DNA from: Eledone cirrhosa
Taxonomy: Eukaryota
Direction: 5' to 3'
Assembly: GCA_964016885.1 (NCBI GenBank)
Contig: OZ024742.1
Span: 105,400,001 to 105,464,000, forward strand
DNA: 64,000 nt
The notes under the pieces: model-generated
Databases searched by the model: none
Seen by the model: only the letters and a program-made list of their open reading frames with translations
What the model was told of the DNA's origin: nothing
Shown: positions 1-64,000 of the stretch, one piece after another
Layout of the letters: every line of letters begins with the position of its first letter
Numbering within the stretch: the first letter of the stretch is position 1
Position numbers and translations under genes: made by a program

Positions 1-133
1 GTCATAGTTTCTTCCAGCTGTTCAGATGACGTGTTCACTGGACTTTCTTAGTGAATATTACACATTCACTTCCTAAAGTTAAACTACTTTTTTCGTCATG
101 TTTTTGTCTTATTTTTTTTTTACATCTTTACAG

Positions 134-177
134 GTCTTATAAACCATCTGGAGAAATTAATAAATGTGGTGCTGCAG
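134..177 (+). CDS. SERINC: SERINC-family gene, first visible internal exon (SYKPSGEINKCGAA)
   Basis: tttacag acceptor and GTTGGT donor. The phase-1 end joins in frame to 2289. Position matches the loop preceding a SERINC TM helix. Upstream exons lie outside the window. Confidence 0.7.
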
Positions 178-619
178 GTTGGTTTCCTTATATTTCAGTT
201 TGTTGATTATGTCATTACTATTGATTTATTGGAAACATAGTTGAATTGTTTTTGTTTAGCTCCATGTTAACCCTAATTGAGCAGACATATGATTAAAGGC
301 ATTTCAGCTGTGATCATAACATTTTTATTTTTCCTGATATAATGTATGAAGGACAACATTATCCAATGTATTCTTCCCTGATTTTCAAAAGGATTTGAAC
401 ACCATAGGCAGTGTATTTTATGAGATGTAAACAAAAGGGTTAAACACTGTATGTGGTTCTAAATCCTTTATGTAGTAGTACATGCTCAAAGATTTCCACA
501 GAGGTTTGAAAACTGGGTTAGGGTGTTTATTTCAGCGTTAAATCTTCTAGATTTAATGAAATAGGTTATGCCTGATGAATTTTCTTGGTAATCCCTTATA
601 TTTAACATCTAATACTACA

Positions 620-1020
620 TCCCAAAGACTGTTCTTCCTCTTCGGAGCCAAAACATACTTTGCCTCTGCTCTGTTTGTGACCCTCTACAAAACTTAAGAC
701 TTTCAGTTGTGTACTGCTCTGATATCTGAGATGTTGCTGATACAAACCTCCTAGACTGCTTTCAAAAGAAGGCCATCTGACTGATTGGCAAAGATTCACC
801 CACTAACACACTACAAAATCTGACCCAAGGTCACACTGTCTTCTCATTCACTCTGCCTGTTTTATAACTATGGCAAAAACCTCTTCTCTTCTGAACTAGC
901 TAGTTGCACATTACCTCCACATCCATCCACCCAGTACCCGTTGCTCCTCATCTTGCCACCCATACTATATTTCATTTCCCAGGCCTTGCGTTACAAAATT
1001 ATGACCAATTCTTTGTTGAT
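620..1020 (+). mobile_element. Degenerate LINE 3' ORF remnant (CR1/jockey-like)
   Basis: Broken frames reading QKKAI*LIG...LFSSELA, resembling post-RT C-termini; heavily decayed. Confidence 0.3.
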
Positions 1021-2288
1021 TTACAAATTTCAAACTAAGCAACAATTGTTGCTTAAGTTGATGGCCCATGGGAAAAAAAAAAGAACAACAATTCTAAATC
1101 CCATCTGTTGATTGGACTAATTTAACAGTTTTGCTATGTAAACTCATTGCTCTTTGCATTGCATTTCCAGACCCTATAATGAACACGTCATAACACTTCC
1201 CAATCTCTATAGCAAGGACCCACTGCACCAGGGATAGGGAAGCCTTTGCCTACAGATGAAAGTTCACCTGCATTCAAACCAAAACCACCTGTTGACAATG
1301 TTTCTAAAATCCCATGTCATCATCATCATTTTTACATTGACTTCTCCATGCTGGCATGGGTTGATTGGGGCCTTTTGAGGCAATGTTTTACAGCTGGATG
1401 CCCTTCTTGAAACCAATCCTTCTGGTCACTTCTAAACAAAGATCACATGGCTTATGTATAGAAAAAGTGTAATCCTTAAGATCAAAGCAGTATTTTAATA
1501 GAAGTTGCATATCTATGAATTTGTAAAATTTGCAGCCACATCTACACCCTATTGTCTTAAAACAAAAGAAATCTCAGATATAATACATCAATAAAATATC
1601 ACCCTGTTCAGAGCAAGAGCATCTTTGATCATATCTCTGTTGGATATAAAATAAGCTAGAGCAAATACTGATTATCAATATCAACAACAGCTTTCATTTT
1701 CTTTTGATAACTGATATCATTGAACAAACAGTAGCAATACAACAGATCAATGTTCTACATCATTATCCTTTTATGTCTGTTTTCCATGCTTGCATAGCTG
1801 GAACATGAGGATGATGACTAGTCATGGTTATTTTGTTATTTGGCAGAGGTTTTCTGGTTGGATGCCTTTCCTATCACTGACCACTTTAAAGTGTGGACTG
1901 GGTGTATTTTATCATGCTATCAGCACAAGAGAGGCTGTCTGTCAAAGCTTAACAATCCTCTCTATCCTGTATCAGATTTGATTCAGAATAACAACACTCT
2001 AGACAGGTCACCTTCTTTATGGCTTATGGAGCCCTCATCTACCCTCTGAACTCATTTATTCAGACTAACTGCTTTCCTTGATGGTTCACCTTCTCTATGG
2101 TTTATGGAATTCTCATCTGCCCTATGCAGTTTTATTTATTCAGAATAACAACTCTCTTACACGGGTCACCTTCTCTAAAGCTTATGAAGTCCTTGTTTAC
2201 ACCATACAATATATTCTTATTTGGTTCCTGCTTGTTTACAACTACAGAAATATTTCCTTTTAATTTTCTGTTTTTATTATTTTTCCAG

Positions 2289-2462
2289 GCACAATCATCT
2301 GTGGCCTTCTGTTCTACCTCTTAGCTATTGGAGGTATAGTGTGGTTGTTTTTCAATTACACACGTATTAGCGGTTGTAACATCAACAAAACCTTCATCAG
2401 TATAAATATGGGTCTTTGTCTTTTATTGAATGTTGTCACCATATTGCTCTGTACTTCCAAAC
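2289..2462 (+). CDS. SERINC: SERINC exon (GTIICGLLFYLLAIGGIVWLFFNYTRISGCNINKTFISINMGLCLLLNVVTILLCTSK)
   Basis: ttttccag/GTAAGT. Two TM helices around the family motif Y-T-x3-G-C-x2-N-K-x-F-I-S-x-N. Confidence 0.93.
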
Positions 2463-2971
2463 GTAAGTTTTAATCCCTCATTTTATTTAACAGAAGTGTT
2501 TTTCACATTGAATACAAAATTATTTATATATTCTTTCAAAACTCAAAACCTGATTTAACACAACTATTTGGCCTGTATCTGTTTTATCAGAGTCCACTCT
2601 AAGAATTTAGACCAGGCTCTGAAAGGATATAGGTCCTTTTTCAAAGATATTTTTTCCTTTTCCTCAGCTTGCCGAAATACATATTTTTATTCCATTGGAC
2701 TACTTATAGCTGATGTAGCTCCATAATGGATTCCTGGGATTTTTGTTTTTACATTTAGAATAACCAATTGAAGTAGTAGTTTCCATTACACAGTGCTTCC
2801 AAGTTCTTCATAACAAGACAGAAATAGTGAGTGAGATAGAGAGAGAGTGATGTGGGTAATGAAAGTTAGAAATAGACAACTCGAGAGAAAAGGAGAAAAT
2901 GAGAAAGAGAGAGAGATTGAAAAGGAGAAACATGAGGACATTAAAGTTTTATTGTATGTACAATATATAAA

Positions 2972-3265
2972 TAGGCAGCAAATTGGCAGTCATTAGAATG
3001 TCAAATAGAATTCTTTGTGGCTTTCGTTCCAGTTCTTTGTGCTCTGAGTTCAAAACCCAGCAAAGTCAACTTTGCCTTTAGAGGTTAATAAGAAGTAACA
3101 GTCCAGTACTGGGGTCGATTCTTCCTCTCTCTCTCTCTCTCTCAGAAATTAGCTGTGTTCAGACCTGGAGAGGAAATGGGCTTCACATGGTTTAAAGTCC
3201 CTATGCACACTATATGTTACTATGGCACCTCTATGACTCCATTGAGAGTTACAGGTCCATATATG
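2972..3265 (+). mobile_element. SINE family A, alternative-tail subfamily (also 8170-8515 -, 13375-13640 -, 19527-19830 +)
   Basis: Family A head and core followed by a shared ~120-bp tail (cagctgtgttcagacctggagag...atggcacctctatgactccat.gagagttacagg.ccata) seen in four places. Confidence 0.7.
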
Positions 3266-3835
3266 CATCCACACATACAATATACGATCTATTAACATGT
3301 AGGTAATGACATAACTGATGACTTACATTGATTACATAGAGTTTGGTGGGATGTAGGCTAATTGCATGGAATTTGATGTCATCTAAGCTGACTGCATATA
3401 AGTTGATTTGTGAAAGCAAATGACTTAGTGGTTAGGGTTTTGGACTGGCTATGAGTTCAATTCATTGAGCAAAACACATTATTTCATGTTGCTCCAGTCT
3501 ACTCAGCTGGAAAAAATGAGTAGCAGCAACATTGGTACCAAGCTTTATTGATCTTTGCCTTTTCCTTGGATAATATTGGTGGTGTGCAGAGGAAAGACTA
3601 GCATGCATGGGCAACTGCTGCACTTCCATAAAAACACCATGCACAGGGTTGCACCATGAAGACGATCTTTCCAGGTGCAACCACATGGTCAGTCTTGACC
3701 AAAGGTGTCCTCTGCCACATGTGAATTGATGACCTGTAGACAGTCAAAATAATGTTGGCAACTTATCTCAGGTTAACGATGAAAGTGACAGAAAGTATGG
3801 AATTATGAAATATTTGATTATATTTCTTCTTTCAG

Positions 3836-3931
3836 GAAATAACAATGTTGGAATTTTGCAGTCTTCTGTAATAACTCTATATGTCATCTTCCTGACATGG
3901 ACAGCTTTGTCCAGTGAACCTCCAATTGATG
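3836..3931 (+). CDS. SERINC: SERINC exon (RNNNVGILQSSVITLYVIFLTWTALSSEPPID)
   Basis: ttcag/GTAAG. Matches the SERINC signature GLLQSSVITLY..YLTWSA.S.EP. Confidence 0.96.
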
Positions 3932-5984
3932 GTAAGCTATGGTTTTGTTATGTCTCTTATTTATTTTATGCCTTATAAAGTAACAAGCAGGTGGTCAATT
4001 TAGTAGAGTGTAGGATATACATTCTCTGTTCAAATCTTATCAAGGTCCACTTTACCCTTCATCTTTTTGGGCTCGATAAAGAAAGTATCGGCCAAATGTT
4101 GGTGCAGCCCTCTTTTCTTCCAGCTGCCACATGCTGGATGTTCTGCTGGAGCAAAGGAGGGAGGATCAAAAGGGTGTTTATGTCTGCTTGCACCTAAAGC
4201 CCTTAGTGACAACATGGTACATACTAAAAAGTAATCACATGGCAAGACCTGTAAAATAAGAGGTAAACTGCTGATGATCTGAGTCCATGGCTCAGACTCT
4301 ACAGTTCTATGCCAACATCTCATGAAAGTAATTATGTTTTAACTTAGGAGTCCAAACCACAAGAAACTGCCCATTGTTCTATGATATATAGCTGTTTATT
4401 TATTTAAAAATCTTTCATCATAATTTTATGTAAGAATTTTTTGTTATGTTCCAAACACCAGCTTAAACTTTTTGATCACAAACTGCCTGAAACCACTCTA
4501 ATTCTATTAAACAAAGCTGTTTATTTTAAAGTGTATACATTTATCTAAAAACATTCCTTCATAGATTTATATAACCTTTTATGTTTCAAATATGAGCTTA
4601 ATAATGAGAAAGTTAGTTATATTTCTAAATCTCAAATTCCTGATTATTTTCAAAGTTATTTGAAAATCATCAATAGTATTTTTCATTAGAAATATGTTAA
4701 CAAAAGAGTTACAGTTTTTATCATTATCAAAAAAATTTTCAATAAAAAATAATGTTAAGTTATGTTCCAAACACCAGCTTAATAATGAAAAGGTTAATTA
4801 TATTACTAAATCCCTGTAAATTCTTGATTATTTTCAAAATTATTTGAAAATTATAGCTTGTGTCTTTCAAAAAGTTTTAAAATAAGGTAACAAAAGATTA
4901 AAGAACAACTGAGTCATTCTTCTATATATGTCCCTACAGATACCTCACTTAATCTAAGCTCCCAAACAACAAACAGTTCACTCATGTTTCTACTGCAGCA
5001 CGACAGGTACAAAATCTTCAGAAAGTCCTCCATTATCAACACCTGGTAGCTGGTTGTTTACTCACCGAAACAATGGCTGATGTTTGTGCACTACACATCT
5101 TGTTAGCTCTCTTACCTCCCATATTGTTATAGAGCCTTGTGTTCTTTTGTCAAAATGGTTTCTAGAATTTTCCTACTTGTAAGTGGCTGAGCATTCCAGA
5201 GACATGTGTACCTTTAATGTAATTCTTGAAGATATTCGTCATGACACGGTGTGTGACAAGGCTGGCCCTTCGAATTACAGACCATCTGACAGACTTCCAA
5301 CTGTTCAAACTACCCAATTTCACTCACAAGGCTTCAGTTAATGCAAGGCTATGGTATATGACACTTGCTCAAGATGCCATGCAGTAAGATCGAACTCAGG
5401 ACTTAATGACTGTGAGCAAACTGTTTCACCATTCAGCCTTGCTGCATTTGCAAGGCAGAATTTATAGAGCAATGAGTAAATGACTTTGCAGTTTGGGTTC
5501 TATTTCTTCCATTCTGAATTGAAATCTTGTCAAAGTCAACTTTGCTTTTCACTCTTTCATTAAAATATAGTATCACTCAAATACAGGGGTTGATTTTAGC
5601 CACTGCACTTCTTCTACCCTACACATTTTTGGCCTTGTGTCTATGACCATCTTAAGGCACTGTAGTCCCTACATATAAAGATTAACGTTGGGTTCCCTAG
5701 GGAACAGTGCATTGTTTTCTCTTGGAGTCCACCTGGTAAAAGGGCCCAATGATAGTCTACATATATCATGGTTGTGTATGTAAAGGTTCCAGTGTCTTGC
5801 TTTACCTAGAGGCCTCTAATGCTGATAAGGTGACTCTGCTTGTGTCAATGTGAAAAACTATTACAGAATCTGTTGAGCATCAGATTAAATTATTTTGCAG
5901 TGTTCAATAAGTCTCTATTGAGGTTAACTTTGCTTTTCATTTTGCTTATGTAAAAGAAAAATCAGTATTATTACTATTAGGCTA

Positions 5985-6200
5985 ATGGATTGACAGTCAT
6001 TAGAATGTCAGACAAAAGCTTCACAATATTTGTTCTAACTCTTTACTTCCTGAGTTCAAATAACACCAAGGTAAAAGTTTCATTATTTTGGGGTCGATAA
6101 AATAAAGTACCAGTAAAGTACTGACGTTGATATAGTGAACTTCCCCCTCTCTTTATATTGCTAGCCTTTTGCCTAATGTAGAAATCATTATTATTATTAT
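5985..6200 (+). mobile_element. SINE family A copy whose tail abuts the 3' splice site of SERINC exon 6212
   Basis: ggattgacag head, gagttcaaa B-box, ggggtcgataaaataaagtacc core, ttgctagccttttgcctaatgtagaaa(tta)n tail. Confidence 0.8.
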
Positions 6201-6211
6201 TTCTTTTTCAG

Positions 6212-6392
6212 TGTCTCTGTCTGATACAATTCTGCCAAAGAACTCATTCAGTACATTACTCATGTCTAGCTCAGATAACTCTGCAGTTAATGATACATTA
6301 TTGTACAGGTGTCGTCCCTATCCTGTGATCAGTGATGATATATCAGCCTATGGAGGCTTGGTCCTTATGATTGCTCTGGCCCTCTACTCCAG
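6212..6392 (+). CDS. SERINC: SERINC exon (VSLSDTILPK...AVNDTLLYRCRPYP...YGGLVLMIALALYSS)
   Basis: tttttcag/GTCAGT, phases 1 and 2 consistent with neighbours. Extracellular loop with NDT sequon and C-x-P, then a TM helix ending LYSS. Confidence 0.9.
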
Positions 6393-9300
6393 GTCAGTTC
6401 TGCTTTGTTGATTTAGGAGGAGGATGGTGGTGGTGGTGTTGTTAATAGTTGTTGCTATTGTAACTGTTCTTGCTGCTGTTGTTGTTGTGACAGTATTCTA
6501 GGTAGTTGTTGTTGCTGTTGTTGTAATGATTATTGTGGTGTTGTTGTTACTGTGATTGTTATTGGTGTGGTGCTGATGATAGTTGTTGCTGTGGTAATGA
6601 CAGTGGTGGTGATAGAGGTTGTAGGGATGTTTGCAGGGGTGGTAATTGTGATGGTTGCTATACTGCAAAATTCCAACATTGTAGTGATGGCTGCTGGAAT
6701 GGTTGTAGGTATTGTGGCTGTGGTTGTTTTTATGATGGTCCATATTATGATTTAAAAAAAATCTGTTATGGTTGTTTGTATTTTATTCTGTATTTATTTT
6801 GATTTGTTTGACATTTCTCTTAAATAGATATGTGACTCCCCAGTAGTTACTCTTCAGACACACATACACCCACTCACACACATACATCTATACACACATA
6901 CACATAAATCTATGCATGCAAACACATTCACACATATCCAGCCTCAGACATACATACACCCACCCACACTCGCATAAATTGATGCACATACACACACACG
7001 TATACCCTCACATATACTAAACTCTCTCACACACATGCACACACAAATGTATATATTCATATACACAGATATATACAGTAATCTATATTGACACAGTTTT
7101 CTCACTTCTCTCTTTACATGAGCTATGTTAACCTGTTCCTAACAGTGTTACATCTCCCATGACACTAATTATACTGATTACTGTGTAATTATAGAAAACT
7201 ATAGTATTCACTGTACTCTTGTATAACATATATCATCTATCAAGGAGTGTGTTACATGTGTGGGTGGAAGTTGGGCTTTGATTAGGTATCTAGCAAGCAT
7301 TGGATAATATACTGGATTCAGTGAATACTTATGAATTAGTAAATCACAGAACTGACCAGTTTACTTCTCTGCTGAAGGTGATTTAAAGATCCCCATGGGA
7401 CCTATCAATATACATATAGATATGACTCCATGTATTTATATATTTATAACCCACACTCAGTGCCAAATTTAGTTATAAGCTACAGCTTATGGCCTTACAA
7501 TTGGCAGAGGCCTCAAAAAATATATAAATCAATAAATGTATTCATTCAAAAATAATTTGCATTTTTCAATTTAAATGCTTTATTCTATGGTAGTGGGTAT
7601 ATGATTGCTTGATAATGGGTTATCATGCATGACTAGGTTAGCCACTCCACTACTGTGTGTAGCACAAACATGACTAGTGTTACTCATGTCTATGCAATTA
7701 GTGTGAATCTTATATGTTGTGCTTTTCATCATTTTTGCTAAAGTTTGCCATTAAATTATCATTAAATGAAGTTTATTCCATTAAAATGATTATATGAGAG
7801 GCGAGGTTGACTTTGCCTTTCATCCTTACGGGGTCGATAAAATAAAGTACCAGTAAGGCACTGGGTAATTGCTGGCCTTGTGCCTAAAGTAGAAACAATT
7901 ATATAAATACAATTTATATTAAAAATATATTTTAAAAAGAGGAAAAAAAGAAAAAGAAAAAATGTTTTTGATTTTTGTAAGACTTGGTATGTTTTTTTTA
8001 AATAAGGGCCTTTCAAGCACTATATATATATAGTATAAGGATTTATCAAGTCTAAATCTAGCACTGCTCACACTGTATTGATACTCCAGAAATTGTTCGG
8101 CCATCAACCTTATGCCATTATGTAAACGAGCTGTACTTGTCATAGTCTTTTTATATTTTAATAAATTAATAAATGTATGGGCCTGTAACTCTCGATGGAG
8201 TTGTAGAGGTGCTATCATGATATACATCGTGGACACCTTAAACCTGGCAGAACCCATCATCTCTCCAGATCTGAGCACAGCTGAGTTCTTCCAGAGAAGG
8301 AGAGAGAGGGAGAAAGTGCATATGTGAGAAAGAGATATAGAGGAAGAATCGACCCAGTACTAGACTGGTACATTTTTTTATTTATCGATTTTGAAAGGAT
8401 GAAAGGCCAATTAACTTCTGCAGGATTTGAACTTGGAGCACAGAGAGCTTGAACAAATACCACAAAGCATTTTAATAAATAGCATTCCATAACTATCAGT
8501 GGCAGTTTGGGAGAGAAAGCTGAGTAAAGATCCTGAAATAACAATAAAACTGGTTGATTCAATACTGCAAAACAGCACTCGTGAGCCTAATTTGTGAAAA
8601 TTAAATACAGTGAAATTTAAATACAAATAGATATGAATCTATATTATATATAGTAACTTCTAGGTCTTGGGTTCAATTCTATTGCATGCGATATTTTGTT
8701 GTGCATTTTGAACAGGACACTTAATTCTACATGTCTCCATGTCTCAGAAATAAGTATCAGATCATCTGAGAATGTTAATGTGATATGACCAGTGTACTAG
8801 GCAGGAGAATATTTGTCTATTATTTGTTTAATATAAAAGCAGAGCTGAGCATCTAGCTTCAAAAACCTTTTAGGTGATCCAAATAGGAAACTACTACATG
8901 ATCACAATACTTACTAGAAATAAAAACCAAATTTCCTTTAAATCATACAGTACCATCTTAAAAAAGGAAGGATATATTGGTTATTGAATTATAGACTGGA
9001 TTGTTATGACTGGAACAACAATAATATATAGTCTTTCAGATTGGAAACCTTTTCCTTTGTTACACATAACCAGAATTGACTTAAAAGCAGCATTGTTTCT
9101 TTTTTTGTTGTTATATGGTATTACAGAATCCAGAAAGCTGGCCTATAGTTTGGATTTATTGGTTAGCTGATTGGAGGACACGGTTTTAGATTAACTTTCT
9201 TTTCATAGTTAATGTCCTCTACCACATGAAATCATATTGACAAAACATTCTTGAAATGTATAAAACAGCATTATAACTGTCTCACATTAAAAATTTGCTG

Positions 9301-9500
9301 TATTTATGGTAAATTTTTACAATGAATCTGTACACTAGTGAAGATACTATAAACATTTGAATCAACAAACCTGTTTTTAGATATTTTCTGCTAAATCTTT
9401 GCATGATGTTAAGAGTTAACATCCATATTTCTATGTTTGCATGAAAAATGTTATGTAATGTAATATAAGTGCTTATGTTTCTCTTACTTCCTCTTCTCAG

Positions 9501-9552
9501 CCTTTCATCTTCTGGTCAATCCTACAAACTAAAATATAAACCAAAGGAAAAT
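9501..9552 (+). CDS. SERINC: SERINC exon (SLSSSGQSYKLKYKPKEN)
   Basis: Strong pyrimidine tract plus CAG, GTAAAT donor, phase 2 to 0 keeps the frame. Confidence 0.8.
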
Positions 9553-10112
9553 GTAAATATACTTTTTTTTTTTGTCTTTCATAAATTTCTATGCTGTAAT
9601 TTTGTGTGAATGGTTTCATTAATACTATCATATTTCTTATGATATGCACTACATTTCAATTAATTAGTGAAGAATTTTGATGGATTTACGAAAATTATTA
9701 ATTCATCCAGGCCGAAACAAATGAGATCGTGTAGGTGTCACGACAAAAAAACACACAGTCCACGCTGTAATGTGGCCGTGTAGGCAACACGGTAAAAACC
9801 TCCCAGACCCACACTGTAAATGTGGTTGGTGTTAGGAAGGGCATCCAACTGTAGAAAACCTGCCAGACAGTCCTATGCGAGCAAGACAACCACTCTTGCC
9901 TCAAGTGGGACTACCCCCGTCCAAACCCATGCAAGCGTGGAACACGGATGTTAAACGTTGATGATGATGATGATTTCAATAAGAGAGAATCTGTAACATG
10001 GTTCTTATAAAAAGAATCGTGTTGAAAGGTTGGTGGGTTCTTATATAAACAAGAACCCTTTAAATTAGTGAAATATTTTGAAGGATTTACTTGTATTATT
10101 ATTTCATTATAT

Positions 10113-10300
10113 AAGGCGGTGGATTGGCAGTATCGGTAGAGGGTCGGACGCCATGCTTTCCAGCATAGTTATGTCCCTTTACGATCTGAGTTCAAATCCC
10201 GCCGAGATTGACTTTGCCTTTCATCCTTACGGGGTCGATAAAATAAAGTACCAGTAATGCACTGGGTAATTGCTGGCCTTGTGCCTAAAGTAGAAACAAT
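10113..10300 (+). mobile_element. SINE family A, well-preserved copy (tRNA-like head plus Meta-domain-like core)
   Basis: A-box-like ggtggattggcagtatcggtag, B-box gagttcaaatcc, core gactttgcctttcatccttacggggtcgataaaataaagtacc. Near-identical to 27240-27425. More than 20 copies in the window. Confidence 0.88.
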
Positions 10301-11233
10301 TATTATTTCATTATATGAAGTTGATAAAATAAAGTACCACTTACGCACTGGGGTCGATTTAATTGACTTTCCCCTCCCCTAAAAATTGTTGGCCTTGTGC
10401 CTAAATCTGAAACCATTATTTCATTATTAAGATGGTATTTGTAACAAATGGTTTTTATATAAAATCACATTGAAAAATTTAAATTCATGGTTTTGCTTCA
10501 TAGAATCAGTGGCAGTTTTTTGGTGAGTTGTTATTAAAAGAGTTAATCTATCAGATCTCACTATAATCATCACCACCACAATCACCATCATTGCCATCAT
10601 CACCACCATAATTGTCATCATTATCACTATTATACTTCATATTTAGTTTTCTAAGCTGGCATGGTTCCAGTGTATTTACATCATTGCTTCTTCACAGTTC
10701 TGAGCTGAAATCTCACCAGCTTTGTCTTTGCTTTTCATCTTGCTTTAGTTGATCAAATAATAATCAGTAATGGAGTTCAATGACTGTGAGGTTAACACTT
10801 AATGTCTTAATGTCCTGTACTGCATGAAACCACATTAACAAGGCATTTTTGAAAAACAGCACTATGACTGCATCGCATTAAAAAATTATAGTCTTTTCTC
10901 TATTACTGCAAATTTTCACAAATGACGTAAAATGATGATGATGAGTGTGCATTAGTAAATATACTATAAACATTTGAATTTAAAAGAATATATATTTTTT
11001 TAGGTATTTTCCAGTAAATTGTTACTCCATGTTAGGAGTTAACACTTTTATCTGAAAACATGTTTTGAAATAGATATTGTTATACTTTGGGAGGGTCATG
11101 CTGCCAATAAAAAACACACCTTATTGGATTTCACTTCAATTTCTTATTATAATTTCCATGGAGGTTAGTATAATAACAGGAAGGTTGTTTAGTTGTTGTC
11201 ATCAATACTCTTTCATCACACAATCTATGACTT

Positions 11234-11335
11234 CAGTAACTACTTTTATTGTTACTTTATGTCTCTCCTTTGTTCTATTCTACACAGTAACTACTTTTAT
11301 TGTTACTTTATGTCTCTCCTTTGTTCTGTTCTACA
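11234..11335. repeat. 51-bp tandem duplication
   Basis: cagtaactacttttattgttactttatgtctctcctttgttct(a/g)ttctaca occurs twice. Confidence 0.9.
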
Positions 11336-11644
11336 CAATCCTGTTTTTGTGAATTGTGAACGTGAGCTGAGCATGCATTATATCTGAGTTTGTGTCTGCG
11401 TGTGTGTTTGTTTATTTATTTTTAAGATATATTTATTTGTTTATTTATTTATGTGTATTTATTTTTCTCTCTCTCCTACTTGACTTTAGTTAGTTACTTG
11501 TTCTATCTGGGTGTGTCTGGTTTATTATTTTAGTTCTTGGGTGTGTCTCTTCTTTAACTTGTCCTTAGTTACTACATTTTGCTATTTCACTCTTGCTTTT
11601 TGTTTAGTTTTGGTCACAGTTCATTTATGTTTATCACTTCAGTA

Positions 11645-12145
11645 ATCAGAAGAAAGGTGTAGAAAGCAAACTCGCTGTCTTCAATTTGGTTTTCTTGCCA
11701 ACCTTTACCTATGGTCATGAATCTTGGGTAATTACGGAAAGAATAGGATTGCAAATACAAGCACCCAAAATGGGGTTTCTCTAAAGAGTTTTTGGAGTAA
11801 CGTTACTCAATAAAGTGTGTAGCTCAGAGATTAGAGAGACATTCCAGGTAGAGACATAACTTCTCCAAACTGCGAGATCACAGCCCTGATATTATGGACA
11901 TGTGGTTAGAATGTCTCAGGAAAGAATTGCTGGACAGATTTTACAGGCAAAAACCAGCCAGCAAGAGACCCAGGGGTAGACCCCGAGCAAGATAGTTGGA
12001 TAACATCCATGAGCTTGGCTGGTCTTGCTTGTGGATCCAGCCGGATCAGTTGGAGGCAGTTGCTTCTGACAGGACCTGCTGAAAGGAGTGTTTGAGGACT
12101 GTGACCCATGACCCTCTCAGGAATAAGTGGTCAAAGAAGAAGAAG
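11645..12145 (+). mobile_element. RTE-clade LINE 3' fragment
   Basis: KAKLAVFNLVFLPTFTYGHESW...MGFL*RVFGVTLLNKV.SSEIRE...YYGHVVRM, ending in a (GAA)n tail. Confidence 0.82.
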
Positions 12146-12149
12146 CTTC

Positions 12150-12612
12150 TGTAATCTGTCAGTGCATTGCATCTGTTCTGTGTGTGGATATAATTTTTAT
12201 CTCTATGTTCTCTAGTGTGCCCTCATGTTCTATTTTGGCATGTTGGTGAAGAACTGATTAGTTCTTTCCATCTTGGAGTTCTCGCCAGTGTTCTTTTATC
12301 CTTTCTCCTATGCTACGAGCTGTCTCACCTATGTATGTCATGTTCATATTCCTACACTGCCCCTCCATACATCTTATGCTGTATACTGCATTCCTAGTTT
12401 TACAGTTAATCTGTGGGCTTAATCTGTTGACTATACATTTTCTATCAGTGCATAGGGTTTTCTCAAAAGGGTACATTCTACTAATCAGGGCTTTTATAGG
12501 AATACTTGGCCTTTCTACTATCTTAATATTTGATTTTAATTTGTCTAGGGCCCTTCTAAATCTGTATGCTAGTTCGCCCCAGGGGGTTACAATGATGAAC
12601 ATTACATTCTGG
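12150..12612 (-). mobile_element. Penelope-like element fragment: Cys-rich linker plus GIY-YIG endonuclease
   Basis: ORF 12258-12725: CTDRKC...NCKTRNAVYSIRC...TYIGETARSIGERIKEH. Confidence 0.88.
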
Positions 12613-12757
12613 TATTTGTTGCAGCAAAGTTGACCTTTTTTGAGATTTGAACTCAGAATGTAAAGAGCTGGAAGAAATACTTCAAAGCCCAAAATTGCTG
12701 CCTTTGTGCCTATCGTAGAAATCATTATTATTATTATTATTGTTTGTTTATTTCCAG

Positions 12758-12794
12758 TCTGAATCTACTACATGCTGCTGTTCTAATAAAAAGC
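12758..12794 (+). CDS. SERINC: SERINC 37-nt micro-exon (SESTTCCCSNKK)
   Basis: tttccag/GTAAGT. Supplies the phase 0 to 1 shift needed between 9552 and 15871. Cys cluster resembles the CCFC loop of SERINC5. Confidence 0.8.
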
Positions 12795-13049
12795 GTAAGT
12801 AATATTTATCATTTTAATTCTGTGTTGTCTCATTTGTTTTTATTTAGTTAATTTAAGCTGAGACCACCCTGGGACATTGCCATTGAAACATATTATATAT
12901 TAGATTTTACTGACATTACTAAACAAAATTTAAGAAATATGTATTTTATTCTCTTCTGAATTTTGCTCTTTTTGATTTTGTGTACTGAGCACTGTGCTGT
13001 TGAATACTTCATATTATATAGGAAGAGAATGAATAGATACCTAATGATG

Positions 13050-13350
13050 ATAACTACTGGCATTTGTTGATTAAAAACTTGAATTTTGGTCTTTTTAGCA
13101 TTGCATTGTAGATCTGTTTCACTTCATTCTCAATTCTCAAAAATGCTACATGGGCCTGATGCATTTCTTCTGTAAGTATTGCCAGACCATCAGTAAAGTC
13201 AAGGTCAGTTATAGCAATGACCTGTACTTTCCTACTTCTTTGTTGTTGAAGCTGGTATCCCATTTTCTGTTCTGTCATTAAAGGTCTTTCACATGATATG
13301 GCAAAGAGATACAGAGCTAATATTTCTCCTTGAAGTACTTCAGCTTCAAT
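13050..13350 (-). mobile_element. Non-LTR reverse transcriptase fragment
   Basis: VLQGEILALYLFAI...ITDLDFTDGLAIL, i.e. degenerate QGD.LAP and FADD motifs. Confidence 0.7.
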
Positions 13351-15808
13351 CTTAATAGACAGTAGTAGTAAGTAAGTATGGACCTGTAACATCCCATGGA
13401 GCCATAGAGGTATGACCATGACATATGACTTGTCTTGGGCAATTCTCACCTGGCGAAGCCCATCTCTCCAGTTCTGAATATATCCAATTTCTTCTAGAGG
13501 AGAGAGAGTGATAGTCGAAGTGGAAAAGAGATATAGAAGAAGAATCAACCCAAGTTCTGGAAAGAGACATTTATTTTTTATCAACCTCTAAATGATGAAA
13601 AGCAAAGTTGACCATTGTAGGATTTGAACTCAAAGCACATGGAGCAATAATGAATACCATAAACTCAATAGTCTGTAGTGCAAAATGTATTAAAATACTG
13701 GCCACTCGTTTAAAGGAATGTTCATACACACAGATATATAATATCACAATTTCTTCTATACAACTGTGGTGCAAAATATATTCAAATACTCATCACATAT
13801 TCATTAATTATTTTACTAGTTCCAGTCATTGGACTGTGGTCATGCAGGAGCACCAGCTTCAAGGGTATAGTCAATTATATTGACTCCACTACTTAACCTC
13901 AGAAGGATGAAAGACAAAGTTGTTTCTTCTTTTGGTGGTGGTGGGGTTACAGTCCTTTAACTGTGCTCATGCTAAGGCAACACATTGATTTAGTCGATCA
14001 TATCCACACCAGCACTTTTTTTCATGTCTATTATTTATTTTGTCAATCTCTTTTTTGTCGAACAGTTAGGGTATGGAAAATACACCTAGACACAAACATA
14101 AGCATAGATGCAGACACACACACATTTTCTTTTCCTTTTTACTAATATATATATATATATATGTACATAAGGTCGGCTTCTACAGTTTCTGTTTACCAAA
14201 TTCCACTCAAAAGGTATTGGTCAACATGAAGCCATAGTAGAAAATTCTTCTCCTAGGTGCCACACAGTGAGAATGACCCCAGAACCACATGGTTGCAAAA
14301 CGAACTCTTTAACTATACAATGTTTACTTTTTAAGTTAACATTAGATCAAATATTTATTTTTCTAGTTAGATAATAGAATGAGAGATGTCTGCTTGTTCT
14401 AAGTTTTATTTTTTCATTTCTTTGATAAGCTTTCTTTAGGTCATAAGACATCTCTCTGTTTTATCTAAATAAATGCATTTCTAAACTGATGACATCATTT
14501 GTGAAGGTGTGTGGCTTAGTGGTTAGGGTGTTCTACTCAAGATCATAAAGTTGTGAATTCGTTTCCTGGCAGCACATTGTGTCCTTGAAAATAACACTTT
14601 ATTTCATGTTGCTCAGTCCACTCAGCTGGTAAAAATGTGTTGTGGCTGTTATTCAAAATGCCTGCCATGCCACACAATCTCACGCTGAATCTCCCTGAAA
14701 ACTACGTTAAGGGTACACCTGTCTGTAAAATGTTTAGCCACTAGCACATAATTTCCTCAAGCAGACTGTTCTGTTGTTCAGACAACAACATCATTCACCA
14801 TTTTCTTACTTTCTACATGTAGATATTGTTCACACATTCAGATATATTTTAAAAACAAATAAATAACAAATGTGGCTGTGTGGTCCTCAAAACAGAAGTA
14901 TGGTGTAATATTTGCAATATGAGAGTGACTTACAGTAAATACATTTTTTTCTCTTCCTGTCATTAATTTTCTTTCTACACATTTTTATCTCTTGCTCCTT
15001 TTTCTTCCTCATACACCTTCTGTCAGTCTGTCTGTCTGTCTATTTATCTATGTATGTATCTATCTATATCTGACTGTCTGTGTGTGTGTCAGTCTGTTTG
15101 TCTATTTATTTATTTCTGTCTGTCACTCTATCTCTGCCTGTCAGACTCTAACAATCTCTGTCTGCCTGTCTATCTATCTAGCTATATCCACCCATCTACT
15201 TATCTATATACATACCCATCTACCTACCTATCTATCTATCTAGCTGTGTGTGTGTGTGTGTGAAAAGTATATAGAAAAAAGACAACAGACAGTGAATATA
15301 CAAGAATGTGTTGAAAAGTTCATAGGCTGATTATGAAGGGGTGATGCTAGAGCTATGAAATCTTGAATGCATTAATTTCAGCTCTTATTGATAACTGCAG
15401 TGTTTCTATCCAGATAAACTGATATGTGACTGTTCAAAGAAAATTTCAAAAGTAACTACTAGTGACTTCTCTTGAAAATTGACTGCTGGCTATTGAGTGG
15501 TTTGGTGAGACTTACAATGAGATATTTACTTATAAATAACTGATTTTGATATGTCCCAATAAGGGGAAGAAACGTTCGTAAATCAATATTTAATGTAAAA
15601 ACGTATGAATAATTTGCTTCATGCGTAATTATTATTTTTAACACTATGGGATTTTGTACAAAAGCTTGTTTGAAATATCTTCCAAAGAAGTATGAAACAT
15701 AGACTTTTGTACTGTTTATTATAATAAATTACTGTATTTTGAGCTGTTGTAACTTCTCCACCTACCTCCTTCCAATTTTTTGTATCGTTTTTGTAAAAAA
15801 CGATATTT

Positions 15809-15844
<36 letters not shown>

Positions 15845-15870
15845 TAACTATATATCTATATTTATTTCAG

Positions 15871-16009
15871 GTTCCAACCCCTCAGACCATGGAGGACAAC
15901 AGGTTATCTATAATGAAGCTACCAGTGTTGTCTATAGTTACTCATTTTTCCACCTGGTTTTCTCTGTTGCTAGTCTTTATATCATGATGCAGTTGACTAA
16001 TTGGCATAG
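15871..16009 (+). CDS. SERINC: SERINC exon ([47 protein letters not shown])
   Basis: Signature [10 protein letters not shown]....ASLY.MM.LTNW. Donor is AG|GCAAGT (GC-AG intron). Confidence 0.96.
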
Positions 16010-16682
16010 GCAAGTACATTCTGTGGTTTTTAGCTTGTTGGGTTGATTCATCATCATTATCATCTTTATTTTATCATCACCATCATCACTATCATTATCA
16101 TCACCAGTACTACTATTGCCATCAGCACCACCACCATCATCATCATTACCATCAGCAACACCATCATCACCACTATCATCAATATCATCATCATATTCAT
16201 ACTATTGAACTAATGAAGAAGCCTATGCTCAGATGCGCTAGCAACTGTTACAACAAAAATTACAATTGCTATATAAGTTCCCTGTGTTGCCTTGTGTGAA
16301 TTAATTTACTCATAACATCCTGTAATGATTTAGCAGAAAATATGGAAAATTAGGTTTGTTAATTCAAATATTAATAGTATCTTTACTAATTGACAAATTG
16401 TGAAAATTTACAGTGTTAGACTAAGGTCTTACATTTTTAATGTGATTCAGTCATAGTGCTGTTTTGTACTTTTCAAGAATGCCTTGCTAATGTGGTTTTG
16501 TGTGGTACAGGACTTTAAGCATTAACTATATATGTCTTTTTATAGAAGTTGGATTAACTGTGTTACAACAGATGAGTAAACTAGTCAAATAGTTTTAAAT
16601 ATTTTCATCTCTTCATCTTCACCAGATCATATCAACTTGTTACATATAATTTATTCTTTCTACTTTTTGTTGTTTTTCACAG

Positions 16683-16902
16683 ACCTGATGAGACAGACTT
16701 AGTTAAATTTGGACTCAACTGGCCAGCAGTGTGGGTAAAACTGATATCAAGTTGGATATGCGTCATTATATTTTTAACAACAACACTTTTTCCAAAGTGC
16801 TACCCCTGTAGAGGGTTAGCTCTACAAACTCGTTTGTCACGACAAGAATCAAATCAAAATAATGCAGAGCAAGAGACTTGTTTAAATTCTTTGCCAAACT
16901 AG
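16683..16902 (+). CDS. SERINC: SERINC terminal coding exon (PDETDLVKFGLNWPAVWVKLISSWICVIIFLTTTLFPKCYPCRG...SLPN*)
   Basis: ttttcacag acceptor, WPAVWVKxxSSW signature, TAG at 16900-16902. Confidence 0.95.
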
Positions 16903-17124
16903 GAAACATTTAAAAAAAGAATTTTACTTTATTTTAGATGTTTTATTTGACAAATGTTCTACATGCATGCCAGTGTGTATGATATCTAATGTATGAATGT
17001 ATGCACTTTGTATGTATCTGGCTATGTCACTAATGTATATGGCATATGAATATTGCATGCTCTAATTGGTTGATTCTATTGACACCTTTCAACTGAAATG
17101 TTTCGATATACTTTGGCTGAAAAG

Positions 17125-17345
17125 GGTGGTGGATTGGCAGAATCATTAGGGCATTGGACAAAATGCTTTGTGGCATTTAGTTACAGCTTTCTACGATCTG
17201 AGTTCAAACCCTGCAGAGGTTAACATTGCCTTTCATCCTTCTGGGGTCGATGAAATAAAGTACTAGTAAAATACTGGGGTTGATATAATCGACTTTCCCC
17301 TTCCCCCAAATTGCTGGCCTTGTACCAATGTTAGGAATAATTATT
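17125..17345 (+). mobile_element. SINE family A full-length copy in the probable SERINC 3' UTR
   Basis: Complete head, core and tail; contains AATAAA near 17255. Confidence 0.85.
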
Positions 17346-18109
17346 TTGGCTGAAAGGAAACTATATTATGCTAAAAGACTAACTGCAATTTGGGATGATC
17401 TCCAGATCCTTTTAATTGGAGTTGATCCTGTGGCAAATACACTCTACAATAGCAAAGAAACTCTACAAATTAGCTCTATGAACATTACAATAGGGAAAAT
17501 CTGGGAATCTTTTTATTTGTAGATGATCTTGTAGAGTTTATCTGCCAAGAATGTGGCAGAAAGTAATCTAAAGATTCTAATAATAATGATATTGCATGCT
17601 TCCATTTGCAATAATTGAGTGTGTGTGTGTAATTATATGTTTCATGCATATATGAATCTATCAGATCCTCAATGTTTATGTGTCAGGTGTGGGTTAGAAT
17701 TTCAATTATCTGTTACTTTCTAGATAGCTATCCTCAAGTCATACATGCACAAAGTAATACTCACATAGCCCATCAATACTGATGATATATACCCATAGAT
17801 ATTTATACATTCACATAGATACTCTAACCCACTTGCAAACATCATGTAAGTATATGTAAGTGTACCTTTGATATTCCTTTTAAATATTTACATATAGGTA
17901 TGCATACATAGTTACATGCATTCTTTACATCACCACTAGTATCTCTATTATCTGGAATTGCTTCTACATATTCACAGGTACTCTTGTATATGCATACATG
18001 TCCACATATAGCTCATTCATATATATATATACACACATATACACATACTTCATAAGTACTAATACTCAAAGCCACCCATTGTAATCCTGTATTTTATATT
18101 GCGGGAAGA

Positions 18110-18560
18110 GATCTTAGATGACTTCTTCAGAGAAACCGTAGATTTGTTGAATATATTATTTTTGTTAGTTTTATTTTTATTGTGTTGTCATTGCATTACT
18201 GAGCACAACTGTGTGCTTTCAGTATATGCAGTGTTGTGTTTGGTGTTTCCATTCTAAAGAGTTTACTCTTCATAATGTTTGTAGTGCCTAGTAGCATTAT
18301 TTTCTGTATACTCTATATATTTGTAAGTCCTGGGGTTTTGGTTATATTTCTCTCCATGTGTTCTGTTTTCAATTATTTGCAGAGCACCCTATTAATATAG
18401 GGATCGTTTCTGTTTTTTCATCCACATTTACGTTATTTCTATCTCCAGATTTTTATATTTGGATAATTTCTCCATTTCCTTGATATACATATTATCATTT
18501 GTGAAGATTGATATTACATTTAGAAGGAATTTTTTCTTCTTTTTTTTTTGTGTCCTTTGA
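18110..18560 (-). mobile_element. R4/Dong-like non-LTR retrotransposon 3' relic (REL endonuclease end)
   Basis: Minus strand reads KEMEKLSKYKNLEIEIT*MW..KTETIPILIG...KIMLLGTTNIM, matching the KE.EK..KY..L..EI..MW...IPVVIG...LLGTA.IL pattern. Confidence 0.7.
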
Positions 18561-21500
18561 CTATAGTTTCTAATTAGTTAGCTTTATTATTATTAATTAT
18601 AATGATTGGCAGAATTGTTACTGTTGAAGAAAAGGACTTGTGGTATTTAGTTGCGTTAGTTTATATTCTGAGTTCTAATTTCCTTGAGAGGATTTTTTTT
18701 CTTTCACCCTTTCTAATTTGATAAATTACATAAAAAAAAGAAAAAAAAGATTTGAGATATTTTATCTACGTTAGAAATCTTTATTATTTTTATTATCGAT
18801 ATTTTTGTTAGTGTCGTGGAGTGGTAGAGTCGTTAGAGCATTGGACAAATGTTTAGCAGTATATGTTCCAATTCTTTACATTCCGAGTCAAATGTTGCCA
18901 CGGTCAACTATACTTCTCATTCTTTTAAGTTTGATAAAATATTAGCTAAATACTGGGGGTCGATATAACCAACTCCATTTTCAGTCCCTAAAATTGCTGG
19001 CCTTGTGCCTAAATTAGAAACCATTATTAATAGTTTTATTAGACTAAGGAATGTGATAAATGTTTGGGGTGTGTATGGTTATTAGCAAAATAAGGAATTA
19101 TTTTAGCTTCTGGTGAAATGAGTCTGTGAGCCAGGTTATATTACTGGTTGAATCTATTTCACTTCCTTTGCTATAATGAGCTATGATGCTACCACAATAT
19201 TCATTCTCTTACCATTGAAATCATTAAGCTTGATGACCTGTTGAGGAATATTTTGTCTTCCACCACAATGTAAACTTTACATTGTTGAAGAAAAAAAAAT
19301 GAGTTGTATGTACTTTTTTCTATATTATAGTAGTTGGGGTTGGCAGAATTGGTAGAACATCAGTTAAAACACCATTGCGGTATTTGTTCTGGCTCTTTAC
19401 ATTCCTAGTTCAAACCCCACCAAGGTCAACTTTGTCTTTTATCCAACCAGTGTCAATAAAATAGTTTGTGAGTTCAATCTCAGTACAAATACATGTACTT
19501 AGATATATAGTACTATCTAATAACGAATGGTGGTGAACTGGCAGTCATTAGAATATTAGATAGAATGCTTCATAATATTTGTATCAGCTCTCTGTGCTCT
19601 GAGTTCAAATATTGCTGAGGCCAACTTTACCTTTCTTCCTTTCGAGGCCAATAAATAAAGTACCAGTCCAGTATTGGGGTCGATTCTTTCTTTCTCTGGA
19701 AGAAATCAGCTGTGTTCAGACCTCCTGAATAGGGGATCAGCTCCACCTGGTTTTAAAAAATGCCAAACATGCTGTATGTCATTATGGCACCTCTATGACT
19801 CCACAAAGAGCTACAGATCTGTACATACATTTAATAATAAAAGGAGACTAAATCTATTAAAAAAAAAAAGATTAGAAGAGGTTTGTTGTCAGTCAGAAAC
19901 AAGGAATTAAATAATTTTAAAACAAATAATTCCATATTTGTTTTATTAGTATCAGTTTCAGAAATTCAATAATATAAATAAGAATCTTCCACTATATTCT
20001 CTGCATCAATTCTAATTCTACATTGTGTAGAATTGTTATGAAAATATCATAAAAAAAATTGGAATTTTTTTACATTTTTACCACTTTTATTAAACAGTGA
20101 AATGAAAATATGGCTAACCCCAGTCCATCCCATCTCATTTAATTTTCAAATGACACAGAGAGGAGCTTCAAGAGACAAACTCTCTTTTCAACTGCCAGGC
20201 AGTCAGTCTTTTCAGGAGCAGAAAGATATGCAGCCACACAATGCAAACCTCATTTAGCCAAAATTTCAGCTGTTATGTCACTGTATACAAATACAACGAA
20301 AAGTAGCATGTAGATAAGTGAGGGGTAAAATAGATATATATATAATAGATATACTCAATGGAATGTGTTATGGTTAATGTATGGTGATAGGAGTATACAG
20401 AGGTTGGTAGAAAGTTCTAGAGAAATGCAGTGCAATCTAGCCAATTTCCGAAGGCCAGCAAAGTTCATAAGCAATGTTCACAAAAAAAAAAAAAAGGTAT
20501 AAGACAACCTCATACAATGTTTCCAATGTAATTTCTAAGGCACTATGGCTGTGGGGTTAAGGTGATGAACTACTTTCTATATTGTCATAAGTTCAAATTA
20601 TATTAAAGCTAACATGTTGTTGGACAAGACATATAACTATAATTATGCTGACTGAACAAAAACAAAAAATACAAATCAAAACAAACAAAACAGCTTCCAA
20701 CCCCCCCTTTTTTTGGTTGAATAGTTAGCTATTTTCATCCTCAAAATTGGGAGGAGTGCATCTTACATGAGGAAGAAAACCTGGGAGGTGGAGTGACTGA
20801 TGCAGCAGGTGTTACTGTTCCTCACAGTAATCTTTTCATGAGATATACCACCCAAACTGGGATGTGGTGTCTGTTGCTCCTCCTCCTTTCCCTTACTTTC
20901 ATTATTAATTTTTTTTTTTATAACAAACATTATATAATTTAATTGAAATTTGTTAAATAAAATCTTTCCCTTTGATAGTTAGCAGTAAAGAGGAGTAGGC
21001 CCTCTGTAAAAACAAAAAAAAAACAAATCCCACTGAGGCAAACATGCCAAACAAAAATACAAGGATAGAAATATCTTTAAAAGAAGATAATCAAAAACAT
21101 AGTGAAAACTTTTATGCATCCTAAGTATAGAATTTAAATCATATTTTGAGGATTATATATTACAATTATGTAATCTCAAATAGTTAAAACAATACATTTT
21201 CATGCTGGCCAGTATTAAAATTGTAAATATTCTAATTATTTCAGAAGAAAAAAATAACAATTAACAACAAAATGAAAAGAAAAAACAAATACAAAAAAAT
21301 GCCTTGCCTCAGAATTTATTATATATATATGCTATGGTTATATATAATCAAGAAACATAGTTTTATTAATGTAGATGAGAGTTTTAATAGTTACTAGATC
21401 ACAGTCATTGATGAATGATTAAGAAGTTTCTTTCACAATCAAGAAGTTCCCAGGTTTAATTGTTCTGTGTATCACTTTGGGCAAGGGTTTTCAACATAAC

Positions 21501-22242
21501 CTCAGCCCTTGGGTCAACCTCATCCTTGTGAGAGAAGCTGTTGGCAGTTGGAAATTGTCTGGAAGCCCATTCAATTGACTGGATTGTACCTGCAATTCAA
21601 AGAGCCCAATCTTGTCATTCATATTGTCAAGTTCAGTATTATGTTAAGGGAACAAGAATCTGTGGAATACTCAGCCATTTGCATTATCAGTATTATACAA
21701 TGAGGAGATAGTTCCATTGAGGGAACAACTGAAATACTAATTATTGAAACTATAGGGATCATCATTAATAGTAATTTTTTGCTGTGGAGAAAATTTCATT
21801 TTTTAAATTATTTTTATAAATTGTTTTCCCTCTAACAGGCCTTTGTATATAATATAGAATCCACATTTTAAAATATATTCATTTTATCCATGCATGTTGC
21901 AAAAATTGACTAAAATTGTTTGGGTCAGGAATTGCATCTGACCATAAAACATTTCCTCAAAACGTCCTGTCCATCCCATGTCAGCATGGAAAATTGGACA
22001 TAGAAATGATACCGCCGACATATATATGTATATATCATATGTACTTCTAAATAAGTTGCAGTTTCACACAAAAACATAGTACACGAAATGCCACATATGA
22101 CTTATCTACCTTGCTTTGCACTTAAAATATTAAAAAATGAAGCTAAGATATTATAAAAACAAAAGGAGTGTGACTTTTATATGAGTATATGCACCATAAC
22201 TCAATGAGTGGGTAGTAAGGTTGGTAGAACAACTGGAAAACT

Positions 22243-22303
<61 letters not shown>

Positions 22304-22474
22304 ATAGATAAGATCTCACATTTCAATCATGTATAACGAATTTTCAAAAATTTTCCATTAAGCTTTGTAAGTTTACACATCAAATTTGTAAACAATGCTA
22401 GAATTGTACTAGCAATTTTCAAAAATCCCTGCTTCAAGCATTTCATCAACAATTGGTTAAAATTCATTTTAAGG

Positions 22475-22572
<98 letters not shown>

Positions 22573-22582
22573 ATATATATAT

Positions 22583-22644
22583 GAACCAGTAAGACCCCGA
22601 CAGCTGAGCTCAAGCCGTTTCGACGGTCGGGGTCTTACTGGTTC
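22583..22644 (-). ncRNA. 62-nt hairpin resembling a hammerhead that lacks the CUGANGA box
   Basis: Perfect 19-bp inverted repeat. The minus strand reads gaaccagtaagacccc-gaccgtc-GAAA-cggct(tgagctc)agctg-TC-ggggtcttactggttc. Confidence 0.45.
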
Positions 22645-22736
22645 CTATTACCCACTCTACTACCTCAAGTATTGAGTACTTTGGTGCGTTATGGTTCACC
22701 TGGTTCCTTACCACACTTCCTTCGTTATATATATAG

Positions 22737-22839
22737 ATCCCAGGCCACATGCTCGATCTGTTAGGTCAAACTCGTTATAAAGAATTTTTCATTACAAATT
22801 TTTTTTATATCCCGTGAATTTCATTATAATGGAATTTCA

Positions 22840-22870
<31 letters not shown>

Positions 22871-22986
22871 CACACACACACAGTGAAATTCCATTATAAT
22901 GAAATTCACGGGATATAAAAAAAATTTGTAATGAAAAATTCTTTATAACGAGTTTGACCTAACAGATCGAGCATGTGGCCTGGGAT
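22737..22986. repeat. 250-bp near-perfect palindrome centred on (TG)n(TA)n(CA)n
   Basis: Unique arms of about 105 bp are exact reverse complements. Confidence 0.93.
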
Positions 22987-23052
22987 TGAAAAAAATTTTG
23001 TTATACTGAAAAATTTGTTATAATGGTATTCGTTATAATGGAATTTTACCTG
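22881..23052. mobile_element. Tc1/pogo-type MITE with ~23-bp TIRs
   Basis: cagtgaaattccattataatgaa ... ttcgttataatggaattttacctg, inside dinucleotide repeats. Confidence 0.65.
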
Positions 23053-23100
23053 TGTGTGTATATATATATTAAACATTTTCGCTCTACATGGCTGAATACA

Positions 23101-23384
23101 ATAAATGTAATCTGAGTTTTTTGAATATTAATAATAACATTCAATTCGTTTGCAATTATGCAAACAAGCCTCATTTTAGAAAATACTGACAGTTGGCAGG
23201 TGAACAGTGAGCTGTACTGATGAAGGGTGATACCCAGAAACATTAGTGTCTGCAGTTCTGTTTACATGCCAACACAAGAGCAAGAATGAAGGGTTCATTC
23301 TACTGACATAGCTTTAAAAATGAGGCTTGTTTGCATAATTGCAAACGAATCAAATGTTATTAATATTCGAAAAACTCAGATTAC

Positions 23385-23390
<6 letters not shown>
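23101..23390. repeat. ~75-bp inverted repeats (23101-23177 and 23317-23390) enclosing the hammerhead
   Basis: ataaatgtaatctgagttttt...caaacaagcctcatttt and its reverse complement, with a few mismatches and a 3-nt indel. Confidence 0.9.
23192..23273 (+). ncRNA. Type I hammerhead ribozyme (canonical core, GUC site after 23250)
   Basis: Helix I gctgta/tgcagt extended by gttggcaggtgaacag/ctgtttacatgccaac; CTGATGA at 23217-23223; helix II gggt-gat-accc; GAAA at 23237-23240; helix III cattagtg; GTC. The 10.1-11.1 position is an A/A mismatch. Confidence 0.85.
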
Positions 23391-23438
<48 letters not shown>

Positions 23439-23898
23439 ATAATAATATTTATAGTTATGTATATAGTATAAACTATAAACAGGAAGGCCAGTAATTTCTT
23501 AATTACCTTATTACCAGTAAGAGAAATAGCTCAATGTATGAACATCAGTTGTTTTACAGAGCAGTTAAATAAATAATTTATTTATATATATATATATATA
23601 GGGCACCCACTGAAGAATTATAAGAGCCCACTTGAATAAGTATCTGTTGATCTTATACAAGCTTCTGCATAAATTGATATAATTTCACCCAACTTGTAGA
23701 AATCTTATAGTGAAACAAGTCGTTTGGGAAGTGATATATTTGATATATCTCATATGAAATGATACAGCCAATTTTTCACACAATACAATTAGTTAGCACC
23801 CCGAACGTTTAATTAGGAATATACTCAGGTATTTCCTAATGTTTGTTGAGTGAGTTGGAATTTGGCCGGAGTATCGCTATTAGCTTTCTCTGATTATG

Positions 23899-23941
<43 letters not shown>

Positions 23942-25091
23942 GACTTTGTTAGAACTGTATATTGCTAATGTCATGCAAGTGATATTTCAATGTTCTACTT
24001 GATTCTGTGTTGTCTTTTTTTTTTTTTTTGCAAGATATTAATAATATATCTATAACTGTATCTGTAATGCCCTGTTTTTGGTATTTTAGTGCCAAATTTA
24101 CATCGAGGGCTTATGGTGCAGTGAGTCAATATTTTCTATATTGATATAATTTCATTTGTATATTTCCACTCCTGATTTTTCAATATAACGGTAGAGTTGC
24201 TTCATGGTTTGTGAGTGAGCTATTTTTAGCATTCCTCCCTACACTCCACTGTCCAAGACTAGCAGTTTCAGTCTCTCAAACTTAATTATGGACAGTTAAT
24301 ATCTTGTCTAATTAAAAAGATGACTTACTGCTGAAGGTTGACTTCTTAACATTAATAATTATCCATTTAATTATGAGTCGATATTTTTTATATCGATATA
24401 ATTTCTTTTGTAAATATATATATATATATGTGTGTGTGTGTGTATTTATGTTAATGTAAATTTATGTATGTGTATGTTTGTTTATATTTTTATGTATGTG
24501 CATGTATATTCATGTGCGTTTATGTGTATGCATCATTATGTATATCATTATATTTGAATTTTTCTGATAAAGGAGTTGGTTTCTATCATAGAAATGGATG
24601 TTAAGTTAGGATGATAATGATGAAACAAACCTCCATTACTGAAAATTAGTTAATAACAGTTGTGAAGAATTATATACTGAATTTTAGAAATATTATGCAT
24701 ATTTTTACTGCTCTAATTACTTACATAATATATCTGCAAAAGTCATGTTAACTTGTCACTTTCTATACCTAACACCCAGCTTTTAGTGTATCTACAATGA
24801 TGGACAAGATGGTCGAATGGTTAAGAAGTTTGTCTTGCAAGTATTAGGTCCAAGATTTGATCCTACTGTGTGACATCTTGAGCAAGTGTCATTTACCATA
24901 GCTTTGGGTCGACCCATGCCTTCTGAGTAAAATTGGATTGACGGAAGAACCTGTTTGGAAGCCTCCCAGATGGACCAGGCTTGTCACATACTGTCACACT
25001 GAATCTCTGTAAGAATTACATTAATGATATATTTGTTTGTGGAATGCTCAGCCACTTACATGTTAATTTCATAAGTCAACCATACCTTTAA

Positions 25092-25343
25092 CCCTTTAGC
25101 ATTTAAACCAGTCATATCCGGCTAGAATTCTTTCACCTCTTTCTGTTCAAACTGGTTGTATCCGGCTAGAATTCTTTCACCTTTTTCAGTTCAAACCAGC
25201 TGTAACCAGTTGCGCATACTTATGTTAAGGTATTATTCTCAAAATAAATAATATAAAATTCTTGTAGATTCAATATTATGTGAAATAAAGTGTTTACTGT
25301 GAAAATACAACAGTAAATATAGAGCAATGTAAATGCTAAAGGG
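25092..25343. mobile_element. piggyBac-like MITE (TTAA TSD, CCCTTTAGCATTTA TIR)
   Basis: TTAA|ccctttagcattta ... taaatgctaaaggg|TTAA, with an internal ~45-bp duplication. Confidence 0.85.
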
Positions 25344-26291
25344 TTAATCAAACAACTAGAACATTCATCTTTGAAACTGGTTCATTCCAATAATAATGGT
25401 TACAAATGTAAATTCATATATTGGGTAGAGAAGCTGGAGGTTTCAAATCAGTTATTCATTGCTATCCTTTCCCACCGATTTTGAAAGATATATTCACATC
25501 GGCAATGCAACTGATTTTTATAAGAATACATAATTTTTCAACTATATCTGCCTAGTTATATTTGAAATTGGTGGAAGTTTTAATGGGAATGTTCTGTAAG
25601 ATTTTTTTAAATTACTCTCTATTGTACTTTGAATTTCACACATTGCTGCTGATTATGCAACTGTGCATGTGTGTGTGTGTGTGTGTGTGTGTGTACACAT
25701 ACATATGCAAATATGCTACAACTCCGATTCATACTTAATATTACACACACACACACACACACGCACACACACGCATACACACACACACATACATACATAC
25801 ATACATAGATACATAGATACATAGATACATAGATATATATATATTCATAAATCTGTTTTATCCAGCTTTTGAATTTAGACAGAAATTGTTATCAGAGGCT
25901 CCTATGCTCAGTAATTAGTGATTATGAAGTTTGATAGTTTGTAGCAGCCACTGTCCAGTTTTTCCATTCATATGGGTATTTAACAATTTTACGATTTTAA
26001 AAATTATTTTTTATAGCAACCAACTGCATTTACAGTTATTTTCTGCGTCTGAGATTCCTACATTTTCTATGAATTTCATAACTCCTCAGCGCTTCAAACG
26101 TTTGATACTTTGCATACAATGTTGTTTATATTCAAAAGTTGTTCAATTTAGTTTTCTAATTGAGAGGGTAATTTATATGTCAGAGGTTACTTAGCTCAAT
26201 AGTTAGAGCATTCAACTGGTATCTGAGAGATATGAACTTCAATTCTTTATGGCAACTGCTGGCCACTTTTTTCATATTTACATATATATAT

Positions 26292-26357
<66 letters not shown>

Positions 26358-27094
26358 AAGCCATTTACCATAAACATGACTAATGCTATAAAGTGGTTGT
26401 AGTTATCAAAATGAGCAATATCCAAACACTAGTTAAAGTTAATTAAAAACTCCACTTGTTAGAATCCAAATTCCAAATATCGTTATATCCTCTGCTTAAT
26501 ATTGAGCTGTTTGTTGTTACTTAAAATGCCCCATCACAAAGGAATCAGAATAAGCATCTTACACTGCATACTTTCTACCTAGATTATGAACTTTGTTCAG
26601 TTGTTGCAGTTAGTTATTTTACTGTTTAACGTTTAGCATGCTAGTAAATTTTATGAGTTGTTTCCCTTGTCACCTCAATATCAGTTAAGTGGGGATTACT
26701 CACATGGTGCATTTAGTCACCTGCAGTATGCTGAAGGTTAAGTAGTTGTCCCCAAAAGCTGGAGTTTTCAGGCAAAGAAAGTGAGAAGCTAACACATTCT
26801 GCAAATGCAATCCGTAAATAGAACATTAAAAATATGTAAGACATTTCTAAAATTCAAAATGTAACTCTTCACCATTGTTTTTTTATTTTGACGTTGCCCA
26901 AATGACTGCATGTGGCAAGGAATTCTGAATACCAATAGAGTGAATCATCAGATACTTCCTCTCAAATAAATGTAAATATATACACACACACACATATAGA
27001 TATGTAAGAAAAGTGTAATTGTTAGAAGTAACAAGGCAATGTTTATCACTTGGGTAAAATAATGTTTTTACCTAAGTGATAAACATTATTTTAT

Positions 27095-27425
27095 ATATAG
27101 GTGGATTACGATCTGAGTTCAAATCCCACCGAGGTTGACTCTGCCTTTCATCTTACGGGGTCGATAAAATAAAGTACCAGTAATGCACTGGGTAATTGCT
27201 GGCCTTGTGCCTAAAGTAGAAACAATTATTTTATATATAGGTGGATTGGCAGTATCGGTAGAGGGTCGGACGCCATGCTTTCCAGCATAGTTACGTCCCT
27301 TTACGATCTGAGTTAAAATCCCGCCGAGGTTGACTTTGCCTTTCATCCTTACGGGGTCGATAAAATAAAGTGCCAGTAATGCACTCTGGGTAATTGCTGG
27401 CCTTGTGCCTAAACTAGAAACAATT
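27095..27425 (+). mobile_element. Head-to-tail tandem of two family A SINEs (first internally deleted)
   Basis: The unit attattttatatataggtggatt...gtagaaaca is repeated; the first copy lacks ~55 nt of the head. Confidence 0.85.
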
Positions 27426-28559
27426 ATTATATATATATATATATATATAATATGTGTGTGTGTGTGTATATATATGTATATATACATATATGTGTGTGTG
27501 TGTGTGTGTGATGTTAAACTGCTGAAAAATGACTAGCCGACAACAGAACATTCATCATCATTATCGTTTAACATCTATCTTCCACGCTAACATGGGTTAG
27601 ATGAATAAATAATTATTTCTTTTTTGTATATTTAGCTGAACAATATTTTTTTTGTATTTGTAATATTTTAGTTTTATCTGTTGTGGCTGAGCAACAAATG
27701 TGTGTTGATTCTGATTTTTTAACTCACTAAGTGTAGCATTCATATTTTGTCACAGGCAGGTAGCAGTTTCCATATCAAGATGACACAATCTGAGAAGATA
27801 AAGGATTTCAGTTTACCAACAAAGTCATTGATAGTCTGTATATCTTGGTATCAATGTCTTTAAACAAATCAGTTAGCTTAGTCAGCTCAGTCATCCATCT
27901 ATAAATAATAGGTTTGCCACAATGAATTCAAGGCTTCTTTAAAGAATACAGTGAGAGCCCACTTGAGTGTTCATTCTCAAACCAGCGTCCAGCTTACCTC
28001 ATCACATACATATTCTGATTAACCTTGACTTTTTAATCCAAATACTAGTTATGATTTGGGCTGCTTGTATGATAGCAGCTGTGTAAGACATCCGACATCC
28101 CGTGTTAAATTCATCCTTTTTTAATGTCTTAGTCAGAGGGGAATGAGCAACAACTATGAGCATTTTCAGGGTCTTTGGTATACCGGTGAGAGGAAGGAAG
28201 TAAGATACTATCAGATTTAATGCTGACCAAAGAGGGCTCTGCTAAAAGGCATCCTTGGGCAATGTGGTGATGGTGATGTGAAACTGGGCTACAGGTTAAG
28301 TCTACCACTCTTATTTGTGTATACCAATAGGTGGACATATCTACACCACTCCACTCCAGGGACTCTTCGATAGAAAGTTTACTGCAAAACTTGTAGATCA
28401 AAAACCATAGAAGTGTAGATGTAATCAAAATTTCTTTATCCATGGCACTTGGATTGTATTTCATCACATAGACTTAAAAGCTCCCACAGTTTGAGTTGCA
28501 TGAGGTGGCCAAAGTGCTCCAATGGCCACAGTCAGTTGCATCTATCAATACATCATTCC

Positions 28560-28840
28560 AACTTTTGTTGACAGGTTTCAGGTCCCTGTCAATTCATCTT
28601 GGGATATCATCTTCATCTCTTTCCATGGGAGTACTAATACAGGACCTGATTTGCATGTCTCTCAATTGGGAGTCATGTAACATGTCCCAACCAACCAAGT
28701 CAATACATGTACACGATGTTAGACACATGGTGGGTTCGCTGATGGACTTCTTTGTTGATGAAGTCATCTCACCTGATGCCCAGGATTTTCCATAGGCATT
28801 TAGTGTCAAAAGCATCGAACTGTTTCTCTTGGCTGGTCTT
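28560..28840 (-). mobile_element. Decayed RTE-like LINE 3' fragment
   Basis: FDAFDTKCLWKILGIR*DDFINKEV...LGWLGHVT*LP.ERHA.QVL. Confidence 0.65.
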
Positions 28841-29345
28841 CATGCTGCACATTATATATCTTCAGCAAAATGTTCAACCATTTACTTCAACCCACCAAAG
28901 GTTTGAACATTTCTAAGTTGCGGCTCACCAGAGGTATACTCAGCTACTTTAAATAATTGGAGTGGTGGGAAGTTTTCCTTTCATTTTTATTTTTTGTTAG
29001 TTTTTTTTTTTTCAATCGAGAAAATGAAATGCAAATATATATAAAGCGTTTCTTTGTGATGTTATAACAGATGTTGACAATATAGTGTGTACATACACAC
29101 ATCTGTGTGTGTATATACATATGTGATTATATATGTGATTATATTGTGCATGCACATGTGTGTAAATATGTATATATTTATTGGAAAACACTCAGTGATT
29201 CACTCCATTGTTGTTTGCAATTTCACACATGCTCTCACATCGTATATGTATTCAGTCTGACAATATTTTCCAATAAATATAAACTGTATTCCATGTATTG
29301 AGTGCTGCTTACTTGTTTGTACAAATAAATTAATATATATATAGT

Positions 29346-29630
29346 ATATGTGTATACGTATATATATATTGTATATGTGTATACGTATATATATATTGTA
29401 TATGTGTATACGTATATATATATTGTATATGTGTATACGTATATATATATTGTATGTGTGTGTATACGTATATATATTGTATGTGTGTATACTTATATAT
29501 ATTATATATGTATATATATTGTATGTGTGTGTATACGTATATATATTGTATGTGTGTGTATACTTATATATATATTATATATGTATATATATTGTATATG
29601 TGTGTGTGTGTATATATGTATATATATATG
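29346..29630. repeat. TA/TG-derived minisatellite, ~27-bp unit
   Basis: tatatgtgtatacgtatatatatattg repeated, then degenerating. Confidence 0.85.
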
Positions 29631-29864
29631 TATTTGTTTATTTGTTGAAAAATAGGTGAAGAATGCTATATTGATATTATTGATGTAATTCATCAATAAG
29701 CAAACCTGACACCACCTCACTCTGTTGACAATATTCCATGCCATTTATTTTTTATGTATAAAAATTGTAAAACTTTATGGAAATTTCATTTCAACGTTAT
29801 CTAGTCACTGAACCGACTAGTTTGGCTTGCCATTTCTTACATTTTCTTATATTACCATGTATAA

Positions 29865-29895
<31 letters not shown>

Positions 29896-31699
29896 TTTTT
29901 TTGCAAAAAAAATGGTTATTGTCTCTATATTTTATAAATTAAAATAGCAAAATCAAAAATGAACAAAAACAGGTTCAATGAGTTTTGATCCATTTGTAAC
30001 GAAAATAAATCTTTACTTTTATTTCTGTTGTTGTTCTTGATTAATTCCCGATGAACTCTGATTCCTCTGATCTATGATAAAGTTCTTTCCACCTGTGACA
30101 ATCCCATTTTTCTTTCTCTCGACACAATTGACCAATATCTTGTTAGTGGAATTTAGTAGGCGGAAGTATTGTAGAGGCTATCATGTATATATGTTTGTGT
30201 GTATGTGTTTATGTGTACTGGTTTAAAACCAATGTTGTGTCAAAGAGTTAACTGAGCAAATTCATTAAATACACATAGATAAATCAAGTACTGTGGATGA
30301 TATGATTGATTAAAAATCTTGAAGGCAACAATCTCTAATTTTCCTCAACTACTGAGTGGATTGTTTGATGCTTTGAGCAAAGATATTTTTAATTTAAAGT
30401 TACTGCATAGAACATTTCAAAGCTACTCAATGTGTGGACAATTATGCAGCTTAGAGGAACATTACCTGTTCAAAAAGTAATTCCACCATAAAGATGTCAG
30501 ATTGATAAATAAATTTCTCTTGCATGCACACATACATCCTTGCTGCCAACTTTTCACAGTGTGACAAGCTTTTTAAGCCTCAAATACAATAACCAGTGAA
30601 AGAGTACTATATCTAAGACTACATTATACAATGTGTCCATCCATTTTTTTTTTTTTAAGACTGTGGTTCCCATATTAGTAGTTGAAATGTTCCATCTGTA
30701 AAATGTGAAAAGAGAACAATTATGATCTGACTTGGCACTTGTCTCTCAGTATGTATTTTTCATTCCTTCACACACAGATTTTGTCTGAGATTTTTTAACA
30801 TAGCACTGCAAGCAATATAAACACAGATCTATTACATAGTGCTTCCATTACAGTGGTGAACCTTATCTGATTGAATGCTAGACTAGAGTGGACCTCCATT
30901 GGTTTCGATGATCAATGTTCCAGATTTTCAATCAATGGAACAGCCTGCTTCTGAAATTAATGTGCAAGTGTTTGAGCATTCCATAGACACATGTATTCTT
31001 AACTTAATGTTATACTTAATTAGCTAAAGAATTAAGTGATAAATCTGACCCTTTGAATTAAAAGTACACATGATCCGATGAGCTTTTGTCTACTCAATTT
31101 CAGTCACAAAGTATGGGTTGTCTCGAAGCTTGTCCAAAATGTCTCCTTGTGGGATCAAACCTAGGACCTAATGATTGAAGCAAACTCCTTAACTATTTGA
31201 CCATGTTGTGCCCACAGTCAGAATACAGAAAGGTTTTGTATCACAAATGTCTTGTCTACTGCTGCTGACACCTGATGTAATAGTCAAACATTACATCAGA
31301 TGTCATATGAATAATTGGAGTCATATAGTTGAGCCATAGGTATGCAAGTTGTGACCATCCTGTTTCCCCCCATTTTTCTGGAATAGTACATCTAAGATAA
31401 TATCATCCAATATGTCCTTTTTTTTTCAAAGTTAGTGTGATTTGATGCAGATCTGGTTGATACTTCTAGTTCATTGACTGACCACAAAGGACCCATTGTT
31501 GGCTTATGTATAGCTGTCATAAATCACATGGCTGTAATATATTTGAAGTGATCTGTCATTGATAGGTTGCAAGAGGTATTTTGCTTGTTTCGATACCTGC
31601 CTGAGGCAAGGCTTGCAACCACGCAGGATGGAAATCTCTCATTGTCCAATGTTCCATGGGGGAACAAAAGAAGGGTTGACAATGAAAACAGTTGTTGAT

Positions 31700-31895
31700 G
31701 ACAAGGCCAGCAATGGGGGGGGGGGAGTCGATTACATCGACTCCAGTGTAATACTGGTGCTTTATTTTATCAACCCCATAAGGATGAAATGAAAAGCTAA
31801 CCCCAGCAGGATTTGATTTCAGAATGTAAAGGGCCGTAACTCTATGCAGCAAAGCAGAGTGTCCGATGCTCTACCGATTCTGCTATTCCACCAAC
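31700..31895 (-). mobile_element. SINE family A copy just downstream of the CFAP53 stop
   Basis: Reverse complement of the head, core and tail. Confidence 0.8.
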
Positions 31896-32130
31896 AATAA
31901 AGATAATGATGATGGTATGGAATAATAAGAAGACATCCAATTAACTGAATTGTTTTTTAATATGAAACAAGGTTATAAACAAACTGCAAGTACAAAGTGA
32001 GATGGTAAGGTATGATGGTTTCTGTATGTCTCGTACAATGAAGGCAGCTCAAGGAATGTAGAAATGGGTGTGGTGGCTGTAGGTAGACAGGCAACATGTC
32101 TCACTTATTTGAACAATTGTTTCCAGTTGT

Positions 32131-32453
32131 TCAACTCATTTGGCTCAAGGCTAGCTTCAGAGGATGTTGCTTGCAGAAATCCACATCTGAATTCACCAAG
32201 TCGTCGACCTTTTTCTTCAATTCTTCTTCAACTTGAAGTTCCCTCTTGTAGCTTTCTTCTTCTAGATCCTTCAAAATCTGCTGCTGAGTTTTGTTGAAGT
32301 CAATCTGTCCTAGCAGATCCTGATTGTATTGCAGCTTCTTCTGTCGAACGTTATGAATTTCCTCAGCCTCCCTCTCTTTGTTTAGTTCAATTTCTCTTAG
32401 GACTTCCTCTTTTTCTGTCTCTGCCTCCGTTCTCTCTACGTTGATGGCAACCA
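32131..32453 (-). CDS. CFAP53: CFAP53 exon 7, terminal (LVAINVER...YNQDLLGQID...KQHPLKLALSQMS*)
   Basis: ttccag acceptor, Y..DL..QI and C-terminal HP motifs, TGA at 32133-32131. The seven exons sum to 1557 nt (518 aa plus stop). Confidence 0.93.
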
Positions 32454-33850
32454 CTGGAAGATGGAAAGTAGTAGAAAAGAAAGAAGAAAAATTAAATGTA
32501 AATACTAAGCCAAATCAAACTAAAACTACAGCTCTCATTTCCAATTAAATGGGACTTGTTAGAATGCACTATGGCTTTGCTAAGGGTTTTTGGTGCCTAT
32601 GCAGTCATGAGCAGACATAGACACCCTCCCAACCCGTCGTTGATCCAGCAATACATACAGGCTGTGACAGCTAAAAGGAAAGAGGATTTCACCAGAACTG
32701 GGCTGGTATTTTCTTTATCAATCCTAAAAAAAAAATGAAAGGCAGAGTGGTCCTTGGTGGGATTTGAACTCATAATGCAGAGACCTGAAACAAATATCTG
32801 ATGCTCTAAAACTCTACCAAATTGGCTGCCTTACTAATAACTAGCTAACCCTGTGGAAATTTCATGTTTTAATTAAAAACAATTACTCAGCATTAAAGAT
32901 CAATATAACATTTTAGATGTTTTATTTATAAGTTATATATATATATATATATAGATAAAGAAAATGAGGTTTCACATTGAAGTTTTTATTGATTAAATTC
33001 AGATGGGGCTGGAATCGGGTCTATAACACTAATATGGATCCTGAACCACCCATCTGCGAAACCTTTGTAACTGAGCCTAATCTATATAAACCGTAATGTG
33101 AATCCTTGTTTTGTTCTTAATGTATACATTCTGCTATAGCATAGAGTGCTAATATTGGTAGCTCCCTCAGTAAACCACAAATCTGAATTACCTAATATTT
33201 AATCATCATCATCATCATCATTTTACGTCCGCTTTTACACAAATAATAGATGCAGTGTTTAATTAGATACATAAACAACAAAAATAAATTTAACAAATAG
33301 CTGAAACTACCAAAATGAAATTCGTTACTCATTTATAGTTTGAGGATACACAATATTTTTCTTACAGTGTAAGTTTAAGAAAAAAATTCCTCTCAGATGG
33401 TCTGAGGGCTGCATCTTGCTTATGAACATTTCTGAACTCTACAGAGTGTGCCAGGTGGATTTTATCATGGCACAAGCATTAGGGAATTTGTCATGTCTTT
33501 GGCAGAGTTGAAGAGTCTTCTAACCTTTTATTTGGCAAGGTTTATATGGCTGAATGTTCAATACCTTCCCTTATAAAAATAATTTCTAATATAGGCACAA
33601 GATAATAAACTCTTGTAGTGGATTATACTGACTCCAATACATGCCTAGTACATTATTTTATTGACTCTGGGAAGGTGAAAGGCAGAGCTGACCTCAGTGA
33701 GATTTAAACTGAGAATGATGCTGAGGTCATCTTTACCATTCATCTTTCATGTGATGATAATATAAATAACAGTCAGGCCTTTGAGGAGATGTCTTTTAAT
33801 AGTTCTAACTTTTTTCTAACTTGTTTTGATTATCATTTCTTTTCAGGTAA

Positions 33851-34934
33851 ATGATGACAGACATCAAGCTAACTCAGCAGATGATAAGGCACGCTGTAAT
33901 CATTGCCTTAAAGGTAGAGTATAGTGATTTGGAGATTGCTTGCTTTCTCAAAATTTCCCAGTTGTTTGTTGTCAAAGTTTACAAAAAGGTGGAATCCACT
34001 AACAAGGATTCTACAGCACTAGCCAAATTTAAAACACCTGCTAATAGTCTTAATACCATCAGAACACCCAAACTTTTATGGAAGGTGCAGAAAATTATTG
34101 ACAAGAACCCCAGAAAGTCAATTAGCATCATTGTTAAGGAGCTCACAGTTTCAAGGTTCACTGCACTATTGGAAGAATTGTGTATAAGAACCTTCCATGT
34201 TATATGTAATGCAAACCGTCTAATCCATGCAAAGCTGTTGTTGAGCAAATTGAAACATCAAGAGCCTGGAATGCTTTGGTTTTGCTCTGATGAGAAAAAC
34301 TTTGATCAGAACCAAAAGGTCAACCAAAGAAATGACAGATGGTCATACACACAAAGTTTCCGGCATCTGTGATGGTTTTGGGAATCATGAACAATGAAGA
34401 TGTCATGCCTCTTCACTTACTTATTCATGACGTAAGGGTCAATGCAGCTGATTATAAGGTGTTGGAGAAGGTTGTGAGGCCTTGAATAGAGAGCGTGAGT
34501 GAAGGAAGACTGTACACCTACCAACAAGACTTATACCGTCACATAAGGCCAAGATGACTCAAGAATGGATGAGTTACAATCTCCATGACCATGTCAGCCC
34601 AAACATATGGCCCACAAGCACACCAGACCTGAATCCACTGGACTACTATGTATAGAGTGTAGTCAACCAACACCCTCATAACACTATAAAATCTCTGAAG
34701 TCTGCCATAGCTAACACAATGTCCAAAATAGAAAAATATCATCTAATTCAAGCATGTCAATGTTTCAGAACTCATATCAAAACAGTTATCAATGTTAATG
34801 TCAGATTCATTGCGTAGATGCATCAAGAGTCTCAAGGTTATACATGCCAATTTGTTTTCAAATAAAGCTCTTCCTTCATGACTTATGCATCTTTTACTAG
34901 ATTCATGCAAATATCCTTAATGAGAAACCCTGTA
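33851..34934 (+). mobile_element. Tc1/mariner-superfamily transposase relic (maT/DD37D-like) with right TIR
   Basis: HTH-like N-terminus; WFCSDEKNFDQ..KVN.RNDRW; YQQD; WP.S.PDLNPLDY; ends gagaaaccctg|TA. Frameshifted. Confidence 0.85.
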
Positions 34935-35260
34935 ATGATGGTATCTAACACAGGTGTAAAAAGCCAAAAGTTAAGGGAGGGAGTAAGAATCATCATCATC
35001 ATCATCATTCAATGTCTCTTTTTCCTGATGATGATGATAAGAATAGTTGATTAAATCGATCCTAGTACTTGACTGGTACTTATTCTATCATCCAACCAGA
35101 AGAATGAAAGGGTAACTCAACCTTAGTGGGATTCTTAGTTCAAAATCACACTAAAGTCACTTTTGAACTGAGAATGTAAAGGACGTAACTAAATACTGCA
35201 TGGCATTTTGTTTGTTGCTCTACCAATTCTGATGATGCTATTAGCAATATGCAGACTTAC

Positions 35261-35477
35261 ATTTATCCATAACTTGTCGACCCCTTATTCTCATGACGTC
35301 ATCCATCAGAATTCTCCTCATCTCTCTATCTTTGCGCCACTGATTCAAGCGCTTCTGCCATTGGTTCTCAATGTCTTCACGTATCACATTCTCTACTTCT
35401 ATCTTGCGGGCTTCTTCTTTTGTTAATAACTCACGCACATATTTTAAGTATGTTTGAGTTTCCTTGTGATGTTCCAG
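35261..35477 (-). CDS. CFAP53: CFAP53 exon 6 (LEHHKETQTYLKY...WQKRLNQWRKDREMRRILMDDVMRIRGRQVMDK)
   Basis: tgcag/GTAAGT, 217 nt. W.KR..QW..E...R..L..EV...R..Q motif. Confidence 0.93.
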
Positions 35478-36289
35478 CTGCAAGAGAAGATGATGTAGAG
35501 ACTTGTTAGCAACTCACTCATGATCAAAAGCATTCCACCCATGACTATCTCAAGATCTTTATATATCAGAGACTGTTGCATTGCTCATGACTGTGGCATG
35601 AGTGGTAGAGAAACAAAAATGACATTAAGAAAGATGAAAGGTTGTCAGCAGTTAAAGGTTCAGAGCTGAATTTAGATGAGCTCAAATAAACTTTAACTAA
35701 GAGCTCACATAGCTTTTTTGTTCCTTTTAGAGAAGTAGAAGCTAAGGAAAAATTGGGGAGAAGTTTAGGGATCAAAGTGCATAAAGTGGAAGGGCATAGC
35801 CAGTGGAGTCAAAGAAATTACAAGAAAAGGATGAATGAAGGATGAAAAGCAGAATCAAAATATGAGTGAATAGGGTTATTATTGTTTAACCCCAGGCAGG
35901 GCTGAATTAAACATTTAGCAAAATAAACACATTTATTAGGGCACCATTTCATTCAAATTAAATGTATTAGTCATTCCTCACCCAAATTTCTTTTTGCAGA
36001 CTTTATATATAGAGGGACCACAACCTTTTAAGTGCTTAGGGTCTCTAAAGGACTTCATCTGGTCTTGATCCCAGGTCATTCCAAATAAAGTAGACACATG
36101 ATCAAAAGTATTCCAGCCTTGAACTCACTTTTTTTTTTTGCTTTTTTTAAAATCAAGAACTGCATTGTCCTCTATGTTCTTTATTTGAGGGAAATTTGGC
36201 TGCTATTTCAAGCAAGTTGAGCAATTGTGTTATGGCTCCTTCAGTGGGTGATCAGTAGATTTTTAATTTAAAGAGGTGAAAAGATGGAT

Positions 36290-36800
36290 GTTGTTGATAA
36301 ACACAAATATGCTAAGGAAACTGATAGATCAGTCACAGATAGTAGAAGTAAACTCGAGTTCAAAGTTGAAAATTTCTGATAAATCAAATGAATTAGGTGA
36401 GTTCTTCTCTGATGAGTAAGTTGGTACTGAGACAATCATCAATGTAACTACCACATAGCTCTGAAGTTGGTCTAGTAAACAGGGAAAACATTTGTACATG
36501 TATGTGGCCTACTAAGAGATTAGTATAGCTGGAACCCAAATTAATCTCTATATTTCCTCTGCTAAAACTTACCAAAGTAAAAGAAAAAAACCCAGTTAAG
36601 ACTAAGAAGTTCAGATAGACAGAGGAGCATAGCTGAAGTTTATCTTGGTCTCTATATTTTCTCTGCTAATCTGTTGGTAAAAGTTGCCAGACAAAGAAAA
36701 GATACAATTTAGACTAAGAAATCCACCGAGACAGAGTAGTGTGGTGATGCTAGGTTCAAGTATGGGATGGCAGTTAATGAAGTATTTTAGGCCTCCCCCA
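36290..36800 (-). mobile_element. Penelope-like reverse transcriptase relic
   Basis: LSLNCIFSLSGNFYQQIS...SYTNLLVG...YIDDC, i.e. the PLE pattern F.FNG.FY.QI.G.AMG...PSYANLF.G...YIDD. The QISG/SYA block is locally duplicated. Confidence 0.72.
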
Positions 36801-37779
36801 CTCAAAGAAAGACTAATTATAAAGGCTTATAGGAATGTGGAGTTTGGAAGGTTCAAGGAGTGAAGGAAAAAGTATAAAAAAGGATTATGGTAGGATTAGT
36901 GTGCTTGATCCAAGAGGAATTAGCAGGAAAAGAAACAAAAGATACATAACAAGGCAATGAAAGAGCCTCTATGCAGCCACTTGAACAACTAGAAACTAAT
37001 TTCCTTCAAATTACATCCTACCATCATCATCATGTTACGTCTGCTTTCTGCAGTGGCATGGGTTGGATGGGCTGTCACAGTGGAAGTCTAAACATGTTGG
37101 AGTGATCTCATCTTGATCATTACATTCCATATTTGGCATGGATTCTATAGCCAGATGCCCTTCCTAATGCCAACCACTTTACAGAGTGTACTGGGTGCGT
37201 TTCTCATGGCACCAGCACTACCACTTTACAGAGTGGCCTTGGTGCATTTTATTATAGCTCCAGCATCACCATCATCAACATTTAACGTCCATTCCACTGA
37301 AAGTAAGGGTTGGAGAGGTCTTCATAGAATGAGTCAGTACTCAAGGAGCGTGCCTCTCATATATGAGTCCACAATCTACAGAGTGCTTTATTATGGCACC
37401 GGTACTAGGGAGTCTGCTATATCTTTGACACTGCTGAAGGATTCTCCTGACCCTTTATTTGGAAGGTTTTCTATACTTGGATGCCCTTCCTATCACCAAC
37501 CTCCTTACAGAGTTTACTGGATGTGTTTATTATGAAGATGACCAACACCAGGAAAGTTCTCATGCCCTTGACACAACAGAAAAATCCTCTCAGCTCTGTT
37601 TTTGTTTTTAGCATGGTTTCTACAACTTTCCTATCACTAACCATTTCACAGGGTGTATTGGGTGTTTTTTCATGGTACCAGCACTAGAGAGGTTGTTGTG
37701 TTCTTCTGATCCTTTGTTTGGCAAGTTTTCTATGGTTGGACACCATTCTTATTATCAATCACTTTACAGCATGTACAGG

Positions 37780-38077
37780 CAGGTCAACCAAAGGAATGGC
37801 AGATGGTTATGCAAAGACCCTAAAAACATTTCAATGGTCATGAACACAAAGTTTCAGGCAACTGTGATGGTTGTGGGAGTCATGAGCAATGAAGATGTCA
37901 TGCTTTTTCACTTCCTTATTCAGGGCTTAAGGGTCAATGCAACTGACTGTAAGGTGTTGGAGGGGATTGTGAGGCCTTGAATAGAGAGTGTGAGTGAAAG
38001 AAGACTGTACAACTACCAACAAGACTTGTACCATCTCATAAGATTAAGATGATTCAAGATTGGATGAGTTATAATCT
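37780..38077 (+). mobile_element. Second internal fragment of the same mariner-type transposase
   Basis: VNQRNGRWLCKDP...KFQATVMVVGVMSNEDVM, similar to 34317-34582. Confidence 0.82.
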
Positions 38078-38267
38078 AAGGGTCAATGCAGTAATTTTCT
38101 TTGGTAAAATTTGGCACTTCAGCACTATCATTGCATATTATGATGCACAACATAATTACTATATATTGCATGCATCTTAAAAAATAAAACCCAAATTAGA
38201 TATTGCCTTCCCCTAATCCATGCTAACCTGGAGCTAAATAAAAATGAAATATAATATAGCTACAAAC

Positions 38268-38486
38268 TTTTCTCTGTTGTTTCATTTGATTCTCCTCTTC
38301 ACATTTCTCTACAATTGTCTCAAGTATTTTAATGTCAGATTCAAGCTGTTCTCGTTCAGCTTTTGCTTTCCTTAACTGTTTCTTCTTCACAGTTTTGTCA
38401 AGTATCTCTTTTGTCTCCTTCTGTGAACGTCTTTTTTCTTCCAGTGCCATTTTCTCTGCCATTAGATGTAGCTGTGTTTGCTCATT
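38268..38486 (-). CDS. CFAP53: CFAP53 exon 5 (NEQTQLHLMAEK...MKQQRK)
   Basis: TAG acceptor after a T-rich tract, GTTTGT donor, 219 nt, phase 0/0, trichohyalin-like coiled-coil. Confidence 0.88.
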
Positions 38487-38614
38487 CTATATAGAAAAAC
38501 AAAAACAAAAACAAAAACTAAAAACAAAGAAACAACCCCTCTTTACTCCAAAAAGAAAGCTCCAGTATTCTTCACGCAGGAAATTTTATTTAAGGGGGTT
38601 TATAGAAATAATAA

Positions 38615-39125
38615 TTCTTTCTAATTTAAACACAAGGCCAACAATTTGAGGGAAGGGGAAAATCGGTTATATCGACACCAGTATTTAACTGGTACTTTAT
38701 TTTATTGACCCTGGTGGGATTTGAACTCAGAATCTAGAAAGTTGTAACTGAATACTGTCTGTAGAAATAATTTTTTTTTCTAATATTGGCACAAGGCCAG
38801 CAATTTGAGGGAAGAGGAAAGTCAATTATATAGACCCATTACTTAATTGTTACTTTATTTTATTGACCTCAGAAGAACAAAAAGCAAATTTGACCTTGGA
38901 GGGATTTAAACTCAGAACCAAATACTGCAAAGCATTTTGTTTGACATTTTACCAATACTGCTAATCTACAGTCCTCTTAATTTCTAATTTAGGCACAAGG
39001 CCAGCAGTTCTGAAAAGTGGGGAAAGTCAATTATATTGATCCTAGTAATTTACTGGTACTTTATTTTATTGATCCCAGAAGAATGAAAGGCAAATTTGAC
39101 CTTGATAGGATTTGAACTCAAAACT
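38615..39125 (-). mobile_element. Three tandem family A SINEs
   Basis: ttctaa...cacaaggcca.caattt...ggtactttattttattgac...tttgaactca repeated at about 38616, 38776 and 38980. Confidence 0.85.
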
Positions 39126-39786
39126 TAGAAATAGAAATAAAAATAGAAATAATGATGATGATAATGATAATGATGATGGAGGTGGTGGTGGTGGTGTTCG
39201 TAGTCGCTATGGTGTTGATTGTGGTGGTAGTTGTGGTGGTGGTTGTGTTGATGATAATGGTGATGAAGGTATTGTTGGTGGTAATGAGGATGCTTACATA
39301 CAGCACTAGGGAGGTTGTCAGGTCTTTGACATAACTGAAGGGGTTTCCAAACCCCAATCATATACAAGGATTCTCACCTTGGTTCAATTGAGGAACTCTC
39401 ACTAACAGCAACTGTTCTTTCCCTAACTGTCATTCTCTGACTTACAGGAACATGCTAAGAGTAGACTCATCTACTCCTGCCATTTTTGTTACTTTCACCT
39501 GTCTTTTCACAAATTTACTGGGATGTGAACACCTCCTTCTCAATCCTCATTTTCCTTTCCAAGTAAAACTTCCAAAAGTCAATGAGGGCTTGACTGATAA
39601 GAAAAGTGTCCTTTCAGCCTCATCCACCTCACAACCTCAGTCACCACAGGCACTAGACAGAGGAAAGCTGCTTTGCTCATATGTTCCGTCTTTTGTTTGC
39701 TTTTCTATGGTTGGATGGATGCCTTTCTTAATGCCAACCACTTTATATGTGTACTTGGTGCTTTTTGTCATGGCATCAACACTACA

Positions 39787-39868
<82 letters not shown>

Positions 39869-40142
39869 CATCATCATCATCATCATTTCATTTTACGTCC
39901 GCTTTTTCCCTGCTTGCAAGGGTGGGACGGGAACTGATATATATATAGCATGGAAGATAGACGTTAAACGATGATGATGATGATGATGATATATATATAC
40001 ATGTATATATATTATAAGTTATAAGTTGAGCCAACTTATGCAGCTTCATATGCAAATGAGATTAATTACCTCATTTACACAGACGAGAAAACTATATATT
40101 CTCAACTGTTTTCAAGTCGAGCGGTCACAAGCAGTGGGAGGG

Positions 40143-40186
40143 ACCGTCCTGAAGAAGGCTAGTAAAGCCTGAAATGCATAGACGGT
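40143..40186 (+). ncRNA. Minimal type I hammerhead ribozyme (Penelope-type, palindromic TGCA in place of helix III)
   Basis: accgtc-CTGAAGA-aggct(agtaa)agcct-GAAA-tgca-TA-gacggt, with perfect helices I and II. Helix I extends into the flanks. Confidence 0.85.
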
Positions 40187-40421
40187 TGTCCCCCTTGCTT
40201 CTGCTGGACACCACCAGAGGGCGTTAGTCCCGGTGTTTGCATAGCTATGGTTTCCTAAAACCGTGTTTCTTTAGAAATACAAAATTTCTATACATATTTG
40301 TATAAAGCTATGCTTGAAGCGAAATCCTATTCTTTTATATATATATATGTCTAACCCATGCTAGCATTGGAGATAGACGTTAAACTATGATGATGATGAT
40401 ATATATATATATATGTGTGTA

Positions 40422-40454
<33 letters not shown>

Positions 40455-41412
40455 GGGATAACAAGTTATCGTTTTAGGTAATCCAGTTAAAGGTTGTGAG
40501 TATTCTATACTATGGATAGTTTTAATGTACAGCGTTGTTTGACTCAACAAGAGGTTTCCATAGTTAGGTAGCGAGTTCGCGAGAATTCTCATGCAGGTTA
40601 TTCTTGGAGTAATAGTAGTGAAAGAGTGAAGAATAACATGGTCGGCTGTACAAAAAGGCTTTTATTTACAGTATTAACAATTGTGTCATTGATCAGGTGA
40701 GTCTAAAGGCCGCTAATCACTCGAAGTTGCGTCACTCGGCCTTAAATACAGTGTGTCTCTGATCAAATCATTCAAATACTGGGGGTTTAATACATGGCAT
40801 TGGTATTTATAGATACATCGGAGAATCAAAACAATAACATCAATAATAAAAGGCAATAATAAAGAAGTTAGAATGAAGATGATAAAGGTGTAAAAAATAA
40901 GTACAGAATACGATTGCTGATAATAGTAGTGGTGGTGGTGGTAGTTGAAGTTACAGTGGTGAGTAAGTGGATGTGTAAAGTAGTGATGATGGTGGAGCAA
41001 TAACATGAAAAGGAACATCAAATACATGTGTAGTGATCAAATCCCAGAGGATTAGAATAAAAAAATTAAGAAATAAAAAATAATAAGAAATAAAAGATAA
41101 AAGATAAAAAATAATGAATAAAAATTAAGTGAGAGGGGAAGGGATAAGAGACAGGAGACAGAGAGTGGGGATGAGAATAGAGGATGAGACATAAGGGGTA
41201 GGGCTAAGGAGGGGAAAGGAGTAGATAGATAGATAGAGATTAAAGGGGCAGTGATAATATACAGGTGGTTAATGTCAGGCAGACTGATTGTTTTATCTTA
41301 ATGGAGGTGATGAGGCTATAGGGAGGGAGTGAAAGAAAGGTTGGGAAATTTATGATGTTGATTTAATGACATATATATATACATATATATGTACAAATAT
41401 ATATATATATGT

Positions 41413-41766
41413 ATCATCATCATCATCATCATCTTTACGGCCACTTTTGGCCGCTTTTCCCTGCTTGCAAGGGTGGGACGGGAACTGATTCTGGCTTGAT
41501 TTCTACAGCTGGATGCCCTTCCTAACACCAACCTCATTTACAGTGTGGGCTGGGTGCTTTTTTGCCGTGGCACCTGCACGACCACTTTGCAGTGGATATG
41601 ATATGAACCCCAGTCCCTATCATCTCATTTCTACAGCTGAGTAAACTGGAGCAATGTGAAATAAAGTGTCTTGCTCAAGGAAACAACACATCACCCGGTC
41701 TGAGAATTGAACTCACAACCTTTCGATTGCAAGGCCAATGCTCTAACCACTAAGCCATGTGCCTCC
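41413..41766 (-). mobile_element. SINE family B, full length (tRNA-like head plus RTE-LINE-derived 3' end and (ATG)n tail)
   Basis: ggaggcacatggcttagtggttagagc...gagttcaattctc head; homologous to 54027-54402; flanked on both sides by (TA)n. Confidence 0.9.
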
Positions 41767-41789
41767 ATATATATATATATATATATATG

Positions 41790-44230
41790 TGAAAGTGTCG
41801 GTTGTAAACACTAAATCCATCCCCCGCGAAGAATGCACCTCCCAACATAGCCTCATAGTTAGTGACCTCATAGTCAGGATGAGACGTACTCGACAACAGA
41901 GGAGGACCACCCTGAGAAGAAGAATATGGAAGTTAAAGGACCCCACAGCCAGTAACAAATTTAAAAGCATACTACTTGATGCTTTTGACAGTAAGGAAAA
42001 GCAATTAGAGGCGTACAGTATAGAGGAACAGTGGGATTCCTGAAAGTTAACCTGCTGAAGGCGACAGATGAAATCTGTGGCTGGACAGACCTATAGGCAG
42101 GAGGAGAGTAACATGGGGGTGGAACAGTAAGGTGGAGGAGTCAATCAAGGCCAAAAAGCAAGCTTGGAAAGTATGGTGGGATGGGGGAAGTAGAGAACAT
42201 TATCAAGTGGCCAGGAGGGAAGCTAGGAGACAAGTGTACCTTGCAAGAAGGGAAGCAGAGGAAAGAAAGTTCAAGCATGTTCTACAATGCGAGGACCAAA
42301 AACGTGAGGTGTTCAGGAGTCAAGAAAAACCGTGATATTGTCGGGGAGAAGTGTGTCCATAATGATGATGGTATACTTGCAATCACTGATACTGATAAGA
42401 AGGTAGCTTGGAAGTGTCACTACGAGAGGCTACTAAATGAGGAGAATAAGTGGAAAAAAGATAGTCTGCCCCAAATCGATCCGATAGAGGGACCAGCAGT
42501 GCAAGTTGAAGGTAGTATAATAAATAAGGCAATCTAAGATATGAAGACAGGCAAAGCAGCTGGGCCTTCGGAGATAGTTGCTGAAATGCTGAAAGCATCT
42601 GGATCGGTGAGACACACTATGGTCTCCCGGTTAGTAAACCAAGTCATACAGAATGGGGTCATACCAAATGACTGGCGTAGCAGCATTATCATTAACTGCT
42701 ACAAGGGTAAAGAGGATGCCCTAGATAGGAGAAACTATAGAGGCATTAAATTAATTGACCAGGTCGTGAAAGTCATAGAAAAAGTTATAGCGCAACTAAT
42801 CAGAGAGCGAATTGATCTAGATGAAATGCTGTTTGGGTTTGTGTCAGGTAAAAGTACCACAGACGCTCTTTTCCTTGTACGACAACTACAGGAGAAGTTC
42901 CTAGCTAAAAGTAAACCCCTATACTTAGCTTTGTTGACTTGGAGAAAGCCTTTCACAGAGTCCCCCGCTATATTATCTGGTGGGCTCTTAGAAAACTAGG
43001 TGTTGAATGGCTTGTGAGAGCTATACAAGCCATGTATAAAGAAACAGTCAGCAAGGTTAGAATTAACAACGAATATAGTAAAGAATTTAGCGTAAAAGTT
43101 GGTGTTCATCAGGGCTCTGTCCTTAGCCCCTCCTATTTATTATTGCCCTTCAGGCTATAACAGAGGAGTTCAAGACCGGTTCCCCATGGGAACTTCTATA
43201 CGCAGATGATCTAACGCTCATAACTGAATCAATGGCTGAACTAGAGAAGAAATTCCAAACTTGGAAGCATGGCCTAGAATCAAAAAGCCTTAAAATTAAC
43301 TTTAGTCTAAGACTAAGGTTCTAGTATGTAGAAAGGAAAATAGGGCACTGGTCCCCTCTGGGAAATGGCCATGCTCAGTGTGTAGGAAAGGAGTAGGCAG
43401 AAACTCCATTTTATATCCCAAATGCAAAGTATGGGTGCATAAAAGATGTAGTGGGATCACAGGTAAACTAACTAAGAACATAGATTTTACATGTGGCCGG
43501 TGCTCAGGTGCAATAAGTAGTAGCAAGTGCCCACAGGATACTAGTTCCTTCCATTGCCCAGATGGTTCTATAGAAATAGTGGACACCTTCCGTTACCTGG
43601 GTGACAAAATCAGCAGTGGTGGAGGGTGCTCCGAAAGTACTCTAGCTAGAGTCAGAACGGGATAGAAAAAGTTCAGAGAGCTTATACCACTATTGGCTGC
43701 TAAAGATTTCTCCCTAAAAATGAAAGGCAGACTGTATGATGCCTGCATATGAACAGCAATGTTACATGGCAGATGCCTGCATATGAACAGCAATGTTACA
43801 TGGCAGTGAGACATGGGCATTGTGAGCAGAGGATCTGCACAGACTGGAGAGGAACGTAGCTAGCATGCTCTGTTGGATGTGTAATAGTAATATACGTGAA
43901 TGGCAAAGCATAAATGAACTAAGTGAGAAATTAGGAATAAGAGGGATCAGATGCTGTTTACTCGAGAGAAGACTACATTTGGATGGTCATGTGATGCGCA
44001 TGAAAGACGACAGCTGTATAAAAAAATGCAGGGCGATCAAAATAGATGGAAGCTACGGAGTAGGCAGATCCAGAAAAACCTGGGACGATTTGATAAATTC
44101 CGACCTTACACACTTACACCTTTCTAAGACAATGTCACTGGACCTAGTTCTTTGGCACTACACAGTAATACAGAAGACCCACCTTGCCTAAGTACAAAAC
44201 GAAACCTACAGTCAGTAGGCACCTCCTAAC
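41790..44230 (+). mobile_element. RTE-type LINE, 5'-truncated (end of APE, RT, PHD-like finger, C-terminus); frameshifted, 3' UTR missing
   Basis: MKTGKAAGPSEI, NYRGIKL, FGF..GKSTTDA, GVHQGSVLSP, LLYADDL, KWPCSVCRKGVG..C.VWVHKRCSG..CGRC, FRYLGD, GHVMRM. Confidence 0.95.
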
Positions 44231-44231
44231 C

Positions 44232-46809
44232 AAAAGCTAAGTAGAGGGGTTTACTTTTAGCTAGGTACTTCTCTTGTAGTTGTCGTACAAGGAAAAGAGC
44301 GTCTGTGGTACTTTTACCTGACACAAACCTAAACTACATTTCATCTAGATCAATTCGCTCTCTGATTAGTTGCGCTATAACTCTTTCTGTGACCTTCATG
44401 ACCTGGTCAACTAACTTAATGCCTCTATAGTTTCCTCTATCTAGAGCATCTCCTTTACCCTTGTAGCAGTTAATGATGATGCTGCTACGCCAGTCTTTTG
44501 GTATGACCCCATTCTGTATTACTTGGTTAACTATACGGGTGACCATAGTATGTCCCACCATTCCAGATGCCTTCAACATCTCAGCAACTATCTCCGAAGG
44601 CCCAGCTGCTTTCCCTGTCTTCATATCTTAGATTGCCTTACTTATTATACTACCTTTAACTTGCACCGCTGGTCCTTCTATTGGATCGATTTGGGGCAGA
44701 CTATCTTTTTCCCATTTATTCTCCTCATTTAGTAGTCTCTCATAGTGACACTTCCAAGCTACCTTCTTATCAGTATCAGTGAGGGCAAGTACACAGTTAT
44801 CATTACGGACACACTTCTCCCCGACAATATCACGGTTTTCCTTGAGACATTGTCTAGCAATCCTGAACACCTCACGTTTTTGGTCCTCACGTTGTAGAAC
44901 ATGCTTGAACTTTCTTTCCTCTGCTTTCCTTTTTGCAAGGTACACTTGTCTCCTAGCTTTTCTCCTGGCCACTTGATAGTGCTCTCTACTTCCCCCATCT
45001 TGCCATACTTTCCAAGCCTGCTTTTTGGCCTTGATTGTCTCTTCTACCTTACTGTTCCACCACCATGTTACTCTCCTCCTGCCAATAGGTCTGCTCCAGC
45101 CACAGATTTCATCCGTTGCTTCCAGCAGGTTCACTTTCAAGAATTGCCACTGTTCCTCTATATCGCATGTCTCTAATTGCTCTTCCTTATTGTCAAAGGC
45201 ATCAAGTAATAAGCTTTTAAATTTGTCACTGGCTATGGGGTCCTTCAACTTCCATATTCTTCTCCTCAAGATAGGCCTCCTCTGTCATTGAGTACGTCTA
45301 TTTCTGACTGTGAGGTCACTAACTACTAGGCTATGTTGGGAGGTACATTCTTCACGGGGGAGGGATTTAGTGTTTACAACAGACACTTTGTCCCGTCTTC
45401 TAGTAAGGATATAATCTATCTGGCTGGCGTGTTCCCCTGATCTATAGGTGATCAAGTGGTTTTCATGTTTTTTGAAGTTTGTGTTACAGATAGTTAGGTT
45501 ATTGGCATCACAGAATTCCAGGATTCTGAAGCCTTCCTCATTTCTATTTCCAACCCCATAGCCTCCATGGATTCCATCATAGCCATCACTATGGCCGTTT
45601 AGATCGCCAGTAATAATTAGGTAGTCGCTGTCGGTTATTTGGGAGGTAGTGTGCATTAGCGTCTCATAGAACCTGTCCTTTATAACGTCAAGTAGACCAG
45701 ATTGGGGTGCATAAGCGCATATTATTGTCACAGTAGTTTTATTTAGAACTAGCCTTATTTTAATTATTCTGTCATTTACTCTATTTACGTCGATTAACTT
45801 ATCTACCCATTTTTCAGCTAACATAATTCTTACTCCACCCAGTCCGTTGTCATTTCCCACTTAGAAAAGTTTATAGCATTTTTTACCCACGATGAATCTG
45901 GCAGACCCCCCTCTCCACCTAGTCTCTTGAATACAACAAACATCAACTTCTTTATGTTCAAGCATCTCTACAACCTCATTTGAGCGACCTTTTAATGTGT
46001 CTACGTTCATCGTACCAACTCTGAAGTTGGGAGGGTGGGATGGATGGGTTAGAGGGGCAGGGAGGGGTGTGGGAGACGGAATTATGTTGGTCATTCGTGT
46101 CTGAAATAGAAAGAGGTCTTTGTATTCTCATCCTGCAGCAGGAGGTGAATTTATCTTTATCTGTGACATTGTCATTGAATGCTTAGAGTTTCCAAAACTC
46201 CGCAGTCAACCCATCAAACAGGTCTAAACTTAAGGAGTAGTAACTGGGGCAGTAGCTTTGCTATACTGATTTATTAGGGAACTTACTAAAGCTGCTGAGT
46301 TATGATTGGACCATTAGCAATGGTGGTGTGTGGGGGTGGGAGGGCGGAAAATGGGTAACTTTAGGAGAAGGATTTGATTTAGGAAGGGTCCAACAGAATG
46401 AGACAAATCATTTAAAAACATGTAAATATTAATTGAAAATCCGAGAGAAACAAGCGGGGAATTTGAATTGTAGACTAGCATATCTCAGAGTTTAAAAATA
46501 TTGCTCATTGGGAAGACTACGGAATATGGAAGACAATGCTTACATTCTCAAATCAACAAGTCGTCCGTAAGATAATTTAGATAGATAAATTCTGTCCTTG
46601 GAAACCAGCAAAATGTATTTTATACCTGCGATGAGGCGCGGGGGGAGGGGGGTATGAGAGAAAGAGCAAAGTGATTACAAAGTTAGGGAGCGAGATGCAG
46701 GAAGGTTCTAGGATAATTAATTACTAATAATACTAGAAGGATTAGATTTAGGAGAAGGATTTGATTTAGGAAGGGTCCAACAGAATGAGACAAATCATTT
46801 AAAAACATG

Positions 46810-46816
<7 letters not shown>
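44232..46816 (-). mobile_element. RTE-type LINE, 5' half (putative 5' UTR, APE endonuclease, start of RT), 3'-truncated
   Basis: RVGTMNV, CIQETRW, AYAPQ, GDLNGH, NTNFKK, IDYIL, SQH, ending at LQEKYLAKSKPLYLA. Upstream boundary uncertain. Confidence 0.92.
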
Positions 46817-46849
<33 letters not shown>

Positions 46850-46909
46850 CACACACAATACGTATACACTGCACTTGTCAACATTGTATAAGGGAAGAAA
46901 TTTTCTTAC

Positions 46910-47213
46910 CATCAGTTGGAATTCTTCTTCTTTTAATTTATCAGCTTTACGTTTGTTCTCCTCCAGGAGAGCCATTTGGCTTCGAAGTATATTTGCTACT
47001 TCTTGGTTCTTGCTCTTCCTCTCCTCATTTTCTTTCTCTTCTTTATCAGTCAGTCTCTGATATTCCTTTAGTCTAATTTCTTCGAAAAAATCATCAATCA
47101 TTTTCTTTTCCTTAGAAACTATTTCTGGATTTCCAAGATTTTGTTGCTGTACGTATGCAGCCTCCTTTATTATTCGCTTCGAAATGGCAGCTCGTAATGG
47201 GTCACATTGCAAA
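46910..47213 (-). CDS. CFAP53: CFAP53 exon 4 (LQCDPLRAAISK...LKEEEFQLM)
   Basis: TAG/GTAAG, 304 nt. C-D/E-x-L-R after FR and LKEEE motif. Confidence 0.92.
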
Positions 47214-47323
47214 CTAGACGGCAAGAGATAAATAAAAATTAAAATAATGATTTCTAATTTAAGCATAAGGTCAGCAATTTGTGAGGGGAGGAAGTTGATT
47301 ATATCAGCCCAGTTTTTTACTGA

Positions 47324-47524
47324 TATGAGGGTTGGCTGAAAAGTTCAGAAGCTGACCAAGATACTCTCATGAATGACCAAATGAGGTTTATTTTTCAACA
47401 TAGCCCATGGAAAGAAATAATGCAGTTATCAATAAGAAGAGTTGAAATTAATACACCCAAGATTTTACAGCTCTAGCACCACTCCTTCATAGTCAGCCTA
47501 TGAAGTTTTCAGCCGACCCTTGTA
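47324..47524. mobile_element. Mariner-type MITE with TA TSD, nested in a family A SINE (related fragment near 15300-15500)
   Basis: TA|tgagggttggctgaaaagttca ... tgaagttttcagccgacccttg|TA. Confidence 0.8.
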
Positions 47525-49345
47525 CAGGCAAAGTTGACCTTAGTAACAGAAAATAATAAAAGACAAAAAATGAAACATATTTTGAAAAATTTCATTAGAA
47601 TTGCAGAATGTTTTCTAAAAGCAGATGTCAGTAATTGAAAATGTTGTGTGTACAGTATAGACACAATGTAAGTAAGGCTGCCAGATCAATTTCATAAAAG
47701 GCAGAACAGAACTTTTAAAAACACTTAGCTGAACTTGGTGTGGTTTGAACTCAGAACATAAAGGGCCATAACTAAATATCGCAAAGCAATTTGTCCAATG
47801 CTCTAACTATTCTGCCAATCAACCACCCTATACATGTTTAACAATAATAAAAACTGCCTATATGTCTTAATCAATAATTTTAGTAGGTTTAGTATAATCA
47901 ACCTAACTTTTAACTAGTTAAAGTTTAGCAGAGAAAATGGATATTAAATTTTGTTGTTGATGATGATGATGATTAAACAGATGAGAAAAAAATTAGTGTT
48001 TAAAGAAATTAGTTATGGTTTAGTGTTTCTAAGAAATTCCCTGCATAAAATATCAGAACTAACTTCTACTCATGGCAGCCACATGAACTTATCTTATTTT
48101 ACAGATCAGCTGGTACTTGGGACATCACATAGACGTTTTTACATAGGACTATGATGGAACTTTTAACAACTTAAATCTCTTACTAACAAAGGAACCTCTA
48201 GACATAGCAGCCAAATTTCAAATAAATTACACCTTATCTTAACTAATGTAGTCCTACACACTCTTAACATGATGGGATGGCCAAGGCTGGAATGTCTTTT
48301 ATCTGCTTGATCTTAGTTAAACTGTGACTAAACAACAACAATATCAATGGAATTTGTGGGTCCCAATGCAAATGACCATAATAGTTCACCACTATAAAAT
48401 AATAATTTAGAAAATTGGGTATAAAGTACTCCTGGAGATGGATGAAGTGCCTTGTAGGCTCTTTCTCAACAAATGTTTATAGTGAGCAATTATTATTGTC
48501 ATTTGTGTTGGGATGCACACATTTCAAATTTTCCCAATGCTTCTTAAGTCAACCATTTTGCTTACAACAATATCAATATTTCAATTCATATAAGCACATA
48601 TAGGTTTTGGTGGATTGACAATATAAAACTGGAGGCAGAGGTATTCTGAAAGAATTTCTATTAATATATGAAGTTTCTATGCAACTGCTACCAATATTAT
48701 GCTCTTTCCAGGCCTCCATAATGCTTGATGGCATAGCTTTACCATGAGATAAATTTATGAAGTTTCTATGCAACAGTTATTAAGCTCTTTCTAGTCTTCC
48801 AAACATAAATGCTAACAACAATAGGGTTTCAGCCTTCATTAATACTATGTTTTCAACTGAACAAAGAAAACTTTAGTAATGTGAGTATATGTATTGTAAA
48901 TACACAGACCATCACCATTGATATATGTCTGGACAAAGTGGGAGAACAGAGACAAATAGAGAAAGCATTATCCTGGAGAATAGAAAGAGAGATATGTAAA
49001 AAAAAGCCATTTTAGCTCATAGTTGTCACTTCTGTGGGTAGCCAGCTCCATGCCAATTGCAATAAGTAAGGAGGTTGATCAGGGACCAAAAATGGCTGAT
49101 ATTTCAACAGCTTGTGGTCTTCAGCTTGTCAGGAAACAAAACCTGGGTCTGTTGCCAAATGCAGGTTGCTGCAGTTGTGAAAATTTACCATGGAATAAAT
49201 CTATGAAATTTCTTTGCAACAGCTCCATAGCTCTTTCCAGTCCTCTTCTAACACCAATGTTTGGTGGAACAAACTTACCAAGCTTAAGATCTCTAAATTT
49301 ACAAACTATGAGACATGAAAATCTAACCAGACAAAAGAATCTTAC

Positions 49346-49519
49346 CGAAACTGTTGATCCAATTTTTCTAGAACTAATTTTTTTCTTTCTTCTTCTCTCT
49401 TTTCCCTCAGGTAATTTGCTCTTTTGTGCATTAATTCCTTTCGTTCTTTAATAGTTACAGGAGTTGAAGCAATCTGAGACATCATATAATTTTCTTCATC
49501 ATATAATAGCTTCCGCAAT
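49346..49519 (-). CDS. CFAP53: CFAP53 exon 3 (LRKLLYDEENYMM...LREKREEERKKLVLEKLDQQFR)
   Basis: Not in the ORF track; read manually. LR.LL..EE and EKLDQQFR motifs recalled from CFAP53. CAG/GTAAG, 174 nt. Confidence 0.93.
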
Positions 49520-49599
49520 CTGTGATAGAGAATGTAAAAAATAGCTATAAGGAGTTACTGAGCGAATTAATAAATGATGTGAATGGATAACAGCATGAA

Positions 49600-49755
49600 A
49601 GAATGGTTTAATGACTGAATGAAGGTTTTAATGACTGAATGGAAAGTTTAATGAGTAAATGGAGGTTTTAATGTAGGGTTTAATGGCTAAATAGAGGGTT
49701 TACTGACTAAATTTAGGGTTTAATGACTAAATGGAGGATTCAATGATTGAATGAA
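49600..49755. repeat. ~20-bp degenerate minisatellite just upstream of CFAP53 exon 3
   Basis: ggttttaatgactgaatgga-like unit, roughly 7 copies. Confidence 0.7.
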
Positions 49756-50346
49756 TGGCGTACTGTGGCACCATGAATAAGTATCATCTATCATAGTCTC
49801 AGCTTGACCAATGCCTTTTGAGTGAAATTTGATAGATGTAAACTGTGTGGAAGCCCATCAGAGGGACTTCCTTATCTTAGGGGTAGACTTAATCTGTCAC
49901 TCTGTTTAACATACCCACCTGGCCATCCTTGGTCACATTTAGCAGAGAACACTCTGTTGCGAGCATTTGGTCCAGCTCTTCTGTCTGAGGATAACTTTCC
50001 CCTTCCTCCCAATAGTTTCAGAGGCCTGTAAAATGACAATGGGTGGAGGCTTTCCTCTTATGATTAAGCAATAGAGAAAAATTGCTTGATGATGATCATT
50101 GAGTGGAGAAGTGTCCAAAATTCCCAGTGGAAGGAAGCTGTAGTAGATGGAGACTCAAGAAGAATGGGCAGAGGTTGTGAGAGTTGATGCCAGTTTGCTG
50201 AAACTAACAGAGGAGGTGAAGGAGAGATACTGTGCTGGAAAAGACCTGTCTAACTCAAGCAAGCATGAAAAAGCAGACATAAAACCACAATGATGATGAT
50301 GAAGATGAATAAAATTAAGAAAACAAAAACATTAACATGCCCATAC

Positions 50347-50579
50347 CTGAATTGTCTTTGTTCTAGATTTTTCTCTTCTTTTTCAAATTTGCATTGCATT
50401 TCCCTTTTTACAGCAGTAGCTACCATTTTCTTGTTTATTTGTTCTTCCCATCGAATGTGGTTGTCAACTCCTGTCATCCTATTTGCACCTTGATCTTTGG
50501 CTTCGCTATATTGTCGGTACCTAATGTTACTATCCTGAAGCAGTTGGTAGCCTGTTTTTATACCTGGTTTTCTCACTAT
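50347..50579 (-). CDS. CFAP53: CFAP53 exon 2 (IVRKPGIKTGYQLLQ...EEKNLEQRQFR)
   Basis: cacag acceptor and GTATGG donor, coiled-coil, 233 nt, phase 2. Confidence 0.9.
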
Positions 50580-50979
50580 CTGTGTGGAACAAACATTATA
50601 ATCGAGTTGCTCAGAAGTTAATACAGGTTTTTAAGCATTAACTTTAAAACAACATATCTGAATCCAGAATAAACTCTATTGATAGAAATAAAAACCATTA
50701 AATCTACACATTTTTGCTAACAGGATACAAGTTTTGTATTCTAGTAGCATAGAATTCTGAAGTTCTGGAGGCAATAAATTCTTCAAAGGCATTTTTTGCA
50801 GTTGTTTGGTAATGACTGACATTATGTTCTATTTACAGTTATTTAAACTGAAGTGTATGTGAAGTATTTGTGTGGTGTGGTAAAATAAATATATAGATAT
50901 ACACCGGTCCAAACAAAATTGAACCAATCTCTCACTTCGTCTTTCCCAGTCTCCCCATCTTTCACTATTATGAGCAAAT

Positions 50980-51180
50980 GGAGGCCCATGTGCTGGCCAC
51001 CTTGCAGCCCTGGTGGACAGAATAGAGAAGGTGTTTCCCCGGAGGATGGTGACAGAGATGTGCTGGAAGATCCATTCCAGTTCGCGGGGCTCACACCTGC
51101 GTGTAGCCAACTCTATGCCAATGGTGGTAGGTAGGGAGGTGGTCCTGGGGCCAAGGACATCAAAAGTCTCCTCTGTTGTT
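50980..51180 (-). mobile_element. C-terminal fragment of a CRE-like retrotransposon
   Basis: ETFDVLGP...EPRELEWIFQHISVTILRGN, homologous to the end of the + element near 53690-53815. Confidence 0.72.
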
Positions 51181-51499
51181 GAAGACATTTCCTTGCACGT
51201 TGTTGAAATGTATGAATGAACTTCTTTTATTCTCTTTACATAAATGAAGTTGTTGCTGTTGTACTTTAGTTTTCTCTGTAAACCTACAATGGGTCAAATC
51301 TATCGAACCAGTTTCAATTCTTATATCATAATTGACTTTAGTAATACAAGGATGAATCTTACTCCTTCCCCAAAAGCCCTTCTTCCCCCACCCCCAAAAA
51401 TTAATAAACAAGGTCTGTACTGTATTTAAGCATTAACGCTTTAGTGAACTGAATCAATCAAACACACAGTTTCAGTTCCAAACTGGAACAATTTCATTT

Positions 51500-54020
51500 A
51501 CTTAGGCTCACAATAAAAGCCTGGTCATCACAACCATTTCTCACCTTAGTTTGGAATCGAGCTTGGTGCCTATCAACAGGCAACCAATAAATCTTTAAAA
51601 AGCTGTTAATGCCAAATTCAGCGAATTTGACATTAAAGGGACTGTTTGTCTCCTCTCTGTCCTCTCTTGCACAGGGAAAACCAGATTCTCTCGAGTGACT
51701 GAAAGAGTAGCACCCATCGACCCCTCCAGATGACCAGTTATACTGGCCCGAACCATCAGAATACTCAAGACTGGTTTACACTACTCATAACATCAGGAAG
51801 GCAATTGAATCCTTCCCTGCTGATTCTGGTGCGGGGATTGATGATCTATGACCTTAGAACCTCAAGGATGGTATTTCCTTATCGTCCCGTGATGTTGGAC
51901 GTCTCGGAGAGTCTGACTCAGTTCTCTTCAGAGAACATTCTGCCCTATATCTGTCCACTGTTCTTCGGTGCGAAACTATTTGGACTCACAAAGCCCAATG
52001 GAGACTTCATCCCATTGCGGTTTGTTGCACCCTTCATTGTCTTACTGCAAAAGTGTGTTTGCTATCGGTCTCTGATTCACTGTTGGCAGAATTTTCACCC
52101 ATCCAGTTAGGGGTGGGTACTAAGCTGGGACGTGAGGCTGCTGCCCACACTACCAGAGCCTCTACCAACTTGCCCTCCAAGTTCCCTACGTCATCCTCAA
52201 ACTTGACCTCAAGAATACCTTCAATTCCATCAGCTGTGATATTGTCCTCAGCTCAGTAAGGGAGAGGATCCCACAACTCTATCACTTTGCTTGGCAGGCT
52301 TATTGAGAGCCCTCTCTTTTGGTGATCAAATATTCATTTCTGCCTCAGGAATTCAACAGGGTGACCCACTCGGGCTTGCTCTGTTTGCACTGGGCATTGA
52401 TGACATCACCAAGATGGGAGTTGAGTTGGATTTAAACATTTGGTATCTTGATGACGCTTATTTGGAGGGACCTCCAACTGCAAATAAAATGATTGAAGAG
52501 CTTGGTTGTCGGGGTCTGCAGGTCAATAGCTCCAAATGTGAGCTCTAGATTCTCAATCACCCAGCTTCTCAACATCAGCAGGCAATAAACCTGTTTGCAG
52601 AGTCCTTCCTTCCATTGCAGTCCCTTCCCCGTCGGCATGGTGCTCCTTGGGTGCCCCAATTACAGATCTAGCTTTTGAGTCAAATTTCCAATCGAAGATA
52701 GCTGGCCTTGAGCAATTATTGAAGAACATTGAAGCAATCAAGGTTTTTTTATACTCAGGAATTACCTATTGATTCCTAAGCTTCTATATATGCTCAGGGT
52801 TAGTCTATCTCACAGATTTTCGTCATGTCTCCAACGCTTTGATGACCTAATCTTTTATGAGACTTGAGTGCTTGGTCAATGTCAGACTCTCCAGAGACCC
52901 ATGGTCAGGCTGCGTTTCCCAAACATTTTGGGGGCCTTGGTCTACGTAAATGTTCATCCCTCTCTCTCCCTTGTTTCCTTTCCTTCACCCATGCTTCATT
53001 CACCCTGGTTGGTAACATCCTCTCCTTTCCAACACTGACTAGTTCCAACAGGGAGCTGGATGAAGTTCTTCTACGATGGAGAGAGCTGGGTTTATCTGTC
53101 CCTGAAACGGGAAAGGATAATTGGAGACAGAAAGTTTGGGACAACATACATTCAAAGGCCATCTTTGACTCTCTCTTTGACCAGTCAGATTAGTTCTCAA
53201 GGTGCCGCTTACTGACGAGTAGCATCAAATACTCGGGTGACTGGGTTGATGCCCTATCCGTGGCTAATATCGTTGGCCTACTCAGCTTGGACAAGCTTCA
53301 TTGCTCTCAGAGTGTGAGCCGATATCTGTATGGATCTGAAATGTTAGTGTGGTAGGCTCCTCGACTCCACGGCCTATCTTCCTGGTCACTTCGCGCGTCA
53401 CTGAGGTAAGCCTCATCACAAGAGAGCTTTGACTCAGGCAAACAGCCCCTTAATTTTGGAACTGTCTGGGTTGTCCAGAATTAATGGAAAAAGGCCTGAC
53501 AATCTTACCCTGGATAAAAGGCAGGTGTCTTATCTGGGATGTCACAGTCAGTGACTCTTGCTTCTTCCCACATCCTGGATGCTGGGGTTAGGGCAAGAGA
53601 TTTAGCATCCATAGCTGAACAGAATACAATTCTGAAATACCAAGATCTGTCGGTTAACTACCTTTTTCACCCTGTGGCCTTTGAGTGAGACATTTGGAGG
53701 AGTTGGGCTGCTAACTATAAGATTCTTGTTATCACTGGTGGCTCACCTAACCAAGGTAGGCGTTTGGATGTTCCAGCACATCAGCCTTGCCATCACCCGA
53801 GGTATGCTGTGAGCGTGCTTGGCTTGCTTCAAAAATTATTCGAGACGTTTCTAGTGCTCCTCGCGATATTGTTACCTTTTGCTCTGGTAGTGGTTCGTTT
53901 GTTCACCCTTTTCACCTACATTTTGTTGTATGTGGTCCTAGATGTGTGTATTAGCCACTTGTGTGTTTTTTCTTTGCTTTTATTAAAATTGTAATATTAT
54001 TTGTACAACTGTGAATAAAG
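51500..54020 (+). mobile_element. CRE-clade-like non-LTR retrotransposon (RT plus REL endonuclease), decayed, antisense in CFAP53 intron 1
   Basis: FGAKLFGLTKPNG, QLGVG...EAAAH, LKLDLKNTFNSI, GIQQGDPLG, WYLDD, LGAPI, GGLGLR, KRPD, WDVTV, KY..L...F.PVAFE; AATAAA at 54014. Confidence 0.85.
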
Positions 54021-54026
54021 TTTTAT

Positions 54027-54402
54027 GGAGGCACATGGCTTAGTGGTTAGAGCATTGGCCTTGCAATAGAAAGGTTGTGAGTTCAATTCTCAGACCGGGT
54101 GATATGTTGTTTCCTTGAGCAAGACACTTTATTTCACATTGCTCCAGTTTACTCAGTTGTAGAAATGAGATGATAGGACTGGGGTCCCTATCATTCCACT
54201 GCAAAGTGGTCGTGGAGGTGCCACGGAAAAAAAGCACCCAGCCCACACTGAAGTGGACGTGTAGGCGCCACAGAAAAAAAAAGCACCCAGCACTCACTGT
54301 AAATGAGGTTAGGAAGGGCATCCAACTGTAGAAATCAAGCCAGAATCAGTTCCCGTCCCACCCTTGCAAGCAGGGAAAAGCGAACGCAAAATGATGATGA
54401 TG
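54027..54402 (+). mobile_element. SINE family B, full length
   Basis: Same head as 41413-41766, duplicated aaaaagcacccag..cacactg unit, (ATG)n tail. Confidence 0.9.
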
Positions 54403-54825
54403 TTCTTAATAGTCGATACATACATACATATAACACTTTATAGACATTACATTGTTGAATTTATATTCTTATAAAACATCTGAAATGTGAATGGAATTTT
54501 AGTACATAAACACAATTTATAATTAAATATATGAAAAAGGAAAAATGTAGAAGACTCGTACTTCCAATCACACATCACAAGTGCCGCAAAAAATTAAATC
54601 AGTAATGATGGTGGTAGCTCACACGCAAAGACAATATATTTAAGAAAGTTATGAGGAAACAAAATCGGAGAGGATGGCGGCATTATTTTGTAATTACGTC
54701 CAGATTAAAGAAAAACACACACACACACAAATAAACACTGACGCTTAAAGAAGTCAAATGGGTCGCCTCTAGGTGACCATCCAATATGCTAGAAATAGTA
54801 GTCAAATCAATGTAGAGTAACTTAC

Positions 54826-54912
54826 AGATCCGTAAGAATTAGGGAACGTTCCACGAACAACCCGAGATCTCCGCTTTGATGCAGGTTGGACTGGTTGAAG
54901 AATTTTCGCCAT
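54826..54912 (-). CDS. CFAP53: CFAP53 exon 1 (MAKILQPVQPASKRRSRVVRGTFPNSYGS)
   Basis: ATG at 54912 in aatATGG context, 87 nt, GTAAGT donor, phase 0 into exon 2, CpG-richer surroundings. Confidence 0.8.
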
Positions 54913-54959
54913 ATTCCCCAACATTTTCGATTCCTATGTGTGTGTGTATTTGTGTACGT

Positions 54960-55180
54960 TTGTTAATGTTTATTTAGTGAATATAATATCTATACTGTGA
55001 TTGGGAAAATATTCCGTTGTGTTTGAGTTTCTTGTTAGTAACGGAAGTGTTATAGCCGTTGCTATTGGCGTGGTGCTATAGTTCATTCAACGCATTCTCT
55101 GTTTATAATTAACCGCTCGCTGGTCACCTGCATTGAAATAATAATTCTCGTTGTCAAGGAAGTGACGTCGGGAGACAACT
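54960..55180 (-). promoter_or_regulatory. Putative CFAP53 promoter: ETS (ACGGAAGTG 55041), overlapping ETS-CRE (GGAAGTGACGTC 55158), RFX X-box-like half-sites (55058, 55150, 55167-55179), forkhead-like TGTTTA (54968)
   Basis: Motifs read directly 50-270 bp upstream of the ATG in CpG-enriched, repeat-free DNA. RFX/FOXJ1 control of motile-cilia genes is established. The X-boxes are imperfect. Confidence 0.55.
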
Positions 55181-55513
55181 AATTAGATATGACTTTATAT
55201 GAACGATCATTCAAATAGTGTTAAATTATAACATAATTTGGCATACAACGCTATTAGCTGTCAGTCGAAGCAGCCGATGAAAGCAAAACATCGTTTATGT
55301 CCGTATTACTACCACGCGTAAGTGGAGTTACTTAAATGAAATTTTTTTTTTTCACGCGTTTTTTATTTTTTTTTAATTAAAGCATATAGATGTAAGTGGA
55401 GTTACTTAAATGAAAATATAGGTGGCCCTTAAAAGGGCCAAATTAGAATATACCGCTGCGTTTTTACAGTTTTACTAGTTACACATACACACACACACAT
55501 ATATATATATACA

Positions 55514-55591
55514 CACGGTGTCCCTCCAAAATATATACAAACTTTGATTACTTTGCTGTTGAAGTGTGTATACATTTTTTGGGACACTGTG
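55514..55591. mobile_element. 78-bp Tc1-like mini-MITE
   Basis: cacggtgtccc..caaaa ... ttttttgggacactgtg inverted ends, within TA/CA repeats. Confidence 0.55.
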
Positions 55592-55593
55592 TT

Positions 55594-55659
<66 letters not shown>

Positions 55660-56093
55660 GGGAAGGGAGAAATTTTGGGATGCTATACCTGACAATAAAA
55701 AAACCAAAATACACCCCTAACATTTGTCGGAATATCAATCACGAGAGTAGATAAATAAATATATAAATACATAAATAAGAAATGATAGAAAAGGAAAAGA
55801 AAATCCCTACATTATGTAATATTCCCAGTCACCCCTAAATTTCAAAACCGGGAGGGGAAAGTCCGAGGTATAAATCCCAAATGATGGTACCACAAATACT
55901 AGTGTATCCCTTCGCATTACAGTTTAAAGCAATACATATGATCGCTTTGATGACTCTTATTCGTTTCTAAGGGTCTCGTTTTCTCTCTTCTTTCTATCAT
56001 ATATATATGTCAAAATCTTTCCCTCTGTCTATCTCTTTCCCTCTCTGTCTATCTTTTACCATAAACACGATAATGATAATCAATTCAATTAAG

Positions 56094-56133
<40 letters not shown>

Positions 56134-56238
56134 AGCATTATTATTAAAATTAAATAACATTTATTCTGCGGCAGAGAGCTTCATCTACTCCATCATTCGC
56201 TCCTCCAGAATCGTAGTACTGGTCGTTATTGTATGTGC

Positions 56239-56300
<62 letters not shown>

Positions 56301-56933
56301 TGTGTATGTGTTTGTGTGTATATGTATATATGTTTGCGATCGTCACTATCGTCCTTCGTGAGGAGAATGCTGTGAACGTATTCACATATTTAGAGGTAAT
56401 ATCACGTGAACACAATCACGTGACAAATCACATTATTCTTTCAAAAGGAAAAGTTTGGCGCCATTTTTCTTTCAAAAGGAAAAGTTTAGCGCCAAAATTC
56501 TCTGAGTGTTTTCTGAAGCTGAGGAACCGGTGTTATTCCATTTCTGTCAACAATTACTGGCGAAAAAGATATCTTTGGATTTGTACGTGTGTTATATAGT
56601 TATAAAGGTATTTATTTACGCTTTAATTTATATTTTTAATTATCGTGTCTATAGTCTGCCTTTCATAGGTTATAGATTCTATACACTTGTGGTTTTTTCC
56701 TTGTTTTATTGATAGTGCACTGTATATCTCTCTCTAGTGTGTTACCTTTTCAACATATTGTATTTTAAAGAGCTCAGGATTTCTTCTCCTTTGAACACAT
56801 TATTTACAGGGAATGGCGAGGGTCTATGGCTCCGTTAATTTATCGTGATATTTCGCTCCTTATAACAGTATTTCCTATCCCTCTGTTTGGTTGAGCACAC
56901 TTCTCTGAGAGGCCTCTGGTTCACTGCACATCG

Positions 56934-57230
56934 TCCTTATTAAAGCAGTAGTTAGCTTTGTTGACCCCATGACAAGCTTCTCTAGTTTTCCAAGATCATC
57001 TGTATCATCCTTATTAAAGCAATGGTCAGCTTTACGGACCCCATGACAAGCTTCTCTAGTTTTCCCAGATCATTTGTATCATCCTTATTACAGCAGTGGT
57101 TAGATTTTACAGACCCCATGACAAGCTTCTCTAGTTTTCCCAGATCATTTGTATCATCCTTATTACAGCAGTGGTTAGACTTTACAGACCCCATGACAAG
57201 CTTCTCTTGTTTTTCCAGATCATTTGTATC
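56934..57230. repeat. Minisatellite, 4 x 74-75 bp
   Basis: Units start at 56934, 57008, 57082 and 57157 (tccttatt...gaccccatgacaagcttctctagttttcc.agatcat.tgtatc). Confidence 0.92.
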
Positions 57231-57727
57231 TCTTTTCACCAAACTTCTGTTGGTGATAAGAAGGGCATAACCATAATATTACATCCAATTATCTCTGTTA
57301 AAAATACTTAATTAGAGCAACTGTTTTCTAAGATGGAACAGGGGACACATTTCATATACATTCCTGTCAGTTTTGGCATGGTTTCTACAGCTAGATACTC
57401 TTTCTAGTACCAACTACTTTGATTGGTATTAGAAAGGGTATCTAGCTCAACCTACACTATATTGTTATGATTCAATACAAACATTTATCAAGCCAGTAAA
57501 ATCATACCAAAACTATGTCAAAACATGTTATATTTGGAAAAATTGAAAGATCTGAAGAAAAAAAAAAGAAAAGGTTTCATGTATTTGTTCTAATTAGGCA
57601 AGATTCCATTCCTTGAAACTGGAATATTTGTAAATAAATTCTCCAGAAATAAAGTCACACTCTAATTATATTTAGTACCGAATATACTTCCATTTTTTAT
57701 TGATAAAACATTGAGGAATACAGTTTA

Positions 57728-58610
57728 CCCTTTAGCATATAAACCAGCTGTATCTGACCAGAATTCGCTCATCTTTTTCTGTTCAAACCGGCTGTAGCCG
57801 GCTGCTCATTCTGATGTTAAGGTATTATTCTCAACATAAATAATATCAAAATCTCAGATTCGATATTATGTGAGATAATTATGTGAGGTAAAGCCTTTAC
57901 CATGAAAATATAATAGTAAATATAGAGTAATGTAAATGCTAAAGGGTTAACCCTGTAGCATTTAAACTGGCCGTATCTGGCCAGAATTCTCTCACCTCTT
58001 TCTGTTCAAACCAGCTGTAACTGGCGACTTGTATTTATGCTAAAGTATTGTTCTCAAAATAAATAATATCAAAATCTCATAGATTTGATATAATGTTAGA
58101 TAAAAATACAAGAGTAAATATAGAGTAATGCAAATGCTAAAGGTTAAATCCTTTCATTACCAGGAGAATTACCACTTATGAGTTTCAAATAATTTCGAAA
58201 TTTATGAAGACTTTTGAGTGTTTTAGTAATATAACTAACTTTCTCATAATTAAACTGGTGTTTGGAACATAACTTAACGAAGATTCTTAAAATATGGTGG
58301 AAGATTTTTAGGTAGATAAACCCTTTTGTGTCCATATTTCTAATGAAAGACACTGTTTATGTTTCAAATAATCTTTATAAATAATCAAGAATTTGGAGTG
58401 ATTTAACTAACTTTTTCATAATTAAGCTGGTGTTTGGATTATAATTTAACCCTTTAGCATTTAAACTGGCTGTATCCGGCCAGAATTCTCTCAGCTCTTT
58501 CTGTTCAGACCGGCCATAACTAGCTACTCATACTGATGTTAAGGTATTGTTCTCAAAATAAATATCAAAATATCATAGACTCAATATTATGTGAGATAAA
58601 GCCTTTAGTG
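57728..58610. mobile_element. Stack of piggyBac-like MITEs (57728-57946, 57951-58143, partial 58450-58610) around a second repeat related to 4420-4900
   Basis: Same family as 25092-25343; the first two copies share a single TTAA at 57947-57950. Confidence 0.82.
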
Positions 58611-58625
58611 TGTTACCTTTTCAAC

Positions 58626-58629
<4 letters not shown>

Positions 58630-58690
<61 letters not shown>

Positions 58691-58709
58691 ATATATATAT
58701 ATATATATA

Positions 58710-58775
<66 letters not shown>

Positions 58776-58780
58776 ATATG

Positions 58781-58839
<59 letters not shown>

Positions 58840-58923
58840 GTATATATATATATATATATATAATATGTATATATATATATAATGTATATATATATATATA
58901 TAATATGTATATATATATATATT

Positions 58924-58984
<61 letters not shown>

Positions 58985-59412
58985 GTATATATATATATAT
59001 ATAATATGTATATATATATATATATAATATGTATATATATATATATATAATATGTATATATATATCATCATCATCATCATCATCATCAACGTTTAACGTC
59101 CGTGTTCCACGCTTGCATGGGTTTGGACGGGGGTATATATATATATAATATGTATATATATATATATATATATAATATGTATATATATATATAATATGTA
59201 TATATATAATATGTATATATATAATATGTATATATATATATATATATATATAATATGTATATATATATATATATATATAATATGTATATATATATATAAT
59301 ATGTATATATATAATATGTATATATATATATGTATATATATATGTATATATGTATATATATATAATATGTATATATATATATATATAATATGTATATATA
59401 TATATATATATA

Positions 59413-59457
<45 letters not shown>

Positions 59458-59472
59458 GTATATATATATGTA

Positions 59473-59518
<46 letters not shown>

Positions 59519-59542
59519 GTATATATATATGTATATATGTAT

Positions 59543-59577
<35 letters not shown>

Positions 59578-59615
59578 AATATATATATATAATATATATA
59601 TAAATATATATATAT

Positions 59616-59663
<48 letters not shown>

Positions 59664-59664
59664 G
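58630..59664. repeat. (TA)n array with periodic TAATATG interruptions and an embedded LINE/SINE 3' stub at 59065-59133
   Basis: Direct reading. Confidence 0.95.
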
Positions 59665-59970
59665 CAAAAGTTTTATTTAAAATTGTTGGGTTACAACAAG
59701 TAAATATTTTATAACTGACAAGTTTTTGGAGTAGATATACGATATTAAACAAATGGAAACTATATTTATAAAACCATATTTATTTCATTATACATATTTC
59801 AGGGATACCATATTAAAAATTACCTCCGTTTCTTCTTTCTCTCCGTCTTTTTTCTAACTGTGCTTAACACTATAACTAAATAATTATAAACAAATCACTA
59901 CCCAGACAGCTTCCTAATATAATGGTCGCTTATAATATGGTACGTCAAAATTATTTATAAAACTGTTTAT

Positions 59971-60047
59971 ATATTGTATTTTATCTGACGAAGGCATGCC
60001 ATATTTTTAATATGGTATCCCTGAAATATGTATAATGAAATAAATAT
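59971..60047 (+). ncRNA. Atypical hammerhead-like fold with long helix II
   Basis: CTGACGA (59985) - aggcatgccatat/atatggtatccct - GAAA (60023) - tatg-t-ataa. Helix I pairs best if residue 17 is absent. Confidence 0.55.
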
Positions 60048-60085
60048 GGTTTTATAAATATAGTTTCCATTTGTTTAATATCGTA

Positions 60086-60167
<82 letters not shown>

Positions 60168-60333
60168 TGGAAAGTTATATTTAAATTGTTGGGTTACAAC
60201 TAGTAAATATTTATAACTGATATAAAAGCACTCGACAAATATTTGGAGTATATTTACAATATCAAATCAACCTTTTCAAATACAAGTCGATGTTGTTACG
60301 GTATGTCGAATCTATTTATCTATAAAACTGTTT

Positions 60334-60410
60334 ATATTGTATTTTGTCTGAGGAAGGCATAGCATATTGTTAATATGATATCCCTGAAATATATATAATG
60401 AAATAAATAT
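60334..60410 (+). ncRNA. Second, diverged copy of the atypical hammerhead-like fold
   Basis: CTGAGGA (60348) - aggcatagcatat/atatgatatccct - GAAA (60386) - tata-t-ataa. The core differs from the first copy only at the variable N7 position. Confidence 0.55.
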
Positions 60411-60446
60411 GGTTTTATAAATATAGTTTCCATTTATTTAATATTG

Positions 60447-64000
<3,554 letters not shown>

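Follow-up and report, generated by a model that had tools for sequence, protein, structure and literature searches.

Which kind of mobile element carries a hammerhead motif between long inverted arms, and does such an element spread as DNA or through RNA? This question is raised by a locus near 23 kb in the window, that is, the whole 64,000-nt stretch of Eledone cirrhosa contig OZ024742.1 analyzed here, where a first-pass annotation had described a canonical GUC hammerhead in the loop of an inverted repeat.

The stretch or part of it was present in six of nine listed runs (three studies). Four of the nine were compared: X1 and X7, labelled as organism A (separate studies, X1 possibly being the source sample and X7 consisting of RAD reads), X4, labelled as organism B (a low-depth run), and X6, labelled as organism C. 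The comparison covered 22990-23388, with the right side assessed up to 23388. The features of the window copy are as follows.

23075..23390, plus strand: whole element as present in the window, 316 nt (loose ends, depth fall, right end at (TA)n)
23075..23100, plus strand: terminal extension of the left arm, without a right-hand match in the window copy
23101..23177, plus strand: left inverted arm, containing a short palindrome at 23149-23166 (arm alignment; X4 contig)
23185..23186, no strand: site of a deletion of about 19 nt in the window copy relative to the family
23192-23273, plus strand: type I hammerhead motif (core, helices, descriptor, variation among copies)
23192-23216 and 23251-23273, plus strand: strands of helix I
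23284..23300, plus strand: 7-bp hairpin 3' of the ribozyme (predicted fold)
23317..23390, plus strand: right inverted arm (arm alignment; core-to-arm contigs)
23388..23435, no strand: (TA)n tract, right flank

Hammerhead motif

The motif at 23192-23273 has CUGANGA, GAAA, UH and helices I-III in type I order. The complete CUGAUGA/GAAA/GUC core claimed earlier was located at 23217-23223 (CTGATGA), 23237-23240 (GAAA) and 23248-23250 (GTC), with the predicted cut after C23250. Helix I, previously given as over 20 bp, comprises 22 pairs, three of them G-U, in runs of 7, 8 and 7 bp; a 2-nt bulge (U23208-G23209) lies between the first two runs and a G/A mismatch between the last two. Helix II (23225-23235) consists of 4 bp (GGGT/ACCC) closed by GAT, and helix III of 3 bp closed by TTAG. 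One extra base, A23224, sits between CUGAUGA and helix II, and a second, A23236, precedes GAAA; when G23225-C23235 is taken as 10.1-11.1, the register of Penelope-like elements (PLEs), A23236 is the sole unusual base. An extra A before G12 may slow hammerhead catalysis.

A type I descriptor (helix II at least 4 bp, helix III at least 3 bp and helix I at least 7 bp), with thresholds taken from the window copy itself, was satisfied in its strict form by none of 500 dinucleotide shuffles of the whole window. The looser form was satisfied by 11 of 500 shuffles and found three sites in the real window, the 23192-23273 motif and two near 60 kb. Rfam searches at the gathering cut-off and at E ≤ 10 returned no hammerhead among 1, 66 and 8 matches, and the hammerhead call therefore rests on the descriptor together with the variation among copies. 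The core is there, but "canonical" proved too strong a word for a motif that lacks an Rfam match and whose monomer is predicted to be inactive.

That missing match, together with a 99% perfect palindrome 115 nt upstream, would fit a motif that arose by chance, or a fold-back or assembly artefact local to the TA tract. This explanation is largely refuted and extremely improbable: no shuffle satisfied the strict descriptor, the arms differ by three substitutions and an indel, and contigs in X1, X4 and X6 run from the core into the arm.

Inverted arms and ends

Alignment of the arms (23101-23177 against 23317-23390) revealed 71 identical columns of 74, plus one 3-nt gap. The inverted repeats of the first-pass annotation do frame the motif, but the element starts outside 23101, its left end lying about 25 nt beyond the arm boundary drawn there. 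This end is sharp at 23075-23077: both X1 and X4 have loose ends there (23075/23077), plus-strand depth in X7 falls toward it (1473, 1029 and 652), and past it the agreement of the X1 loose ends drops to 0.57-0.58. The first letters of the element are a T run and CGC. The left flank also has a (TA)n, shorter than that on the right and located at 23058-23069, and the element appears to have inserted into a TA microsatellite. In the window copy, a TSD is unreadable within the (TA)n flanks, and the outer 25 nt are missing on the right.

Identical 30 letters precede 23186 in all four runs (47, 2 and 91 contigs; 2,159 reads), and the window copy has therefore lost about 19 nt. Depth arithmetic in X4 indicated that about 84% of the arm depth continues to 23077; in X1, the observed outer-end depth was 139k, compared with 122k under a rough model in which all arms reach the end and 61k if half do. 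Because these depths suggest that most arms reach the end, the family is probably about 360 nt long with arms of about 100 bp, counting the 19-nt segment and an extension on the right to match the left one, and the window copy lacks its outer right end. The extension at 23075-23100 would be either an optional PLE-like tail or an outer TIR missing from the right side.

Inverted terminal repeats, an end extension and the lack of a TSD would also describe a non-autonomous DIRS-like (tyrosine recombinase) element, and the ITR length, the 24-26 nt extension and the T-rich start fall within the ranges of DIRS1-like elements (PMC3266345). We consider this origin very improbable, since the internal complementary region is absent: the best internal scores of the extension were 12 (reverse complement) and 17 (same strand), the latter equalled by 81 of 1000 shuffles. 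A Helitron or Helentron was rejected as well; a 3' hairpin is present, but the repeated ACATGGCT-like motif is direct-oriented and not significant.

Repeat family and shared junctions

On 22990-23388 there were 9,931 contigs in X1, 3,065 in X6 and 25 in X4, and 32,778 of 12.47 million RAD reads in X7, counts to which the end of a neighbouring MITE (22990-23053) contributes. Depth in these runs does not equal copy number; for organism A, we infer thousands of copies. The X4 core contig (23193-23289, 97 nt, depth 21.1) showed no differences from the window, the X4 arm contig (23101-23173) had a depth of 37.1, and a single X4 contig spanning the junction from core to right arm (23284-23350) had a depth of 17.5, which is 68% of the total core depth of 25.8. 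Arm depth was 1.44 times core depth in X4, and left and right arms together reached 1.4-2.3 times core depth in X1. Contigs of X1 and X6 bridge from the ribozyme into the right arm as far as 23371-23387.

Because the X4 graph, the X1 arm depths and the bridging contigs of X1 and X6 agree, two arms with fixed inner junctions seem to be the usual state of the family. Whether other copies keep both inverted arms had been posed as a check, and according to contigs and depths in X1, X4 and X6 most seem to. The two origins suggested at first, an inverted pseudo-LTR (pLTR) product or a MITE-like element with a ribozyme, both still lead, but junctions common to different copies and organisms make a one-off inverted pLTR unlikely.

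A total of 3,675 X7 RAD reads leave the stretch at 23319. No proof was found of a short form ending there, and X1 depth was flat (327k, 310k and 322k at 23310, 23314 and 23320). A common T at 23320 creates an AATT site, and RAD reads start at 23265/23268 and end at AATT sites (the enzymes being deduced from read starts and ends); the exit reads are thus explicable by ligation chimeras or size selection. Self-comparison of the window revealed no second or tandem copy of the element, and no goes-back joint of unit length was present among 15 of 126 joints listed; tandem loci may lie elsewhere.

No family member was found in the viral scans (2, 0, 2 and 2 loci), the prokaryote genome scans (0 and 7 loci) or the metagenome scan (2 loci). 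L005-L015 were rejected as relatives because they are pattern matches only, of 18-21 nt; the phage contigs L001 and L002 have only a 25-nt core region in common with the element, and L003 and L004 only the core. In L001 and L002, two related viral contigs, hammerhead-like cores lie at 1001-1025, directly after an ORF.

Variation among copies

Among the 40 of 147 difference rows listed, 14 variable positions fell within 23186-23319, none of them on the 15 core positions. All four changes in helix I keep pairing (p ~0.10 if transitions), and variable sites were rarer in the ribozyme (5 of 82) than in the spacer behind it (9 of 46; p = 0.035), again among the rows listed. Outer-arm depth relative to core was 0.12-0.34 in organism C versus 2.1-2.3 in organism A. 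From one organism to another, the ribozyme seems to be kept better than the outer arms, a comparison in which AT-rich, indel-bearing arms are harder to align and could imitate divergence. Because the core is spared, helix I pairs are kept, the spacer is more variable and the arms are poorly matched in organism C, the pattern suggests, short of proof, that selection acts on RNA structure. A comparable test on cricket satellite DNA showed such conservation (PMC2837043).

The changes common in organism C at 23290 and 23294, whose linkage was read from the X6 loose-end consensus behind 23289, would jointly preserve a pair of the 23284-23300 hairpin, replacing A-U by C-G. In organism C, a substitution at the pair 23138/23356 accounts for 96% and 95% of depth on the two arms and is thus close to fixation on each, which calls for some homogenising step. 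Each arm contains an 18-nt palindrome (23149-23166 and 23328-23345), and the inner arm part is the best matched in organism C; these palindromes resemble paired octamer motifs and are a possible promoter element.

The A/A at 10.1-11.1 had been suspected as a lesion that might reduce the activity of this copy. A23224, A23236 and T23243 are not lesions of the window copy, since the dominant X4 contig carries all three, and loose ends in X6 and X7 retain the A after CUGAUGA; judging from these copies, the family commonly carries A/A at the helix II base.

These data bear on whether the element is a MITE with TIRs of about 100 bp, mobilised as DNA by cut and paste, that acquired its hammerhead from a PLE or a retrozyme and carries the ribozyme as a passenger or an anti-silencing aid. 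Its size and junctions are fixed, its left end is sharp, most arms reach the outer end at the arm-to-core ratios given above, and the window contains no tandem copy, all as expected of a MITE. However, organism C matches the ribozyme best rather than the outer arms, the listed changes are compatible with core and helices, and the window copy lacks both the outer 25 nt on the right and a readable TSD. The terminal GGANNNNG of Spy transposons (PMC4122938) is also absent from the element despite an A-rich left flank consensus. We regard the captured-hammerhead MITE as doubtful but a serious candidate.

Predicted folding of monomer and dimer

All fold energies given here are predictions that exclude tertiary contacts. 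The 290-nt fold had an energy of -140.7 kcal/mol (z = -17), a z that the arms alone would give. The proposed rod with the ribozyme at its tip was partly recovered: the arms pair, but the ribozyme is one of two branches of a terminal multiloop, and helix III is not formed in the lowest-energy fold. CUGAUG at 23217-22 pairs with CAUUAG at 23241-46 (P > 0.99), both in three element contexts and in the isolated ribozyme; the active fold lies 6.2 kcal/mol above the lowest-energy monomer fold. A single copy is thus predicted to fold into an inactive state.

The helix III strand had been read as a palindrome with one change, but as RNA 23240-23249 self-pairs at all 10 positions, including two G-U pairs, with a predicted -8.8 kcal/mol. 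The double hammerhead (-70.4) was predicted to be nearly isoenergetic with two monomers (-71.2), and the unconstrained dimer fold, at -79.0, was lower than the double hammerhead.

Other observations in the window

A PLE-type remnant lies in a TA tract at 59635-60450. Its two direct units, spaced by about 363 nt, each contain a minimal hammerhead-like core (59985 and 60348); an inverted truncated copy lies in front of them, with 59735-59820 matching 60003-60088 at 100%. On the minus strand, 12258-12620 encodes a GIY-YIG endonuclease fragment (PF01541, E = 0.006, below the cut-off), a likely PLE remnant, and 55400-55444 scores as a histone 3' UTR stem-loop at the Rfam gathering score. LINE-like RT and endonuclease fragments at 41792-45389 form a 1.15-kb inverted duplication of 90% identity. 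The histone stem-loop and the LINE-like and GIY-YIG fragments together mark the window as animal DNA.

Upstream of the element, 22737-22986 forms a 250-nt palindrome, 99% perfect, which is either a recent fold-back or an assembly artefact: a small TIR element (22881-23053), probably pogo/Tc1-like, has its first 105 nt or so duplicated in inverted orientation across a (TG)(TA) tract. Between TA tracts at 22579-22648 lies an imperfect hairpin whose minus strand has GAAAC and a short stem but lacks CUGAUGA.

Origin of the element

We favour, at a probability of about one half, the reading of the element as a non-autonomous, Penelope-derived fold-back unit that was frozen and amplified as a unit. 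Its source would be the end of a PLE, namely a solo pLTR with its own inverted, truncated copy. Once fixed, the fold-back unit would likely have been copied whole via RNA by a Penelope reverse transcriptase acting in trans. The transcript would fold as a rod in which the catalytic core pairs with the helix III strand, and because the core is paired in the monomer, full-length RNA would survive as a template, whereas a pair of copies might form a double hammerhead and be cut. That the element is transcribed and cleaved, that it travels as RNA and which partner serves it are our inferences.

This reading draws on the marks of the ribozyme, the layout, the apparent selection on RNA, the loci L003 and L004, the PLE remnants in the window and the folding. 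PLE hammerheads are marked by a base between positions 9 and 10.1, a G10.1-C11.1 pair and a palindromic 15.2-16.2/loop 3 (PMC4209133). All three are present in the element, as A23224, as G23225-C23235 and as the strand that self-pairs at 10 of 10 positions with G-U allowed. As for layout, an inverted 5'-truncated copy often accompanies PLE insertions, as does an optional tail of 30-40 bp, usually on one end only (10.1101/2021.04.23.441226), and this tail is located between two internal RT start sites (PMC11167929). In Adineta, one inverted-pLTR unit may have yielded a second identical insertion; pLTRs in cis were enough there for a host gene to be moved in trans (PMC3846280). Uncleaved RNA was the main PLE template in vitro (PMC11167929).

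The metagenome scan for an A-flanked helix II returned two loci, L003 and L004, from an unrelated genome. In L003, the A-flanked helix II core follows the end of an ORF and precedes CCCTAA repeats; this ORF had no Pfam or Atlas match that would mark it as a PLE protein. L004 is a fold-back of an L003-type end with the same core at its centre. On the reverse strand of L004, two fold-backs lie side by side (1554-1927 and 1951-2072), the second being centred on the hammerhead core that is common to the telomere-repeat-tailed end of L003.

L004 is also the kind of structure expected if the family consisted of ordinary 5'-truncated insertions of an autonomous PLE, whose arm was rebuilt each time at a preferred switch point, so that inheritance is only apparent. 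The inverted-pLTR layout known from the literature fits this model, as does the idea of self-priming, and the near fixation of 23138/23356 on both arms in organism C implies the homogenising step it would provide. It is quite unlikely nonetheless, given the 30 letters shared before 23186 by all four runs, the one X4 contig that holds the core-to-right-arm junction at 68% of core depth, and the absence of upstream-ORF loose ends among 24 of 994 listed.

Several points weigh against a Penelope-derived fold-back unit. The near-symmetrical TIRs of about 100 bp with sharp ends that the depths suggest resemble a DNA transposon, and the PLE tail is usually one-ended, whereas the extension seems to be on most arms. 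The dimer fold at -79.0 falls below the double hammerhead, and insertion of an anole PLE in vitro did not require hammerhead cleavage (PMC11167929). No PLE related to the element by its ends was found within the window. We also entertain, as unlikely yet plausible, a MITE-shaped family with symmetrical TIRs of about 100 bp in which the hammerhead is selectively kept. It would be either a fold-back retrozyme, spreading as a rod RNA whose monomer stays uncut and which cleaves only when two copies pair, or a ribozyme-using DNA transposon; either version, if true, would add a new architecture to the mobile elements that carry ribozymes.

Significance and comparison with known systems

In animal genomes, PLE pseudo-LTRs and tandem retrozymes are the settings in which hammerheads have been described. 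Repeat finders would class a fold-back form that is fixed and abundant as a MITE, and retrozyme pipelines that rely on tandem units, such as that of 10.64898/2026.07.22.740005, would overlook it. If the family moves by way of RNA, some "MITEs" would be retroelements, and its copies, which would number in the thousands, would be natural products bearing on the formation of PLE inverted structures and the purpose of their ribozyme. An abundant inverted-arm element around a hammerhead was not described in the open papers searched, and the available text of PMC10886601 and PMC8490949 contains nothing on such a form. The family may be catalogued in Repbase/Dfam as a MITE or an unclassified repeat.

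Like MITEs and fold-back DNA transposons including Spy (PMC4122938), the element has long inverted arms, a sharp end, a small size, a high copy number and an A-rich left flank. Unlike them, its best-conserved part appears to be an internal ribozyme, and it is without the Spy terminal motif.

Type I hammerheads are known in PLEs and retrozymes (PMC7761336; 10.64898/2026.07.22.740005). Animal non-LTR retrozymes are likewise non-coding, 150-450 nt long and low in GC, and carry a type I hammerhead with a real helix III (PMC7229834; 10.64898/2026.07.22.740005). Retrozymes, however, are head-to-tail repeats or solo units thereof, whereas the element is a solo unit with long inverted arms closing it. 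The base of helix II is a U-U mismatch in the axolotl HHR_Amex2, whose monomer cleaved to 22% in an hour and whose dimer cleaved much better (PMC7229834).

PLE hammerheads share with the element the extra 9/10.1 base, the G10.1-C11.1 pair and the self-complementary helix III strand (marks in PMC4209133), but the element differs in its 22-pair helix I, its 4-bp helix II and the extra A between 11.1 and G12. Inverted-pLTR insertions of endonuclease-positive PLEs (PMC3846280; 10.1101/2021.04.23.441226) likewise have a hammerhead in a direct part of about 200 nt, an inverted 3'-end copy in front and TA microsatellite flanks, and the unmatched extension of about 25 nt in the window copy is a further likeness. 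In contrast to them, no ORF was found in the element, and its extension seems to be on both arms in most copies. The remnant at 59.6-60.45 kb has the geometry of the element, which differs from it in being a fixed family; the inverted form, as set against inverted-pLTR insertions at large, is here the dominant and fixed structure.
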